From the NCBI GenBank assembly GCA_963737905.1, contig CAVTUQ010000037.1, positions 128,001 through 192,000 on the forward strand: 64,000 nucleotides of DNA, given 5' to 3'. A program made the translations under genes and the position numbers. Position 1 is the first letter of the stretch, and every line of letters starts with the position of its first letter. The notes beneath the pieces were generated by a model, which was given only the letters and a program-made list of their open reading frames with translations, searched no databases and was not told where the DNA came from. Positions 1-64,000 of this stretch are shown here, piece after piece. The DNA comes from an uncultured delta proteobacterium. Lineage in GTDB: Bacteria; Desulfobacterota; Binatia; UBA9968.

Positions 1-100
1 GAGGGTCGAACATGGATGGCTTGTGCTCGGCCGCCTGGTGGTAAAGCGAGCAGGCCAGTTGTTGAACCTCTTGCTCTGTTGGATCTATTCCGGGAGTCAT
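1..100 (-). CDS. 5' end of a gene running off the window, possibly PutA-like (proline dehydrogenase) N-terminus
   Basis: Manual translation from ATG at 100: MTPGIDPTEQEVQQLACSLYHQAAEHKPSMFDP... It recalls the 'EKPSLF' N-terminus of deltaproteobacterial PutA, but only 33 codons are visible. Confidence 0.35.
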   Translation of the reverse strand, partial: MTPGIDPTEQEVQQLACSLYHQAAEHKPSMFDP

Positions 101-113
101 GATTGCTGCCTGA

Positions 114-166
114 CCCCGCCCTTCTTCGCCCTCTCGGCCCAGAACGGGAGAGGGAAGGGAGGAGGG
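114..166. repeat. REP-like palindrome (CCCTCTC...GAGAGGG type)
   Basis: ccctctc-ggcccagaacgg-gagaggg inverted repeat; a related element lies at ~56118-56157. Confidence 0.45.
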
Positions 167-303
167 ATATCATTGTCGATGTAGCAAAACGATTCAAATA
201 CGTTTGTATTGTTAAGATCTATCATAATACGATCACGGAAGACGATGAAGCCTATGAGAGACAATTTTGCCAAATCATTCAGAAAGCGGGGTGCAACATC
301 GGT

Positions 304-2007
304 ATGAACCAGCCAGTCGAGGGGCAAGGCGGCACACTTACCGGCGCTGAAGCCGTAGTCGAAATGCTGAAGGCGCACGACGTCGAGATCCTCTTCGGTC
401 TGTGCGGCGACACCAGCTTGCCGTTCTATGATGCGCTCGCGCGAATGTCACACGGCATGCGTCACGTGTTGACGCGCGACGAGCGCTCGGCAGCCTACAT
501 GGCGGACGGCTATGCGCGCGTCTCGGGCAAGGTCGGCGTCTGCGAAGGTCCCAGCGGCGGCGGCGCGACTTATATCCTTCCCGGCCTTGCGGAGGCGAAC
601 GAATCTTCGGTGCCGGTGCTATGCATCAACTCCGACATCTCCGTTGTGGCGCGAGGGCGTTACACTCTCACCGAACTCGATCAGGGCGCGCTCATGCGTC
701 CGGTAACAAAATGGAACGTAGTGCTCGACCGCGCAGAGGACATCCCGCGCGCTTTCCGCACCGCCTTCAATCAAATGACCACTGGCCGGCCAGGCGCAGC
801 CCACATCGCGCTGCCGTTCGATGTGCAAAACGGGTCGGTGGAGCGCTCCGACGTGTGGGGCGATGCGAGCCTCAGCCGCTACCCATCGCGGCGCGTGGCG
901 CCCGATCCGTATTTCGTCGAGCGAGCGGCGCAATTGCTAGGCAATGCGGCTCAGCCGGTCTTTATCTGTGGCGGCGGAGTCGTCATTGCCGGCGGGGAAG
1001 AGGAACTCCGCAAGCTTGCGGAGCGGCTCTCGGCGGCCGTCGCCACCACTATTAGCGGTAAGGGCTCGATCAGCGAGGAGCATTCGCTGTCGGTGGGCGT
1101 CGTGGGCTCCAACGGCGGGACGCCGGAAACACGTGGCATCGTCGATCAGGCGGACTTGGTCGTCTTTGTCGGCTGCCGCGCGGGCTCGGTGACCACTGAG
1201 CGCTGGCGCCATCCGCCGACTGGCAAAGTGAGGGTGATTCATCTGGACGTGGACCCGGCGGTGCTCGGCGCCAATTATCCAGTGGAGGTACCCCTGCTTG
1301 GCGATGCGAAGCTTGCCCTGGCGGCGCTAAACGAAGCGCTGGTAACATTGCAACGGCCGCTGGAGACCACGGCAGTGCAAAGGGCCAAGGAAGAGAAGTT
1401 TGCTAAATTCAATGTCCTCGCCTTGTCCGGGGACAAGCCGATCAAACCGGAGCGCGTTGTAGCTGAAATGGCCCGGGCACTCGATCCGGATGCCATTATA
1501 GTCGCGGATGCCGGCACCCCCTGTCCCTATTTCTCCGCTTATTACCAGATGCGCGGCACCGGGCGTCGCTTTTTCTCTAACCGCGCCCACGGCGCGCTCG
1601 GTTATTCCCTGTCGGCGTCTATCGGCGCTCATTTTGCGCGACCGCAGGTGAAGTGCGTAGCGGTGATGGGGGACGGCAGTTTTGGTTTCACCTGTGGCGA
1701 GCTCGAAACGGCGGTGCGTCACCGGCTCCCAATAACCTTCATCGTGATTTCCAACGGTACTTATGGCTGGATCAAGGCCGGGCAAAAGTCAGGGTACGGC
1801 CAGCGCTACTTCTCGGTGGACTTCGACACCACCGATCACGCCTCCGTGGCTGCCGCCTTCGGCGTGAAGAGTTGGCGCGTCACCGAGCCAAACAACCTTG
1901 GTAAGGTGCTCAAGGAAGCATTGGGGCAGGTTGGCCCGACCCTGGTGGATATCGTCTGCCAGCCGCTCCACGAAGCAAAAGCACCGGTCTCGGAATGGGT
2001 CGCGTGA
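304..2007 (+). CDS. Thiamine pyrophosphate-binding enzyme (acetolactate synthase large subunit-like)
   Basis: TGAEAVVEML, RDERSAAYMADGYAR and the TPP motif GDGSF...N. ATG 304 is preferred over the ORF-track start at 103. Confidence 0.85.
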   Translation: MNQPVEGQGGTLTGAEAVVEMLKAHDVEILFGLCGDTSLPFYDALARMSHGMRHVLTRDERSAAYMADGYARVSGKVGVCEGPSGGGATYILPGLAEANESSVPVLCINSDISVVARGRYTLTELDQGALMRPVTKWNVVLDRAEDIPRAFRTAFNQMTTGRPGAAHIALPFDVQNGSVERSDVWGDASLSRYPSRRVAPDPYFVERAAQLLGNAAQPVFICGGGVVIAGGEEELRKLAERLSAAVATTISGKGSISEEHSLSVGVVGSNGGTPETRGIVDQADLVVFVGCRAGSVTTERWRHPPTGKVRVIHLDVDPAVLGANYPVEVPLLGDAKLALAALNEALVTLQRPLETTAVQRAKEEKFAKFNVLALSGDKPIKPERVVAEMARALDPDAIIVADAGTPCPYFSAYYQMRGTGRRFFSNRAHGALGYSLSASIGAHFARPQVKCVAVMGDGSFGFTCGELETAVRHRLPITFIVISNGTYGWIKAGQKSGYGQRYFSVDFDTTDHASVAAAFGVKSWRVTEPNNLGKVLKEALGQVGPTLVDIVCQPLHEAKAPVSEWVA

Positions 2008-2013
2008 GAAATT

Positions 2014-2043
2014 GTAGGGGCCGGTTTTTAAACCCGCCCCTAC
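2014..2043. repeat. GTAG-type REP palindrome
   Basis: GTAGGGGCCGGTTTTTAAACCCGCCCCTAC, a near-perfect palindrome between convergent genes. Confidence 0.7.
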
Positions 2044-2085
2044 CTTGTGACCTTTGCGTTCTTTGCGGTCGGCTTAGGGCTGCTG

Positions 2086-2553
2086 CTAATTTTCCAGTCG
2101 GACTTTCGAACCCAGATTTTTACAGTCTTCGTCGGTTTTGAGACCCGCTCCATGAATGCCGTGAGCGGCCAACTCCTCATCACGCTCCTGTGTATCTCCG
2201 GTAACACCCACAGCACCGATGACTTCGCCGTCCTTGTCGCGGATTAACATGCCGCCGCCCTCCGGAAAAATTTGATCGTCCGAAGCCCGGATCAAATACT
2301 GCATAAACAGCGGCCGTTCTTCCGTTCGGACACGGACCAGTGACGAGGACCGGCCCAAGGCAAGCGCGGCATAAGCCTTGCCGTAGGCCATCTCGAAACG
2401 CATCATGGCCGACCCATCTTCCTTCTGAAACGCTTTCACCTTCGCCCCGGGCTCAACCACCACGACACTGAGTGGGCGACAGCCCAATTCACCGCCGCGA
2501 GCGAAAATAACCTCGATGATGCGATTCGATTGTTCCAGAGTAATCATGGTCAT
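2086..2553 (-). CDS. GlcG/HbpS-family heme-binding protein
   Basis: ITLEQS, AYGKAYAA, GGG.LI..DGEVIGAVGVTG motifs. Confidence 0.85.
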   Translation of the reverse strand: MTMITLEQSNRIIEVIFARGGELGCRPLSVVVVEPGAKVKAFQKEDGSAMMRFEMAYGKAYAALALGRSSSLVRVRTEERPLFMQYLIRASDDQIFPEGGGMLIRDKDGEVIGAVGVTGDTQERDEELAAHGIHGAGLKTDEDCKNLGSKVRLEN

Positions 2554-2636
2554 ATTTCCTTCCTAGGGAACGCGGCAGACTTTGAGGCACGCGACAGCGT
2601 GGTAAATAGCGCTAAATTGACTCGTATCTATCCACC

Positions 2637-3491
2637 TTAGCTAAACAACACCTTGGCTAGCTCGGAACGGTATTTCTCTGTCGCAGGGTGATCCGATCCC
2701 AAAACTTCAAAAATTTGGATCATCGCTTTGCGCGCTCCGTCATCCCGAAAGCTCCGGTCCGCTTTGATAATGATTAAAAATTCCGCGAGCGCTTCGTCGT
2801 ATTTTTCCTTGCCGGCTAACGCTTGAGCGAGGTCGAACCGAATCTCGAGATTGTTCGGGTCGCCCTTGAGCTTGGCGCGCAGCTCCGATTCGTCTTGCGC
2901 CGCTCCACCTTGAAGGTTTAACCGAGCGATGAGACGATCCGCTTCTTTTCGTTCTTCGGCCACAAGAGGTACCTTCTCCAGGAGATTCAACGCCGCTTGT
3001 TTCTCTTCCTCGTTGATCAACAGGCGGCCAAGACTGAGTAACGCCTTAGCATGGTTCGGTTCGGACTTTAGAATAGCTTGATACAACGCTTTCGCCTCGG
3101 CAACTTTTCCGTCTTTCTCAAGCTCGGCCGCCTCCAACGCCTGCTCGTCTGCGGCTGAAGGCAAAAACTGAGACAGGAACTCGCGCACCATCGGTTCGGG
3201 CAGAGCGCCCGTAAACTCCGATGCGACGCCACCCTCTCTAAAGAGCTTCACCGCCGGTATCCCCTGGATGCCGAACGCGGCGGCGACAGATGGATTGTCA
3301 TCCACGTTGATTTTGGCGAGGAGAAACTTGCCGCGGTACTCTTCTGCGAGTTTTTCGAGCACCGGACCTAAAACGCGGCAAGGGCCACACCAGGGCGCCC
3401 AGAAATCCACCAGCACCGGTATTTCCTGAGAGCGTTGCAAAACCGCCGTTTCAAAATCATTGTCACCGACTTCAACAGTCCACTGATTCAT
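2637..3491 (-). CDS. cnoX: Thioredoxin-TPR chaperedoxin (YbbN/CnoX family)
   Basis: WAPWCGPC thioredoxin domain, TPR helices and the C-terminal [10 protein letters not shown]. Confidence 0.85.
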
Positions 3492-3597
3492 AGGTATCCG
3501 CCCCAAATACTCAACCGCAAAGCTGGCAAAGAGTTGTTCTATGAGTTCTTTGCGTTCTCTGCGGTTACATTTTCCTTTTTTCGCCCGTCGAAGGCTG

Positions 3598-4092
3598 CTA
3601 CTTCTTCACAAATGCCTCCGGATCGAAGACCTCCCCGTTGAGGGTGTACTGGCACTCCACCGGAGTTGGCTTGAGAATCGTCTGCATCACGTAGCAGCCG
3701 TTCTCCGCATTGCGCATAACTTTCGCGACCTTGTCCGCCGGCTCGCCGGAAGTAAGTTCGCAACGCGTCTCAAAGCCCAAGCCCTCTGCCTGTACCGTCT
3801 CGCGCAACACGGATCCTTCGCTTTTGAATCGCGCAGTGACAAAGACCTTCGCTTTGTCGATATGCGTTTTCAGCATTTCCCCGTACCGGGAAATCTGCGT
3901 GAGCAGTCAAAAAGCCAGCGAGAGACCGAAGTAAGCCAGCGGAGGCGGCGCTGAATTGTCGCCACCGATGCGCTCTCCTTCGTCGCAGTAAACGGTAAAG
4001 CCTCTTGCATGTCCTTCCTTTCGCATCCTCTCCATCGTCTCAGCGTCCGCTTCCAGAACGATTTCGCGCTTAACCTGAATATCTTCCGCCAT
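3598..4092 (-). CDS. OsmC-like protein, predicted selenoprotein (in-frame UGA at 3907-3909)
   Basis: ORFs 3907..4092 and 3598..3876 are in one frame, separated only by TGA: ...[34 protein letters not shown]...AENGCYV. The TGA falls at the first conserved OsmC Cys, and a hairpin follows it. Confidence 0.8.
3871..3897 (-). promoter_or_regulatory. Candidate bacterial SECIS hairpin
   Basis: Minus strand CAG-ATTTCCCG-GTA-CGGGGAAAT-GCTG. The stem starts ~10 nt after the UGA and has a G in a small apical loop. Confidence 0.6.
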
Positions 4093-4156
4093 GTTTTTCC
4101 TCCTTGTGAGCCTTACTTATCTACAAGATTCGCAAACTACAACACAGCTCAGTTGA

Positions 4157-5242
4157 TCAGAGCTTGCTCTCCATGGCAGAATCGCTCCCATATTCCTCCA
4201 TATAGAGATCAAGAAGAGCTGTAAGCAATGCTAGCAGGACCGGCCCTAAAATCAGTCCCAGCGCACCGAAGACCGCCAGTCCGCCGAGAATTCCGAAGAA
4301 CAGGAATAGCATGGGAAGTTTAAGCCGCGTGCCGATGAAGATAGGCTTCAACACATTATCCACGCCCCCGACCACAGCGAGAGCCCAGATCACCAACAGA
4401 ACACCTCTGACAATGTCACCCTGCAGAAAAAGGTAAATTGCTGCGGGTCCCGTAACTAGTGTTGATCCTCCCACGGGCAAAAGCGCGGCAAAAGCGGTAA
4501 CTACCCCCCAGACTACAGCGTATGGGACCCCCAGAGCCCAGTAGGCGAGGCCCGCGAGAAACCCTTGAATCATAGCAACGACCAAACAACCGTGAACCAC
4601 CGCCGTAACAGCGTTAGTAATATTTTGGAACAGTCTTTCTTGATGTTCGGGATCCATCGGCAGGAGCCGGCGCAGCCGATAACAGAAACTGGCTCCGTCG
4701 CGGAGAAAAAAAAATAAGGTGAAAAGCACGAGAAAAACATTGGCAACAAAGAGAAAGAAATTCTGTGCCACCCCTGTGACTTGAGATACGACGGCGCCAG
4801 AGGATACCTGGGCCCCTTGCAACACCAGCTTCTTCCAATCGATTTCGAACTTGAGCTCGGCAAGACTCATGCCGAGCATGTTCCACCAACGAAGCAGCTG
4901 CTGAATCCAAGGATTCTGCTTCCAAGTCTCAATGCCGTCCCCATTTACCAGAGCAGCCATGGATTTGACCAGGTCCGCTGCTTCCTCAGAAAGAAACCCG
5001 ACGATTTGGATACCTGGCAAAACGATAATAAGCGTGATTAATACGATGACAGTGAGGGCAGCTAAGGTGGCATTGCCCTTAAAAAGCCTTAACAACCCGG
5101 CATAGGCAGGATAGAACAAGACCGCGAGGATCGCCGCCCAGGTTAAAGCTTTCAAAAACGGGCTAAGAATCAGAAAGGCGCCGTAGAGAAGCACGAGTAA
5201 CAGGACAAAAAAGAAGCCCGTAACCAGCCAGTCTCGGTTCAC
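4157..5242 (-). CDS. AI-2E (PerM) family transporter
   Basis: Multi-TM protein with FFFLRDG, DNVLKP and GLILGP motifs. Confidence 0.88.
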   Translation of the reverse strand: MNRDWLVTGFFFVLLLVLLYGAFLILSPFLKALTWAAILAVLFYPAYAGLLRLFKGNATLAALTVIVLITLIIVLPGIQIVGFLSEEAADLVKSMAALVNGDGIETWKQNPWIQQLLRWWNMLGMSLAELKFEIDWKKLVLQGAQVSSGAVVSQVTGVAQNFFLFVANVFLVLFTLFFFLRDGASFCYRLRRLLPMDPEHQERLFQNITNAVTAVVHGCLVVAMIQGFLAGLAYWALGVPYAVVWGVVTAFAALLPVGGSTLVTGPAAIYLFLQGDIVRGVLLVIWALAVVGGVDNVLKPIFIGTRLKLPMLFLFFGILGGLAVFGALGLILGPVLLALLTALLDLYMEEYGSDSAMESKL

Positions 5243-5406
5243 GTCTCACCCTCTATGATCATTACTCAATGTACGCAGAAGGTGTTGCGGCTGCAAGAAC
5301 TCCGGCTCCGTTGGCAAATATGACTCGCGCAAAGGCGCAAAGGGCGCCACGGAGCTCAAGAACCCAGCCTAAGGCCATGCTCCCTTGTTTACTTTAGCGA
5401 AAGTAG

Positions 5407-5446
5407 TGCAGCAAATTTGATACGGAGGTGTAGCAAGATTGCTACG
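5407..5446. promoter_or_regulatory. Tandem palindromic activator sites (candidate bEBP enhancer/UAS)
   Basis: TGCAGCAAATTTGATACG (5407) and TGTAGCAAGATTGCTACG (5429), 22 bp apart. The second contains the inverted repeat GTAGCAA-GA-TTGCTAC. Confidence 0.6.
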
Positions 5447-5539
5447 CTTGGCCTTCTGTTTAGCCGCCAAGGCACTTCTTAAACTCGAAATTTCCTTACA
5501 AGATCAACACATTACTGAGCCGGCATTCCGTTTAACTAA

Positions 5540-5554
5540 TGGCATAACGCTTGC
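5540..5554 (+). promoter_or_regulatory. Sigma54 -24/-12 promoter
   Basis: TGGCATAACGCTTGC gives exact GG-N10-GC spacing. An IHF-like GATCAACACATTA at 5502-5514 lies between it and the UAS. Confidence 0.7.
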
Positions 5555-5874
5555 GCTAGGAGGCAATGGATAAGCGGGAAACCCAAATCGGCAATCGTTC
5601 AACCGCGGACCTCGTCCCGAGTTCAAATCGAGGAGATAACATTGACGTCTAAGATCGAAACCCTTTGAACCCTGGACAGCCTTCGACAGACAGCAGTATG
5701 GTGCCATATAAACTCTTAAGACAACCAACCTGATCGGCGGGGAAATAGCGCAGTCGGCGCATATCAGGCTGATAGAGTGATGCTGTGATGGTGAAGGGCG
5801 AGAAGTGAAGAGCGAAGCGCGAGAAGAACACCAAAAATTTGACTTTTCGTTTCTGGACTGGAGGGAATAAACCG

Positions 5875-6876
5875 ATGGTGAGCACATCGTGGATGAAAAA
5901 CATCATTAGGCTTGTGGGGGTTTTTTTGGGCCTGCTCGCGGGCGGCGCGGTTGGGAGCGCGCAGCAGCCGGTAAAAACCTGGAAGATCGGCGTGCTGGTG
6001 TCCAGCACACAAGCGTTGAACGCTGCGCGCGACGAAGGCTTGCGTCAGGGACTGCGCGACCTGGGCTACGAAGAGGGCAAGAACATTACCATGGAGTACC
6101 GTTATGCCGAAGGCAAGACGGACCGATTAGATAAACTCGCGCGCGAGTTAGTCGAGCAAAAAGTCGATGTCATCGTTGTGGGCGGCACCAGCGTGGCCGT
6201 TGCCGCCAAGAAAGCGACCAGCACCATTCCCATTGTCGTGGCCGGCGCCGGAGATCTGGTTGAGGCGGGACTCATTAAGAGTTTCATGTACCCCGGCGGC
6301 AATGTCACCGGCGTAGCGAGAATGTCCTCGGACTTTTTCGGCGCGCGACTGAAACTCATCAAGGAGATACTTCCCAAGACGGCTCAAGTAACCGCCCTTT
6401 CGAATCCAAAAAATCCCGGCCATGGCCGCAACCTCAAAGATGCAGAGCTCGGCGCTCGGGCTATGGGCCTCACGTTTCAATCAGTGACGGCTCAAAATGC
6501 CAACGAGTTGGACAGCGCGATTGCTGCTGCCGCCAAGGGCGGCGCGGGCGCTCTGTTCGTGATGACGGACGCCCTTTTCAACAGTCACCTGGCGCGGATT
6601 GCCCAAGCATCGATCAAAACCCAGCTCCCATCGGTTTACGACCGAACCGGATTTGTCGAGGCAGGCGGGTTGATAAGTTACGGAGTGAACCTGCCCGATT
6701 TATCTCGGCGCGCGGCTGAGTACGTCGACCAGATTTTCAAAGGCGCCAAGCCGGGGGATCTGACTCTGGTACAGCCGACGAAGTTCGATCTCGCGCTCAA
6801 TCTCAAGACAGCCAACCAGATCGGCATCACGATTCCGCCCGAGGTGCTCAACCGGGCAGTGAAGGTGATCAGATAA
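5875..6876 (+). CDS. Orphan ABC-type substrate-binding protein (PF04392-like) #1
   Basis: Signal peptide, then GLRDLGYEEGKN, PGGNVTG and NLKTANQIGITIPP; RBS GGAGG precedes ATG 5875. Confidence 0.88.
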   Translation: MVSTSWMKNIIRLVGVFLGLLAGGAVGSAQQPVKTWKIGVLVSSTQALNAARDEGLRQGLRDLGYEEGKNITMEYRYAEGKTDRLDKLARELVEQKVDVIVVGGTSVAVAAKKATSTIPIVVAGAGDLVEAGLIKSFMYPGGNVTGVARMSSDFFGARLKLIKEILPKTAQVTALSNPKNPGHGRNLKDAELGARAMGLTFQSVTAQNANELDSAIAAAAKGGAGALFVMTDALFNSHLARIAQASIKTQLPSVYDRTGFVEAGGLISYGVNLPDLSRRAAEYVDQIFKGAKPGDLTLVQPTKFDLALNLKTANQIGITIPPEVLNRAVKVIR

Positions 6877-6919
6877 TTTCGGATTGCGAATTTCGAATTT
6901 CGGATTGAGAAACAAAACG

Positions 6920-7942
6920 ATGGAACAAGTTCGGATCGCCTCAATGAACGTTACTTTAAAATCCGCGCTCCGCAATCTCAAATCCGCAATTCTTCTAGCC
7001 GCTATGCTCCTAGCGCTTTGCCCGTCCGCTAAAGCGCAACAGCAGAAGCTTTACCGCATCGGGGTTCTTTTTCCAGGTGGACCATTGTCTGAGACTGTTG
7101 ATGGGCTTCGGAAAGGGTTAAAGGAACTGGGATTCGAAGAAGGCAAAGAATTCACTCTAACAATCCGAGATACCAAGGGCGATGCAAAGGCTGCGGCTGA
7201 TGCTGCCAGGACCTTCGAGCAGGAGAAAGTCAACTTAATATACGCCATCGCCAGTTCTGTCATCGTTGCGGCCAAGGAAGCAACGCAGAACGTCCCCATC
7301 GTTTTCTCCATCGGCACCGATCCGGTAGCCATGGGATTAGTAAACGACTTTTCGAAACCGGGAGGACGGCTCACCGGTGTTCACTACCTCGTCAGAGATC
7401 TTACGGCGAAGCGCCTTGAGATCCTGAAAGAGATCGTTCCAAAGGTCAGTCGGGTGATGACATTTTATGACCCAAGCAGCGGTATTGGCGTCGAGGGGGC
7501 AAAGTTGGCGCAGGAAGAGGCCAAGCGGTTAGGACTCAAGTTTATTGAACGCCACGTCAGTTCCGCCGAGGAACTTCGCAAAGGGCTGCAGGACCTCAAA
7601 GCCGGTGAGGCGGACGCCTTTTTTTACATCCCGGACCCGATAGTGGTGGGTCAGGCGCAATTAATCATCGACACGGCAAAAGCTAAGAAGCTGCCGAGTA
7701 TGTTTCAAGACGAAAGTCTGGTCGTCAAAGGGGCTCTAGCCAGTTATGGCCAGAGCTACCATGGGATCGGCCGGCTTTCTGCAAAATACGTGCAGAAAGT
7801 TCTAAGCGGGACCCATCCCAAGGATCTCAAGATTGAGACGGTCGACAACGTGGAGCTGGTCATCAATCTCAAAACCGCAAAGGAGCTGGGGTTGGCGATC
7901 CCGCCCAACGTGCTCACGCGGGCACAAAAAGTGATCAGATAG
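6920..7942 (+). CDS. Orphan ABC-type substrate-binding protein (PF04392-like) #2
   Basis: GLKELGFEEG, DPVAMGLV..PGGRLTG, INLKTAKELGLAIPP. The start codon is uncertain. Confidence 0.87.
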   Translation: MEQVRIASMNVTLKSALRNLKSAILLAAMLLALCPSAKAQQQKLYRIGVLFPGGPLSETVDGLRKGLKELGFEEGKEFTLTIRDTKGDAKAAADAARTFEQEKVNLIYAIASSVIVAAKEATQNVPIVFSIGTDPVAMGLVNDFSKPGGRLTGVHYLVRDLTAKRLEILKEIVPKVSRVMTFYDPSSGIGVEGAKLAQEEAKRLGLKFIERHVSSAEELRKGLQDLKAGEADAFFYIPDPIVVGQAQLIIDTAKAKKLPSMFQDESLVVKGALASYGQSYHGIGRLSAKYVQKVLSGTHPKDLKIETVDNVELVINLKTAKELGLAIPPNVLTRAQKVIR

Positions 7943-8045
7943 CCGGGCGAAACGCGTGGCGTGAGAAAGTGGGTAGACGGGAATGTCTTTTTGCGTTTTC
8001 TGGTTTCTATGGGTTAAGAGAGCCTAGCGCAAAATCTGAAATAGA

Positions 8046-10460
8046 ATGTTTCAAAAACTGAAATCCAAATTCCAAAATTTTTCCTTCCCCCGGGTTCTTG
8101 GACGGCGGCGCGGGCGACTGGTTCGCGATTACTTCTTTATCTCCGTGCTGCTGATCGGCGGCGGGTTGATCACGAGCGGCTTGGTCGAAATATATTTCCG
8201 TTATCTTGAAAGCCGCGAACAATTGGCTGCAATTCAGAAAGAGGTCGCTACCGGAGCGGCCGTTAAAATCGAGCGGTTCGTGCAAGAAATTCACAACACC
8301 TTGAAGGGAGCGACCAAGAGCCGTGAGATCGCACCCAAAGGGTTGACGACGGAATTTCGCTTTGAGCTCGAAAAGCTTCTTTTAATCGCCCCGGCGGTCA
8401 CTGAAGCGCTGGCGCTCGACGAAAAGGGCGCGATCCGGGTACAGGCTTCGCGCTTGCGCACGGTGCTTCCCGAAGCCAAACGAGATCTTTCCACCGCGCC
8501 GCCCTTTCTAACGGCGAAGCAAGGTAAATCCTATTTTGGTCCGGTTCACTTTGTCCGAGGCTCGGAACCTTACATGACCATTGCCGTACCGATAGAGCGC
8601 TTTGCCGGCGACGTTATCGGCGTGCTGCAGGCCGAAGTGAATCTCAAATACATCGGCGACGTGGTCTCGGCCATCACGGTCGGGAAAGCGGGCTACGCTT
8701 ATGCCGTTACCCAGACCGGCGAGCTGATCGCCCATCCGGATATCAGTCTCGTTCTACAGAGACGCAACGTAGCGTTGCTCGATCAAGTCAAAGCAGCCTT
8801 TCAGACGAGCCCTGGGAAACCCGCGTCCAATGCGATTATAACCGAGAACTTGCAAGGCAAAAGCGTTCTCGCTTCGTTCGCGCTGATTCCAGGTCTGGAC
8901 TGGGCGGTCATTATAGAACGACCCGTCGCAGAGGCCTATGAAACGCTTTACGCGTCCATGCTGCGAACCTCGACATTGTTCTTGATCGGTCTCGGTATGG
9001 CGCTGATCGCCAGCTGGTTCCTCGCGCGACGAGTCGTCCGTCCCGTCCGGATCCTGCGCGAAGGAGTGGAGCGCATCGGCACCGGCGATCTGGGTTATCG
9101 TCTCGATCTGAAGACTGGCGACGAGATCGAGGTTTTGGCCGACGAGTTCAACAAGATGACCACCCAGCTCCAAGAGTCTTACAGCAACTTGGAGCAAAAG
9201 GTCGAAGACCGGACACGAGAACTTACCGAGTCCTTGGAGCAACAGACCGCAACGAGTGAGATTCTAGGAGTAATCACCAGTTCGCATACCGATGTCCAGC
9301 CGGTTCTCGATGCGGTAGCGGAAAAAGCTGCACGACTGTGCGACGCCAATGATACGCAAATCTTTCGACTCGAAGGCGATTTCCATCGCCGGGTGGCTTC
9401 GTTTGGACCACTACCAGCGCCGGACTTGACCGAGTTGTTTCCCGTGAACCGAGACACTGTGAGCGGCCGCTCCATCTTAGAGCACCGAAGCATCCACGTT
9501 CATGACTTGGCTGCGCAAGTCGACAACGAATATCCAGCTTCGAGGATTTATCTCGAACGGTTCGGCACTCGAACTATTCTTGCCATACCACTTCTGCGTG
9601 AAGGAACACCGATCGGTGGGATAGTGATCCGCCGCACCGAGGTCCGCCCGTTTTCTGAAAAACAGATCGCCTTACTTAAAACCTTCGCCGACCAGGCCGT
9701 GATCGCCATCGAGAACGTCCGCCTGTTCCAGGAAATCCAGGACAAGAATGAGCAGCTCGAAGCCGCGAACCGTCACAAGTCGCAGTTTCTCGCTAATGTC
9801 AGCCATGAGCTGCGGACACCACTTAACTCCATCATCGGATTTACCCGAATTGTTCTGCGCCGGGTCGGCGCGCAAATTCCCGATCTGCAAAAGGAGAATC
9901 TCCAGAAGGTTCTGATCAGCTCGGAACATCTGCTCAACCTGATCAACGAGCTGCTTGACCTGGCGAAGATCGAATCCGGCCGGATGGAGGTGTACGCCGA
10001 AACCTTCCAACTGAACGACGTAGTCCGAATGGCGACGTCAACCGTGGAGCCGATGTTGAAGGATGGTCGCGTTCGTTTAGTGACCGAGATCGCCCCGGAC
10101 ATCCCACCGTTGAAAACCGATCGAGACAAACTCAAGCAGGCCGTGCTGAATCTTTTGAGCAACGCCGCGAAGTTCACCGAGAAAGGAGAGATCAAGGTTG
10201 CGGCATGGCAGGAAAACGGGAACGTAAAGCTTACCGTTTCCGACACCGGCATCGGTATGAAAAAAGAGGCTCTGGATTATATCTTCGAGGAGTTCCGCCA
10301 GGCGGATATGTCGAGCACACGGAAGTACGGCGGCACCGGGCTCGGCCTAGCGATCGTAAAGAGGTTCATCAATCTCATGGGTGGCGATATCGGCGTTGAT
10401 AGTGAAGTCGGCAAAGGCTCGAAATTCACGATCACGATCCCGATGGTTTTGAAAACGTAA
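8046..10460 (+). CDS. Sensor histidine kinase (TM-Cache-TM-HAMP-GAF-HisKA-HATPase)
   Basis: Two TM helices flank a Cache-like domain (YAYAV..GELIAHPD). Then HAMP (DEIEVLADEFNKM), GAF, H-box SHELRTPL and the N/G1/F/G2 boxes. Confidence 0.93.
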   Translation: MFQKLKSKFQNFSFPRVLGRRRGRLVRDYFFISVLLIGGGLITSGLVEIYFRYLESREQLAAIQKEVATGAAVKIERFVQEIHNTLKGATKSREIAPKGLTTEFRFELEKLLLIAPAVTEALALDEKGAIRVQASRLRTVLPEAKRDLSTAPPFLTAKQGKSYFGPVHFVRGSEPYMTIAVPIERFAGDVIGVLQAEVNLKYIGDVVSAITVGKAGYAYAVTQTGELIAHPDISLVLQRRNVALLDQVKAAFQTSPGKPASNAIITENLQGKSVLASFALIPGLDWAVIIERPVAEAYETLYASMLRTSTLFLIGLGMALIASWFLARRVVRPVRILREGVERIGTGDLGYRLDLKTGDEIEVLADEFNKMTTQLQESYSNLEQKVEDRTRELTESLEQQTATSEILGVITSSHTDVQPVLDAVAEKAARLCDANDTQIFRLEGDFHRRVASFGPLPAPDLTELFPVNRDTVSGRSILEHRSIHVHDLAAQVDNEYPASRIYLERFGTRTILAIPLLREGTPIGGIVIRRTEVRPFSEKQIALLKTFADQAVIAIENVRLFQEIQDKNEQLEAANRHKSQFLANVSHELRTPLNSIIGFTRIVLRRVGAQIPDLQKENLQKVLISSEHLLNLINELLDLAKIESGRMEVYAETFQLNDVVRMATSTVEPMLKDGRVRLVTEIAPDIPPLKTDRDKLKQAVLNLLSNAAKFTEKGEIKVAAWQENGNVKLTVSDTGIGMKKEALDYIFEEFRQADMSSTRKYGGTGLGLAIVKRFINLMGGDIGVDSEVGKGSKFTITIPMVLKT

Positions 10461-10564
10461 AGGGTAAGGAGTGAGGCGTGAGGGGTTAGGCGTAAGGAGT
10501 GGAGCAAGGCGTGAAGCGTACGCCTAACGCCTGACCCCTACGTATCTCCTGAAAGGATAAGAAC

Positions 10565-10930
10565 ATGTCAAAGAAAATCGTTTTGGTGGTCGATGATACC
10601 GAATGGAACCGGGACTTGGTTGTCCAGCTCCTGGAGGATGACTATACCGTCTTGCAGGCCGTCGATGGTGAAGAGGCGGTGAGAAAGACTCAGGAGGATA
10701 AACCCGATCTCATTCTCATGGATCTTGGAATGCCGGTGATGGACGGCTGGGAGGCAACCCGGAAAATAAAAGCCAACGATGCTTTGAAGCATATCCCGAT
10801 TATCGCCGTCACGTCTCACGCTATGGTCGGCGACGAGATCGACGCGCGTAAAGCTGGCTGCGACGACTACCTTCCAAAACCGATCGATGAAAATGAACTC
10901 CTGAATAAGATCAAGAAGTTCCTCGCGTGA
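10565..10930 (+). CDS. Single-domain response regulator (DivK/CheY-like)
   Basis: VVDD, LMDLGMPVMDG, KPID. Confidence 0.92.
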   Translation: MSKKIVLVVDDTEWNRDLVVQLLEDDYTVLQAVDGEEAVRKTQEDKPDLILMDLGMPVMDGWEATRKIKANDALKHIPIIAVTSHAMVGDEIDARKAGCDDYLPKPIDENELLNKIKKFLA

Positions 10931-10938
10931 TCTTTAGA

Positions 10939-10989
10939 CCTTCGGCTCGACTGCTCTCGACCTGAGCTCGGGTCGAAGGCAGGACAGGG
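10939..10989. repeat. CTTCGAC...CTGAGC...GTCGAAG-type REP-like element
   Basis: tcgacc-tgagctc-gggtcga hairpin core; related sequences at ~13135-13160 and ~14461-14527. Confidence 0.45.
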
Positions 10990-11095
10990 TTAGATTGCTG
11001 ATTCTCGATTAGAATTGGGAAAGGCTATGAACAAAAGGTCGTCGCCGTTTTGACCGAAATACGAAAAAATCGAAAGTCCAAAATAAGGCTCTAGG

Positions 11096-12053
11096 ATGAA
11101 ACTTTTTAGGCTTATCGCGATCGCTGTGGCGCTTATGGTAGGCGCGGCTCTCGCCGGCGCCCAATTCCCCGCGTAGGGATCCTCTTTATTGGCGGTCGCG
11201 ATCAACCGCATCTTGAAGCGTTTAAACAAGGACTGCGCGATCGTGGATACGTAGAAGGTAAAAACATCGCTCTGGAATACCGTTATGCCGAAGGCAGAGA
11301 AGATCGACTCCCTGAGCTCGCTGCTGAGTTAGTTCAGGTCAAGGTCGACGTCATAGTTGTTACGGCCGATATTAGTGCTCAGGCGGCCCAACGGGCGACA
11401 AAGACTATACCCATCGTCGTGACAACCGGGGACCCAGTTACGTGGGGACTAGCCGACAGCTTGGCCAAACCGGGTGGCAACGTTACGGGGCTCAGTGTTC
11501 TTTTAGCGGATTTAAGCGGCAAGCGTGTGGAAATCCTTAAAGAGACTTTTCCAAAGTTGACTCGCGTGGCCGCCTTGTGGAACCCGACCGGAAGAGTAGC
11601 GTCGCCTGTATTTAAGGAAACCAGTGCGGCTGCGCAGGCTCTCTCTTTGCAGCTTCATTCCTTCGAGGTTCAAACGCTCCAAGATATTGAAAAGGCGCTC
11701 GTGGAGATACCAAAGCTACGGTCCACTGCGCTTCTCGTGCTTTTGACTCCCTTGGTAACTCTTCACTCGAAGCGGATTGTCGAGCTGGCGCTTAAGCAAC
11801 ATTTGCCTGGCATGTATCCGACGAGACAATTTGCGGAGGAAGGCGGCCTCATGGCCTATGGACCCCTAGTTGGTGATTTGTATCGACGCGCTGCCACCTA
11901 CGTAGACAAAATTCTCAAAGGCGCCAAGCCCGCCGACCTGCCCGTAGAGCAGCCGATGAGGTTCGAATTCATCATCAATCAAGACCGCCAAGCAGATTGG
12001 ATTAATCATTCCACCGAATGTATCTAGCGAGAGCGGATAGGGTCATAAAATGA
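11096..12053 (+). pseudogene. Orphan PF04392-like binding protein #3, frameshifted (near 11165, 11980, 12022)
   Basis: Signal peptide MKLFRLIAIAVALMVGAALAGAQ, then another frame gives IPRVGILFIGG...GYVEGKNIALEYRY..., and the tail KTAKQIGLIIPPNV/LARADRVIK is shifted again. May be sequencing error. Confidence 0.75.
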
Positions 12054-12106
12054 CAGGCAGCAGTGAGCAGAAAACAGTAAACAGCAAAAAACGCGGACGA
12101 AATTCT

Positions 12107-13087
12107 ATGAGAAAGAAAATCATCCTCCTCGCATTAGGCACCATGCTCTTAGCTCTACGCGTTTCCGCCGAGGCGCAGCAACCAGCGAAATTTTCCCGGA
12201 TAGGCCTGTTGACGTGGGCAGCTTCCCCTCCACCCTCATCCCCTACACCCTTCGAACAAGGCTTGCGCCAATTGGGCTACGTGGAAGGTCAGAACATTGC
12301 TATTGAGCGGCGGTATGCGAATGGACAGCTGAACCGCCTTCCGGAACTCGCGGCCGACCTCGCGCGCCTCCCTCTAGACGTGATTTTGACGCAGTCCTTT
12401 CCGGCGGCTCTCGCCGCCAAGCAAGCGACCTACGACCATCCCCATCGTCGTCATGGGGGCCGGCGATCCGGTGGCGACTGGACTTGTCGCTAGCTTCGCC
12501 CGGCCAGGTGGAAACATCACCGGAGTGAGCGCCCTGGAAACGGAGCTGAGCGGCAAACGTCTGGAGCTGTTGAAAGAAGCCTTTCCCAAGTTAGCCCGCG
12601 TGGCGGTCCTCTGGAATGCGGCGGATCTTGGCATGACCCTTAAATTCGGTGAGCTGGAGCTAGCGGCGCAAGCATTGCGGGTGGCAGTGCAAGCGTTGGC
12701 GGTCCGTGAAGCCAAGGATTTCGACGGTGCTTTTCGGAGATGGTGCACAAGCGGCCGGATGCGCTGTTTGTCATCACCGACCCACTGACCCAGCTCAATC
12801 GGAAGCATCTTTTGGAATTGGCGACAAAGAGTCGGTTGCCGGCGATGTACGAAAATGCACCATACGTGGATGATGGCGGGCTCATGGCCTACGGACCGAG
12901 CCAGGCGGAGAACCTGCGAATAGCCCTCCAGCATGTCGACAAGATTCTTAAAGGCACTAAGCCGAGCGAGTTACCCATCGAGCAGCCGACGAAGTTCGAG
13001 TTCATCATCAATCTGAAGACGGCCAAGCAGATCGGCCTGACGATTCCGCCGAACGTGCTGGTGAGGGCGGACAAGGTGATCAGATGA
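12107..13087 (+). pseudogene. Orphan PF04392-like binding protein #4, frameshifted (near 12432, 12735)
   Basis: ORFs 12050..12493, 12453..12788 and 12740..13087 join into one full-length paralog. May be sequencing error. Confidence 0.78.
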
Positions 13088-13206
13088 CAGAGGTCAGAGA
13101 TCAGAAGTCAGCTGTCAGAAATCAGAGCGCAGATCTTCGACTCAACTCAGGACCGGTTTTGGATTTTCACATGCCAATTTCGGATTGGAAGAAAAGAAAA
13201 GGAGAA

Positions 13207-14259
13207 ATGGCTATGGGTGAGACATTTTATGCGCGGTTTTTGAATTCTCGTATCATCAATCGAAAACCTGAAACCCAGAATGTAAAATTGTGCGCGCTTG
13301 CCCTGGGCGCCCTGTGTTTGGCCGTTTGCTTTCCAGTCCAGGCGCAACAGCCTGCAAAGATCTGGAAGATAGGTGTCCTCGTTTCCACCTCCCGCGCCCT
13401 GAACGCATCTCGCGACGACAGCCTGTGGCAGGGGTTACGCCAGCTGGGCTACGTCGAGGGCAAGAATGTCGCTATGGAGTACCGGTATGCCGATGGGCAA
13501 CTGGATCGCTTACCCCAGCTTGCTGCAGAGCTCGTCGGGCTCAAAGTTGATGTCATTGTTGTCTCCGGCACTAGGGCAGCGGTAGCTGCCAAACAAGCCA
13601 CCAGCACGATCCCGATCGTGCTCGCTGGCGTGGGCGATCCTGTTCAGGCTGGCCTCGTTAGCAGCTTCTCACGCCCGGGTAGTAACATTACCGGGGTGGC
13701 GAGGCTTTCACCGGATTTCATCGGTAAAAGAGTGGAACTGATCAAGGAAGTCATTCCCAAGACTAACCTCATCGCGACCCTTTCGAATCCGGATAATCCG
13801 GCGCAGGCAGCAAATCTGCGTCAGATCGACATCAAGGCACGAGCGTTGGCCATCCAACTTCAAATCGTGACGGCGCGAAGCCCCAATGAATTCGAAAGCG
13901 CATTCGCAGCTGCAACCAAAGCGCGGTCAGATGCTCTTTTGTTGATGCCCGATGCCCTCTTTCACACTTACCCGTCAAAGATTGTCGAACTCGCGGCTAA
14001 GAGCCGGCTGCCAGCGATGTACGACAGGTCCGACTTCGTTGATGCGGGCGGATTGATGAGCTTCGCCGTGAATATAGCAGACTTGTCCCGCCGTGCAGCC
14101 ACCTACGTGGACCAGATTCTTAAGGGTTCCAATCCCGCTAACCTGCCTGTGGAGGAGCCGACCAGGTACGATTTGGCCGTCAACCTCAACACCGCTCACG
14201 CTCTGGAGCTCGCGATTCCTCCGAACGTGCTTGTCCGGGCGGATAAAGTCGTCAAGTGA
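13207..14259 (+). CDS. Orphan PF04392-like binding protein #5
   Basis: WKIGVLVS..ALNASRD closely parallels SBP #1; GDPVQAGLV, IPPNVLVRADKVVK. The start codon is uncertain. Confidence 0.87.
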   Translation: MAMGETFYARFLNSRIINRKPETQNVKLCALALGALCLAVCFPVQAQQPAKIWKIGVLVSTSRALNASRDDSLWQGLRQLGYVEGKNVAMEYRYADGQLDRLPQLAAELVGLKVDVIVVSGTRAAVAAKQATSTIPIVLAGVGDPVQAGLVSSFSRPGSNITGVARLSPDFIGKRVELIKEVIPKTNLIATLSNPDNPAQAANLRQIDIKARALAIQLQIVTARSPNEFESAFAAATKARSDALLLMPDALFHTYPSKIVELAAKSRLPAMYDRSDFVDAGGLMSFAVNIADLSRRAATYVDQILKGSNPANLPVEEPTRYDLAVNLNTAHALELAIPPNVLVRADKVVK

Positions 14260-14314
14260 GAAGAGGCAAGTGGCAAGTGTCGAGCGACAAGTGGATCGAG
14301 GCAGAAAAAGAACC

Positions 14315-14449
14315 ATGAAGAAAAAAATCACGCTTTTGCTCTTTGCGCTATGCTCTTTGCGCTTTGCCCTCCGGCCGAAAGCGGCCAAGCAAATCGGTCT
14401 GACGATTCCGCCGAACGTTTTAGCTAGAGCTGACAGAGTAATCCGATGA
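14315..14449 (+). pseudogene. Internally deleted relic of PF04392-like binding protein #6
   Basis: MKKKITLLLFALCSLRFALRP fused directly to the family C-terminal motif KAAKQIGLTIPPNVLARADRVIR. Confidence 0.75.
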
Positions 14450-14546
14450 CCGAGCAACCTAAACTAGTACTGAGCCCGGTCAAAGTATCCAAAACGTGTG
14501 CTGAGCAAGCAAAGTCGAAGTATCGAAAATATAAAATGGTGGAGAT

Positions 14547-15632
14547 ATGCCGAATAAAATTCTAATTGTCGACGACGAGCCGTTTAATCTCGATCTGTTG
14601 GAGCAAGAGCTCGAGGACCAGAACTATACCATCGAGCGCGCCAACGATGGCGCCGAGGCGTTGGCAAAAGTTCCCTCCTTTGAACCCGACGTCATCCTGC
14701 TCGATTACATGATGCCCAAGATGAATGGACTGGAGGTTCTAAAGCACCTTAGAGAAGATGAAAAGCACAAGAGTATTCCCGTAATCCTGCTGACGGCGAA
14801 GGCAACTCAGGAAGACAAAGTTCGCGGCCTCGACGCCGGCGCGGACGACTACGTGATCAAACCGTTCGATTCCTTCGAGCTTTTGGCGCGGGTCCGCGCG
14901 ATGATGCGGATCAAACAGATGCATGACACGTTAGATGAATGGAATCGCTCGCTCACCGAAAAGGTCAAACAGCAAGTCGACGAGCTGCAACGGGTGAACC
15001 GGCTCAAACGGTACCTCTCCCCGCAGATTGCCGAAACGATCCTCGGAGAAAATGAAAATCTTTTCAAAAGCCACCGCCGTGAAATTACTGTCGTCTTCCT
15101 CGACCTGCGCGGCTTCACTGCGTTTTCCGATAGCGCCGAACCGGAGGAAGTCATGGAAGTGCTGCGCGGTTATCATGCCGCAATGGGGAAACTCATTTTT
15201 GAGTTTGGCGGAACCCTGGAGCGTTTCGCCGGTGACGGTATCATGATTTTCTTTAACGATCCGATTCCGTGCGACGATCATACCGAGAAAGCGGTCCGCA
15301 TGGCCTTGGCCATGCAAAACCAGGTTGAGGAGCTGCGCAAAGAGTGGCTCAAAAGAGGATATGACCTTGATTTGGGAATCGGGATGGCCGCCGGGTACGC
15401 CACCCTCGGTAATATTGGCTTTGAAGGACGCATGGATTACGGCGCCATCGGCAATGTTACCAATCTCGCCGCGCGCCTCTGCTCAGAGGCAAAAGCGCGT
15501 CAGATCCTCACCAACCAGAGAACCTTGAGCAAGATAGAAAATCTCGTCGGGTATGAGCCCCTGGAAGAACTCCAATTGAAGGGTGTCGCCCGTCCAGTGG
15601 CAGCTTTTAATATCGTGAAACTGAAGCCGTGA
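14547..15632 (+). CDS. Response regulator - class III nucleotidyl (adenylate/guanylate) cyclase
   Basis: N-terminal REC, then FLDLRGFT, RFAGDGIM and IGNVTNLAARL. Confidence 0.92.
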   Translation: MPNKILIVDDEPFNLDLLEQELEDQNYTIERANDGAEALAKVPSFEPDVILLDYMMPKMNGLEVLKHLREDEKHKSIPVILLTAKATQEDKVRGLDAGADDYVIKPFDSFELLARVRAMMRIKQMHDTLDEWNRSLTEKVKQQVDELQRVNRLKRYLSPQIAETILGENENLFKSHRREITVVFLDLRGFTAFSDSAEPEEVMEVLRGYHAAMGKLIFEFGGTLERFAGDGIMIFFNDPIPCDDHTEKAVRMALAMQNQVEELRKEWLKRGYDLDLGIGMAAGYATLGNIGFEGRMDYGAIGNVTNLAARLCSEAKARQILTNQRTLSKIENLVGYEPLEELQLKGVARPVAAFNIVKLKP

Positions 15633-15763
15633 TGGGGCCTATAGCTTGTGGCTCATAGCATATGGTTCCTCGTTCCATTGATATGCCATACGCCATAAGC
15701 CATAGGCGATTTTCCGGCGACTTGACGCGGCTCCAGGCTCCGCCCTAGAATCCAGCCTTCCAC

Positions 15764-17107
15764 ATGCCAAACCGAATCTTGATCGTTGACGATGAGCCGC
15801 TGAATCTCGATCTCTTGGACCAGGAACTGGCGGACCTGGGCCATGTGACCGAACGGGCCATCGACGGATCCGAAGCCCTCGCAAAACTCGATGCTGCCAA
15901 TCCAGATCTCGTTTTACTGGATTATCAGATGCCGGGGATGAACGGCATCGAGGTTCTGAAGGAGATCCGCAAACGGGACCACAATTTGCCCGTAGTCATC
16001 ATCACCGCCTACGGTACCATTGAACGAGCCGTCGAAGCCGTAAAGGCGGGCGCCGACGACTTCATTACGAAACCCTTCGATCCGGAGCATCTCGCATTAG
16101 TGGTCAAGAAGGCGTTGGAACGAGCGCAGCTCCAATCCGAAGTGGAATTCTTCGCCCAAGAGCTTAGCGGACGCTATCGCCTCGTCGCAGGAAAGAATGC
16201 CTTGATGGTTCAGACGGTAGAGGAAGCAAAGAAGGCCGCAGGCAGCAAGTCCACGGTTTTGCTCCTGGGCGAGAGCGGCACCGGCAAGGAAATCTTCGCC
16301 CGGGCGATTCACGACTGGAGTGACCGGAGATTGAAGCCCTTCATCGCCATCAACTGTGTCGGGCTTGCCAAAGACCTTTTGGAGAGCGAGCTATTCGGTC
16401 ATGAGAAGGGTGCTTTCACCGGAGCTCATCAGCTCAAAAAGGGGAAAATGGAGCTGGCTGATGGCGGCACGGTGTTCCTGGACGAGGTCGGCGATATCGC
16501 GGCGGAGCTCCAGACCAAGCTTTTGCGTTTCCTTCAGGAGCGCGAGTTCGAACGCGTGGGCGGAACCGGGCCTATCACCGTGGACGTGAGAATCATTGCC
16601 GCGACGAATCGCGATCTTGAACAGGCGCTCAAGAACGGAACCTTTCGTGAAGATCTCTACCATCGCCTGAATGTTATCGCGATTACGCTGCCGCCTTTAC
16701 GGGAGAGAAAGGAGGATATCCCGATCCTGGCGAACTATTTTTTGCAACGGTTCTCGTCAGAGGCGAAAAAGAATTTCTCGGAAATCGCCGAGAGCACGCA
16801 GGAAAAACTCTTGGCTTACCGCTGGCCGGGGAACGTGCGCGAGCTTGCCAACGTTATCGAACGGGCAGTCGTTTTAGGGGACGGCCCGATATTGACCGTC
16901 CACCATCTACCGGTAAGGGTCATTGGCGGGCAACCGAGCAACAAGACTGAAGAATTGTCCTACCACGACGCCATCAATACCTACCGCCGCGAGCTGATCG
17001 TTACAGCGCTAGCCACTGCGCAGGGCAATCGTGCTGCGGCGGCCAAAGCGCTTGGCCTGCATAGAACTCATCTGCTGAAAATCATGAGAGCCCTTGCGAT
17101 CAACTAG
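15764..17107 (+). CDS. Sigma54-dependent response regulator (NtrC/AtoC family)
   Basis: REC, GESGTGKE, intact GAFTGA, FLDEVG, WPGNVREL and a Fis-type HTH. Confidence 0.95.
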   Translation: MPNRILIVDDEPLNLDLLDQELADLGHVTERAIDGSEALAKLDAANPDLVLLDYQMPGMNGIEVLKEIRKRDHNLPVVIITAYGTIERAVEAVKAGADDFITKPFDPEHLALVVKKALERAQLQSEVEFFAQELSGRYRLVAGKNALMVQTVEEAKKAAGSKSTVLLLGESGTGKEIFARAIHDWSDRRLKPFIAINCVGLAKDLLESELFGHEKGAFTGAHQLKKGKMELADGGTVFLDEVGDIAAELQTKLLRFLQEREFERVGGTGPITVDVRIIAATNRDLEQALKNGTFREDLYHRLNVIAITLPPLRERKEDIPILANYFLQRFSSEAKKNFSEIAESTQEKLLAYRWPGNVRELANVIERAVVLGDGPILTVHHLPVRVIGGQPSNKTEELSYHDAINTYRRELIVTALATAQGNRAAAAKALGLHRTHLLKIMRALAIN

Positions 17108-17472
17108 TGAGGGCGTCAAGCGGGCGATGACTGTGGAGCATCGTAAATAACCCGCGCTCCCGATGAATTTGAACATTTTATGGCAGCTCACCCGGGCCGG
17201 CCCTCTGAATGAAGATCAGAGTGATTGAAACTCTACGGACGGGCATTTATATGATCCAGCGCCCCTATCGGATCCTAATTAAACACACAGAAGCAAACTG
17301 CAGTCCTACATTTCTTGCGTCCCGTGCTGGCGTGTTTGTCTGGTCGTTAATAAAACACGCTCTTATTATTTCTTTTCTCTAAATTCGTCTCTGACACCGT
17401 TGTTGTACTAAAATCCCGTTTAGGTGAAAATAAAAAAAATCAAAGAAAATTTTGTAAAATGATATTTTTTTC

Positions 17473-17502
17473 TTGACATACAATTTGTTGTGCCGTTATA
17501 AT
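17473..17502 (+). promoter_or_regulatory. Consensus sigma70 promoter with AT-rich UP region
   Basis: TTGACA-N18-TATAAT, preceded by A/T tracts. Confidence 0.8.
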
Positions 17503-17616
17503 CGCCGCACCTACAAAATGTGGGAGGGTTTTTTGAGATTATCTTTCTTAGCCTGAGCCAACACTTACTTCCTCTTACTAAAAGCCCACCGCATGGAATT
17601 TTAAAAGGAGGTACTT

Positions 17617-17667
17617 ATGGCAGTAAAGAAGAAAGCCAAGAAGAAAGCCAAAAAGAAAAAAAAGTAA
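17617..17667 (+). CDS. 16-aa lysine-rich micropeptide MAVKKKAKKKAKKKKK
   Basis: Strong SD AAGGAGG 5 nt before ATG, with its own promoter and terminator. It is below the ORF-track size cutoff. Confidence 0.65.
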   Translation: MAVKKKAKKKAKKKKK

Positions 17668-17751
17668 CTAAGTTTTGAGATGTGGGGTTGCGGCGGTGAA
17701 CTGAAACCCTCCTTTATCTCAGGCGCTCGGATAGCCGTTCTGGCTATCTAG

Positions 17752-17797
17752 AAAACAGAGCCCTCCGATCAGCCAAGTCGGGGGGCTCTGTTTTTTT
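17752..17797 (+). terminator. Rho-independent terminator
   Basis: AAAACAGAGCCCTCCGA...TCGGGGGGCTCTG followed by T7. Confidence 0.85.
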
Positions 17798-17838
17798 GGA
17801 TCTTTGCTATGTTTGGTCCATCCGGCTAAATAGCGGTA

Positions 17839-18654
17839 ATGAAACACCTCATCGCCGGATTGTCGGCGGAGCGGTACCCGCCCGAACAAGCGAAATTCAG
17901 GTCGCCATTGCTTCTGGTTCATGGTGTGTGGAGCGGAGCTTGGTGCTGGCAAAGCTGGGCCACCCATTTTTGCAACTTAGGATGGGAGTGCATCGCCATC
18001 GATCTGCGGCGGCGCTCTCCACAAAATCCAATGGGAAGCCTCCATAACCTCCGTTTCAACGACTGCATCCAAGATCTCGCAGCGTTTATTCATTCTTTTT
18101 CCATACCGCCGGTTTTGCTGGCAATGGATCTAGGTGCGCTAATGGCGCTCAAGGTTTGCGAGCAAAGCAAAAATTCCGCCCTTATTCTGGTGTCGCCCCC
18201 GTCACCGGGAAATCTGGCGGCCAGATCGCGGCCACAGCGCCTCCTGTGGCTCAAATATGGATTGCTGATTTTCTTGCAGCGGCCATTCCGAATCGACGAG
18301 AGGGACTTTCGCACTTATTTTTTAGCACCACTCCCTGAAAATCTCCAAAGTCGACTTAGCCGTCAGATAGTACCGGAACCCAGCGCGCTGGCTCGCGAGT
18401 TTCTCGTGCCGCGCGTCAACCTCGAGTCTGAGCCATTGAATTGCCCGATCCTGGTTTTGGGAGGCAGCGAAGATCGTATTACACCGCCAGCGACCAGCCG
18501 CCGAATAGCTGAGTGGCTTGGCGGAGAATTCAGAGAATATCCCGGCCAGGGCCATTGGCTGATCGAGATGAACAGCGAACCTATCGTACGGGATGTTCAT
18601 CGCTGGATCATCCAAAAGCTGGGTGAGAAAATTCTCCTTGCCGACTTTTCGTGA
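17839..18654 (+). CDS. Alpha/beta hydrolase-fold protein with atypical nucleophile elbow
   Basis: LLLVHG..SGAWCW, LVLGGSEDRITP and GHWL, but AMDLG where GHSMG is expected. Confidence 0.8.
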   Translation: MKHLIAGLSAERYPPEQAKFRSPLLLVHGVWSGAWCWQSWATHFCNLGWECIAIDLRRRSPQNPMGSLHNLRFNDCIQDLAAFIHSFSIPPVLLAMDLGALMALKVCEQSKNSALILVSPPSPGNLAARSRPQRLLWLKYGLLIFLQRPFRIDERDFRTYFLAPLPENLQSRLSRQIVPEPSALAREFLVPRVNLESEPLNCPILVLGGSEDRITPPATSRRIAEWLGGEFREYPGQGHWLIEMNSEPIVRDVHRWIIQKLGEKILLADFS

Positions 18655-18774
18655 GCCAGTTTCCGACCCTGATTCACTTTGCAGTATATTGCGTCGTCCT
18701 AAGGGGTCCGGTAAAGTAAGATGATTCCGCTGAAGAGCATTTCATAGGTTTTTTAGCAAAATCGTAAATCGTTT

Positions 18775-19338
18775 ATGCCGTCCACATTTTTAAAACGGTT
18801 CTGGGGTTTGCTTCTGCTGTTTTTGGCACTCGGGGCAGCGCCTGGGTGGGCTCAGTCGAAGATCAACTTCAAAGTGATCCCGATTCTCCAACCCATGAAA
18901 GAAGTCGCGCCGACACCTGACTTCAGTCTGGCCAACTCTGAAGGGAAAAAAATTTCTCTCAAGGACTTCAGGGGAAAAACCGTATTTCTTAACTTTTGGG
19001 CGACCTGGTGCGAGCCCTGCCGGGAAGAGATGCCGGCAATGGAAAAACTCTATCAGGATTACAAGAACAAGAACTTTGTGGTCCTGGCGATCAACGTCAA
19101 GGATCGGAGACAGGAGGCGCTGGCCTTCGTCAAAGAGCTCAAGTTGACTTACCCCGTAGCCTTCGACCCGAACGCAGAAGTGGCATCGCTATACGGCGCC
19201 TGGGGACTACCAACCACCTATCTAATCGGCCCCAAAGGGGAAGGACTGGCCCGCGGTTGGGGCCCCGCTGAATGGTACGGTCCAGCCTCTAAAAAACTGT
19301 TCCAAGAGTTGCTCGAAGAGCAGAATGGCCGACGTTAA
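18775..19338 (+). CDS. TlpA/ResA-family thiol-disulfide reductase
   Basis: Signal peptide, NFWATWCEPCREEMP, GLPTTYLI. Confidence 0.9.
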   Translation: MPSTFLKRFWGLLLLFLALGAAPGWAQSKINFKVIPILQPMKEVAPTPDFSLANSEGKKISLKDFRGKTVFLNFWATWCEPCREEMPAMEKLYQDYKNKNFVVLAINVKDRRQEALAFVKELKLTYPVAFDPNAEVASLYGAWGLPTTYLIGPKGEGLARGWGPAEWYGPASKKLFQELLEEQNGRR

Positions 19339-20062
19339 TTTTTTCGTTGCCTTTGCCGCCGGCATCTTTTCGTTTCTCTCCCCCTGCGTGCTGCCGCTCA
19401 TCCCGTCCTATCTATCGTTCGTCTCCGGAGTTTCTTTGGAAGAGATGCGCAGCGATCAAGCATTGCGGCGGGTGCGGTCGCGGGTGGTTTTGAATTCGGT
19501 CGCTTTCATCCTGGGTTTTTCCTTGGTCTTTGTCTCCCTAGGTGCTTCGGCGAGTTATCTCGGCAGTCTATTTTTGGGCTACCGCAACTTCATTCGCCTG
19601 TTAGGCGGGTTGTTTGTTCTTCTTGTGGGACTCTATCTCGTCGGGCTTTTTAAAATCCCTGCATTGGAGCGTTATCTGCAGGTCAATCTGAAGGATAAAC
19701 CCGCGGGTTACATGGGCTCGGTCTTGGTAGGCATCACCTTTGCCGTCGCCTGGACGCCCTGTGTCGGACCGATCTTGGGAGCCATTCTCGCGCTGGCCGG
19801 AACTTCAGGTGAAGTCGGCCGGGGGATCTTGTTGCTCTCGACTTATGCCGCGGGTCTGGCCTTGCCATTCTTCCTGAGCGCGCTGGCAGTCAACTCCTTT
19901 TTCCAATTTTCGCAGACATTTCGTCGCTACATACAACTGGTTCACGTGATGGGAGGCGTGTTGTTAATCTTCGTAGGGATGCTGCTGCTTACGGACTATA
20001 TGACGTTCCTCAATGCCTACGTGCTTCGCTTCACACCGGACTGGCTGCTTAAAAGACTCTAG
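19325..20062 (+). CDS. ccdA: Cytochrome c biogenesis protein CcdA
   Basis: SFLSPCVLPLIP and WTPCVGPIL; overlaps the TlpA gene. Confidence 0.92.
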   Translation: MADVNFFVAFAAGIFSFLSPCVLPLIPSYLSFVSGVSLEEMRSDQALRRVRSRVVLNSVAFILGFSLVFVSLGASASYLGSLFLGYRNFIRLLGGLFVLLVGLYLVGLFKIPALERYLQVNLKDKPAGYMGSVLVGITFAVAWTPCVGPILGAILALAGTSGEVGRGILLLSTYAAGLALPFFLSALAVNSFFQFSQTFRRYIQLVHVMGGVLLIFVGMLLLTDYMTFLNAYVLRFTPDWLLKRL

Positions 20063-20287
20063 CGAGCGCCTCCGGCTCGCGCATGCGCTTAATCGTTTCC
20101 TTCAACGAACCATCTAGTACGCCTCCTAGCGATCTATCGCGCGCATCGCCTCTGAGTCTTTTTGAGCCGTCTGCAAAGATTGGCTAATCACCTAATTTGA
20201 CCTGCCTATGGCTACATGTTAATTTTTTTGGAATGCTAAACGGCTTAGATGGTCGTTGTCTTATCAGTTGCGAATTCCGGATCAAAC

Positions 20288-20851
20288 ATGAGCATTAACA
20301 ACATGGAAGACCAGATCCGCCATATCTTGAAGGCTTTGGGCGAAGACCCGGATCGTGAAGGGCTTCTAAAGACACCTTACCGGGTAACTCAGGCCCTGAC
20401 TTTCTTGACCCAGGGCTATCAACAGGATCCGGCAAAGGTCATCAATGACGCGCTTTTCACCGAAGAGTACGAAGAGATGATCGTCCAAAGGGATATTGAC
20501 TTTTATTCCCTTTGCGAACATCACCTGTTGCCCTTCTTCGGCAAGGCACACGTTGCCTATATCCCGCATCACAAGATCGTGGGTATTTCCAAACTCGCCC
20601 GTTTGGTAGATGTCTACGCTCGGAGGCTCCAGGTTCAGGAACGGCTGACCAACCAGATCGCGAATACCATTATGGAGAAGCTCGATCCGCTTGGCGTGGC
20701 GGTCGTCATTGAGGCCGAGCACCTGTGCATGAGAATGCGCGGGGTTGAAAAGCAAAACTCTATGATCATCACCAGCACGTTGCTCGGCGCTTTCCGCACG
20801 CGGCAAGAGACACGGCAAGAATTCATGACGTTGATCCGGCACAAAGATTAA
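20288..20851 (+). CDS. folE: GTP cyclohydrolase I
   Basis: [36 protein letters not shown]. Confidence 0.96.
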
Positions 20852-20861
20852 TCGAGCCCCC

Positions 20862-22340
20862 GTGGAAACAAGATTCAGAGACACCAATGCAGATGCTATC
20901 AAGACCGATCTTCTGGTCTTGCCCGCAGAAGAAAAAACACTAGAGGCGCCGGCTATTCGCGCTCTCGACCGCCGTCTCAAAGGAAAGCTCAGCGAGCAAA
21001 TTCAGAAAAGCAGGTTCACGGGGGCCGAAGGAAGCAGCCTCCTCTACTCCACTGCCGGGATCTTACCGGCATCTCATTTGCTCTTAGTCGGCTTCGGTAA
21101 AACGAACGATGTTGACTCCGATACCTGGCGAAAGGCGGGCGCGCGCGCAAGGAAGGAAGCGTTGGCGGTGGGCGCCCAAGAGATCGCCTTCTTTTTTGCG
21201 CCGGACAAAGACTCGGATGACGCGGCGGGGGCCGTTGTCGAGGGCGCGACCCTCGCCTCCTACCGATTCAGCAAGTACCGCTCGAACTCGAATGTCGCGA
21301 CGGCGGTGAAAAGTCTCACATTGTTCAAACCAGGCCTCAAGCGAACCGCGTCCTTGGAGCGTTCAGTGCTCAGGGTAGAGCAGACGATTCCGGGCGTATT
21401 CCTGGCGCGTGATCTCGTGAATGAGCCGCCCTCTGTCACAACCGCTCGCTTTCTGGGCGAGCAAGCAGAGCGCCATTGCCGCGGACGCGGCTTGTCGGTC
21501 GAAGTTTGGGGCAGAAAAAAGATCGAGGCAATGAATCTCGCTGGCCTTTTGGCGGTGAACCGCGGTAGCTATGAGGAACCGCGCTTCATCAAGATCCATT
21601 ATCAACCCGGCGGCAAGGCACGGAAGAAAGTCGTTCTGATCGGTAAGGGAATTACTTTCGATTCCGGCGGTTTGTCGCTCAAACCGGCGAAGTCCATGGA
21701 AACGATGAAGCTCGACATGGCCGGTGGAGCGGCGGTCATCGGCACCATGAGCCGCCTGCCCTACCTCCGCCCGGATATCGAAGTCACCGGCTATATTCCC
21801 GCAACCGACAATCTCCCAGGCGGCAATGCCCAGAAGCCGGGCGACGTGATTCGCTACTTGAATGGGAAAACCATCGAGGTTCTCAACACCGACGCCGAGG
21901 GACGCCTGATCTTGGCTGACGCGTTGGCCCTCGCGGCAAAACAGAAGCCGGACTACATGGTCAACTTGGCGACTTTGACCGGCGCTTGTATGGTTGCTCT
22001 TGGAAACGGAGTGGCAGGAATTTTTAGCAACCAACAGGCCTTGGCCGACAACCTCATGCGCTGCGGGAGGGATGCCGGTGAAAAACTGTGGCAACTACCG
22101 CTTGTGAAAGAGTATCGTGAAGCGTTGAAGAGCAGTGTGGCGGACATGAAAAATGTTGCCGGCCCTCACGGTGGTGCCATCACCGCCGCCTTGATTTTGC
22201 AAGAATTCGTGGATGATATTCCGTGGGCGCATTTGGACATTGCCGGTCCGGCCTTTGCAGAAACGGATACCGCCATCTGTGCCAAGGGCGGCACAGGCTT
22301 TGGAGTCCGTACCCTAGTTAGATTTTTATTGACACTATAA
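20862..22340 (+). CDS. pepA: Leucyl aminopeptidase (M17)
   Basis: GKGITFDSGG, MKLDMAG, NTDAEGRL. Confidence 0.95.
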   Translation: METRFRDTNADAIKTDLLVLPAEEKTLEAPAIRALDRRLKGKLSEQIQKSRFTGAEGSSLLYSTAGILPASHLLLVGFGKTNDVDSDTWRKAGARARKEALAVGAQEIAFFFAPDKDSDDAAGAVVEGATLASYRFSKYRSNSNVATAVKSLTLFKPGLKRTASLERSVLRVEQTIPGVFLARDLVNEPPSVTTARFLGEQAERHCRGRGLSVEVWGRKKIEAMNLAGLLAVNRGSYEEPRFIKIHYQPGGKARKKVVLIGKGITFDSGGLSLKPAKSMETMKLDMAGGAAVIGTMSRLPYLRPDIEVTGYIPATDNLPGGNAQKPGDVIRYLNGKTIEVLNTDAEGRLILADALALAAKQKPDYMVNLATLTGACMVALGNGVAGIFSNQQALADNLMRCGRDAGEKLWQLPLVKEYREALKSSVADMKNVAGPHGGAITAALILQEFVDDIPWAHLDIAGPAFAETDTAICAKGGTGFGVRTLVRFLLTL

Positions 22341-22352
22341 GGAGACACTACC

Positions 22353-22679
22353 ATGGGAAAAATTACCGAAGTTGGAGACAATAATTTTGATGCCGAGGTG
22401 CTGGGCTGCGATTTACCGGTGCTGGTCGATTTCTGGGCGCCCTGGTGCGGACCCTGTAAAACTATCGCTCCCATCGTCGAGGAAATTGCCGGCCAGTTTG
22501 AGGGCAAGTTAAAGGTGGCGAAGCTGAACGTCGATGATCATCCTGCCACGGCGTCGCGCTACGGCATCCGGGGCATTCCTAACTTGATCATCTTGAAAGC
22601 TGGAGCAGTGAAGGAGCAAATCGTCGGGGCCGTACCCAAGGCACGGTTAGTTAGCGCTATTGAGAAAGCGCTGCAATAG
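22353..22679 (+). CDS. trxA: Thioredoxin
   Basis: WAPWCGPC, 108 aa. Confidence 0.95.
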   Translation: MGKITEVGDNNFDAEVLGCDLPVLVDFWAPWCGPCKTIAPIVEEIAGQFEGKLKVAKLNVDDHPATASRYGIRGIPNLIILKAGAVKEQIVGAVPKARLVSAIEKALQ

Positions 22680-22740
22680 AAAAAGACTGACCGATGACAG
22701 AAGACCGTAGACGGTCCCCGGTCTTCAGTCTGCCGTCGGT

Positions 22741-23844
22741 CTAGAACGTGTAACGTCGCATGCTCACGTTGATCATTACCCCTAAAGCAAACATCATGGA
22801 GGCCAGGGACGAACCACCGTAGCTGACCATCGGAAGCGGTACCCCCACCACCGGCATGATCCCTGTTACCATGGCAACGTTAATAACCACATGCCAAAAG
22901 AAAATCGCAACCATTCCGAATACCAACAAACCGCCAAAACGATCTTTGGCCCGCTCGATCAATCGAAACGAATAGACAATCAGCGCGAAGTAAAGCAGAA
23001 GTAAAATCAAGCAACCCACAAAACCCCACTCTTCGGAGAAAACAGCAAAAATAAAATCCGTGTGCTGGGCGGGCAAGAAGTCGAGCCGGTTCTGTGTCCC
23101 GTGGAGATAACCCTTGCCAAAAAGCCTGCCGGAACCAATCGCGATCTTCGACTGAATGACGTGGTAGCCTGCTCCCAGCGGATCACGATCTGGATCGAGA
23201 AAGGTCAAAATGCGCGCGCGCTGGTAGGACTTCAGAAAATGCCAAGCAATAGGAAGAAGAGCCAGGCCGGCGCCTAGCAGGTAGAGAAAAGAACGCGGCC
23301 TGAGCCCGCCCATCAGTATCATGCTGAGAAAGACAATCCCCAGAATCATAGCGGTACCCAAGTCCGGTTGCACCAGGGTCAGGATAATCAGCGGGATAAC
23401 CAACACAAACGGCACCCAAAGATCACTCAGTCGAAACCCTCGCGAAGGCTCGTCACTTTGCAGATACCTTGCCATCACCAGAACAATCGCGAGTTTCGCG
23501 GGCTCCGAAGGCTGCAATCGGAAAAACCCGAGGTTGATCCAGCGCTGGGACCCGCCGCCGGAATGGCCGACAAAAAGAACTAGAAGCAGCAGCAAGAGCA
23601 TAGCCCCGTAAAACGGGTACGCAAGCCGATCGAGATAGTGATAATCGAAGGCCACGGCCGCCAGCAGGGCTATGAGGCCCAGTCCTAGCCAAAGCAGTTG
23701 CCTGGAGGGTAAGCCGCCGGCGTGCCCTTCGGCGATATTGTAATTTGCGCTGTAGATCGTCGTGACGCCGATAGCAACAAACGCCAGAGCCAAGAGAAGC
23801 AGCGTCCAATCAAAGTGCGCAACCAGTCGCCGGTCAATCTGCAC
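22741..23844 (-). CDS. rodA: Rod shape-determining protein RodA
   Basis: QPSEPAK, QPDLGT, HTDFIF and SYGGSS; downstream of mrdA. GTG 23844 is the likely start. Confidence 0.95.
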   Translation of the reverse strand: MQIDRRLVAHFDWTLLLLALAFVAIGVTTIYSANYNIAEGHAGGLPSRQLLWLGLGLIALLAAVAFDYHYLDRLAYPFYGAMLLLLLLVLFVGHSGGGSQRWINLGFFRLQPSEPAKLAIVLVMARYLQSDEPSRGFRLSDLWVPFVLVIPLIILTLVQPDLGTAMILGIVFLSMILMGGLRPRSFLYLLGAGLALLPIAWHFLKSYQRARILTFLDPDRDPLGAGYHVIQSKIAIGSGRLFGKGYLHGTQNRLDFLPAQHTDFIFAVFSEEWGFVGCLILLLLYFALIVYSFRLIERAKDRFGGLLVFGMVAIFFWHVVINVAMVTGIMPVVGVPLPMVSYGGSSLASMMFALGVMINVSMRRYTF

Positions 23845-25717
23845 GCGTTGCTCCTTCGACGTGCGCTTGTTGTTGCTCAACCGGCCGGGCTTGCAGCTCC
23901 ATGTATTTCTCGATCACTTTTTTCGCCAGAGGAGCGGCAGCGTCTCCGCCGTGCCCGCCGTGCTCGACCAAAGTCACCACGGCAATTTTCGGATTCTGTG
24001 CCGGCGCGTAAGCGACAAACCAGGCGTGATCGCGGTTAAAATAGGCCAGCTTTTCGCTCTTCACGTAGGCGCCCCCCTTCATCTCCACAACTTGCGCCGT
24101 CCCTGTCTTGCCGGCAATTTCGACCACGCTTGACCTCGCCGCAGCACCGGTTCCCCCGGGGCCTTTGACTACGTCGGCCAAAGCCTTGTGCAGACGTTCC
24201 AAAGTCGCTGGTTTCAAGTTGATCGTGCGGATCTTCTCCGGTCCGTATTCGCGCGCCACCGTACCGTCCACGGATTCCACTTTATCAACGATCCTGGGGC
24301 GGTAGAGCGTCCCGCCGTTGGCCACCGCGGCCATCATATTGGCGAGTTGCAAAGGCGTTACCGTGAGATAGCCTTGACCAATGCCGATGGAAATTGTTTC
24401 TCCCGGATACCATGGCTGGCGGTAGCGTTTTCTTTTCCATTCACTGTCAGGAACTAAACCACCTTTCTCGTCATCAAGGCTGGCGCCGCTTTTCTCTCCC
24501 AAGCCGAACGTCCGGGCCCATTTCGCAATTCGATCTACACCGATTCTTTGAGCCGCTTGATAGAAGTAAGTGTCACACGACTCAACAATCGCCCGGTGCA
24601 GATCCACGGAACCATGCCCGCCCTTTTTCCAATCACGGAACTGACGATTGCCGAAGTAATAGTAGCCGGGATCGGAGATCCGGCTTTCGGGTTGCAACAC
24701 GCCCTCTTCCAGCCCAGCAATGGCCATGATGATCTTAAAAGTAGAACCGGGAGGATATTGACCTTGAATCGCCCGGTTGCTCAAGGGTCGGAGCCGATCT
24801 TTCAACAGCGTTTGCCACTCATCCGATTTGATTCCCCGCGCAAACATATTGGGGTCAAAGGCTGGCGTGCTGACCATCGCTAGAATAGCGCCCGTATTGA
24901 CGTCGAGAGCAACGATTGTTCCCTCCTTGTCCTTGAGTGCCTCGAAGGCGGTCTCTTGAAGCTGGCGGTCCAAGGTCAAGTGCACCGTGTAGCCGGGAAC
25001 ATCGGTAACTTCATGAAGCACCCGCACCCGTCGCCCGAGCGCGTCCACTTCGACTTGTTGACCGCCGCTCTGACCGCGAAGAACGTATTCCCAAGTTTTT
25101 TCCAGACCGGACTGTCCAAATTCGTCGCCGGTGGCGTAACCCTCATCTTTTAGGGTCTTCAGCTGTTTGGGGCCGATCTCGCCCAGGTATCCGAGAACGT
25201 GAGAGCCAACCGGTCCATCTGCGTAACTGCGCCGCGGACGCGCGCGCAGGGTAACTCCGGGTAAATCGATCTGATGGGATTCCACGGCGACGACGCTCGC
25301 CCAATCCACGTCCTTACCTATTACGATTTCTTCAAAGGCGGGCCGTTTCTTATTCTCTTCGAAAATGGCAAGCAACTCCTTCTCGTCCCTCCGGAGGTAG
25401 CGCGCCAATTGACGCAGTGTATTCTCCGGCTCCTCAGCATCCTCGGCCACAAACAGCAAATCGAAGGAGGGGCGACTATCAACAAGGAGTTGCCCTTGCC
25501 GGTCAACAACCATCCCTCTCGTGCCGGGAATTCTCTTGATGCGCACGCGGTTATTCTCAGACAGAAATGTGTACCGTTCACCATCAACCACCTGGAGGAA
25601 AAAGAGCCGGGTGAGAAGAGCTCCGAATACTAGAATCAGAACAAGGTACAGCAGGCGAGTTCGTCTACGTAGCTCAGGGGCGCCGTCTTGTCTATTGATA
25701 TCAGCGAGTAACGCCAT
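23834..25717 (-). CDS. mrdA: Penicillin-binding protein 2
   Basis: PGSTFK (SxxK), SCD (SxD) and KTG, within the mre operon. Confidence 0.95.
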   Translation of the reverse strand: MALLADINRQDGAPELRRRTRLLYLVLILVFGALLTRLFFLQVVDGERYTFLSENNRVRIKRIPGTRGMVVDRQGQLLVDSRPSFDLLFVAEDAEEPENTLRQLARYLRRDEKELLAIFEENKKRPAFEEIVIGKDVDWASVVAVESHQIDLPGVTLRARPRRSYADGPVGSHVLGYLGEIGPKQLKTLKDEGYATGDEFGQSGLEKTWEYVLRGQSGGQQVEVDALGRRVRVLHEVTDVPGYTVHLTLDRQLQETAFEALKDKEGTIVALDVNTGAILAMVSTPAFDPNMFARGIKSDEWQTLLKDRLRPLSNRAIQGQYPPGSTFKIIMAIAGLEEGVLQPESRISDPGYYYFGNRQFRDWKKGGHGSVDLHRAIVESCDTYFYQAAQRIGVDRIAKWARTFGLGEKSGASLDDEKGGLVPDSEWKRKRYRQPWYPGETISIGIGQGYLTVTPLQLANMMAAVANGGTLYRPRIVDKVESVDGTVAREYGPEKIRTINLKPATLERLHKALADVVKGPGGTGAAARSSVVEIAGKTGTAQVVEMKGGAYVKSEKLAYFNRDHAWFVAYAPAQNPKIAVVTLVEHGGHGGDAAAPLAKKVIEKYMELQARPVEQQQAHVEGATRAD

Positions 25718-25724
25718 CTTACTC

Positions 25725-26228
25725 TCAGGCAGTTACGCGGATCCGTTCCAGGAAGGCTTGTCCGCGCCGCAACAGAGCGAACGCCACCGGCGCCAGTACC
25801 GCGGCGACCAGCGCTTCCAATAAAATATAGCGGAGGGCGCCCGTCCAAAAACCATCGACGCTTAAAAACACAGTCCAAACCAATATCAAGGCCGCACCTT
25901 TGACCAGGGATGCCAAGAGAACGACGATGGAACTCACCACGGGGCTGTGCAGCCAAATGGATCGCGAACTGAGATAAACTGCCAGAAACACGAGCGACAT
26001 GGCGAACGCGTTGAGACCTAGAATGGGACTCGACACAACATCCACCGAGTAACCCAACAAGAAAGATCCCAGAGCAGCGCCAACGGTGGGATGGTACAGA
26101 CCCCAATAGACGCAAAGCACAAGAATCAAGTCGGGAACCACCGGGCCCAGGGGAAGGAGATGGAGAAAAGTCGTTTGTAATAGCATCAGCAATAGGCCCA
26201 CGATAAAAAATGAAAGCGAAAGTTTCAT
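25725..26228 (-). CDS. mreD: Rod shape-determining protein MreD
   Basis: Hydrophobic, PDLIL motif, position between mreC and mrdA. Confidence 0.88.
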   Translation of the reverse strand: MKLSLSFFIVGLLLMLLQTTFLHLLPLGPVVPDLILVLCVYWGLYHPTVGAALGSFLLGYSVDVVSSPILGLNAFAMSLVFLAVYLSSRSIWLHSPVVSSIVVLLASLVKGAALILVWTVFLSVDGFWTGALRYILLEALVAAVLAPVAFALLRRGQAFLERIRVTA

Positions 26229-26264
26229 CGTATATCTACAATAATCAAATCGCCGGAATGGATT

Positions 26265-27098
26265 CTAATTTTTTTCCTGGTTGATGTCAGTCTTGACGAT
26301 CAGAACTTCTTCGGTCCGCTCCAGGTTAACCGCCGGCATGACTTCAATATACTGAAAAAGGCCAAGGGTTTGTTTGCGCACTTTAGTCACGGTTCCCACC
26401 ACGATGCCCTTGGGGAAGATACCGTCGAAACCTGAGGTCACAAGCCGGTCCCCTTCCTGAATATCTTCGCTCCGCTTCACGTACTTTAGGATGGTGCCGC
26501 TATCCAGCGAACCTGAGGCAATACCGCGGGCCCGCGTCCGCTGAACGAAAACATCGACGCCGTTGTTCGGATCGGTGAGCAACAATACCTTTGCCGTCCG
26601 TGTCGTGACCGCCACAACTTGCCCGACAACGCCCAAAGGCGTAACCACCGCCATACCCTTGCGCACACCGTCGGCGCTGCCCTTGTCCAAGAGACAGCTT
26701 TTAAACCAACTACTGCCGCTGTTGGCGATAATCGAGGCAGTCACCGTAGCGGACGGCAGATGGGAACGAAATTCCAAGAGTTCCTGCAGTCGCCGATTCG
26801 TGGCTCCGGCTTCTAGCAGTTGATTTTTTTCAACCTCCAACTGTTGAATCCGTTTTCTGAGTTTCTCGTTCTCGGATTTATAGCCCGCCAACATCGAAGT
26901 GCTGTTTTGAATCTCCTCGATCCAACTCGTGGTCGCCTGAGCAGCGATCTGCAACGGACGGATGATCCAAAGCAGTACGGGACCAATAGGGTCATTTCTC
27001 AGCTGTCCGCGTGCGGCAGCAGTCAAGATATAAAGCGACAGGAGAAGACAGAAACAAGAGCTTAGAAGGATTTGGTTTTTGCGAAGAAAAGCGAACAT
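26265..27098 (-). CDS. mreC: Rod shape-determining protein MreC
   Basis: TM segment, coiled coil, DKGSADGV, TSG.DGIFPKG. Confidence 0.93.
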   Translation of the reverse strand: MFAFLRKNQILLSSCFCLLLSLYILTAAARGQLRNDPIGPVLLWIIRPLQIAAQATTSWIEEIQNSTSMLAGYKSENEKLRKRIQQLEVEKNQLLEAGATNRRLQELLEFRSHLPSATVTASIIANSGSSWFKSCLLDKGSADGVRKGMAVVTPLGVVGQVVAVTTRTAKVLLLTDPNNGVDVFVQRTRARGIASGSLDSGTILKYVKRSEDIQEGDRLVTSGFDGIFPKGIVVGTVTKVRKQTLGLFQYIEVMPAVNLERTEEVLIVKTDINQEKN

Positions 27099-27148
27099 GG
27101 AAGGCTCATTCGCCTCCAAAGGGCGGGGACCACAGAGGTCTCAGAAAC

Positions 27149-28216
<1,068 letters not shown>

Positions 28217-28375
28217 CTAAGCAGAGAGAAAATAACAGATTTGGCGTTTTCTAGCAAGGTAATGAAAAAATAAAGGAAAAACGCCGACCAGAGGGGGCGG
28301 CAATGGTTGCAACTGCGGGAACCTTTTCCTATTATGGAAAAATAGTTTTATTTTGATTGAAAGGGTTGACGATTT

Positions 28376-30286
28376 ATGCTTGATGTCCTTCGCAAGCGCA
28401 AGCGATCTTGGATTATTATTTTCCTACTTGGACTCATCATTGTCGTCTTCATCGCCTTCTACGGTGGCAATAAGCTTCGCGACACGTCTTCGCAAGATAT
28501 TGCCGAGGTCAATGGCGAAGTCATTACGCAACGAGAATTTGCCATGCACTACCAAAAAGCGTTGGAGCGGTATCGCGAGCTCTTGAAAGGATCGCTCACG
28601 CCTGAGATTGAGAAAAGTCTAAACATCAGAGGCACCTTGCTCGAAGAGCTCATCCAAAGACGGCTAGTGCTCCAAGAGGCTCGCCAGCTCGGACTAGCCG
28701 CTAATGACGAAGATTTGATGACGGCTATTGCGCAGGTCCCCGACTTTCAGGTCAACGGCCGGTTCAACAAAGAACGCTATCTCCAGCTTCTGCGCGCCAA
28801 CCGAATTAGCCCCGGGCAGTTTGAAGACGAACAGCGAGAGCAGTTGACGATTCAGCGACTCACCAGCATGCTCCTGGACGCAGTGCATGTTACGGAGGCC
28901 GAGGTACGCGACCGCTACCGTTACGAACAAGGAAAGATTGATCTTTATTTCATCCGCTTGCCTCTCAGCAATTATCTTTCAGAAGTAAAGCTAACCGAGG
29001 AAGAGATTAAGAAGTTCTATGATCGCAACAAGGAGATGCTCAAAGAGCCGTTGAAAGTCCAAGTCGAATATCTCTCCTACCCCTTCGAACGATTTTCGTC
29101 TTCAGCCCAGATTACCGACAAAGAGGTCGAGGATTATTATCAAGCGAATCGCGAATCAAAATTCCACCATCCCAAAGAGGTCAAGGCGCGCACCATTCTA
29201 GTCCGCATCCCGCCGGGAGCGGATGCGAAACAAAAAACCGATGCCCAGACGCGCGCGAATCGCATTCTGACAGAGGCGCGAGCCGGGAAGGATTTCGCCC
29301 AATTGGCTAAACAAGAGTCGGAGGACTCGACGGCGGCCAAAGGAGGCGATATCGGGTGGGTGACACAAGCCCAACTGCCTTCGCCTCTCGATAAGGTCGT
29401 TTTCAGCCTGGCCAAGGGCGAGACTAGCAATGTCATCGAGAGTCCCACGGGCTTTCATATCGTTAAGGTTGAGGACGTCAGAGACGAGAAAACCCAAAGT
29501 TTGAAAGAGGCCAGTGCGGAGATCATCCGCACCCTCAAGGCAGAAAAGGGCAAACGCGAAGCTGCAAAGCTCGCGGATCGAGACCGAGAGAAGGCACTCT
29601 CCGGGAATGACTTCGCCAAGTTGGCCCAGGAGAGCGGCGTTGCGGCCAACGTAACTCGTCCATTCACCACGGGTGAAGTACTGCCGGAAGTCGGGCAAGC
29701 GCCGGAATTTTATAAAGCCGCATTATCCTTGAGCCCCAAGGACATCAGCCCCGTCGTCGAGGGTACCAACGCCTATTACGTTTTAAAACTCAAACAACGA
29801 AGCGAGCCGACGGTTTTACCCTTCGAGGCCGTACGGTCCAAGATTGAAAAAAGCCTGAAGGAATCCAAAGCACACGAAATTTTGCAGCAAAAGGCGAAAA
29901 GCTTGTTGGAACAATTAAAAAAAGAAAAGGACATCGGCAAAGTTGCTCAGCAGAACGGGCTAAAACTGGAAGAAACCGGGCTGTTTCTCCGCAGCGCGCC
30001 TCAACTGCCTAAAGTGGGGGAGCTTTCGGAAATGAGTTCGGGAGGGATCGCGCTGTCGGCAGAGAAACCGTTCCCGGAAAAAATTTACACGCAACAGGAT
30101 AACGCCTATCTCTTTGCCTTCAAAGATAGCCAAGGCGCCGACATGGAGCGGTTCGACAAGGAGCAAACACAGCTCACGAATCAGGCTTTGGCCGAGAGTC
30201 GGCAACAAGTGCTGCAGAAATTTGTCGAGAACCTCAAGTCCAAGGCTCAGATCCAAGTTCACCCTAACTCCCTGGAAGAAAGTTAG
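28376..30286 (+). CDS. ppiD: PpiD-like chaperone (SurA N-terminal + parvulin domain)
   Basis: N-terminal TM, AEVNGEVI, DFAQLAKQESED..AAKGGDIG, GFHIVKV. Confidence 0.85.
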   Translation: MLDVLRKRKRSWIIIFLLGLIIVVFIAFYGGNKLRDTSSQDIAEVNGEVITQREFAMHYQKALERYRELLKGSLTPEIEKSLNIRGTLLEELIQRRLVLQEARQLGLAANDEDLMTAIAQVPDFQVNGRFNKERYLQLLRANRISPGQFEDEQREQLTIQRLTSMLLDAVHVTEAEVRDRYRYEQGKIDLYFIRLPLSNYLSEVKLTEEEIKKFYDRNKEMLKEPLKVQVEYLSYPFERFSSSAQITDKEVEDYYQANRESKFHHPKEVKARTILVRIPPGADAKQKTDAQTRANRILTEARAGKDFAQLAKQESEDSTAAKGGDIGWVTQAQLPSPLDKVVFSLAKGETSNVIESPTGFHIVKVEDVRDEKTQSLKEASAEIIRTLKAEKGKREAAKLADRDREKALSGNDFAKLAQESGVAANVTRPFTTGEVLPEVGQAPEFYKAALSLSPKDISPVVEGTNAYYVLKLKQRSEPTVLPFEAVRSKIEKSLKESKAHEILQQKAKSLLEQLKKEKDIGKVAQQNGLKLEETGLFLRSAPQLPKVGELSEMSSGGIALSAEKPFPEKIYTQQDNAYLFAFKDSQGADMERFDKEQTQLTNQALAESRQQVLQKFVENLKSKAQIQVHPNSLEES

Positions 30287-30321
30287 AGTTTTTCTCGCGA
30301 TCTTGTTCTAAGGATGACGTT

Positions 30322-30948
30322 GTGCAAGTCTTCTTGGTTCGTCACGGTGCCACGGATTGGAATCTGCAGGGTCGCTGCCAAGGCGCGACGGATCTGGATC
30401 TGAACGAAGTCGGAGTCCGTCAAGCGGAGCAGATTGCGGCGTCACTGACGAACCGACCGATCCATGGAATTTACTCAAGCAATCTGAAGCGCGCGCAACA
30501 GACCGCTCAGTTCTTCAGTCGGCATCATCAACTCCCCGTGCTTATCGAAACCGACGTTCGCGAACTTGATCATGGCGAATTGGAAGGTCTGACCTTCGCA
30601 GAAATTAAGGCAAACTACTCACAATTTATTCGGAAATGGAGAACCGAGCCGGCAGAGATCCAGGTTCCGGGCGGCGAGCGGCTCGTGGATGTCGCGCGTA
30701 GGGCCTGGAACGGATTGAATCGCATCGTGCAGCGCCACGTCGCCGAAGAAGCCGTCATCGTGGTTAGCCACAACTTTCCGATCCTAGGCATCATCTGCCG
30801 AATCACCGGCACCCACTTGAACAACTACCGCACTTTTCATCTCGACCCGTGCAGCGTTACCCGTCTCAATCATAACGGCGGCGATCACTGGGAAGTCACC
30901 TGTATCAATAATCAAGAGTACACGGCAGAGACACCGCTCGCACGCTAG
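30322..30948 (+). CDS. Histidine phosphatase family protein
   Basis: LVRHGATDWN, SSNLKRAQQTA, PGGE, VSH. Confidence 0.9.
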   Translation: MQVFLVRHGATDWNLQGRCQGATDLDLNEVGVRQAEQIAASLTNRPIHGIYSSNLKRAQQTAQFFSRHHQLPVLIETDVRELDHGELEGLTFAEIKANYSQFIRKWRTEPAEIQVPGGERLVDVARRAWNGLNRIVQRHVAEEAVIVVSHNFPILGIICRITGTHLNNYRTFHLDPCSVTRLNHNGGDHWEVTCINNQEYTAETPLAR

Positions 30949-31047
30949 CTTGGTGTCTCCAACGCTTCTTTAAGATGCTTCGAGAGAGCGTGCCTTCCGC
31001 CCGTGGTCAAGGGTCCGGTGGCTTGTGACCGACGACGCAGCCTTGCC

Positions 31048-32583
31048 TTACTTTTGCTTCGTATACAATGCCGCGGCGAAGAACAGTAGCGCCAGTAGCA
31101 GGTAGGCCAGGAAAAACTCCGGCGCCGCGAGGAGTCCGAAGCGATTGACGACACCGCCGGGTGTGAGTTCGTAGGCGTGAATGATGCCCACGGCCGAAAA
31201 GAGCGCGGCGGCCAAGGACCAAAGACTCGCCGTCTGAAACCGCCTTTCGATCAACGCGACCCCGATGGCCGCAAGAATCATGGAAGTAAATATGAACCCT
31301 TGCTGCAGGGAAATCATACCGTGCATCGCCGGGCTCTGGCCGAAGGGCGCTGTTCCGACCAGATAGAGCGATTTGCCGGCGACTCTGAGGCCGGTCTCGA
31401 CCATCAACAGTCCCCACGCGGCTAATGCCGGAACGATCCCCAGCGCCACCGCCGGAGCATGTTCTTTCGGCGTTTCCTGAAACGACTGCGCGACGATAAT
31501 AATGCCGATGTAGAGAAGAATCCCGATTCCACCTTCGAGAGGGATCAAGCCTAGAACAGACTGCATGGTTCCAGTGAGGCAAAGAAAAGCAATGAACAAC
31601 CCATTCAATGCTGAGTATCCGGAGCGGGCGCCGAGGCGTTTCCAACCGGGATGACCAATATAGATGGTCGTAGGAAAGACGCTGCCGAAAAATGCCGCTA
31701 CTACAGAGCCCAGCCCATTGGCCATGAGGGATGGAAAGGTGCGGTAGCGGTCCCCCGCGGCTTCGGCGCTTTCGATGTTCTGCAACGAACCAACGACATT
31801 AAAAATCCCCATCGGTAAAATGATCGAAAAATAATTCAGAAAGCCCGGATGTGACAGCGCCTCCCAAAGCGGACCGCCGGTGAAGACCGGAAATGTCAAA
31901 GCATAGGCCGAATTCCAGGTTTTTCCTGTCATGGTACCCAGCAACCATCCCAGTAAAGTGCCGACTGCAATGGCGACCATACCGCCGGGCAAACCAAGCG
32001 GAAGTTTCTGTTGCGAAAAATACGCGACAAAGATAATTGCCATCGGCAAAAGAGCAACCAAAGGCAGGGCAAAGATTTTGAAAGTGAAATCCATCGAAAT
32101 AAATGTAATCGCGATGCCCGCCAACGCCGATAGCAAAGCGGCTCGCGGCGTGACGCGGCGTACGCTCTCCGCGATGAATGCACAGAGGATCTCGATGACT
32201 CCGTTGAGAAAGCAAGCAACGAGCCCGACCTTCCACGCCCAGACCGGATCTTTGGTCTCCTGATAGATCGGCAGCATGATGAAGAAAACAAAAGCGAAGA
32301 GACTCACTGTGTTGATGCCGTAGGGAAGCGCGGTTACGTCTTCACGCCCCGTCTCCCGGGCAAGCTGCCGTGCCTGCCAAGCATAGAAAAAATTGCCAAC
32401 CAGAATCGAAATCGCCGCCCCCGGCAGAATGCGCCCGAAAATGTAGCTGTCCGGCAAATGGATAAGCTCCCGGCAGAGACTGACGATGAGAATCAGTTGG
32501 ATCAGGTTATCGATCATGAGACCGAAAAACCCATCCAGATCTTTACGGACAAACCACGGTGGATTCATTAAGTGTTGCGACAT
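31048..32583 (-). CDS. NCS2/AzgA-like permease
   Basis: DLDGFFGL, TALPYGINT, FPTTIYIGHPGWK; many TM segments. Confidence 0.8.
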   Translation of the reverse strand: MSQHLMNPPWFVRKDLDGFFGLMIDNLIQLILIVSLCRELIHLPDSYIFGRILPGAAISILVGNFFYAWQARQLARETGREDVTALPYGINTVSLFAFVFFIMLPIYQETKDPVWAWKVGLVACFLNGVIEILCAFIAESVRRVTPRAALLSALAGIAITFISMDFTFKIFALPLVALLPMAIIFVAYFSQQKLPLGLPGGMVAIAVGTLLGWLLGTMTGKTWNSAYALTFPVFTGGPLWEALSHPGFLNYFSIILPMGIFNVVGSLQNIESAEAAGDRYRTFPSLMANGLGSVVAAFFGSVFPTTIYIGHPGWKRLGARSGYSALNGLFIAFLCLTGTMQSVLGLIPLEGGIGILLYIGIIIVAQSFQETPKEHAPAVALGIVPALAAWGLLMVETGLRVAGKSLYLVGTAPFGQSPAMHGMISLQQGFIFTSMILAAIGVALIERRFQTASLWSLAAALFSAVGIIHAYELTPGGVVNRFGLLAAPEFFLAYLLLALLFFAAALYTKQK

Positions 32584-32906
32584 GGAAACAGCTCCGCGTT
32601 GTCGAATTCGACAGAATGTAGCCGCCCTCACTCTTCCCTGTCAAACCGAGAAAGGCCTACGGATCGTTGAGCCTTTGGTCCTTTGCCCCTTTGCACGGCG
32701 ATCAAAATCGTGCACCCAATGCTTAACAAGTCGTCATCATTTCCAACCCCACCCTGGCCAAGTTTCGTCTGCTACGGCCACTTTTGTCACTGAGCAAGGG
32801 GTTCCTCAATATTGAACCCGTAAAAGAACGATAATTGTGACAAGGCCCTAGCTGGCCTTCTCATTGCATTTCATTTACGGAGAGCAACCAAAATAAGGAG
32901 GGGGTA

Positions 32907-33437
32907 ATGTTCGATTCGAAACAATTGTGTATGCTACTGCTTCTCGGATTTCTGCTTCCATTAACCACAGGCTGCGGCTCTTCATTCAGAAGCAAGTCGG
33001 AATCTAAGACCGCTTCCACGGTTCCTGAGACCAAGATCTTACGTGACAAAGTCGAAGTGATTCCATCACTCGACGCCAGTCTGACTAAGCTCACATTTTT
33101 TAGCAGCAGCGCTTCCGACATCGCACCTCTTAAAAACCCGACGTATAATAGTCGGTTTGCCCATGCGGTCACTAACCGAGTTTATCCGGAAATCCACCTC
33201 GAGTATCCGCGGCCCGGAAAGAGGGTCTATTTCACAATGACCGTCCAAATCCGCGAGAACCAAAAAACGTTCAGAATTGTGGACTATGAAACCCGGATAG
33301 AACCGAACTGGACTTCATCTTACCACTCGGTGGGCATAGGGGTATTGGGTCCAGGAAACTGGCGTCCCGGTGCTTACGAGGCGGATGTCTACATCAACGG
33401 CGAGAAAATAGCGATGGGTTCCTTTGAAGTTTACTAA
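32907..33437 (+). CDS. Hypothetical lipoprotein
   Basis: Lipobox-like LTTG-C, good RBS, beta-rich C-terminus (WRPGAYEADVYING). Confidence 0.65.
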   Translation: MFDSKQLCMLLLLGFLLPLTTGCGSSFRSKSESKTASTVPETKILRDKVEVIPSLDASLTKLTFFSSSASDIAPLKNPTYNSRFAHAVTNRVYPEIHLEYPRPGKRVYFTMTVQIRENQKTFRIVDYETRIEPNWTSSYHSVGIGVLGPGNWRPGAYEADVYINGEKIAMGSFEVY

Positions 33438-33774
33438 TCTCGAAGCGATCCGAGAGTTCAGCCGTGAGATTCGGCGATATGTTTTCGTTTTCTCTCTGCT
33501 CCGCGATTTACCCGGCGCAGAGAACTTACAACTTTTGTTGGCGTGAAAGTCCCTCTCGGTAGCGAATAGTCTTCCTTTGACAATCCTGCGGTCGGAAATC
33601 AGGTCCGTTTGGGTTCAGCTCCAGACCTTTGACGAGCCTTTCCATTCTTTTTCTGGAGATGTTGGACCCCTTTGCGTTCTCATGCTCGCAACATCTGATG
33701 AGTACGCATTCTGGACGCCGGATAGGCGACGTAGATTGCTAACTTGAAAGATCGGAGCATGGACGATAAGAATA

Positions 33775-34503
33775 ATGCAAGGGATGTTTAAGTTGTTTTA
33801 CACCGATTTGGGCCGGACGGGTTATCCCGCAGCGCTGGCGCTGCAGGAGAGAATTGTAGAGCTGAAACAACGGGAGCCTTCGGCCGACGTGATACTTTTC
33901 GTCGAACATCCCCACGTTTATACCCTCGGTCGCGGCGGCAAGTCATCCAATCTCCTCGCTCCGCAGGAAGTTCCGGTCGTTAGGACAAGCCGTGGCGGGG
34001 ACGTCACCTACCATGGACCGGGCCAGCTGGTGATCTATCCGCTTATTGATCTACGCTCGAAGTTACGCAAGGACGTACACCGCTACCTTAGAAATTTGGA
34101 GATGAGCGTCGTCCGCACCCTGAAGGATTTTGGTCTCGACAGTGTGCAGCGCCCGCCCTACAGCGGAATCTGGATCGAGAATAGAAAAATTGCCGCTATC
34201 GGGATCGCCGTGCGTCGCGGTATTACTTTTCACGGCCTGGCTTTGAATGTGAACACGGACCTCTCCTATTTCAGTCGGATTATTCCATGCGGACTGACAT
34301 GGGCCGAAGTCACCTCGATGTCTAGGGAACTGCGGGTGGAACAAGATCAAAGTAAAGTGAAAAACAGATTTCTCCATCACTTCGCTGAACTGTTTAGCTA
34401 TAGGGATGTTAAAGAGAGTGACTCAGCCGAGGATGCGGGATGGAAGATGGAAGATGGCAATTCTCGATCCTCGATCATCAATCCTCGACCGGAAGCGTAT
34501 TAG
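33775..34503 (+). CDS. lipB: Lipoyl(octanoyl) transferase
   Basis: EHPHVYTLGR, RGGDVTYHGPGQL, HGLALNV, IIPCG. Confidence 0.95.
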   Translation: MQGMFKLFYTDLGRTGYPAALALQERIVELKQREPSADVILFVEHPHVYTLGRGGKSSNLLAPQEVPVVRTSRGGDVTYHGPGQLVIYPLIDLRSKLRKDVHRYLRNLEMSVVRTLKDFGLDSVQRPPYSGIWIENRKIAAIGIAVRRGITFHGLALNVNTDLSYFSRIIPCGLTWAEVTSMSRELRVEQDQSKVKNRFLHHFAELFSYRDVKESDSAEDAGWKMEDGNSRSSIINPRPEAY

Positions 34504-34506
34504 AAA

Positions 34507-35355
34507 ATGCCCCGCCGACATCCAGACTGGATCAAAGTCAAGCCTCCAGGTAACCCCAACTATCTTCGCCTGAAACGCATCCTGCGGGAGAAAAAGCTTC
34601 ACACGGTTTGCGAGGAGGCACGCTGCCCGAATATCGGCGAGTGCTGGGGCAACAAGACTGCGACCTTTTTGATCCTGGGTGACACGTGCACGCGCGGCTG
34701 CCGTTTTTGCGCCATCGACAAAGGCAAGCCTCTGACGTTGGATCCGGAAGAACCGCGTAACGTCGCTTTGGTTGTAAAAGACCTCGGACTTGATCACATC
34801 GTCGTCACCTCCGTCAATCGCGACGATCTTCCAGACGGCGGTGCCAATCATTTCGCCAAGACGGTATTTTGGATAAAAAGCCTCAACCCCGGAATCCGCG
34901 TTGAAGTGCTGATTCCAGATTTTGAAGGTAACCTTGGGGCACTTGAGACAGTCGTCAATTCAGGAATCGAGGTCCTCAACCACAATATTGAAACCGTGCC
35001 CAGGCTCTACGGCAAAGTGCGTCCGGGTCACAGCTATGAGTGCTCGCTAAGTATTTTACGGCAAGCCAAGAATGTTCGCGGCGATGTACTGACCAAGTCG
35101 GGATTCATGGTCGGCGTTGGCGAATCCTACGATGAGGTGAAAAGCACATTACACGACTTGAGGGAAAACGACGTCGATATCGTCACCATCGGACAATACC
35201 TGCAACCCTCGAACCGGCAATTGGGCGTCGAGCGCTACGTGACACCTGACGAATTCAAAGAATTCAAAACGGAAGGCGAAAAACTTGGCTTTCGCCACGT
35301 TGAATCCGGCCCCCTCGTTCGCAGCTCATACCATGCTTGGAGCCATGTCAGTTAG
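34507..35355 (+). CDS. lipA: Lipoyl synthase
   Basis: CEEARCPNIGEC, CTRGCRFC, RSSYHA. Confidence 0.97.
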   Translation: MPRRHPDWIKVKPPGNPNYLRLKRILREKKLHTVCEEARCPNIGECWGNKTATFLILGDTCTRGCRFCAIDKGKPLTLDPEEPRNVALVVKDLGLDHIVVTSVNRDDLPDGGANHFAKTVFWIKSLNPGIRVEVLIPDFEGNLGALETVVNSGIEVLNHNIETVPRLYGKVRPGHSYECSLSILRQAKNVRGDVLTKSGFMVGVGESYDEVKSTLHDLRENDVDIVTIGQYLQPSNRQLGVERYVTPDEFKEFKTEGEKLGFRHVESGPLVRSSYHAWSHVS

Positions 35356-35468
35356 AGTCGAGGATAGAGGATCGACAATGGAGGATAGAATTTTTCAATC
35401 CTCGATCTTCCGTCTTCTATCTTAGGATGATCAAGACGAGCGATTGTAAATCACAAAAGGAGGTTGCC

Positions 35469-35834
35469 ATGAAGGTATTGCGCATGCGCTCATGGAATTT
35501 TCATGCGGATAAATTAGACGAAATGACGCGCTTCTATCAGAACGCGTTAGGCGCAGAGGTGCGCACCCAACACAACGTCGGCGGAGTTAAAGTGACGCGC
35601 CTGCGCGCTGGTGAGACCGGGCTCGGTCTCTTCGACGCCTCGGAGAAGCGGGCACCGCAAGTACCCCATCACACCTTTGATATCGAAGGACCCAGCGATC
35701 CGAAAGAGTTGATCAAAGAGCTGGAAGGGAAAGGGATCAAAGCGGATGAGATACGCATTCATGGCGAAGGCCCAGGCTACTCGGTCTACGTCGTCGACCC
35801 CAGCGGAAATCGGCTCGAGTTATCCAAGGACTAG
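35469..35834 (+). CDS. VOC (glyoxalase-like) protein
   Basis: RFYQNALG, HHTF, YVVDPSGNRLEL; RBS AGGAGG precedes ATG 35469. Confidence 0.82.
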   Translation: MKVLRMRSWNFHADKLDEMTRFYQNALGAEVRTQHNVGGVKVTRLRAGETGLGLFDASEKRAPQVPHHTFDIEGPSDPKELIKELEGKGIKADEIRIHGEGPGYSVYVVDPSGNRLELSKD

Positions 35835-35898
35835 CGCAAGACCCTGCGCGTAAATCCACCGCATACTTGTTCCAGCCCGATTTGTCGGACGATTAGGT

Positions 35899-37242
35899 CT
35901 AGCTCGTCGCGATCCGGGCGGCGAGCCAGCGGGCTGTGCGCAGAAGACGAGCGTCGCCGTTCCGCGGGCCGACCAGTTGAACGCCGATGGGTAGTCCGCT
36001 CGCGCTCTGCAGAAGCGGCAAGCTGATCGCGGGCATACCGCAAAGCGTCCACAAGGTGCAGAAGACCGGATCCCCGGTCGAGGAAAGGCCTTTGGGTGCT
36101 GCTCCAGTCGCAGCCGGCGTCAGGATAGCGTCGTAGCGCTGCTCGAAAAGCTCGACGAAGCTTTCGTGGATGGGCGCGATCCGAGAGCGCGCGCGCTGGT
36201 AGTCAATCGCGCGTACGTTATGCCCGCGCTCCAGCTGCGCCCGCAGTTGCTCCGAGAGACGGTCGTATCCCTTGTCCCACTCCCGCTTGAGGTTCGCCGC
36301 CATCTCGGCTTCCATGATCGTCCGGTGCAAATCCCACGCGTCGATCGCCGACGGCAAAAGCGCGACCTCTTCGACCTGTTTGCCCAATCGCTCGACCAGC
36401 TCGGCAAAACCCTCCTTGGTGTCTTCGTCCACGCGCTCCCAATGCGGGGTTTTCACGAACCCAAACATCGGAGGCAGCGGCGGCTCTTCGACCGCGACTT
36501 CAACGAACGGTATGCGGGCTCGTAGACGCGTGTCAGGATCATTTTCATCGTAGCCGACCAACCGCTCGGCAAGCAACGCGATATCGTCAATGGAGCGCGC
36601 GAACAGCCCGACATGATCGAGCGTGCCCGATAGGGCGAATACTCGGTGGCGCGAAATTAGTCCATGCGTCGGCTTGAAACCGATACAGCCACAATATGCC
36701 GCCGGGCGAATTGTCGAACCATTGGTCTGGCTGCCGAGCGCCAATGGAACCATATTCGCGGCCACCGCTGCGGCTGAACCGCTCGACGAACCGCCGGGCG
36801 TGTGCTCGGAGTTGTGAGGGTTGCGTGTTTTACCAGGAGAAAAATACGCAAACTCGGTCGTCACAGTCTTGCCCATGATCACCGCACCCGCCGCACGGAG
36901 CATAGCCACCGCGGCGGCATCATGCGACGGTGTGCGACCAGCGTAGATCACTGATCCGTTTTCGGTCGGCATGTCGGCGGTGTCGAAAATATCTTTGATG
37001 CCGATCGGCACGCCGTGCAATGGGCCAATCCGTTTTCCTTCGAGACGAAGCTGATCCAGAGCGCGCGCCTGCGCGAGCGCGTGATCGGGATCTAGGAACG
37101 TCCACGCCTGGATTTGCCCATCGACCTCACGAATTCGTGCCAGACAGGCTTCCACGAACTGCTCCGAGCTGACAACGCCGTCGCGGATCAAGCGGGCCGC
37201 TTCGGAGGCGGAAAGCGAGTGGAGATTTGTCGGATGCATCAT
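35899..37242 (-). CDS. Amidase (amidase-signature family)
   Basis: GVPIGIKD, GGSSSGSAAAVA, GSQTNGSTIRPA. Confidence 0.92.
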   Translation of the reverse strand: MMHPTNLHSLSASEAARLIRDGVVSSEQFVEACLARIREVDGQIQAWTFLDPDHALAQARALDQLRLEGKRIGPLHGVPIGIKDIFDTADMPTENGSVIYAGRTPSHDAAAVAMLRAAGAVIMGKTVTTEFAYFSPGKTRNPHNSEHTPGGSSSGSAAAVAANMVPLALGSQTNGSTIRPAAYCGCIGFKPTHGLISRHRVFALSGTLDHVGLFARSIDDIALLAERLVGYDENDPDTRLRARIPFVEVAVEEPPLPPMFGFVKTPHWERVDEDTKEGFAELVERLGKQVEEVALLPSAIDAWDLHRTIMEAEMAANLKREWDKGYDRLSEQLRAQLERGHNVRAIDYQRARSRIAPIHESFVELFEQRYDAILTPAATGAAPKGLSSTGDPVFCTLWTLCGMPAISLPLLQSASGLPIGVQLVGPRNGDARLLRTARWLAARIATS

Positions 37243-37372
37243 AGGCCGTTGAAAAAGGCTCATCTGCTTCGACAGCGGAAAGGCCACGATGATCTCAATC
37301 GATTCTGTGTTGCGCTTCTGTCATGCCACCGTTGCCTACGGTACGTAGGGGTGGCCAGGACACTTATTCTAA

Positions 37373-37496
37373 AGCCGCAACCCGAGGGACCGAGCAGCAC
37401 GAGAAATTCTCCATCCCTGGTGAGCAGATCTATACCGTTCACTGCGGCGACGTCGCCGTAATATTTCTTGACCCCGCGTGTCTCTACAGTCGCCAT
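37373..37496 (-). pseudogene. Truncated sugar-type ABC ATPase fragment
   Basis: MATVETRGVKKYYG...EFLVLLGPSGCG; homology stops just before the Walker A lysine. Confidence 0.75.
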
Positions 37497-37545
37497 GCGT
37501 TTTGTAAATTTCCGGGGTCACGCTGTGTGCCGCGGAGATCCGGTC

Positions 37546-38918
37546 CTACATGAGCTTTCGCTCGCGCCACTTCTCCCAGATGCGGCGGCATTCGAACTCG
37601 GCTTCTTTGACCGAATCCTCGGGGCTCAGCACGCCTTGAGCGGCCTTGGCAAACATGACGTTGATGACCCATTTCTGATAGACCTCGTCGATGGCGGCGT
37701 TGGCATAGCCAGGGTAGCCGATGTTGGTGGCCCAACTCAGCACGTCTTCCAAGACTTTGTACTTGTCAGATGGTTTAGCCTTGCTGTCGTTGGTGAGCAG
37801 TTGCTTCAGGTCCGGCACGGTGCGCTGAAAGCAGGGGAAGTCATAGAATTCACCGTTACAACGCCTGGCAAAAAATGCACATAGCCACGAGAAACTTCTT
37901 GGCGCCGTCGATATTTTCGGCGAACTTCCAGATCGACGTACACGTCCATCACATGTTCCAGGCCGATCCGGCGCACCGGGCCGGCGGCTGCCTTGGCGAG
38001 GTGGATCTTTTCTGTGAACTTCGGATTGTCCTTCTCACCGGTGCTGGTGATGGAGATGGCGTTGAGCGCCAGTGAAATGGTGCCCGCCAGCATGGCCCGG
38101 TTGTTGGAGGAGGGATCCCAGGTGAAGACTTCCGGGGTCATGGTCTCTTGAAACAGAGCCTTCACAAACTTCACGGCCTCGACGGTGTTCTTGGAGTTCA
38201 AGGTCAGATAGCCGGCGGCGTCCTGCTCATGGGCGCCGAACGAGTACATAATGGTGCGCATGGCCATGGCCGTATCGAGCTCCTGAGCCAAACCGATGCC
38301 CACCGGGATGTTGTGTTTTTGCTTTATCTTGCGGCCGCCGTCGAGGATCTTATCCCAGCTGTAGGGCACGACCCCGACATCATCCCACAAGTCCTTGCGC
38401 CAGTTTATGGGGTCCGGTGTGAAGGAGGGAGAGAAGCCAAAGTACTTCTTGGTTTTTGGGTTGTAGGTGCTCTTGATGGCGAGGTCGATGGGCTTGCCGT
38501 GCTTCTTCTCGCACTCCGCATAAACGTCCTTCATGTCTATGGCCTGCTCCTCGTAGAACGGAGGCGGCCAGTTGAAGAGAAACAGGTCGTGGCCTTTCTG
38601 GGCGGATACCTCAGCGGCGGCGCGGGCGCTGATGCCGGGGAGACCGATGTTATCCACGGTGACTTCGGTGTTGTTTTTCTCGCCCCACTGCTTGACGTAT
38701 TTCTCGTTAAACCATTTGTCGAAGGCCGGGACGAAGTGCACCCACTGAAGAATCTTCAGGCTCTTCTTGGCGCTGGCGCCGTAGGAGCGCTGCGGGACAA
38801 TAAAGGGCACGCCTAACCCTGTTGCCAGCGCACCCGCAGCCGTTGTCTTAATGAAATCACGCCGATTGAACCGAAGAGCCTTGGGGCTCTGCCTGCGCCA
38901 ATTATCTATATAAGACAT
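37546..38918 (-). CDS. Tat-exported sugar-type ABC solute-binding protein (frameshifted near 37820-37920)
   Basis: RRDFIK twin-arginine motif, LQWVHFVP, WRKDLW; the C-terminus continues in ORF 37546..37818. Confidence 0.75.
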
Positions 38919-40221
38919 TAGGAAACCAGAGGATGATCTCGGGAAAAATGATGCAGAGTGCAAGGCCGATTAACTGCAAGGCAATGAAGGGGATCGCAGA
39001 CCACCAAATTTCCCGCGTGGTGATGCCGAGCCGCACTCCTATGGCTCCTGCAAGATAGAAGAGTGCATAGCCAAACGGCGGGGAGAGAAAAGAAATTTGC
39101 ATGTTCACGGCGTAAAGCACGCCGAACCAGATCGGGTCGAAGCCTAGCTTCTTGATGATCGGGACAAAGATAGGAACGCAGAGCATCAGGATGCCGACCC
39201 AGTCCAGGAAGCAGCCGAGGAAAAGCAAGATTAGCTGCATAAGGAACAGAATTCCCCATGGGCCCAGACCGGAGCCAAGAAGAGAATCTTCGACGAATCT
39301 GCCGCCGCCAACCGCCACGTAAAGGGCGACAAAGAGATTGGCTCCGAAGATGGTCCAGAGGACCATGGAGGTGGCCTTGAGCGTGTTTTCGCACGCCTGG
39401 TAGAGCTTCAACCAACTGAACTTTCGCTGAAGAGTGACAATTAGAATCGCCCCAAAGGCACCGACTCCGGCGGCCTCGGTCGGCGATGCGATACCGGCGA
39501 ACATAGTTCCTAGCACCACCACAACGAGAACCATGGGGACAAGGACGCCACGCGCGATCTTGAGTTTCTGAACGAAGGACATCCGCTCCTCGAGGGGAAC
39601 CGGCGGACCCATCTCGGGCCGGACCCAGCAGCGCACGGTGATATAGGCGATGTAGAGACCGGACAAGAGAAGGCCGGGTAGAAACGAGCCGGCGTACAGC
39701 TGGCCGATCGACTCGTTGGCCACCAGGCCGTAGACAATCATGAGGACGCTGGGAGGTATCAGAATCCCGAGAGTCCCTCCTGCGAGAACGGCTCCCATCG
39801 CCAGACGTTTGTCGTAACCGCGTTTGAACATTTCAGGCAGCGCGATCATGCTCATCGTAGTCTCGCTGGCGCCGATCACGCCTACCATAGCGGCAAGAAT
39901 GGTGCAGGCAACCACCGTCGCTGATGCCACGCCCCCACGGACCCCACCCATCCAGCGATAGATAACCTCGTAGAGCTCCTCCATGATCCCGCTGCGCTCG
40001 AGGATCGCAGCCATGAAAATAAAAAGCGGGATGGCGGCCAATAGATAATTGTTCATCAAGGTAAAGGTGCGCACCACGCCGAGGCTTGCTCCAGAGGGGC
40101 CGAGCAGAAAAAGGGTAAAGATCATGCCAATGCTGCCACAGGCGAACGCCACCGGCATACCCGCTAGAAGCACCAGCAATAGGGAGCCGAACATCAGGAA
40201 GGTGATCCACTCGATGTTCAT
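38902..40221 (-). CDS. dctM: TRAP transporter large permease DctM
   Basis: AIPLFIFM, GTLGILIPPS, SPTEAAGVG, SPPFG. Confidence 0.92.
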   Translation of the reverse strand: MNIEWITFLMFGSLLLVLLAGMPVAFACGSIGMIFTLFLLGPSGASLGVVRTFTLMNNYLLAAIPLFIFMAAILERSGIMEELYEVIYRWMGGVRGGVASATVVACTILAAMVGVIGASETTMSMIALPEMFKRGYDKRLAMGAVLAGGTLGILIPPSVLMIVYGLVANESIGQLYAGSFLPGLLLSGLYIAYITVRCWVRPEMGPPVPLEERMSFVQKLKIARGVLVPMVLVVVVLGTMFAGIASPTEAAGVGAFGAILIVTLQRKFSWLKLYQACENTLKATSMVLWTIFGANLFVALYVAVGGGRFVEDSLLGSGLGPWGILFLMQLILLFLGCFLDWVGILMLCVPIFVPIIKKLGFDPIWFGVLYAVNMQISFLSPPFGYALFYLAGAIGVRLGITTREIWWSAIPFIALQLIGLALCIIFPEIILWFPNVLYR

Positions 40222-40730
40222 TTAAGCTCGCTCCCCGTTACAGCGAAGTAAAAGTCACGAATGAAGTTGGCGCCACCCTGTAACAGGAGGAGCAGCGAAC
40301 CGAGGAACACTGTGAACTTCACGGGGTAGAGAGGTGGACCCCAATCGGTGAACGACAGTTCCCACATTTTCTGAGAGTCCCAGTAGAAGAACCAACCGGT
40401 ATAGGTCATCACCCCCACATAAAGGAAAAACAGGAGAGCCGTTAGCGCGTCCATTCGGGCTCTGTTGCGCGGCGAGAGAGACTGATAGACAACGTCCACG
40501 CGGACGTGAGATTTTGAGTAGTGAGCAAAGGCGCCAGAGAGGATATACTGCATGCCGAAGATGAGGGTCATCGACTCATGGGCCCAGTTGGTCGGACGGT
40601 CAAAAACATACCGCGCGATAACCTCGAAGGTGATGATCAAAACCGCTAGAAGCGTCCACCACGCGAGGATCCTTCCTGAAACCAAACTGGTCTTATCAAT
40701 CCAACGAACGATCTTCTCCAAATGTTCCAC
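40218..40730 (-). CDS. dctQ: TRAP transporter small permease DctQ
   Basis: EVIARYVF..PT.WAHE, HVRVD; four TM segments. Confidence 0.9.
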   Translation of the reverse strand: MEHLEKIVRWIDKTSLVSGRILAWWTLLAVLIITFEVIARYVFDRPTNWAHESMTLIFGMQYILSGAFAHYSKSHVRVDVVYQSLSPRNRARMDALTALLFFLYVGVMTYTGWFFYWDSQKMWELSFTDWGPPLYPVKFTVFLGSLLLLLQGGANFIRDFYFAVTGSELK

Positions 40731-40833
40731 AGATGCTTTCGATTAAACCTGCTCGCCACAGCGCCAAGGCAGAACCGCGTGGGTGCTGCCTCCGCCCCCA
40801 TTGAGTTACACTACCGAGATGCTGATGATTAGA

Positions 40834-41986
<1,153 letters not shown>

Positions 41987-42130
41987 AGTCCTCCTCCTTT
42001 TGTTAGAGCACGGGGACAGCGATACCCGGCCTATATACCTTTACTCGGGGATTTGCGTCAATCTTTCTTTCTTGCACCCCTCGTTGTCCTCAGATAGGCT
42101 AGGCTCGCTTCATAAAACAGCCGCCTGATT

Positions 42131-43602
42131 ATGGCTATCACTCCACAAGTGCAACGACCCGATGGGAAGAACAATCACGCTCTCATAATGGAGCTGCGTG
42201 CGATTGTAGGTGAGTTCTACGTTCTCTTCGAGAAAGAAGACGTCATCGTCTACGAGCAGGATGGTTCGATCTTTCAAGTGATGCCGGAAGTGGTGGTCGT
42301 TCCCGGGGACGTGCAGCAGGTAGCCGCGGTCGTCAAGGCCGCGAAGCGAGCCAATGTGCCGATCGTTCCACGCGGCTCCGGGACCGGACTTGCCGGCGGC
42401 GCCGTTCCAGCCGAAGGGGGTATTGTCCTCTCGTTAGCGCGGCTAATCGCATTCTGAAAATCGATCTGCAAAATCGCATGGCCATTGTCGAACCCGGTGT
42501 GATCAATATCGACGTCACGAAAGCGGTGGCCGGGGACGGTTACTTTTACGCACCCGATCCCAGCAGCCAGGTCGCCTGCTCCATCGGTGGCAATGTCGCC
42601 AACAACTCGGGCGGGCCGCACACCCTCGCCTATGGGGTAACGACGAACCACGTCCTAGGCGTCGAAGCGGTGTTGGACGATGGGCAGATCGTCTGGCTCG
42701 GCGGCGAGGTTCCAGACGCCCCGGGCTACGATCTTTGCGGACTCTTTGTTGGCTCCGAAGGAACCATGGGAATCGTCACCAAGGTCGCAGTGAGACTCAT
42801 GCAGACTCGCGAGTCCGTGCGCACGTTGCTGGCGATCTTCGACGCGATGGATATAGCGACTCGGACGGTCGTCGATATCACGGGTGCGGGGATCATCCCC
42901 GCGGCGCTGGAAATGATGGACCGGACAACGATAGAGGCAGTGGAAACCGGTTCCCCCGTCGGTTTCCCTCGCGACGCCGAAGCCGTGCTGATCGTGGAAG
43001 TCGAAGGTATCCTTGAACAGACCGAGCGTTCACTGAATCTCGCGCGCACGGTCTGCGAGCGCAATGGCGCTCGGGAGGTGCGAGTTGCCAAAGACGACGC
43101 CGAGCGACAACTGCTCTGGAAGGGCAGAAAAGGCGCTTTCGGAGCCATGGGCGCTTTGGCGCCGAACTATTATGTTCAAGACGGCGTTGTGCCGCGCAGT
43201 AAACTGCCGGAAATGATGAAACGCGTGGCCCAAATCAGCAAACAATATAACCTTCGGATCGCCAATGTCTTTCATGCCGGCGACGGCAACCTTCATCCAA
43301 ATATCCTTTTCGATATGCGGATACCGGGCGAACTGGATCGCGTCATCGAAGCAGGAGCAGCCACGCTGCGCGCTTGCATCGAGCTCGGCGGCAGCATCAC
43401 CGGCGAGCACGGCGTCGGACTGGAGAAAAAAGCTTACATCGGACTCCTGTTCAACGAAGCCGATCTCGAAGCCATGTCCCGGGTTCGACGAGCCTTCGAT
43501 CCCGATGGACGATTCAACCCCGCAAAACTGTTCCCAACGCCTATCAGTTGTGGCGAGATGCGCCGGCAACCAGCCAATATTCCGGCGGGATTGTGGATCT
43601 AA
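42131..43602 (+). CDS. glcD: Glycolate/lactate dehydrogenase FAD subunit GlcD (frameshift near 42445)
   Basis: PRGSGTGLAGGA, DPSSQVACSIGGNVA, HAGDGNLHP, GEHGVG. Confidence 0.88.
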
Positions 43603-43683
43603 AAGAAAAAGGTCTCGGGTTTCAGGTTTCGGGTTTCGGGTTGAGAACGCGAGACTCCAAACTCAAAGGCTCGAAACTGGGAG

Positions 43684-45013
43684 ATGACTGCCTTGAATCA
43701 CGTCGACCAGAATCAAAACCCAACTGATCGGCCAAAAATCGCGGCGCTGGACCTCCCAGAACTCTATCAATGCGTCCATTGTGGACTGTGTCTGAATCAA
43801 TGCCCGACGTACCGGGCACTGCGGTTGGAGCCAGAATCGCCGCGCGGCAGAATACATCTGGTCCGCGCCGCCGCCGATGGGCGCATCGAGCTCAACCAAC
43901 GCTTCCAGGATCACTTGTATCTCTGCCTGCTCTGCCGTGCCTGCGAGACGGCTTGTCCTTCCGGAGTCCAGTATGGACGCATTGCTGAAACGGTGCGGGA
44001 GATCATCGGCCCGCCGGGATCGAAGCTTACACGCGCCGCTTTAAACTTCTCCTTTACCCAACTACTCCCCTATCCCCGACGCTTGAGACTGGCGGCTGCG
44101 CTCTTGCGATTATACCAGCGCAGCGGATTGCGACGAGCGATCCGCCCATTGTTACCGGAGCGGTTGCGGACAATGGAGTCGATGTTGCCGCCAATCTCAC
44201 AACGTTTCTTTACGCCGGATGCGGGTATTTTACCTGCCATCGGCGCCCGCCGAGCTACAGTCGCCATGCTTAACGGCTGCGTCATGCCGCTGATGTTCAG
44301 CGACGTGAATGAAGCTACCGTGCGCGTGCTGCGACGTAACGGTTGCGACGTTGTCTTTCCCCGAAATCAGATTTGCTGCGGTGCGCTCAACGTTCACAAC
44401 GGTGAAAGCGTGGCGGCGAAACAGATGGCCCGGCGCAACATCGATGCTTTCCTCGACGCCGGCGTTGATACAGTCATCGTCAACGCCGCCGGTTGCGGCG
44501 CGGCCATGAAAGAGTACGACCATCTGCTGCGCGATGATCCGACTCTATGCGGAGAAGGCGAAACGATTCAGTTCTATCGTCAAGGATGCCGCGCAGTTTC
44601 TCGGCGATCTCGGCCTTGTGGGTAAGCTCGCGCCCTTGAAAATGACTGTTACTTATCAAGACCCCTGTCATCTCGCGCATGGCCAGCGTGTGCGCAACCA
44701 ACCGCGGAATTTGTTGAAATCGATTCCCGGACTGCAAGTCAAAGAGATGGATGGCTCGGATCGGTGCTGCGGCAGTGCCGGGATATACAACATTACCCAC
44801 CCCGAAATGTCACAACATCTTCTTAGAGAAAAAATGCAATCCGTGGCCTCAACCGAAGCCGATTCGGTGGTCGCGCCCAATCCCGGCTGCATGCTCCAAC
44901 TCCGCTACGGCTCGCAACGATACGGACCCGAGGTAAAAGTCTATCATCTCATGGATCTCCTCGACCGCGCCTATAGCGAGGCCGAAGCTTCGTCAGCAAA
45001 AAATGAAGTCTAG
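43684..45013 (+). CDS. glcF: Glycolate dehydrogenase Fe-S subunit GlcF (frameshift near 44545)
   Basis: CVHCGLCLNQCP, CLLCRACETACP and two CCG domains. Confidence 0.88.
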
Positions 45014-46311
45014 CGGCGATCGACTCGCGCAATTGCTCGAAGGGGAGCTCGGCGCTGGCGCTGTCATCAACGAGCCGTCTTTACTCGCGGCCCACAACAT
45101 CGATGGCAGAGAGCCGGCGGTTCTCTGTTTTCCCGGCAAACCCTGAACAGGTCGCCGTCGCATTACGCCTCTGCTCCGAGGCGAGCGCCACCGTTACTCC
45201 GTGGGGCAGCGGAACAGCCATGAGAATCGGTAATGAGCCTCGGCGAGTCGAGGTCGTCATCGGATTGGAGCGGCTAAACCAGTTAGTGGAACATGATCAA
45301 GCCAATCTGACGGCAACCGTCCAGAGCGGGCGCACGTTGACCGCTTTGCAAGAAGTCCTCGCGCAGCACAATCAATTCTTGCCTTTCGATCCTCCCGCGG
45401 CCGCGCGCGCAACCGCCGGCGGGATCGTGGCAACGAACTTGAACGGACCGAGACGCAGTTATTACGGCAGCGTACGCGACTTGGTCATCGGCATGAAGAT
45501 CGTGCTCGCGACAGGCGAGCAGATCAAGGCCGGCGGCAAGGTGGTAAAAAATGTCGCCGGTTACGATATGTGTAAACTCTTTGTCGGCTCCCTCGGCACG
45601 CTGGGAATTATTACCGAAGTCACTCTGCGAATGGCGCCGATTCCGGATACCGAAGCGACGATCATCGCTTCCGGGACTTTGCCGGAAGTAGGGCAATTTA
45701 CCGAAGAACTATCTCGTTCGAAGCTACTGCCATCGGCGGTTTTTCTTTTGAACGCCCAGGCAAGCAAAGCAACCGATCCTGCGCCGAGCGATTGGCGCGT
45801 TGCCGTATGGTGTGAGGGGTTCGAAGAAACCGTCGCCCGTCATCTCCGCGATGCAACGTCGATGGCTCAAAAGATTGGCCTTGCCACCGTGATTCTACGA
45901 GAAAAGGATCACCGCCGATTTTGGGAAGAGATGCGTGATTTTCCGCTTCAAGTCGATCGAACGGTTTATCGCGTAACGGTGCCGCGTTCATCGGCGGCGG
46001 ACGTCATAGAGACGGTGCATAACCGGTCACAAGCAGAAGTTCGCCCGGAGATAGTCAGCGACGCCGCTATGGGAACAGTCTGGATATCTTTGGGTGTCGA
46101 CGACCTGGCAGCTCAGTGGTTCGCCAAACTGATTGACGAAGCCCGAGCGCATCGGGGTCATGCAATTGTTCTTGCCGCGCCAGCCCATTTGAAACGAGGT
46201 ATCGATGTCTGGGGACCGCCTCCTCCGACGCTTCCATTGATGCGCGAGATCAAGCGCCAGTTCGATCCCAAGGGGTTACTCAACCCGGGTCGGTTTGTAG
46301 GAGGTATTTGA
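45003..46311 (+). CDS. glcE: Glycolate dehydrogenase FAD subunit GlcE (frameshift near 45130)
   Basis: GGKVVKNVAGYDMCKL, FDPKGLLNPGR. ATG 45003 overlaps the end of glcF. Confidence 0.87.
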
Positions 46312-46335
46312 CCTTGAGCGCGTTACCGCAGAGCC

Positions 46336-46839
46336 TTAGAAGAGACGCACAACCCACTCGCTCATAAGATTATCCAAGCCGTAAGCCCCTGATCCCCGGA
46401 CCGTGAAGTAAAGAGCTGCGGCCAAGAAAACAAGATTGTCGCGCAGCCCTACCTCGTGGGCATGAAAGGCTTGTCGATCAAAGCTTCGAAAGTAGTTCTG
46501 TGCTTTATCATCGCCAATGGCGTTTTTGACCACCGGAACCATAGTCGGTAAAACCTTGAGCCAATAGAAGTGCAAGTTGAAGGTCGGAATCAAGAAGATG
46601 ATCAACATAAGCGAACAGATCTGGGTCTGAAAGCCACTCGCCACACCCAGACCGCCGACAACCATCAGCACGGTCGCGATGAAGCCGAAAAAGGGCGCGC
46701 CTTTGGGGAACAGGATACAGGCGGTCTGCACGGGATTCGGCCAACGACGGATGTTGCTAAGGCCGCTGATCAAAAAACGCCAGCCTAAAATGATCCGAAG
46801 AACTGCCTCAGCCATCGATACTAGGTATGTGGGCTCCAA
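46336..46839 (-). CDS. DoxX-family membrane protein
   Basis: LRIILG..FL.SG, H.YW, GSGAYGLD. Confidence 0.72.
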   Translation of the reverse strand: MEPTYLVSMAEAVLRIILGWRFLISGLSNIRRWPNPVQTACILFPKGAPFFGFIATVLMVVGGLGVASGFQTQICSLMLIIFLIPTFNLHFYWLKVLPTMVPVVKNAIGDDKAQNYFRSFDRQAFHAHEVGLRDNLVFLAAALYFTVRGSGAYGLDNLMSEWVVRLF

Positions 46840-47065
46840 AGTTTTCCTCCTAGCGGTTCGTCAAACAAATGACGGGGAACTATAGTGATTCGGTGGCTTG
46901 CCGTCAATTACCTCCAGAGTTCTCATCCGTAGTCTATTCCTTGCCAAATTTGTCACACAAACGGCTCGAATTCGATTGTTTCTGCCTTAGAAATTATTTA
47001 CAATGCGGCACTTATGAATTCCAAGTTCATGGCATGCGAGTTGCTCGATACGGCTCTCAATTGAG

Positions 47066-48289
47066 GTGACGATGAAGCACGCCCCACGATGGCTCCTCTC
47101 ACTTTTAGTTTTTTGGGTGGCATTCTCGCCAGGGAACACACAGTCCCAAATCAAACCGGGCACTGAAGACCCGTTTCCGCTGCTGCCGGGTCTGGAGAGC
47201 TCTGTTGAGTTCTGGAAAAAAATCTTCACCGAGTATTCCAGATCGCAATTGGTCTATTTCGATCCCCTCGACATGAGCAGGATCTACGAAGTCGTGGACG
47301 TGGGTGAGGACAACCGCACCGATGACTATATCAACGCAGAGCGACAACGGATTGCGGCCGTTAATGGCGTCGATATCGAGCGGATTAAAGCTCAGAGGGG
47401 AATCAAAGAGCGGACGGCTGCCGGTCTGAAACGCTCCGGTCGACACATCGCACAGATGCAGCAGATCTTCAGGGATCGCGGGCTGCCGGTCGAACTGACT
47501 TATCTTCCCGTCGTTGAATCCTCGTATGATATTAACGCTCGATCCAATGTCGGCGCTTTAGGCATGTGGCAATTCATGCACACCACGGGCAGACAATACA
47601 TGCGCGTCGACCGGTCCATTGATGAAAGAAGGGACCCCATCGAATCCACGCGCGCCGCCGCCTTATTTCTCCAGCAAACCTATGACACTTTAGGGACTTG
47701 GCCCCTGGCGATCACCGCATACAACTTCGGACCCGGCGGTATGGCCCGAGCGGTCGCGGCAATCGAATCGGACAACTTGGTAGAACTCATCAGTCAATAC
47801 AATCATCCCTATTGGGGTTTTGCCCCCAAGAACTTTTACGCGGAGTTCTTGGCCGCGGTAGAAATAGGAAAGAATGTCAACCAATACTTTCCTGAGCTAG
47901 AGCTTGACTCACCCGTGGCCATTAAGGAGATCGAGGTAAAAAACAGCGTGTCGGTGGCTGCCCTTGCCAAAAGCACAGGGTTGACGCGAGATCAGCTCTT
48001 GGGATGGAATCCTGCCCTGAGCACGCAGACCCGACTGGTTCCTGCCGGCTACCGAGTGAAGGTGCCAGTCGATTCAAGAATGGAGCCCGTCATCGAAGTC
48101 GCTCAGCGCCAGCCGCAGCCACAGGAACAAAAGCCGCAGGTGGTCCGCCATCAGGTCAAACGCGGCGAAACACTTTTTCAAATTGCCCGGCGTTACGGGG
48201 CGTCTGTGGAGCGAATTCTCAAGGTAAACGGCATGGGAAAAAGCCATCGTCTCCAGGCTGGAACAACGCTGTTGATTCCCAAACTTTAG
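47066..48289 (+). CDS. Lytic transglycosylase (MltD-like) with LysM
   Basis: LPVVESSY, GMWQFM, AYNFG and C-terminal HQVKRGETLFQIARRYG. Confidence 0.9.
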   Translation: MTMKHAPRWLLSLLVFWVAFSPGNTQSQIKPGTEDPFPLLPGLESSVEFWKKIFTEYSRSQLVYFDPLDMSRIYEVVDVGEDNRTDDYINAERQRIAAVNGVDIERIKAQRGIKERTAAGLKRSGRHIAQMQQIFRDRGLPVELTYLPVVESSYDINARSNVGALGMWQFMHTTGRQYMRVDRSIDERRDPIESTRAAALFLQQTYDTLGTWPLAITAYNFGPGGMARAVAAIESDNLVELISQYNHPYWGFAPKNFYAEFLAAVEIGKNVNQYFPELELDSPVAIKEIEVKNSVSVAALAKSTGLTRDQLLGWNPALSTQTRLVPAGYRVKVPVDSRMEPVIEVAQRQPQPQEQKPQVVRHQVKRGETLFQIARRYGASVERILKVNGMGKSHRLQAGTTLLIPKL

Positions 48290-48431
48290 CCGTCTGTTTT
48301 TTTCAAGCTCCCGGCGATAAGCGCCCGTCAACTGCCAATTTCTTGGTCATCTTATCGCTCCCCAACCTCAAGATGCGATAAACAGCCCCATTCCGCGGCC
48401 AGCCCGAGTCTTGTTGTTTCTTGTCACTTGG

Positions 48432-48461
48432 TTGACAAACTTTTTACGTGCGGCTTATAGT
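48432..48461 (+). promoter_or_regulatory. Sigma70-like promoter
   Basis: TTGACA-N18-TATAGT upstream of the SBP/HDO pair. Confidence 0.55.
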
Positions 48462-48480
48462 CGCGCCGTGGTAATGAAGT

Positions 48481-49467
48481 TTGCAAGAAGTCGACTCGCT
48501 ATTCGCCGTACCTGCGTTCTGGTTTGCCACCGTTGCCCTTTTCTCGTGTCTTTTGCGGCTCACGGTTCCGTCTTTTGCTCAAGAAGGCAGAAAAACGCGC
48601 ATGGCCTATTCCGCTTTCAGCGTATCGTTCTTGAATATCTTCGTCGCCCGTGACGCAGGGCTTTTTAAGAAACACGGTCTCGACGTCGAGCTCATTCAGA
48701 TGGCCGGGCCGTTGCCGATAGCCGCCCTATCCGCAGGCGAAATCGACTACTTAACCGGCTATACGACGGGATTGGTCGCGGCAAGCCAGGGGGCGCCATT
48801 GAAGGGTCTCATCGTCACCATGAGAAAACCGCCCTTCTACATCGTGTCGGAACCTGCCATTCAAAAACCGGAGGACCTTGCCGGCAAGAGGTTCGCGGTA
48901 GATAGGATCGGCAGCCTCCAGCATCTGGTCGCACGGGTATTTCTCAAAACCAAAGGGATGAATCCGGAAAAAGTCATCTTTACTCAAACCGGATCGGTAT
49001 CCAACACGGTCACGAGTCTCGGTCAGGGGGCAGTCTCGGCGGCGCTGCTTTCGGGTCCCCATAATGTCATCATGGTGCAAAAGGGCTTCAGGCAGATCGG
49101 TGGCGCAGATGAACTGCCCGTAAATTTTCCCACCAGCGGCCTCGTGGTTCATGAAGCCAAAATCAGGAGTGATGCCAATCGAATCAAGACCGTTATACGA
49201 GCGATGCTCGATTCCCTGACCTTCAGCCAGCGGGAGAGGGCATGGATGATCAATTACGTCAAAGACAAATGGAAACTGGACACGAAAGTCGCCGAAACCG
49301 TGTATGAACAATGGCTATCGACTCTGGCTCCTGATGGGAAGGTAAATCTCAAAGAACTCCAGGATTATTTCGACTTAGCCTATAGCTTCAAGCAGATTCC
49401 TGCTCCGGTTCATGTGCCTGCGGTGACAGACTACACTCTGCTCGATCAGGTTTTGGCCGGAAAATAG
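48481..49467 (+). CDS. NitT/TauT (NMT1/SsuA-like) substrate-binding protein
   Basis: ARDAGLFKKHGLDVELI, AALSAGEID, EDLAGKR. The start is uncertain. Confidence 0.83.
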   Translation: MQEVDSLFAVPAFWFATVALFSCLLRLTVPSFAQEGRKTRMAYSAFSVSFLNIFVARDAGLFKKHGLDVELIQMAGPLPIAALSAGEIDYLTGYTTGLVAASQGAPLKGLIVTMRKPPFYIVSEPAIQKPEDLAGKRFAVDRIGSLQHLVARVFLKTKGMNPEKVIFTQTGSVSNTVTSLGQGAVSAALLSGPHNVIMVQKGFRQIGGADELPVNFPTSGLVVHEAKIRSDANRIKTVIRAMLDSLTFSQRERAWMINYVKDKWKLDTKVAETVYEQWLSTLAPDGKVNLKELQDYFDLAYSFKQIPAPVHVPAVTDYTLLDQVLAGK

Positions 49468-49590
49468 CGACCTAGTAAATCATAGCGTGAGCAAACTAAG
49501 TTTTAACCAAAACGTCTCGATCTCTGGTCTGGTGTTAACTCGAGACCCGAAACCCGAGACTCGAAACTGTTAAAGCGAAGGAGCTAATTT

Positions 49591-50259
49591 ATGGATGGCA
49601 AAGCAATCGTTCAATCGGTAATTAAGGAAATCGTCCAACCCGGCATACAACGTCTCATGGAGAGCCGCTATTTCTCCGAGTTGCGCGATGGAAAGCTTTC
49701 GACCCGAAGACTGCAAGGATGGGCCATTCAGCATTATTTGCACAATAAGGCGATTCTCAAATCGTTCGCCCTCGGCATGGTTAAGAACGCTCACGACCAG
49801 GAGTTGTTCAATTATTACACCTACCAGTTCAACGAGGAGCAGACCCATCCCGATCTGGCAAAAAAGTTCGGGCTCGCGCTGGGGCTCAAAGAAGAAGATT
49901 TTGCCGACGCAACCCAGATCTTCGAGTGCCAGATCCATTCCGCGCGCACGATTTACAACACGCTAATTGGCGGTGGCCCGCTGAGCCGCGCATCGGCGCT
50001 GACCAGCGAAAGCATGGTTTGCCGCTATTCCGAGGAGTTCAATACCTATCTACGCAAGAATTACGGCCTAAACGACGACGCGCTCACGTTCTTCACGGTG
50101 CACATGGTCGCCGACAAAGAGCACACCGCTCAATCCGCCGAACGAATCGCACTGGCCGTGAAAACGCCGCGCGACGAGCGAGTGGTGCGCGAGAACGCGC
50201 AATACATGGTGCGGATCAAGCTGGGCAAATTTGAAGGAATTTACCAGGCATACGCTTGA
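49591..50259 (+). CDS. Heme-oxygenase-like (TenA/PqqC/CADD superfamily) iron-dependent enzyme
   Basis: WAIQHY, EEQTH, SES and FFTVHMVADKEH, a candidate dimetal ligand set. Confidence 0.72.
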   Translation: MDGKAIVQSVIKEIVQPGIQRLMESRYFSELRDGKLSTRRLQGWAIQHYLHNKAILKSFALGMVKNAHDQELFNYYTYQFNEEQTHPDLAKKFGLALGLKEEDFADATQIFECQIHSARTIYNTLIGGGPLSRASALTSESMVCRYSEEFNTYLRKNYGLNDDALTFFTVHMVADKEHTAQSAERIALAVKTPRDERVVRENAQYMVRIKLGKFEGIYQAYA

Positions 50260-50286
50260 CCACGCGGGAGATACCTTGGCCGGTTG

Positions 50287-52425
50287 CTATAGTGTCGGGT
50301 CCACGGAAAATCCTGGCGCGTACATCCAATCTGCATACTGCTTAACCATGCGACGGGCGCCAAAACGGGGCATGGTCGTGCGGATCGCTTCCTTCACCAA
50401 CTGAAGCCAACGTCGTGGTACTTTGTTGACATCGCGATCGTAAAAGGCTGGCACAACTTCCTCTTCAAGAAGCTTGTAAAGGGCTTCCGCGTCGGTTGCG
50501 TCTACAGCGGCCGGATCGCTCGCCGCATCATCCCCCTCAATTAACCACCCGTTTGATCCCGTGTGGCCTTCTGCCCACCAGCCGTCTCCGGTGCTCAGAT
50601 GAAGCGCGCCATTGATGGACGCTTTCATCCCGCTGGTTCCGCTCGCTTCGAAAGGCTTGCGCGGAGTATTCAACCAAACGTCACACCCTTGCACTAGGAA
50701 GTGGGCAACGTAGAGGTCGTAGTCCTCCACAAAGGCGATTCGACCCCCGAACGCAGGATCGATAGCACGACTGAAAATATTCTGCAGGTGATGCTTTCCG
50801 GGGTGATCCAGCGGGTGGGCTTTGCCCGCAAAGACGATTTGAACGGGGCGTCTAAACGCTGTCAGGATGCGCGCCAACCGCTCAGGATTATGAAAGATCA
50901 GCTCCGGACGCTTATAGTCGGTAAACCGCCGGGCGAATCCGATGGTGAGCGCCGCTGGATCCAGTAGCGTACCCGCCGCTACCACCCGAGCGGCCGTCAC
51001 CTGCTTTTGCGTCCACAACTGACGGGCGCGCTCTCGAATGAATGCGATGAGATAGCTTCGAAGTGCCTCGCGAACAGCCCACAGCTCTTCGTCCGGGATC
51101 ACCGCGATTCCGTCCCAGAAGCCTGCCTCATCGTGTTCTTCCTTCCAGTTTATCCCAAGATGGCGCTCGAATAGTCTGGCCATATCAGGCGCGATCCAGG
51201 TGGGGACGTGAACGCCATTCGTAACACTTTTCAGCGGACATTCTCTGTCAGCAACACTTGGCCATAGCCGTGCCCACATATCCAAGGTGACCCGTTCGTG
51301 GGTTTGACTGACAGCGTTGGTGGCGCTAGTGCTGCGAATGGCCAAGGCGGTCATGTTGAACATCGGCCCATCGCCGATGTCGTAAGTCCCAAGCCGCAAA
51401 CACTCGTCACGGTATAACCCGTCGTTACCCCAGGTCCCCGAGAGGTAGGATTCGACAAGGTTAATATCGAACGCATCATGTCCGGCAGCTACCGGAGTGT
51501 GCGTTGTAAAGATCGTGGACCGGCGTACTTTCTCAAGCGCCGCATCGAAGCCTTCGCCTCGGTCCACCAGCTCACGCATTCTCTCAAGAGTTACGAAGGC
51601 CGTATGCCCCTCGTTCAGATGCCAGACCCTAGGATGGTAGCCCAGCACGCGCAGCGCCCGGACACCGCCGACACCCAATAGGATCTCTTGCTTGAGTCTT
51701 GTTTCGCGATCGCCGCCGTAAAGTCGCGCTGAAAGCTCGCGATCCGCCGGCTCATTCTCCTTAACGGACGTATCAAGTAAGTAAATCTTTACGCGGCCCA
51801 GGCGGACGCACCATAACGTAACATGCACAGTCCGATCGCCTATTGCAACGGACAAAATACAAGGCTTGCCGTCTTTCGTGAACACTTGCTCAACCGGCGC
51901 GTGTTGCCATTCTAGGTATTCGTATATCTCCTCCTGTTGCCCCTCTGAATTGATTTTCTGGTGAAAGTATCCCTGCGGGTACATGAAACCGACCCCGACG
52001 AGCGGAATCCCCAAATCGCTCGCTTCCTTACAGTGATCTCCGGCTAAGACCCCAAGGCCGCCAGCATAAATGGGTAGCGACTGGTGCAAGGCAAATTCAG
52101 CAGAAAAGTAGGCGATCGGACGATTCGGCAGACCCGGGTAGGTTCGAGCCCACCACGATTCCTTAGAGGTTAAGGCACGCCCAAGCCCCTCGATAGCAGC
52201 ATCATAGAGAGCGACAAACGCCGGATCCCGCGCCGCCTGCTTCAGCTGTTGCCTCGTTATCAAGTGAAGCATGCGGACCGGGTTATGCGAGGTTAGGCGC
52301 CAGAGCGGGTAGTCGAGACGCCGAAATACCTCGCGCGCCTCCTGATGCCAAGTCCATCGGAGGTTAAACGCCAGTTGCCAGAGTCCGCTAATCCTTTCCG
52401 GTAGAGAACGGCGCTCGGTTTCCAT
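50287..52425 (-). CDS. glgP: Alpha-glucan phosphorylase
   Basis: YFSAEF, GGLGVLAGDH, NEGH, ARRFTDYKR, EASGTSGMK. Confidence 0.95.
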   Translation of the reverse strand: METERRSLPERISGLWQLAFNLRWTWHQEAREVFRRLDYPLWRLTSHNPVRMLHLITRQQLKQAARDPAFVALYDAAIEGLGRALTSKESWWARTYPGLPNRPIAYFSAEFALHQSLPIYAGGLGVLAGDHCKEASDLGIPLVGVGFMYPQGYFHQKINSEGQQEEIYEYLEWQHAPVEQVFTKDGKPCILSVAIGDRTVHVTLWCVRLGRVKIYLLDTSVKENEPADRELSARLYGGDRETRLKQEILLGVGGVRALRVLGYHPRVWHLNEGHTAFVTLERMRELVDRGEGFDAALEKVRRSTIFTTHTPVAAGHDAFDINLVESYLSGTWGNDGLYRDECLRLGTYDIGDGPMFNMTALAIRSTSATNAVSQTHERVTLDMWARLWPSVADRECPLKSVTNGVHVPTWIAPDMARLFERHLGINWKEEHDEAGFWDGIAVIPDEELWAVREALRSYLIAFIRERARQLWTQKQVTAARVVAAGTLLDPAALTIGFARRFTDYKRPELIFHNPERLARILTAFRRPVQIVFAGKAHPLDHPGKHHLQNIFSRAIDPAFGGRIAFVEDYDLYVAHFLVQGCDVWLNTPRKPFEASGTSGMKASINGALHLSTGDGWWAEGHTGSNGWLIEGDDAASDPAAVDATDAEALYKLLEEEVVPAFYDRDVNKVPRRWLQLVKEAIRTTMPRFGARRMVKQYADWMYAPGFSVDPTL

Positions 52426-52479
52426 ATGCCCTATTTTAATCGCTCCACCTTGGGCAAACAAACGCAGATCAAAACCAAC

Positions 52480-52648
52480 CTAGGGGTTTCTCGGCGCCCC
52501 TCGTATAGGCCGCCATATCACGGTGTCATTGAAGGTGGCCGGGCGAGGGAGACGTCGCGGAGCATATTTCTCCGCCAAGTCTTCCCATATCGCCAGACGC
52601 CAGGATCATGTGAGCATCTGCATCATAAACGCGATATCTTCCCAGCAT
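52480..52648 (-). pseudogene. 5' relic of an amidohydrolase gene
   Basis: RBS GGGAGG then MLGRYRVYDADAHMIL, and after a shift WEDLAEKYAPRR..P. It matches the DADTH/DSDTH starts of the nearby paralogs. Confidence 0.55.
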
Positions 52649-52817
52649 GACGCACCTCCCCTTTCTGACTTTGTGCGCCTGTTAACATCGTCGCTGCTTC
52701 TTTGTCAATCCTGGAACAAGACATCCTAGAAAAAAGAGAGTGACTTATGTTGCTGCCTCCAGTCACGAGAAGGTAATATAAGCCGGATCTGCAAAATAAC
52801 AGTGAAAGGAACACACA

Positions 52818-53723
52818 ATGGCGAATCCTATCATCGGTTTCATCGGTCTCGGTATCATGGGCAAACCCATGGCGCGCAATCTCATGAAGGCGGGTTATCC
52901 GCTTGTCGTGCACAACAGGAGCCGCGCGGCGGTGGATGAGTTGAGCAAAGAAGGCGCACAACCGGCCGCGAGCTCACCGGAGGTTGCCGCCGCAAGCGAG
53001 ATAGTTATCACCATGCTTCCCGACTCGCCGGATGTGGAACTCGTATACGCCGGTGAAAACGGCATTTTCACAGGCGCCAAGGCGGGCATGCTTCTGATCG
53101 ACATGTCGAGCATTTCGCCGGTAGTCGCAAGGAAGCTCGCCGGGGAAGCGGAAAAACGCGGTCTCGACATGATTGACGCGCCGGTGAGCGGCGGCGAAGC
53201 AGGAGCGATAGGCGCGACGATTTCGATTATGATCGGGGGCAAGGCGACGGCGGTCGAGCGAGCCATGCCGATTTTTCAGGCCTTGGGTAAGAACATCGTT
53301 CATGTCGGCGATGCCGGCGCCGGCCAGGTAACCAAGGCCGCAAACCAAATGGTGGTTGGAACAACTATCGCGATCGTCGGCGAAGCATTGGTGCTCGCCG
53401 CCAAAGCCGGAGTCGATCCCGCCAAAGTGAGTCAGGCGCTCCTCGGGGGCTTTGCCCAGTCAAAGATTCTCGAAGCCCACGGCCAGAAAATGCTGGAACG
53501 CAACTTCAAGCCCGGCTTTCGCATCCGCTTGCACGAAAAAGACATGAAGATCGCGCTGGCGACAGGTTCTGAGTACGGCGTGCCGCTGATGGTCACAAGC
53601 CAGGTGGCTCAAATGATGACCGCTATGAAATCAATGGGCAACGGCGATTTGGATCACTCAGGGTTAGTGAAGTTCGTTGAGGAACTGGCGAAGATCGAAT
53701 TAATTCAAAAACCGGCGAGTTGA
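52818..53723 (+). CDS. garR: 2-hydroxy-3-oxopropionate (tartronate semialdehyde) reductase-like
   Basis: IGFIGLGIMGKPMARNL, DAPVSGGE, KAANQ, FKPGFRIRLHEKD. Confidence 0.82.
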   Translation: MANPIIGFIGLGIMGKPMARNLMKAGYPLVVHNRSRAAVDELSKEGAQPAASSPEVAAASEIVITMLPDSPDVELVYAGENGIFTGAKAGMLLIDMSSISPVVARKLAGEAEKRGLDMIDAPVSGGEAGAIGATISIMIGGKATAVERAMPIFQALGKNIVHVGDAGAGQVTKAANQMVVGTTIAIVGEALVLAAKAGVDPAKVSQALLGGFAQSKILEAHGQKMLERNFKPGFRIRLHEKDMKIALATGSEYGVPLMVTSQVAQMMTAMKSMGNGDLDHSGLVKFVEELAKIELIQKPAS

Positions 53724-53838
53724 TCTCTAGCCACGTGCGACCATTATCCTTGACAACCCGATGCGAGTTGACTAGCGTAACGGCAATTCAGCCGATACCA
53801 CAGGTAGGCTATTCATTGTCCAATTCAGGAGGTCATCG

Positions 53839-54942
53839 ATGACAAACACGAAGCAAATAGTTGATGCGGATACTCACATTGCCGAGTCTGAACGGATGTG
53901 GGAGCTATTCGACCAGGAGATGTACAAGCGGAGACCGGTTCTGGTATCCGTCCCCGACGACACTCTCTATGGAGAGCGTAACGCTTTCTGGCTGATCGAT
54001 GGAAATATTTTCCCAAAGCCGGCCGGCAAAGGGGGATTCAACTTGATCACACCTTCCGCAGCGAAGCGCCAGCAGGTGAGAACCGATATCGCCGTCGGTT
54101 GTCGTGACCTGACCGATCCAGAAACGCGCCTGAAAGACATGGATCGGCTGGGCTTTGACGTCCAGGTGATCTACCCGACATTGTTTCTCATCTATCTGAC
54201 CGACGACGTCGCCCTCGAAGTCTCGTTGACGCGCGCATACAACCGGTTTCTCGCCCAGGCCTGTTCTAAAGCAAATGGCCGCCTAAAGTGGGTAGTCATT
54301 CCACCGCTCCGATCCATTGAAGAATCGGTAAAGGAAATCCGTTGGGCGAAAGAAAATGGCGCGGCTGGAGTTTTCTTCAGGGGTATCGAGGGAAATCTCA
54401 CGCTCGATAATCCGTACTTTTTTCCAGTCTACCAATTGGCCAGCGACCTTGATCTGCCGATCTGTATCCATCAAGGTTCCGGTTCTCCGACGTTTATCAA
54501 CTTTTTCAATCTGGAGCGTAACCGGCAATGGTCTCACTCGGCGGTTCTGCCGCTGTTTGCGTTCAACGATATAGTAAACAACAAAATCCCTGTTCTGTTC
54601 CCGCGTCTCAAATTCGGCTTCATCGAGGCCTATGCCAGTTGGGTTCCGTATCTACTACATTCCTTTAAGCGCCAGTTTCGTGGCGAATGGAAGTACTCAT
54701 CGAGCGCGGATCTCTTCCGCGACTACAGAATTTACGTGGCTTGCGAAACCGAAGAAAATCTACCGCTGCTGGCTGACTGTATCGGTGAAGACAATCTGCT
54801 GATTGGTTCCGACTATGGGCACAACGACCCCTTCGAACAGCGCAATTTTCTTCCGACGCTTCGGTCACAAAACGGCATACCGAGCCGCGTCGTTGAAAAA
54901 ATGGTGCGTGACAATCCCTGCGCTTTCTACGGCATTCATTGA
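53839..54942 (+). CDS. Amidohydrolase_2 family protein
   Basis: DADTH, PICIH, FIEA, GSDYGH. Confidence 0.85.
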   Translation: MTNTKQIVDADTHIAESERMWELFDQEMYKRRPVLVSVPDDTLYGERNAFWLIDGNIFPKPAGKGGFNLITPSAAKRQQVRTDIAVGCRDLTDPETRLKDMDRLGFDVQVIYPTLFLIYLTDDVALEVSLTRAYNRFLAQACSKANGRLKWVVIPPLRSIEESVKEIRWAKENGAAGVFFRGIEGNLTLDNPYFFPVYQLASDLDLPICIHQGSGSPTFINFFNLERNRQWSHSAVLPLFAFNDIVNNKIPVLFPRLKFGFIEAYASWVPYLLHSFKRQFRGEWKYSSSADLFRDYRIYVACETEENLPLLADCIGEDNLLIGSDYGHNDPFEQRNFLPTLRSQNGIPSRVVEKMVRDNPCAFYGIH

Positions 54943-55082
54943 TCGTCAACGTAACAACATAGGTCATTCGCCAGATCCTAAATACGGCGAAAACGATTTC
55001 ACGCCACCGCGCCTGCGATTTTCGCTTTGCTCGCGAAGCCGACCGCCAGCTCAGCCAGTCAGGCTGGCGCCCTTGAAAACTA

Positions 55083-56102
55083 TTACGGCTTCCACCCCGC
55101 CTTATTCAGCTGCTGATCCGCTTCCTGTGCGAAGCTGAAGTCGTAGGCCTTTGCAGTCGGGACTGCTTCGCTAGCGTTTACGACTTGACGGATAATGTTG
55201 AGATCGTTTCGCTGTGTTTCCTCGTCGACAAACCCGTTTCTCGTAAACGTCCCGATGAGGTCATCGTACACGCGGGTGGCTTGTTCGCGTGAGACACCAG
55301 AAAATTTCACCAGCGCCGCGATCGTACCCTCCTTGTCCTGCCGAACGTAGCGCAACGCCTTGATCGTCGCCCGGACGAAGCCGCCAACCATTTTTGGATT
55401 CTCTTTAATCAGCTTGTCAGTGGTCGCGAGTGTCCCCCAAGAATTCTTCACTTCACTGCCGAAAAAAAACATTTCCTTCATTCCCTTGTCGAGCCCGACA
55501 TAACGCTGCTCCACGCTCAAGATGGCAGCATCCATGGCACCCGCGAGCAGGGCCGGCAATTGATTTCCCGAGCCGGTATCGAGATAGATGGGGTCTTTGT
55601 TGCCATCTAGCCCATGTTTGGTGAGGATCTGTTTGAGCATAAAGGTTGCAATGGCCCCAGCTCCCGTGGTGGCGATCTTTTTTCCTTTGAGATCCTTAGG
55701 ATTGGTGATGTTCGGTCGGGTGAGCAGCCACTGAAGAACCCGGTCATTGGTCGCGACAACCACCTTTAACGGTGTATTGGCTCTCGCGATACTCACTAGA
55801 GCACTTGTGCCCGCACCGGTAAACTGAACATCGCCACCCAGCATTCCCTGAATACTCGTCGTCGGCGCGATGTAAACAACTCGCAGGTCGATTCCCTCTT
55901 CTTTCATGTAGCCCCGCTCACGTGCCATGGGATAAATGACCATCTGAAAACTCTTCGAGGGAATCGCCATATTGACGGTCTGGAGGGATTGAGCGCTAGA
56001 AAAGGGTGGCGAAAGCAGCGGCAGGGACAGATTCACGATGAACGGTAATAGAACCAACCAAGACAGCGAGTCCCTCCGATTCACTAGGCTTTCCATGGAC
56101 AA
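55083..56102 (-). CDS. NitT/TauT substrate-binding protein
   Basis: Signal peptide, GYMKEEGIDL, KDLKGKKIA, FVRATIKA. Confidence 0.83.
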   Translation of the reverse strand: MSMESLVNRRDSLSWLVLLPFIVNLSLPLLSPPFSSAQSLQTVNMAIPSKSFQMVIYPMARERGYMKEEGIDLRVVYIAPTTSIQGMLGGDVQFTGAGTSALVSIARANTPLKVVVATNDRVLQWLLTRPNITNPKDLKGKKIATTGAGAIATFMLKQILTKHGLDGNKDPIYLDTGSGNQLPALLAGAMDAAILSVEQRYVGLDKGMKEMFFFGSEVKNSWGTLATTDKLIKENPKMVGGFVRATIKALRYVRQDKEGTIAALVKFSGVSREQATRVYDDLIGTFTRNGFVDEETQRNDLNIIRQVVNASEAVPTAKAYDFSFAQEADQQLNKAGWKP

Positions 56103-56195
56103 TCCTCCTGTCGAATCACCCTCACCCCTTCTCTCTCCCTCGAGCGAGGGAGAGGGTTAAAGGGCCGATGAGCAGATGCGAGTGCTTGGCGTGCT

Positions 56196-57290
56196 TTAGT
56201 TCAATGGATAAAGAAGCTTCGGATTGTCAAAGAAGATTTTATCCGTAAGCGCCGGCGGAATGTCCTCGCGCGCGCGCATAGCGGCCACGAGCTGGCGCTC
56301 CTCGGATGGATCTTGGTGACCGTAGTCCGAGCCGATGATCAAGTGATCAGCGCCTGTATACTCGGAAATATACTTAACGTCTTCGTCCGCCTCGCAGGCG
56401 ACAAAAATCCGATATTCGCGGAACATGTCCGCGTCCGAGGAAAATTTCCATTTCTCTCGGAATAATCTCTTTATAATGTGCATCATGAACGGCACCCAAC
56501 CCGCGGAGGCCTCGATGAAACCGAACCTGAGCTTGGGGAACTGCTCGGGAATTTTGTTGCCGATCAGATCTCTAAACGCGAAAAGCGGCTGCACTCGACT
56601 GTGGCCGAACGTATGGTTGCGTTCGACGTCGAAAAGCTTGAGAAATAGCGGGCAGCCGGCGCCGGTATGAATCAAGATCGGCAGGTCCGTTTCGCTGGCG
56701 GTTTGGTAGATCGGATTGAAGTATGGATTGTCTAAGGTCCGCTCGCCTTCGATGCCGCGGAAGAAAACGCCGACGGCGCCGTTATCCTTGCCCCATTTAA
56801 TTTCTTTCACCGACTCTTCCACCGAATGAAGCGGCGGCACCACCACCCAGCGCATGCGGCTGCCACCTTTGGCGCAGGCCTGAGCGATGAAGCGATTGTA
56901 GGCGCGGGCCATTGCGATGTCTAAAGCTGCATCGTCGGTAATATAGATCAAAAATAAGGTCGGAAAGACGACCTGGGTATCGACTTGAAGCCTGTCCATG
57001 TCGTTAAGCCGGCTGGAAATGTCGGTCATTTCTCGGCATCCGATGGCGATGTCGCCGCGGGCGGATTCGAGCTTGCTCGCAGACGGGGTGATGAGACGGA
57101 AACTACCCTTGCCGTTAGGCTTGGGAAAAATGTTACCGTCGATCAACCAAAACGCATTACGCGGGCCGTAAAGCGTATCCTCCGGACCTTTCAGCAGCAC
57201 CGGGCGCCGATGGTGCATCTCTTTTTCCATCATGTTCCACATAGCCTCGGATTCCGAAATATGGGTATCCGAATCGATTATGCCTGCCAT
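56196..57290 (-). CDS. Amidohydrolase_2 family protein (paralog of 53839..54942)
   Basis: DSDTH, shared NAFWLIDGNIFPKP, GSDYGH. Confidence 0.85.
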   Translation of the reverse strand: MAGIIDSDTHISESEAMWNMMEKEMHHRRPVLLKGPEDTLYGPRNAFWLIDGNIFPKPNGKGSFRLITPSASKLESARGDIAIGCREMTDISSRLNDMDRLQVDTQVVFPTLFLIYITDDAALDIAMARAYNRFIAQACAKGGSRMRWVVVPPLHSVEESVKEIKWGKDNGAVGVFFRGIEGERTLDNPYFNPIYQTASETDLPILIHTGAGCPLFLKLFDVERNHTFGHSRVQPLFAFRDLIGNKIPEQFPKLRFGFIEASAGWVPFMMHIIKRLFREKWKFSSDADMFREYRIFVACEADEDVKYISEYTGADHLIIGSDYGHQDPSEERQLVAAMRAREDIPPALTDKIFFDNPKLLYPLN

Positions 57291-57404
57291 AGAAACCTCC
57301 TATCGTTTGATTCTTTTTTTTATCCACACTGTGCTGCCCGAGATATAGCAAGAAACCACATTTTGAGGTAGTCCCGCGAAACGAGGGGAGAGACCACAGC
57401 CATG

Positions 57405-58304
57405 CTATTCCTTGAGACTCCCTGGTATGATCCATTCGGTTGCCACACCACGCGCCCCACCCGGAGTATCCGGAGCCACTTGCGATAAAAGTTTCTCCAA
57501 CTGCTTGAACTCCACCCTCAGTTCCTCGTCCATGCAGACCAGATATTCATCAAAGATCTTAGCACCCAAAGAAGGCGGATGAGCAAATTGCTTTTCAAGC
57601 ATTCGAATGGTCGCTTCCCGCTGCGTCTTAAGATATCGAATCCCCTCGCGGTGGGCTTGCAAAAATGTAGAAAAATCCTTTCCTCGCTCTCGCAGCAGTG
57701 TCGCGGTTGTTTCAATCGAAATGGGCAGTGGATCATCGACTATGTCGGGCCAGTCCGTGATTCTTTTAAACCCTCGTTCTTCAGCCCAGAAACCATAAGG
57801 TCGGGGCAGCAAAGCCGCGCTAACTTTTCCGTTGACCAAGAGATTGAAAGCCTCCTGATCGCTGTTTGGCAATTGAAAGACCGGGTCTTCGCCAATGCTT
57901 AGTTGCGCCCGCTCTCGGAAAGTGTCCGCGATGGGGTTATTGCGAGAAGGGCCTTCTCGACAAACAATGGTTTTTCCCCTGAGGTCTCTGAGCTGTCGAA
58001 TGACAGGGCTGGCAACAAGATAGTAAGGGCAACTATTCATCGCGCAGCCGAGAATCCTCGTAGTCTTGGAATCCAGAAAGTGCTGCAGGGAAGCTCTCCC
58101 GACAACTAGCGAGATCTGCGCGGTGCCGTCTTCCAATCTTCGATAGCGCTCCTCCGTTCCCTGAACATGATTCCACGATACCTCCAGCCCATGCTTCTGA
58201 TAGATACCGGCCTCGATGGAGAGATAACCGGAGGGATCGCGGGCGAACTTACCTTCGGTTCCTTCGAGGTGGCCATACATTATGCTGAGTTGAACCGGGC
58301 TCAT
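57405..58304 (-). CDS. NitT/TauT-like binding protein lacking an evident signal peptide
   Basis: AGIYQKHGLEV, RDLRGKT, FLQAHREG; no hydrophobic N-terminus. Confidence 0.7.
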   Translation of the reverse strand: MSPVQLSIMYGHLEGTEGKFARDPSGYLSIEAGIYQKHGLEVSWNHVQGTEERYRRLEDGTAQISLVVGRASLQHFLDSKTTRILGCAMNSCPYYLVASPVIRQLRDLRGKTIVCREGPSRNNPIADTFRERAQLSIGEDPVFQLPNSDQEAFNLLVNGKVSAALLPRPYGFWAEERGFKRITDWPDIVDDPLPISIETTATLLRERGKDFSTFLQAHREGIRYLKTQREATIRMLEKQFAHPPSLGAKIFDEYLVCMDEELRVEFKQLEKLLSQVAPDTPGGARGVATEWIIPGSLKE

Positions 58305-58507
58305 ATTCGATCCCTCCACAATCCGTGCTCAACTGTCTCTATAGTACGCCTCCATTCGACACACAAATGCGACCCGGACTCCGATTTGCTGACAGGACCT
58401 ATAACAAATCTGTGAATTACATCTCGCGTCTTGACAAGTTCTCGCCCACCGGAATAAAGTCGGTTGAAGTTCAAACCAACTTATAACCCAACCAAAAGGA
58501 GGTCACT

Positions 58508-58933
58508 ATGCAGCTCTTGGATGTCTTGGAAATGGCCAAAGGCAGAAAGAAAGGACAGCGACGGATGGATCTGTTCAGGAGGGAGAATCTCGAGACTTGG
58601 ATCCTTACCTTTCCCCCAGGCGACGTTCAGCGGATGCACAACCATCCTTCGGACCGCACTTACTACGTGCTGACGGGTCGGGGAATCATGAAGGGTCTCA
58701 ACGAAAGTCATGAGGTCTCAGCGGGTCAGATCATCAGCATTCCAGCCCATGAGTATTATGAAGGATCGAATCCCTACGATGAGCCGATGATCCTGCTCGG
58801 CAACAGTCACAAAGCCACGCCGGAAGACGTGGCCAAGGCCGGCGGTCAGCGAAACGAAATCGATGAAAAGACCGGCAAGCGAATCATCTATCAACACGGT
58901 GGCGGCCAAGACCAGGGAGTGTTGGCGGACTAA
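58508..58933 (+). CDS. Cupin domain protein
   Basis: MHNHPSD..YYVLTGRG...IPAHEY; strong RBS and TTGACA at 58431. Confidence 0.8.
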   Translation: MQLLDVLEMAKGRKKGQRRMDLFRRENLETWILTFPPGDVQRMHNHPSDRTYYVLTGRGIMKGLNESHEVSAGQIISIPAHEYYEGSNPYDEPMILLGNSHKATPEDVAKAGGQRNEIDEKTGKRIIYQHGGGQDQGVLAD

Positions 58934-58957
58934 ATCGAAAAGTCGCGAACCGCACCT

Positions 58958-58992
58958 AAGCCCGGCCCGGGGATAACCCGGCCGGGCTTTTT
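58958..58992 (+). terminator. Rho-independent terminator
   Basis: AAGCCCGGCC...GGCCGGGCTTTTT. Confidence 0.75.
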
Positions 58993-59061
58993 GTATTTGC
59001 ACATGGACCACGATAGCCGATTTTCGGCATATGCTCCTCCTATCGCAGCCAGCAAAGTAAC

Positions 59062-60164
59062 TATTAAGGTTTATATAATATAGTGACGAAGCATAGTTTA
59101 AAACAATTCGGCTTGTTGCCAAAAAGCCGTGATGAGTTTAGGGCGACGACGCATGCGTTTGAGAGCCCGGATGGCATGATAGCTCAGCTCGGTGAACGTC
59201 TTCGGACAGAAGTTGGGAAGCTCATGATGCTTCCAATACCCCCATATGTACTCCACCGGATTGAGTTCCGGAGCATAAGCCGGCAGGTACTCCAGGCAGA
59301 TCGCGCCCTTCTGATCGGTCACAAACTGTTGCACCAGGCGGCTGCGATGGGGTTTGGAGCGATCCCAAATCACCAATAATTTCTTCTTGAGGTGACGCCG
59401 AAGATGGCTAAGAAACTCCACCACCTGGGGACTGCGAATGCTACCCTGATGCAACTGAAAGTAAAAATTCCACCAGGTGATCCCGGCCACCGCCGAAAGC
59501 CTCTTCCAGTTAAAAGAATACTGCAGCACCGGGGTTTGCCCTTTGGGCGCCCAGGTCCGACAGCGGTGCGGCCGTTGGCTCAGCCCGCTCTCATCGATGA
59601 ACACTATCGTGCGTCTTTCTTGCTGGGCTTTTTTTTAAGCCTGGGCCAGCTCCGCTTCTTCCATCGCTCGATGGCCGGTTCATCGCGTTCCCACGCCCGT
59701 CCCGTGGGCCGCTGGCAGCTCCATCCCAGTTTGCCTAACAGCCAGCCCACATGCCCGGGGTGGTACTCCACTCCAAAATCCCGCTCTATCAGCTTAGCCA
59801 CACGTTCCAGAGTCCAGAGGTTGGTTTCATACCCTACGGCTTGGGGCCCCTGCTTGAGGCGGCTCTCTAGCTTTTTCACATCCGCCTCACTTAAACGGGG
59901 CTTGCGTCCCGCTCGACCCGCTTTTTTCAATCCCCCGCGTCCGTGCTTCTCGATTTGTTGGGCCCAGCGATTGACCGACTGGCGGTGCACGCCTACTTGC
60001 CGTGCTACCTCCGCTTCACTGAATCCCTTTTTCAGCAACCGGAAAGCCTCAAAGCGACGATCCTCTAACGCCTCAAAATCTCTCTTGACTCCTGCTGGAT
60101 TTCCCATGCAGAATTATTTATCACAAGTGTCACCTTAAGTCACTATATTTTATGAAATTTAATA
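59062..60164 (-). mobile_element. IS630-family insertion sequence, apparently complete
   Basis: Terminal inverted repeats TATTAAGGTTTATATAATATAGTGAC / TATTAAATTTCATAAAATATAGTGAC match at 22/26, including the duplicated TA. Confidence 0.92.
59098..60107 (-). CDS. IS630 transposase (HTH OrfA + DDE OrfB joined by -1 frameshift)
   Basis: OrfA HTH with WTLERV; slippery A8G at 59628-59636; OrfB FIDESG, IWD, PAYAPELNPVE. Confidence 0.92.
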
Positions 60165-61277
60165 TTTCGCTAGATTCAGAATTTGACTCAGGCGCAGGTG
60201 AATGCGCCGGACCCGTTCCACCTGCCCCTTGGCGGGGAAGCGCTCGTAAAAACCTTCAGCGCGAAACTCTTTAGCCAATTCCGTCCACGGCCGCATGGCT
60301 CCAACAAAGGCGCGGGGCTCGCGACTCTCCTCCCAGACTTGAATGAGTTTGCGGTTCCGGATCAAATCGCCCAATACCCGCAAGAGCGCTTTCAAGGTCA
60401 CGTCCCGGGTGAACATATACCTCTCGTTATCGCCCCAGACGGAATTCATCACTTCCCGCACGGCCTTTAAATAATCCCGAATCAAGGCATAAGCGCGGTC
60501 GGCACGAAGCTGGAACCGTTCGTCAAAGAATCTACGGTTCGCCAGCACGACTTTGTGGATCTCGTTGAAAAGTTCGGATTGGAGAATCCACTTTTCCTGT
60601 CGACTCCGTCCGCCCAGCCGGTTGATGCGATAGCGCAGCGGGGAGTCGGTTTCCTCGTACAGCAAATTGACAACCTTCGCAGCGAACTTTTTCTCCGGCG
60701 TTTCCCAGGACACTCGCTCGTAGAGATCTACCAGATGCGATTTGTTGATCCGGGTATGGGTCGAGTTGATGATGACGAACATCTCCGTGGCGAAATCGGC
60801 ACTTTTGCCGTCGAAGACTACGCATGGAACCTCTACTTGCTCGGCCATCTCCGGATGTTTCTGGCGAAAGAAATGGAGCGCCGCCAACCGATGTTGGCCG
60901 TCGATGACCAGAAACTTGCCGTCCGGCTCGCTTAAAAAACCGATGCTGTCGGAGGCATCTGAGCGGCGAAAACGCAAAGTCTCATCGGTAAACAGAAGAA
61001 CCGTACCCGGAATCAAAGGCTGGCTTACCGCCGTCTCATAGAAGTTAACGATTTGACGGATTTTTCTTCGGTTAAGGATGCGCTGGAACGATTTTTCGCT
61101 CTTTTCGATACCGGCAATGAATCGTGCGACTTCGTCTTCGCCCGGCTCGTCCGCTTCGATCTGTTCTCCTTCAAAATAGTAGCGGCTGGTGAAGCTGACT
61201 CGATCTAAAAGATCTGCGGCTTTGTAGGCGATAAAATAAAACGTTCCATCCTTTTGTACGACACGCGTCGCCAGCAT
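60159..61277 (-). CDS. DGQHR domain protein (DndB/ParB-like superfamily)
   Basis: FQRILN, VIDGQHRLAAL, MFVIINS. Confidence 0.88.
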   Translation of the reverse strand: MLATRVVQKDGTFYFIAYKAADLLDRVSFTSRYYFEGEQIEADEPGEDEVARFIAGIEKSEKSFQRILNRRKIRQIVNFYETAVSQPLIPGTVLLFTDETLRFRRSDASDSIGFLSEPDGKFLVIDGQHRLAALHFFRQKHPEMAEQVEVPCVVFDGKSADFATEMFVIINSTHTRINKSHLVDLYERVSWETPEKKFAAKVVNLLYEETDSPLRYRINRLGGRSRQEKWILQSELFNEIHKVVLANRRFFDERFQLRADRAYALIRDYLKAVREVMNSVWGDNERYMFTRDVTLKALLRVLGDLIRNRKLIQVWEESREPRAFVGAMRPWTELAKEFRAEGFYERFPAKGQVERVRRIHLRLSQILNLAKY

Positions 61278-61569
61278 AGACTACCCTCCCTCTGGGCGAT
61301 TATAAATCCCTCGCTTGGCCTTTTGCCACTAAAAAGAACCCGCAGCGACCGCAAACAAAACCCTTTAGCATTCACCCCTTGAGAGAAAATAAGTTGGGCT
61401 CGAGCCGGACCAAGTGACGGCGGCTCCAAACGAGCAAACCGGGCGAGCCATGACCCCTATTGGACTAAAGTCCAATAGGCACATGGACCTCTTTCAGGCT
61501 ATTTTCATCCCCAAAAGCGACACACGAGAAATTCACATCTGTTTGTGGTATCTTTACTTGGATATCCCG

Positions 61570-64000
61570 ATGGCCAGCAAACCGGTTTCTTTCGATCTGA
61601 CGCAGGCGCTTTCATTTGCCTCCCGTCTTTTTTCTTTTGTCAACAAGAAGCGACTCCAATTCTGGCTCTGGCTGGTCCTGATTGTCTTGATTTTGGTTGC
61701 TTGCGCTTACATCGAGTTTCAAACCTCGCTCCTACAATCGTGGTTCTTTACTCGCACCAATGAGCAACTTTCCTATCAATTAACAAAGGGGCGTAGTGAC
61801 GCCATCGCCTTTCCGCGCTCTGCTCCTTTTGATGACCGTAGGGGCTATTCAAAGCTACCCGGCTTTCAGTCCCGCCTTGAGGCCCAGGGATATCAGGTTA
61901 CACAGCAGGCGCGACAATCGGAGCAGATGGTGAAGCTTATTAAGCGGGGAATCTCACCCCCCTACGTGGAACCGCCAGAAACCGGTCTCGATATCCGTGG
62001 CGCTGACGGCTTGTCTCTTTTTCGCCATGCTCAATCAGAGTTTTTGTTCGCCAAGATGGACGACATTCCTCCCTTGCTGGTGAAAACGCTCCTTTTCCTC
62101 GAAAACCGGGATCTCGACCACCCTGCTTCCCCATGGCAGAATCCCGCCATCGAGTGGGACCGTCTATTCAAGGCCGCAGTGTTCTATATCGCTTCCAAAC
62201 TTTACATCGAAGTGCCGGTACAGGGTGGCAGCACTCTCGCGGTACAATTGGAGAAGTTTCGCCATTCGCCCAAAGGGCGCACAGAATCACCCGTTGAAAA
62301 ATACCGCCAGCTTGTTGGCGCAAGCCTGAAGGCCTACCGCGAAGGGTGGAATACTCGCGCGTGGAGAGAACGGATCGTTGTCGATTATTTCAATACCGTT
62401 CCGCTGGCGGCGGCGCCGAGCTACGGCGAAATTCACGGCCTGGGCGAGGGACTCTTCGCTTGGTTCGGCATGCAGTTGACCGACGTTGTCAGCGCGCTGA
62501 AGGCTCCCGGACTGACTCCCGCTAAAGTGCGTGCTTTCAAGCATTCCCTGGCATTGCTTATTTCAGTACGCGCGCCATCCGTTTTCCTGGTGGATGAGCG
62601 AGCTTCGCTGGAAGAAAAGGTAGACCAGTTTACCCGGTTGATGGCGCGATCGGGAATCATCGATGGGGATTTCGCCGCCGCATTGCAGGAGACCCCGATC
62701 AAGTTCATCCCCGCAGCACCGCTGCCGCCTCAACCTTCCTCGGGCAAAAACAAGGCGGCTAACGCCATTCGCACGACCATGATGGAGTCCCTGGGTACCA
62801 ATAATGTTTACGATCTGAATCGTTTCCATTTGGAGGTTCAGAGCACCATCGATGTCCCGTTGCAGAAAGCGATAACCGATTTCCTCCACAGTTTGGCGAA
62901 TCCGGAAGTGATCAAAGCCCGGGGATTGAACGGCGAGCGACTTCTCGAGAACGCCGATCCTAAAAAAGTAATTTATTCTTTCCTATTGGTGGAGCCCACT
63001 CCGGAAGGAAACCTCGTACGGGTACAGGCGGACAATCTTGCCGCGCCGTTTGATTTCAATAAGAGCGTCAAACTGGAACTCGGCAGTACCGCCAAGCTGC
63101 GCACACTCACGCACTATCTTGAACTCATCGCGCGCGCTGCACAAAGAGCTTGCGACCTTGGATGCCGACGGTCTGAAGACGAAAGCTCAGCAAGCGCGCG
63201 ATCCACTGACCAAGTGGGCTGTTGAGACTTTGCAGAAGGAAAAGAACCTCACTCTGGAAGCCTTTCTCGATCTCGCCATGGAGCGCAAATACTCGGCCAG
63301 CCCCTGGGAAACTTTTTTCACCGGCGGCGGCATTCACCATTTCGAAAACTTCGAACCCGAAGATAACAAGCGCAACCTTGAGCTGCGGGATGCGTTCCGC
63401 AACTCAACGAATCTCGTATTCATCCGTTTGATGCGCGACATCGTGAGCTATCATCGCGCGCGCTTGCAGTACAACTCCGATGCCGTCCTTTCCGATCCGA
63501 CAAACCCGGACCGTAAACGCATGCTTCAGGAGATCGCCGAAGAAGAATCCCGCACTGTTATTGCGTCGAGCCTATCAAGCCTATCACGGGCAGACCGAAC
63601 AACAGATCATTGCTCGATTGCTGGAGACGAAAAAGAACGCAGAGCGGCGACTGGCTATCCTCTTTTTCGCCTGGCGAATCGGCACTGATGAGCAAGCATT
63701 GGCGGCTTGGCTGGAACAGAACCAGATAAAAATTAAGGAACAAGACTTATCCAAGTTGTTCCGCGCTTACCAAAACCCCCGTTTGACCCTGGTGGACTAT
63801 GCTTATCTTCTTTCGCTCCACCCGCTGGATCTCTGGTGTGCCAGCGAATATCGGAGAAATCCCGAGCTGTCATGGGAGAAACTCGTCGCCGACAGCAGCG
63901 ATGCCCGGCGCCAGGGTTCTGCATGGCTCCTCAACCCGCACAACCGAAGGGCCCAGGACCTCCGCCTGCGTATCATCATGGAGAAGGATGCCTTTACCCG
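61570..64000 (+). CDS. Transglycosylase (GT51)/PBP-like protein, frameshifted near 63130 and 63560, runs off the window
   Basis: TM anchor, LLFLENRD, QGGSTLAVQLEK and ELGSTAKL (SxxK). Confidence 0.78.

Follow-up and report, generated by a model that had tools for sequence, protein, structure and literature searches.

Why are periplasmic binding protein genes of one family lined up on one strand around a sensor kinase, without a transporter of their own beside them? The question is raised by an array at positions 5875-17107 of the window, a stretch of 64,000 nucleotides from an uncultured delta proteobacterium. An earlier note had described it as six PF04392 genes or relics on one strand together with a Cache-HAMP-GAF kinase, a lone receiver, a REC-cyclase and an NtrC-type activator. 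Coordinates and Pfam matches agree with this inventory, and no permease or ATPase is found among the array genes, as the note had stated. All six PF04392 units are on the plus strand; three are intact, two are frameshifted and one is a stump of 44 aa. The features of the array are:

5540..5554, +, candidate sigma54 -24/-12 promoter at the operon head (motif scan)
5875..6876, +, SBP1, intact PF04392 protein with signal peptide (PF04392 E 9.6e-59; 58% identity to SBP5)
6875..6906, +, heptamer tandem repeat directly 3' of the SBP1 stop (TRF, period 7, 4.6 copies)
6884..7942, +, SBP2, intact PF04392 protein directly upstream of the kinase (PF04392 E 9.3e-60)
8046..10460, +, dCache_1-HAMP-GAF-HisKA-HATPase kinase (Pfam; periplasmic domain at approx. 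8202-8960)
10462..10501, +, heptamer repeat 3' of the kinase stop (TRF)
10565..10930, +, single-domain receiver, a lone REC (PF00072 E 7.4e-30)
11096..12053, +, SBP3, frameshifted in the tail and after the signal peptide (sequence, Pfam)
12107..13087, +, SBP4, two frameshifts in the assembly (three ORF pieces, PF04392 match in two)
13078..13127, +, heptamer repeat 3' of the SBP4 stop (TRF, period 7, 6.9 copies)
13084..14259, +, SBP5, intact PF04392 ORF (PF04392 E 1.7e-52)
14253..14294, +, heptamer repeat 3' of the SBP5 stop (TRF)
14315..14449, +, stump, signal peptide fused in frame to the conserved tail, 44 aa (sequence)
14547..15632, +, REC-class III nucleotide cyclase (PF00072 and PF00211)
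15681..15704, +, heptamer repeat in the gap between cyclase and activator (TRF; one 7-base unit missing in related strains)
15764..17107, +, NtrC-type sigma54 activator, REC-AAA-HTH (PF00158 E 1.2e-69)

The true start of SBP5 is probably internal to its ORF, and that of SBP2 may be an internal ATG. The three intact ORFs score 179-203 bits against PF04392, the gathering score being 25.9. SBP2 was modelled with a pLDDT of 96 and has a type I periplasmic binding fold (TM 0.89 to 3LKV, 0.87 to 3LFT); the closest structures to the SBPs are 3LKV, 3LFT and 6HNI. The TctC family PF03401 has no match in the SBPs of the window, and the orphan expansion of Bug/TctC proteins is alike in number only. The paralogs had been described as differing in their N-terminal loops while keeping a C-terminal tail (NLKTAKQIGLTIPPNVLxRADKVI). 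The tail is indeed conserved, but family-wide: its quoted form is matched exactly only in SBP4, it is present in nearly all of 90 listed paralog 3' ends and it can be made out in 3LKV, an ABC-type protein of V. cholerae, which rules it out as a docking signal peculiar to this locus. Variability is not confined to the N-terminus; 38 loop positions after beta-strands, picked by hand on the model, have a mean conservation of 0.35 compared to 0.59 for the body.

The kinase carries its H-box at His587. Its periplasmic part has a dCache fold according to structure comparison and Pfam and is an extracytoplasmic domain preceding HAMP and the kinase core (Pfam and fold, with membrane segments assigned by eye). 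The dCache_1AA motif of PctA includes Y144 and D173, with W128, in the sections of the source drawn on here (PMC11245519). In the alignment with PctA, the kinase dCache has Val at the Tyr position and Glu at the Asp position, and W128 is outside the aligned stretch. The placing of the motif residues on this alignment is in part provisional. At these two positions, the kinase dCache departs from the motif of dCache_1AA direct amino-acid sensors. Kinase matches are present in all 36 genomes of the same family; of 57 informative loci, 45 have a REC domain after the kinase. The cyclase contains the metal-binding Asp pair and NxxxR; its base-specifying positions look atypical against the usual consensus, so that its product is uncertain. 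The activator has an intact GAFTGA at residue 216, and none of its best 25 matches reached an NCBIfam equivalog cut-off. Within the window by itself, the sigma54 motif is no more frequent than chance would give (3 matches, 4.68 expected). It was found before 6 of 87 PF04392 genes genome-wide compared to 0.68% of random windows, and at 10 of 28 operon heads of related loci compared to 0 of 76 inner windows. Scans for sigma70 promoters and terminators gave chance level only.

The array is one part of a much larger family. The earlier note had assigned six genes to one kinase; instead, the repertoire is genome-wide, with 108 PF04392 loci in 40 clusters, three of them larger than this array (14, 14 and 9 genes), and four kinases of the same dCache_1 subfamily. 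The intact paralogs (n = 58) have a median identity of 49%.

The link between PF04392 and kinases is specific to this one dCache_1 subfamily. A PF04392 gene is directly upstream of all four subfamily kinases in the genome, and the remaining three of seven dCache_1 genes are on contigs without a PF04392 match. At a fifth locus (C26), an SBP tail is apparently fused to the post-HAMP helix of a kinase. It was rejected as natural single-chain sensor because its two portions have no membrane segment between them; a deletion is its probable origin. Four of the 40 clusters adjoin such a kinase compared to 0.19 expected, and 36 lie away from such a receptor. Enrichment near any kinase is weak (7 of 40 clusters, 2.5 expected, four of the seven being the dCache ones) and there is none near cyclases (1/40) or receivers (3/40). 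The enrichment for which the earlier note had proposed a test with Cache/GAF kinases and cyclases thus applies to dCache kinases, weakly to kinases at large and not to cyclases.

Co-location is conserved well beyond this genome. PF04392 is present in 73 of 80 related loci and ends at most 800 nt from the receptor in 54 of the 66 loci with at least 900 nt upstream; all 281 matches in related loci are co-oriented. Six of six proteobacterial plasmid receptors examined (of 72 records) have an adjacent PF04392 gene. Five of them are dCache-HAMP-cyclases, namely of Rhizobium (2), Methylobacterium, Microvirga and Sinorhizobium fredii, and one is a dCache-HAMP-kinase of Diaphorobacter. As a control, 1 of 18 distant dCache receptors had a PF04392 neighbour; this set came from a phylum search with a kinase-core-dominated alignment, used for the control alone, and left out 10 loci with a dCache score <40 bits and one with 208 nt upstream. 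Full-length PF04392 was found in 10 of 12 receptor-bearing and in 0 of 14 receptor-free genomes, twelve of the latter belonging to one genus. The loci and genomes counted are kin, and the sets overlap between searches. A single cognate SBP clade per kinase was rejected on a quick tree and on the occurrence of the SBP2 clade in 18 of 80 related loci (directly upstream in 7). A quick tree also groups SBP2 with ABC-type and DASS-linked members, which speaks against a co-receptor role. At E up to 1e-30, the subfamily dCache is represented by 413 clusters. The ESM Atlas returned generic dCache clusters only. Supplements aside, no literature on a PF04392-dCache pairing was found.

Modelling of an SBP with the periplasmic kinase domain, proposed as a check in the earlier note, gave a predicted contact. 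The complex of SBP2 and dCache scored 0.61, whereas the best of three controls scored 0.01. For scale, 116 of 157 solved pairs and 2 of 215 mismatched ones came up to this mark, a rough calibration given the alignments used here. The runs share at least 84% of contacts, with a partner pLDDT of at least 88, for one pair at 1:1 stoichiometry; the score may stem from a resemblance to SBP-Cache complexes already solved, LuxP-LuxQ among them. Only 4 of the 25 interface residues are in the quoted tail, the others being in the stretch just before it, in a helix after the first crossover and in a loop. The predicted interface includes K125, E128, E267 and R295 of SBP2 (mature numbering) and S83, R84, E122 and N147 of the dCache domain (domain numbering), which spans kinase residues 53-305 or so. 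The modelled interface is better conserved than its surroundings on the SBP side (0.77 compared to 0.59, p 0.0006, 58 paralogs) and on the dCache side (0.76 compared to 0.64, p 0.006). Among SBPs of other genomes, 127 of 148 have an interface nearer to the consensus than the remainder of the protein. Six of seven plasmid SBPs linked to dCache match 14-16 of the 25 positions, and two ABC-linked members match 4 and 5. SBP1 (9/25) and SBP2 (8/25) match the pool consensus poorly as well. In the SBP2 clade, conservation of the interface hardly exceeds that of the remaining protein (0.70 compared to 0.68). Docking through a shared surface is therefore backed by the SBP2 model and by conservation of that surface, but the surface is mostly outside the tail and diverges in SBP1 and SBP2, so that interchangeability of the SBPs is only a proposal.

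The array is likely to be a conserved operon for signalling, with PF04392 proteins as periplasmic co-receptors for one dCache_1 subfamily. The variable cleft of an SBP would take up a small ligand, and the loaded protein, going by the complex model, would dock on the dCache domain via a conserved near-hinge surface. By analogy with known SBP-kinase systems, cleft closure would then alter kinase activity through HAMP and GAF. Judging by gene order, the kinase may pass phosphoryl groups to the sigma54 activator as well as to the lone receiver and the REC-cyclase. The sigma54 promoter of the operon is probably a target of this activator. A linked DASS transporter that binds cNMP is probably under the control of the cyclic nucleotide, and a class II phosphodiesterase may serve as off-switch. 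Several SBPs probably feed each receptor, and SBP genes come and go between the fixed signalling genes. Possible, though doubtful as a whole, is a wider version: tens of PF04392 proteins with hypervariable clefts, encoded in 40 clusters and exchanged as whole genes at their conserved 3' ends, would form a genome-wide pool that serves the four dCache kinases by a shared hinge-side surface. Its output would feed back on the operon via sigma54 and gate an SBP-dependent DASS transporter via the cyclic nucleotide, and the Rhizobium dCache cyclases would be SBP-controlled too.

Alternatively, only a few receptor-adjacent SBPs could be functional co-receptors, and the rest could be a largely neutral expansion that propagates itself by birth and death, the conserved 3' end and the heptamers acting as the sites of recombination that drive it. 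Of the 108 loci, 50 are broken or partial, including 22 relics. A period-7 repeat comes after 40 of 90 SBP genes compared to 165 of 3340 other ORFs. At synonymous sites, identity is higher in the tail (0.42, 10 sites) than elsewhere (0.33, 97 sites), and PF04392 arrays carry unrelated cargo genes as judged by eye. In related-strain contigs (88% likeness, 4 of 20 listed runs), a contig of run X4 joins 11154 to 12051 and is without the SBP3 body, and a contig of the same run joins 14255 to 14547 and skips the stump. However, 28 of the 50 broken loci are split yet retain their full length, and contigs of run X5 have compensating indels at both breaks of SBP4, so that the label 'relic' used in the earlier note may partly reflect assembly error. 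Genes are split in 14 of 74 cases at long-contig loci and in 9 of 142 cases at other loci. The 58 intact paralogs keep scaffold and modelled interface while their clefts diverge, which requires selection. Neutral turnover of most of the pool is unlikely; it would be compatible with a co-receptor role of the receptor-adjacent genes.

The pool could also serve mainly for uptake. SBPs would then hand a range of solutes to the cNMP-binding DASS transporter, along the lines suggested for Bug/TctC orphans and TctAB, and the kinase would read just one or a few SBPs in order to turn uptake on, as BctC-BctE does. A DASS gene with its own PF04392 gene is located ∼38 kb from the kinase, which partly bears out the earlier concern that the SBPs serve a permease elsewhere; of TrpY-type ABC permeases none was found in the genome. 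DASS is present in 18 of 24 genomes of the same family and lies at most 8 kb from the kinase in 15 of 80 related loci, with PF04392 directly upstream of it in 16 of 20 informative loci. Docking at the hinge side would keep the cleft face accessible, and BctC is described as serving transporter and kinase alike in the sections of PMC9602780 drawn on here. On the other hand, the DASS-linked SBPs form a dedicated clade of 50-80% identity, annotated proteobacterial loci list the SBP-dCache pair alone without such a transporter, and what the pool conserves is the surface modelled on dCache, while the cleft loops vary. We regard this uptake role as quite improbable.

Although Trp, Tyr and Phe are the ligands recorded for the family (PMC10443332, in the part drawn on here), the closest structures come from this group and the genome is 87% complete, it is highly improbable, and already largely refuted, that the SBPs are ordinary subunits of a TrpXYZ-type aromatic-amino-acid importer with its permease elsewhere or unassembled and their co-location due to chance, since two permease queries gave 0 matches to a TrpY-type ABC permease in the genome against 108 PF04392 loci, only 2 of 61 genomes have one, the SBPs score 153-160 bits on the TrpX equivalog NF041285 at a cut-off of 390, and the dCache-subfamily linkage is far above chance and spans phyla. 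The nine PF02653 matches in the genome form four tandem pairs; the cognate single permease and ATPase of a TrpXYZ-type importer were not found there.

The co-receptor reading bears on wider questions. The purpose of large orphan SBP expansions is called unknown in the consulted sections of PMC9602780 and PMC5994714. The sensing hypothesis is directly testable here, as it comes with a defined receptor subfamily, an interface prediction and, in culturable Rhizobium, a version of only two genes (RL_RS30325 with RL_RS30330 in R. johnstonii 3841). If true, many proteins annotated as 'ABC transporter substrate-binding protein' would move to signalling, a dCache subfamily without known pocket motif would be explained, and SBP control would extend to class III cyclases, a receptor class absent from the consulted sections of PMC8050422.

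If it works as proposed, the PF04392-dCache pairing would be a further form of a known kind, the SBP-stimulated receptor. The consulted sections of the review PMC8050422 list LuxP/LuxQ, HptA/HptS, ChvE/VirA and CBP/ChiS as SBP-stimulated sensor kinases with dCache-like domains, as well as NspS/MbaA. Systems of the LuxP/LuxQ kind resemble the array in that the SBP gene is beside the receptor gene and the receptor has a periplasmic dCache-type domain; by analogy, the SBP would carry the ligand specificity here too. In contrast, PF04392 has 0 matches in this review, its four receptor classes are without class III nucleotide cyclases, the output in five of the six plasmid loci here, and the kinase systems listed in it have one SBP each compared to 58 intact paralogs and four receptors. 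TrpXYZ-type ABC importers (3LFT, 3LKV and CD0873, 6HNI) share the fold (TM 0.85-0.89) and a recognisable C-terminal tail with the SBPs, but a cognate permease was not found here and two ABC-linked members are without most modelled docking residues. In Bordetella, BctC with BctCBA and BctDE is similar, as an SBP family outnumbers transporters and an SBP signals via a kinase possibly controlling a secondary transporter, but with the TctC family and a 2CSK_N sensor (PMC9602780, consulted sections) rather than PF04392, dCache_1, a cyclase and a cNMP-binding DASS. The orphan TTT SBPs of Rhodoplanes Z2-YC6860 are likewise a lineage-specific expansion for which sensing is one suggested role; they belong to a different family, and the sections of PMC5994714 drawn on mention no dedicated receptor subfamily or docking surface. 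Finally, E. coli Trg and B. subtilis McpC are receptors served by more than one SBP, as would hold here, yet by about three, those of Trg being borrowed from transporters (PMC8050422, same sections), whereas here a large pool of a single family is encoded with the receptor.

The genes lie where the earlier note had placed them, as open reading frames and domain matches confirmed:

window 5875-17107, + strand: array of SBP1 to SBP5 (PF04392 binding-protein genes) and a stump, with a dCache_1-HAMP-GAF kinase, a lone receiver, a REC-cyclase and a sigma54 activator

The four signalling genes are intact. Among the six PF04392 units claimed, SBP1, SBP2 and SBP5 are intact, but SBP3 and SBP4 carry frameshifts and a 44-aa stump makes up the sixth. 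The nearest relatives among records are labelled Candidatus Binatia or Deltaproteobacteria. A recent tandem duplication run was ruled out as origin of the array because the window SBPs are only 32-58% identical. The host genome G000 (6.7 Mb, 87% complete) contains 127 PF04392 matches, 125 of them over the cut-off. With our own profile, 108 gene loci in 40 clusters were counted, namely 58 intact, 28 full length but split and 22 partial. Three clusters exceed the window array, and their cargo resembles, by eye, four-helix-bundle genes and other binding proteins:

G000:C27:2778-21950: array of 14 PF04392 genes
G000:C29:83768-99763: array of 14 PF04392 genes
G000:C7:401841-412539: array of 9 PF04392 genes

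Four of the seven dCache_1 genes in the genome belong to the subfamily of the kinase, and all four have PF04392 directly upstream (4 clusters beside a subfamily kinase versus 0.19 expected under random placement); the contigs of the other three lack PF04392. The co-location proposed earlier is conserved, as PF04392 is present in 73 of 80 related loci and adjacent to 6/6 sampled plasmid receptors (6 of 72 records, picked by rank and to spread over taxa; in one record it lies on the opposite strand), namely five dCache-HAMP-cyclases and one hybrid kinase. It ends at most 800 nt upstream of the kinase in 54 of 66 related loci with enough upstream DNA, and all 281 matches in related loci are co-oriented. 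For more distant dCache receptors of the phylum the count was 1/18, in genomes where the family may be missing entirely. In 26 of 60 relatives, chosen by us, full-length PF04392 occurred in 10 of 12 receptor-bearing genomes versus 0 of 14 without the receptor (12 of these one genus), and by eye within ~2 kb of 14 of 19 receptor matches; locus and genome samples are kin and overlapping. The SBP-receptor pairing is real and conserved.

The same dCache subfamily is fused to HAMP and a cyclase on short contigs from records labelled Nitrospinota (L088) and Methanobacteriota archaeon (L089), the latter with a PF04392 tail upstream. At L157 (G000:C26:87295-89079), an SBP tail reads in frame into the post-HAMP helix and core of a kinase, with a REC-sigma54 activator gene behind it; this is apparently what a deletion left of a fifth SBP-dCache locus. 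Giant multi-GAF kinases, split into many pieces and in some cases with REC-cyclases behind them, occur at G000:C2:102810-121383, C26:53367-68096 and C3:42695-49349.

Mature SBP2, encoded directly upstream of the kinase, was modelled in complex with the dCache domain from one alignment per chain. The predicted docking on the periplasmic domain, as had been proposed, scored 0.61 versus 0.01 for the best control; runs shared at least 84% of contacts with partner pLDDT of at least 88. Of solved pairs, 116 of 157 attained this score mark, as did 2 of 215 mismatched pairs, rates only rough for the alignments used here. Since solved SBP-Cache complexes exist, resemblance to them may have contributed to the score; searching the PDB by sequence yielded no close relative of either chain. 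The predicted SBP interface (residues 97-128, 161-164, 265-272 and 291-297) would, from the secondary structure of SBP2, face away from the cleft, on the side of the hinge. Over the aligned stretch the dCache domain has no PctA amino-acid motif, in keeping with indirect sensing.

Conservation at the predicted interface was higher than elsewhere on the SBP side (0.77 versus 0.59, 58 paralogs, p 0.0006) and the dCache side (0.76 versus 0.64, p 0.006), a trend followed by 127 of 148 SBPs of other genomes; within the SBP2 clade it was no better kept than the rest. The docking consensus of the pool, over 25 interface positions, was matched at 14-16 by 6/7 dCache-linked plasmid members (Diaphorobacter 10), and at 4 and 5 by two ABC-linked members. 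Four orphan plasmid members (L119-L122, Microvirga and Bradyrhizobium), lone genes keeping 14-16 predicted docking residues, have no annotated permease or receptor within 4 kb, and two adjoin transposases. Of the claim that interchangeable SBPs share one surface, the conserved predicted surface stands, but SBP2 and SBP1 match the consensus at only 8 and 9 positions. A fully interchangeable genome-wide pool is rather unlikely. A single fixed partner clade was rejected, the SBP2 clade occurring in 18 of 80 related loci. The conserved C-terminal tail is genuine (0.83 versus 0.59 for the body), but it is family-wide and recognisable in ABC-type 3LKV, so that its conservation alone is no evidence of kinase docking. 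The model places only 4 of 25 predicted SBP interface residues in this tail.

Among 57 informative related loci, which are truncated, 45 have a receiver behind the kinase and 27 a cyclase, and 24 contain a sigma54 activator. Between kinase and cyclase, 16 of 27 loci have no SBP tail and 11 have one to four, and a near strain in sequencing run X4 lacks the SBP3 body and the stump. Therefore, SBP genes are gained and lost between fixed signalling genes. Period-7 tandem repeats directly follow the stop codon of 40/90 SBP genes versus 165/3340 other long ORFs; a literature search found no published account of them. In the window they lie at:

6875-6906, 10462-10501, 13078-13127, 14253-14294, 15681-15704: after stop codons, array
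34439-34488, 35360-35389, 43611-43642, 49537-49567: after stop codons, elsewhere

Sigma54-type sites precede 6 of 87 PF04392 genes (versus 0.68% of random windows) and occur at 10/28 operon heads versus 0/76 inner windows (mean of 0.62 after shuffling, 3 on the reverse strand). This enrichment at operon heads suggests that the activator may feed back on the array operon through a candidate site:

window 5540-5554: sigma54-type site upstream of the array, not above chance within the window

Just past the activator gene, a perfect sigma70 consensus precedes a tiny lysine-rich ORF (window 17473-17502, 17617-17668).

The strongest rival use of the SBPs is by a DASS transporter:

G000:C37:93631-97915 (L156), outside the window, ~38 kb before the array: PF04392 gene, then a cNMP-binding, TPR-like DASS transporter gene

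This gene is split in the assembly (759 aa versus ~890 aa in relatives), and a divergent class II phosphodiesterase gene and a GAF-sigma54 activator lie nearby. The transporter occurs in 18 of 24 genomes of the same family, and in 15/80 loci it lies at most 8 kb from the kinase. Upstream of it, 16 of 20 informative loci encode a dedicated SBP, four loci without 5' flank and one distant paralog being left out. The transporter is a plausible target for the cyclase. A metallo-beta-lactamase-fold hydrolase gene accompanies 14 of 80 related loci.

As for a permease encoded elsewhere, the DASS transporter has its own dedicated SBP. No ABC permease match for the SBPs was found in the host genome at its 87% completeness; the claimed absence of a cognate one concerned the locus. 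TrpY-type permeases were sought with two canonical PF04392 operons (S. meliloti and Salinivibrio), neither of which matched the host genome; one query matched 2/61 genomes, and the kinase query 36/36 same-family genomes. The nine PF02653 matches form four tandem pairs, one ~3 kb from the nine-gene array with, by eye, a separate binding-protein-like gene between. A TrpXYZ importer was rejected as the identity of the system.

PF04392 proteins are probably co-receptors of the dCache kinase, and the complex model supports the pairing. Their pairing is probably undescribed: no paper on it was found in literature judged mostly by listings, with few subscription papers, and the review PMC8050422 does not name PF04392. 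The SBP-dCache pairing would work like the LuxP/LuxQ-type SBP-stimulated kinases of that review. Once the DASS transporter is counted in, the array resembles BctC-BctDE as presented in PMC9602780.

What the first reader, a model, noticed from the sequence alone, without database searches (positions are those of the whole stretch)
17473..17797. Stand-alone structured transcript encoding a 16-aa poly-lysine peptide
Seen: consensus TTGACA/TATAAT, a ~110-nt leader, strong SD, MAVKKKAKKKAKKKKK (12 Lys), a 3' hairpin (17729-17749) and a terminator. Long-range complementarity links the two ends: GGAGGGTTT 17523-31 with AAACCCTCC 17704-12, and GCCTGAG 17551-57 with CTCAGGC 17718-24 (crossing, pseudoknot-like). 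There are two anti-SD tracts: TACTTCCT 17566-73 and CTCCTTT ~17709-15. Inference: a strongly transcribed, translationally gated RNA making a protamine-like nucleic-acid- or ribosome-binding micropeptide, or a dual-function RNA. I do not recognise it as a named family.
Basis: partly seen in the sequence, partly recalled or inferred. Interest (0 to 1): 0.75.

Follow-up and report, generated by a model that had tools for sequence, protein, structure and literature searches.

The report
Abundant mRNA for a polylysine micropeptide
This is a real, strongly expressed and highly conserved tiny gene of uncultured soil bacteria that encodes a 16-residue lysine-rich peptide on an mRNA whose two ends can pair, and neither the peptide nor the RNA matched any family in the libraries searched here.

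Summary
The element is an mRNA of about 289 nt (predicted start 17509, terminator end 17797). It has a 12/12 sigma-70 promoter and the ORF 17617-17667, MAVKKKAKKKAKKKKK.

- **Conservation:** the locus is 67-87% identical in DNA in 54 of 63 genomes of its family and 4 of 4 of a sister family.
- **Translation:** the ORF shows coding-type selection. Third codon positions vary about 10-20 times more than first and second positions, and all 148 gap runs are multiples of 3.
- **Expression:** contigs from four metatranscriptomes (four studies) cover only 17509-17771.
- **Long-range helices:** both are almost invariant and complementary (93.9% and 99.2% paired) but show no covariation. The second helix recurs in a distant family.
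- **Known families:** Rfam, Pfam, NCBIfam and PDB sequences give no significant match.

New here:
- The peptide looks like the shortest form of a class-wide set of Lys/Ala(/Pro)-rich basic ORFs of 12-78 aa.
- These ORFs lie directly upstream of an uncharacterised alpha/beta hydrolase, separated from it only by a terminator. "Stand-alone" is therefore only partly right.

Best reading: a bulk-made polycationic peptide encoded on an mRNA whose 5' and 3' UTRs pair to gate its own translation.

Main rival: a leader peptide and attenuator for the hydrolase.

Function is untested.

The parts
17436..17472 (+). A/T-rich block upstream of the -35 hexamer (resembles a promoter UP element), nearly invariant, ending in the T-run before TTGACA
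   Evidence: Alignments. The most common 25-mers upstream of TTGACA are listed.
17473..17502 (+). Sigma-70-type promoter: TTGACA, 18 nt, TATAAT
   Evidence: 12/12. TTGACA in 49/49, TATAAT in 32/49, spacer of 18 in 43/49.
17509..17797 (+). Predicted transcript, 289 nt
   Evidence: The start is inferred from the -10 position, and one RNA-library contig starts at 17509. RNA-library contigs cover 17509-17771 only. Fold z-score -4.29.
17522..17531 (+). Element A: SD-like GGGAGGGTTT, 5' arm of long-range helix H1
   Evidence: 93.9% paired with 17704-13, no double changes. Duplex energy -17.2 kcal/mol.
17550..17557 (+). Element B: (C)GCCTGAG, 5' arm of long-range helix H2. The window has A at 17550, so 7 bp form here.
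   Evidence: 99.2% paired, 7/8 pairs invariant. The same arms occur in all 11 loci of a distant family, and consensus folding predicts them as a 10-bp helix.
17566..17573 (+). Pyrimidine tract that can pair locally with the SD; position and sequence vary between relatives
   Evidence: the SD pairs with an upstream all-pyrimidine partner in the local minimum-energy fold of 38 of 49 sequences.
17605..17611 (+). Shine-Dalgarno AAGGAGG, 5 nt before the ATG
   Evidence: Invariant columns.
17617..17667 (+). ORF encoding MAVKKKAKKKAKKKKK, plus TAA
   Evidence: 45 unique ORF sequences, 18 peptide variants of 12-19 aa, all Lys-rich; variability at codon positions 1/2/3 = 0.023/0.010/0.242, and all 148 gap runs are multiples of 3.
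17677..17698 (+). Conserved G/U-rich tract after the stop codon; role unknown
   Evidence: It can pair with A'/B' in single-sequence folds of 45/49 sequences, but no consensus structure emerges.
17704..17713 (+). Element A': AAACCCTCCT, 3' arm of H1. It holds CCTCCTT, a copy of the 16S anti-SD core.
   Evidence: It can alternatively pair with the SD (-12.4 kcal/mol).
17718..17725 (+). Element B': CTCAGGCG, 3' arm of H2
   Evidence: Invariant in 49/49. Used as the search anchor.
17729..17749 (+). Hairpin with the conserved loop GTTCT
   Evidence: 7 of 8 pairs show changes on both sides.
17755..17797 (+). Intrinsic terminator: GC-rich stem followed by a T-run
   Evidence: 11 of 14 pairs show changes on both sides. 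No RNA-library contig passes 17771.
17839..18654 (+). Uncharacterised alpha/beta hydrolase, 271 aa, the conserved downstream partner
   Evidence: Pfam Abhydrolase_6. Synteny. Predicted structure (AlphaFold2) has mean pLDDT 86, with only generic esterase or lipase fold matches.

Best explanation
The locus is a very strongly promoted mRNA of about 289 nt with its own terminator. Its product is a 16-residue Ala/Lys peptide carrying 12 Lys.

**What the peptide is (inferred).** It is the minimal, lineage-specific form of a class-wide set of low-complexity Lys/Ala(/Pro) basic ORFs of 12-78 aa, similar in composition to histone-H1 tails and 'PAKKA' repeats. Inferred function: a polycation made in bulk that binds cellular polyanions such as DNA, RNA or ribosomes.

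**How the mRNA is built.**
- A 5' SD-like element (GGGAGGGUUU) pairs with a 3'-UTR copy of the anti-SD (AAACCCUCCU). GCCUGAG pairs with CUCAGGC. Together these close the ORF into a loop of about 145 nt.
- Inferred consequence 1: the closed form stabilises the message, as reported for the hbs mRNA.
- Inferred consequence 2: it keeps the 3' anti-SD copy away from the real SD. When the 5' decoy is unavailable, CCUCCUU can mask AAGGAGG and shut translation, as reported for icaR.

**Link to the hydrolase.** The terminator ends most transcripts. The alpha/beta-hydrolase gene 41 nt downstream has no room for a promoter of its own, so it would be transcribed only by read-through.

**Shown:** conservation, coding-type selection, presence in RNA libraries, complementarity of the elements, and synteny.

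**Inferred:** peptide function, formation of the helices, the translational gate, and read-through.
For: - **Conservation:** f1 22/24 and f2 5/5; f1 54/63 and f2 4/4. A pattern scan found 66 stretches, and 57 carry the ORF 30-46 nt upstream of the motif.
- **Coding selection:** third-position variability 0.242 against 0.023 and 0.010; 148/148 gap runs in frame; SD and ATG invariant.
- **RNA evidence:** four metatranscriptome runs from four studies hold contigs at 99% identity or more over 17509-17771 only.
- **Helices:** H1 93.9% and H2 99.2% paired. In all 11 loci of family f12 the H2 arms are kept around a longer ORF while the other UTR sequence differs, and consensus folding predicts a 10-bp helix. 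In family f10 a different helix closes the ORF in the same way (seen by eye; not folded).
- **Longer homologues:**
  - 25-40 aa (f12) and 34-37 aa (f10).
  - 12-78 aa in 15 of 26 f9 loci, each ending 71-85 nt before the hydrolase.
- **Autonomy:** the small gene is kept intact in f1 loci that lack the hydrolase and have TlpA-like or CcdA genes next instead.
- **Energies:** A:A' -17.2, B:B' -13.2, SD:A' -12.4 kcal/mol.
- **Precedents:** I read the abstracts of PMC5737220 (hbs 5'/3'-UTR pairing) and PMC3868564 (icaR 3'-UTR anti-SD motif).
Against: - Neither long-range helix shows a compensatory change: 0 of 18 pairs. Their invariance could equally reflect protein- or ribosome-binding motifs.
- The two helices cross, and the linker between the two 3' arms is only 3-6 nt. 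Whether both can form together is unverified.
- Minimum-energy folds of the single sequence use neither long-range helix.
- No direct evidence that the peptide exists or binds anything.
- The 16-aa peptide is too short for the family and structure tools.
- Homology with the longer ORFs rests on position, composition, a shared N-terminus (MAAKKKA, f1 and f12) and shared H2 arms. No significant alignment supports it.
- RNA contigs cannot show transcript ends, strand or abundance.
- The conserved hydrolase immediately downstream, without promoter space, fits a leader/attenuator reading equally well.
Confidence: 0.5

Rival explanations
1. Leader peptide and transcription attenuator. Translation of the run of Lys codons would report Lys-tRNA supply or ribosome performance. 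The outcome would decide whether the terminator forms or RNA polymerase reads into the hydrolase (and the TlpA/CcdA genes). The peptide itself would be a by-product.
For: - A short ORF with 12 Lys codons precedes an intrinsic terminator.
- A same-strand gene starts 41 nt after that terminator, with no room for a promoter.
- The arrangement sORF, terminator, hydrolase is conserved in families f1, f2, f12, f9 and some f10.
- The 5' GGGAGGGUUU can also pair with the terminator's 5' arm: -16.7 kcal/mol, 95.6% of cells paired. That would be an antiterminator, with AAACCCUCC acting as the anti-antiterminator.
- Several relatives have interrupted U-tracts.
Against: - The candidate antiterminator shows no covariation beyond shuffles (350 of 500 shuffles equal it). 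Its central A-U pair is broken in 8 of 49 sequences, where the terminator arms co-vary without it.
- The downstream genes have no link to lysine metabolism.
- Positional homologues reach 78 aa with Pro, Thr, Val and Arg content, unlike leader peptides.
- The small gene persists unchanged where the hydrolase is missing.
- The A' element lies 37 nt past the stop codon. From general knowledge, that is beyond the reach of a terminating ribosome.
Confidence: 0.2
2. A tiny lineage-specific ribosomal protein, comparable with bS22, bL37 or Thx, made in step with ribosomes. Its mRNA would mimic the 16S 3' end for autoregulation.
For: - Near-consensus promoter with an A/T-rich upstream block.
- Extreme basicity of the peptide.
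- The 3'-UTR element shares CCUCCUU with the genome's own 16S 3' end.
- Very small, basic, lineage-specific ribosomal proteins have precedents. I saw only titles and abstract starts in the listing (PMC5876184, PMC10081302).
Against: - Length varies from 12 to 78 aa, through repeat-number changes even within one genus. That is unlike a protein fitting a fixed rRNA pocket.
- The gene is not in a ribosomal-protein operon.
- The 27-, 35- and 75-aa homologues match no PDB chain at E up to 10. Low-complexity sequence is hard to match, so this is weak evidence.
Confidence: 0.08
3. Dual-function or purely regulatory RNA. The abundant transcript would act in trans, for example by using its exposed CCCUCCUU tract to mask the SD sequences of other mRNAs, or by using its (AAR)n tract and G-rich tract to titrate an RNA-binding protein. 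Translation would be secondary.
For: - The UTR elements are as conserved as the ORF: mean column identity is 0.90-0.98 for A, B and A'-B', against 0.86 for the ORF.
- Discrete and apparently abundant in RNA libraries.
- The ORF is an (A-R-N)n repeat. Recalled, not tested: this is the motif bound by the distal face of Hfq.
Against: - SD, start and stop codons are invariant or maintained, and GCN codons sit in frame.
- The anti-SD tract has strong partners within the same molecule.
- No targets were sought or found.
- The UTR sequences are not conserved in the other families, whereas the basic ORF is.
Confidence: 0.1

Closest known systems
B. subtilis hbs mRNA (5'/3'-UTR interaction), PMC5737220; abstract read
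   Same: A very abundant mRNA for a small basic nucleoid protein. It has a strong SD, and a long-range 5'/3'-UTR helix (14 bp there) modulates RNase attack and ties mRNA stability to translation initiation.
   Different: The product there is the 92-aa folded protein HU (recalled, from no call), not a 16-aa low-complexity peptide. There is no sequence similarity, and no SD or anti-SD decoy pair is described. Pairing is untested here, and the RNases of this lineage are unknown.
S. aureus icaR mRNA (3'-UTR UCCCCUG motif pairs with the SD), PMC3868564; abstract read
   Same: A C-rich, anti-SD-like motif in the 3' UTR is complementary to the message's own SD, so it can block initiation.
   Different: Here a second, stronger partner exists: the 5' GGGAGGGUUU at -17.2 kcal/mol against -12.4 for the SD. 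The default may therefore be 'SD free'. No RNase III evidence exists here, and the gene product is unrelated.
Bacterial Lys/Ala/Pro-rich tails that resemble histone H1 ('PAKKA' repeats). Examples: M. smegmatis Ku tail (PMC3553676, listing and abstract start only), NCBIfam NF038053, Pfam HC2 PF07382.
   Same: The same composition and repeat style (AKKAPAKK in family f9). Repeat number is plastic. The PAKKA tail is reported to modulate DNA binding.
   Different: These are free-standing ORFs of 12-78 aa, not tails of folded proteins. There is no significant profile match: NF038053 E=0.3 and an Atlas score of 0.82 to an HC2-bearing cluster, which is a lead only. The window's peptide has no Pro and only 16 residues.
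Leader-peptide attenuators (recalled examples: his, trp, pheA, thr)
   Same: A short ORF rich in one codon type, followed by a terminator and a same-strand gene without its own promoter.
   Different: The downstream genes are unrelated to lysine. No conserved antiterminator was shown. Homologues are up to 78 aa. The nearest Rfam leader match is noise: Phe_leader on the minus strand, 17.9 bits against a gathering score of 55.
Very small basic bacterial ribosomal proteins (bS22, bL37); listing only
   Same: Tiny, highly basic, lineage-restricted, and missed by gene callers.
   Different: Those proteins have fixed lengths and specific sequences. This family varies 12-78 aa by repeats and matches no PDB chain.

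Membership tests
Any Rfam 15 family | Covariance-model score at or above the family's gathering score | tested here: not met
   0 matches in the whole window; the best sub-threshold hit is ohsC_RNA, 30 bits against 50, lying over the hairpin and terminator only.
Leader-peptide transcription attenuator | Short ORF with a run of regulatory codons upstream of an intrinsic terminator and a same-strand gene | tested here: met
   12 Lys codons; terminator 17755-97; hydrolase ATG at 17839.
Leader-peptide transcription attenuator | Conserved antiterminator, mutually exclusive with the terminator and controlled by ribosome position | tested here: inconclusive
   A candidate pairing of A with the terminator's 5' arm exists (-16.7 kcal/mol, 95.6% paired). 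It shows no covariation beyond shuffles and is broken at its centre in 8/49. Its competitor A' lies 37 nt past the stop codon.
Leader-peptide transcription attenuator | Regulated genes serve synthesis or transport of the sensed amino acid | tested here: not met
   alpha/beta hydrolase, TlpA/ResA-like oxidoreductase, CcdA/DsbD-type membrane protein.
Bacterial DNA-binding proteins resembling histone H1 (NF038053, PF07382 HC2) | Significant match to the family profile | tested here: not met
   no hit for the 27-, 35-, 37-, 40- and 56-aa forms. The 75-aa form scores E=0.3, 11 bits against a cut-off of 80. The 16-aa peptide is below the tools' minimum length.
Bacterial DNA-binding proteins resembling histone H1 (NF038053, PF07382 HC2) | Lys/Ala(/Pro) low-complexity repeats | tested here: met
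   AKKK units here, AKKAPAKK units in family f9.
Bacterial DNA-binding proteins resembling histone H1 (NF038053, PF07382 HC2) | Binds DNA or compacts the nucleoid | not testable with these tools
   Needs gel-shift binding assays or localisation of the peptide.
Small bacterial ribosomal proteins (bL36, bS22, bL37, Thx) | Sequence match to a chain in a solved ribosome structure | tested here: not met
   0 PDB sequences at E up to 10 for the 35-, 27- and 75-aa homologues. The 16-aa peptide itself could not be searched.
Small bacterial ribosomal proteins (bL36, bS22, bL37, Thx) | Constant length and a position in a ribosomal-protein gene context | tested here: not met
   12-78 aa within one family. 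Neighbouring genes are a sigma-54 response regulator or enolase upstream and the hydrolase downstream.
mRNAs regulated by 5'/3'-UTR pairing (hbs, icaR type) | Conserved complementarity between the 5' and 3' UTR of one mRNA | tested here: met
   H1 10 bp, H2 8 bp; a 10-bp H2 in family f12. This is complementarity and conservation only, without covariation.
mRNAs regulated by 5'/3'-UTR pairing (hbs, icaR type) | The pairing changes stability or translation | not testable with these tools
   Needs compensatory mutagenesis with reporters and half-life measurements.

The most novel reading that the evidence does not exclude
A previously undescribed 'mini-protamine' system. These soil bacteria would make a 12-19-residue polylysine peptide in bulk as a free polycation for nucleic-acid or ribosome management. 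They would control it through a self-contained RNA device: a decoy SD at the 5' end and a decoy 16S anti-SD in the 3' UTR close the message into a pseudoknotted loop. The same decoy SD can choose between the anti-SD copy and the terminator arm. One RNA would thus set peptide output, its own stability, and read-through into a partner hydrolase.
Probability: 0.25. Interest if true: 0.85.

Novelty: new variant of a known kind. Interest (0 to 1): 0.68.

Why it matters
- **Smallness.** If the peptide is made as the selection pattern implies, it would be, as far as I recall, among the shortest conserved protein-coding genes in bacteria. Standard gene calling would miss it.
- **Apparent abundance.** Its mRNA was assembled even in metatranscriptome runs of only 14-23 million letters.
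- **A tractable RNA model.** It offers a natural case of bacterial mRNA 'closed-loop' pairing with built-in SD and anti-SD decoys.
- **A testable gene pair.** The class-wide, unannotated pair of a basic micro-protein and an alpha/beta hydrolase hints at a shared function that could be tested.
- **Limits.** The organisms are mostly uncultured and the function is unknown.

Tried and rejected
- **Rfam:** nothing at gathering scores or in E-value mode.
- **Protein libraries:**
  - Pfam and NCBIfam gave nothing significant for the longer homologues.
  - PDB sequence searches gave nothing.
- **The search for homologous proteins:**
  - The 40-aa and 56-aa queries gave no hit.
  - The queries are low-complexity, so this is no evidence of absence.
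- **ESM Atlas:** only unnamed clusters of 30-39 aa, plus a weak HC2 lead at 0.82.
- **A conserved local 3'-UTR hairpin** (post-stop G-rich tract with A'/B'):
  - It forms in single-sequence folds of 45/49 sequences.
  - Consensus folding finds none (-0.02 kcal/mol), and fixed-register pairs hold in only 14-47 of 49.
  - Rejected as a defined helix.
- **Pairing of CCCACC (17585-90) with the post-stop GUGGG:** RNAalifold suggested it. Reading the alignment by eye, G-to-A changes are not compensated. It was not counted formally.
- **5' hairpin CCTACA/TGTGGG:** the 5' arm varies without compensation (by eye).
- **Function of the hydrolase:**
  - NCBIfam hits are all far below their cut-offs.
  - Foldseek returns generic esterase, monoglyceride-lipase and haloperoxidase folds.
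  - No specific clue emerged.
- **Family f3 (same order):**
  - No match to the RNA in 0/11 and 0/27 genomes searched.
  - 2 of 5 genomes hold a hydrolase homologue, with no basic sORF upstream.
- **Outside the class:** 0 of 27 hydrolase loci had a credible basic sORF upstream. Two regex hits contained internal stops.
- **Metatranscriptome cover:** the hydrolase and the upstream region had no cover in the four runs laid. Contigs cannot prove absence.
- **Earlier scan notes:** four look-ups gave nothing on this locus.
- **Literature:**
  - Searches for a described poly-Lys small gene, a Lys leader or a new deltaproteobacterial ribosomal protein found nothing relevant.
  - One query timed out.
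  - Supplementary files were not consulted.

Full report
**Observation.**
- TTGACA (17473), an 18-nt spacer and TATAAT (17502) match the consensus 12 of 12.
- The Shine-Dalgarno sequence (SD, ribosome-binding site) AAGGAGG (17605-11) lies 5 nt before ATG 17617. The ORF ends with TAA 17665-67 and reads MAVKKKAKKKAKKKKK.
- A hairpin (17729-49) and a GC-rich terminator with a T-run (17755-97) follow.
- GGGAGGGTTT (17522-31) is complementary to AAACCCTCCT (17704-13). GCCTGAG (17551-57) is complementary to CTCAGGC (17718-24). The two pairings cross.
- Rfam gives no match at gathering scores in the whole window. Only sub-threshold, terminator-like noise appears in E-value mode.
- The 289-nt RNA folds 4.3 SD below 200 shuffles, terminator included.

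**Conservation.**
- The 371-nt locus is single-copy in its own genome.
- It is found at 67-87% DNA identity in 22 of 24 genomes of the same family (f1) and 5 of 5 of a second family (f2). It is found in 0 of 11 genomes of a third family of the same order.
- In a class-wide sample the figures are f1 54/63, f2 4/4 and f3 0/27.
- An exact-pattern scan of species-representative genomes returned 66 stretches. Of these, 57 carry a Lys-rich ORF 30-46 nt upstream of the motif.
- Of the 9 others, 7 bear titles of other phyla. One lies in GC-rich sequence that looks coding. One has only 75 nt of upstream sequence.
- Titles of the carriers read Deltaproteobacteria, Syntrophobacter(aceae) or 'Candidatus Binatia' MAGs. 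Three complete loci sit on contigs labelled Chloroflexota, Verrucomicrobiia and Eisenbacteria.
- Tallies and alignments include the unpublished genomes G006, G012, G119 and G400.

**Is the ORF translated?**
- Among 77 loci there are 45 distinct ORF sequences. They encode 18 peptide variants of 12-19 aa, all Lys-rich, ending in TAA (37) or TAG (8).
- In the 49-sequence alignment A2, SD and ATG are invariant.
- Minor-allele frequency at sense codons is 0.023, 0.010 and 0.242 for positions 1, 2 and 3. All 148 gap runs inside the ORF are multiples of three.
- This is the signature of selection on the encoded residues. The peptide itself has not been observed.

**Is it expressed?**
- A word search found 12 runs holding small shares of a 1.4-kb query.
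- Four metatranscriptome runs from four studies were laid on the query. Their contigs, at 99% identity or more, cover 17509-17771 and nothing upstream or in the hydrolase gene. One contig begins at 17509, the start predicted from the -10 hexamer.
- Contigs cannot prove ends, strand or level. The RNA was nevertheless assembled even in runs of 14-23 million letters.

**RNA structure.**
- Counting pairs on A2 supports the hairpin (7 of 8 pairs with changes on both sides) and the terminator (11 of 14).
- H1, the pairing of A with A', has 10 bp: 93.9% of cells paired, 6 pairs varying on one side only, none on both sides.
- H2, the pairing of B with B', has 8 bp: 99.2% paired, 7 pairs never varying.
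- The long-range helices are therefore conserved and complementary but unproven.
- Independent support for H2 comes from family f12. All 11 fetched loci keep CUCGCCUGAG upstream and CUCAGGCGAG downstream of a longer ORF, although the rest of the UTRs differ. Consensus folding predicts this 10-bp helix.
- In family f10 a different helix (CCAGCAGC with GCUGCUGG) brackets the ORF. I saw this by eye and did not fold it.
- A' contains CCUCCUU, as does the genome's own 16S 3' end.
- Duplex energies in the window are A:A' -17.2, B:B' -13.2 and SD:A' -12.4 kcal/mol.
- A with the terminator's 5' arm gives -16.7 kcal/mol. This last pairing is possible in 95.6% of cells. It shows no covariation, and its central pair is broken in 8 of 49 sequences.
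- In local folds the SD pairs with an upstream pyrimidine tract in 38 of 49 sequences.

**Context: not fully stand-alone.**
- An alpha/beta hydrolase (Abhydrolase_6, 271 aa) starts 41 nt after the terminator on the same strand.
- A homologue follows the small gene in 40 of the fetched f1/f2 loci. That set is redundant and partly truncated.
- Where the hydrolase is missing, TlpA-like and CcdA-type genes come next on the same strand.
- The same arrangement holds in other families of the class:
  - f12 has ORFs of 25-40 aa, such as MAAKKKATKSKAKKKAPAKKSGAKKKK. A hydrolase ORF follows in the 4 wider f12 loci examined, and upstream is enolase rather than a response regulator.
  - Some f10 genomes have ORFs of 34-37 aa followed by the hydrolase.
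  - f9 has an AKKAPAKK-repeat ORF of 12-78 aa in 15 of 26 hydrolase loci, ending 71-85 nt before the hydrolase.
- Outside the class, 0 of 27 hydrolase loci had such an ORF.
- In f3, 2 of 5 genomes have the hydrolase without the ORF.
- The hydrolase keeps Asp212 and His239, but its nucleophile is Ser in some members and Asp in others.
- Its predicted structure (mean pLDDT 86) matches only generic esterase or lipase folds.

**Interpretation.**
- The element is an mRNA, and the peptide is most likely its functional product. The evidence is the coding-type selection and the longer, compositionally richer positional homologues.
- A further point is that the small gene survives where the hydrolase is lost.
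- Lengths vary through repeats from 12 to 78 aa, sometimes within one genus. This points to non-specific polyanion binding, as for H1-like or PAKKA tails (PMC3553676, listing and abstract start). It argues against a ribosomal protein of fixed shape.
- The UTR pairings most resemble the hbs mRNA (14-bp 5'/3'-UTR helix; abstract) and icaR (a 3'-UTR anti-SD motif masks the SD; abstract).
- An added feature here is a 5' decoy SD that should out-compete the real SD for the 3' anti-SD copy.
- The main rival is a leader/attenuator for the hydrolase. It fits the geometry but lacks a conserved antiterminator and any link to lysine metabolism.

**Novelty.**
- No family in Rfam, Pfam, NCBIfam or among PDB sequences covers the RNA or the peptides.
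- Six full-text searches found no description. Supplementary files were not seen.
- I class it as a new variant of known kinds: a small basic protein gene and a UTR-pairing mRNA. Its function is open.

Noticed in passing
window 17522-17531, 17704-17713, 17760-17767 and 17780-17787: The transcript carries two GGAGGG copies (the 5' element A and the terminator's 3' arm) and two CCCUCC copies (A' and the terminator's 5' arm), plus the SD GGAGG. Several exchange pairings are therefore possible: A with the terminator's 5' arm gives -16.7 kcal/mol, against -17.2 for A:A'.
   Followed up: partly
window 17436-17472: The 37 nt upstream of the -35 hexamer are almost as conserved as the promoter hexamers themselves. 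That is more than a generic UP element would need, so a regulator binding site is possible.
   Followed up: no
window 17839-18654, and alignment A1: In this hydrolase family the nucleophile position alternates between Ser (HSxG) and Asp (HDxG; AMDLG in the window). Asp212 and His239 are invariant across 9 sequences.
   Followed up: partly
L148-L161 (family f9 loci), about 70-310 nt upstream of the hydrolase start: Within one genus the basic ORF ranges over 12, 22, 35, 56, 63, 66, 68, 71, 75, 77 and 78 aa, through changes in the number of AKKAPAKK units. This is a repeat-length polymorphism.
   Followed up: partly
L022, L055, L075: Complete copies of the locus lie on contigs titled Chloroflexota, Verrucomicrobiia and Candidatus Eisenbacteria. 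Mislabelled or mis-binned contigs seem likelier than transfer between phyla.
   Followed up: no
window 17520-17678: A 52-codon ORF starting with GTG overlaps the leader and the small ORF in another frame. Indels in the variable leader in relatives suggest it is not conserved, but this was not counted.
   Followed up: no
L087-L095, L100, L101 (family f12), 5' leader: The f12 leaders hold a 35-45-nt purine-rich run with several SD-like GGAGG/GAGG motifs upstream of the H2 arm. In f1 a G/U-rich tract sits after the stop codon instead, so the module looks rearranged between families.
   Followed up: no
L091, L092, L094 (family f12), terminator to hydrolase start: In these f12 loci an ATG follows within a few nt of the terminator's U-run, and the 3' arm of the terminator (GAAGGGC) could serve as the SD of that ATG. 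Transcription read-through and translation of the hydrolase may therefore be coupled to terminator unfolding. The true hydrolase start was not determined.
   Followed up: no
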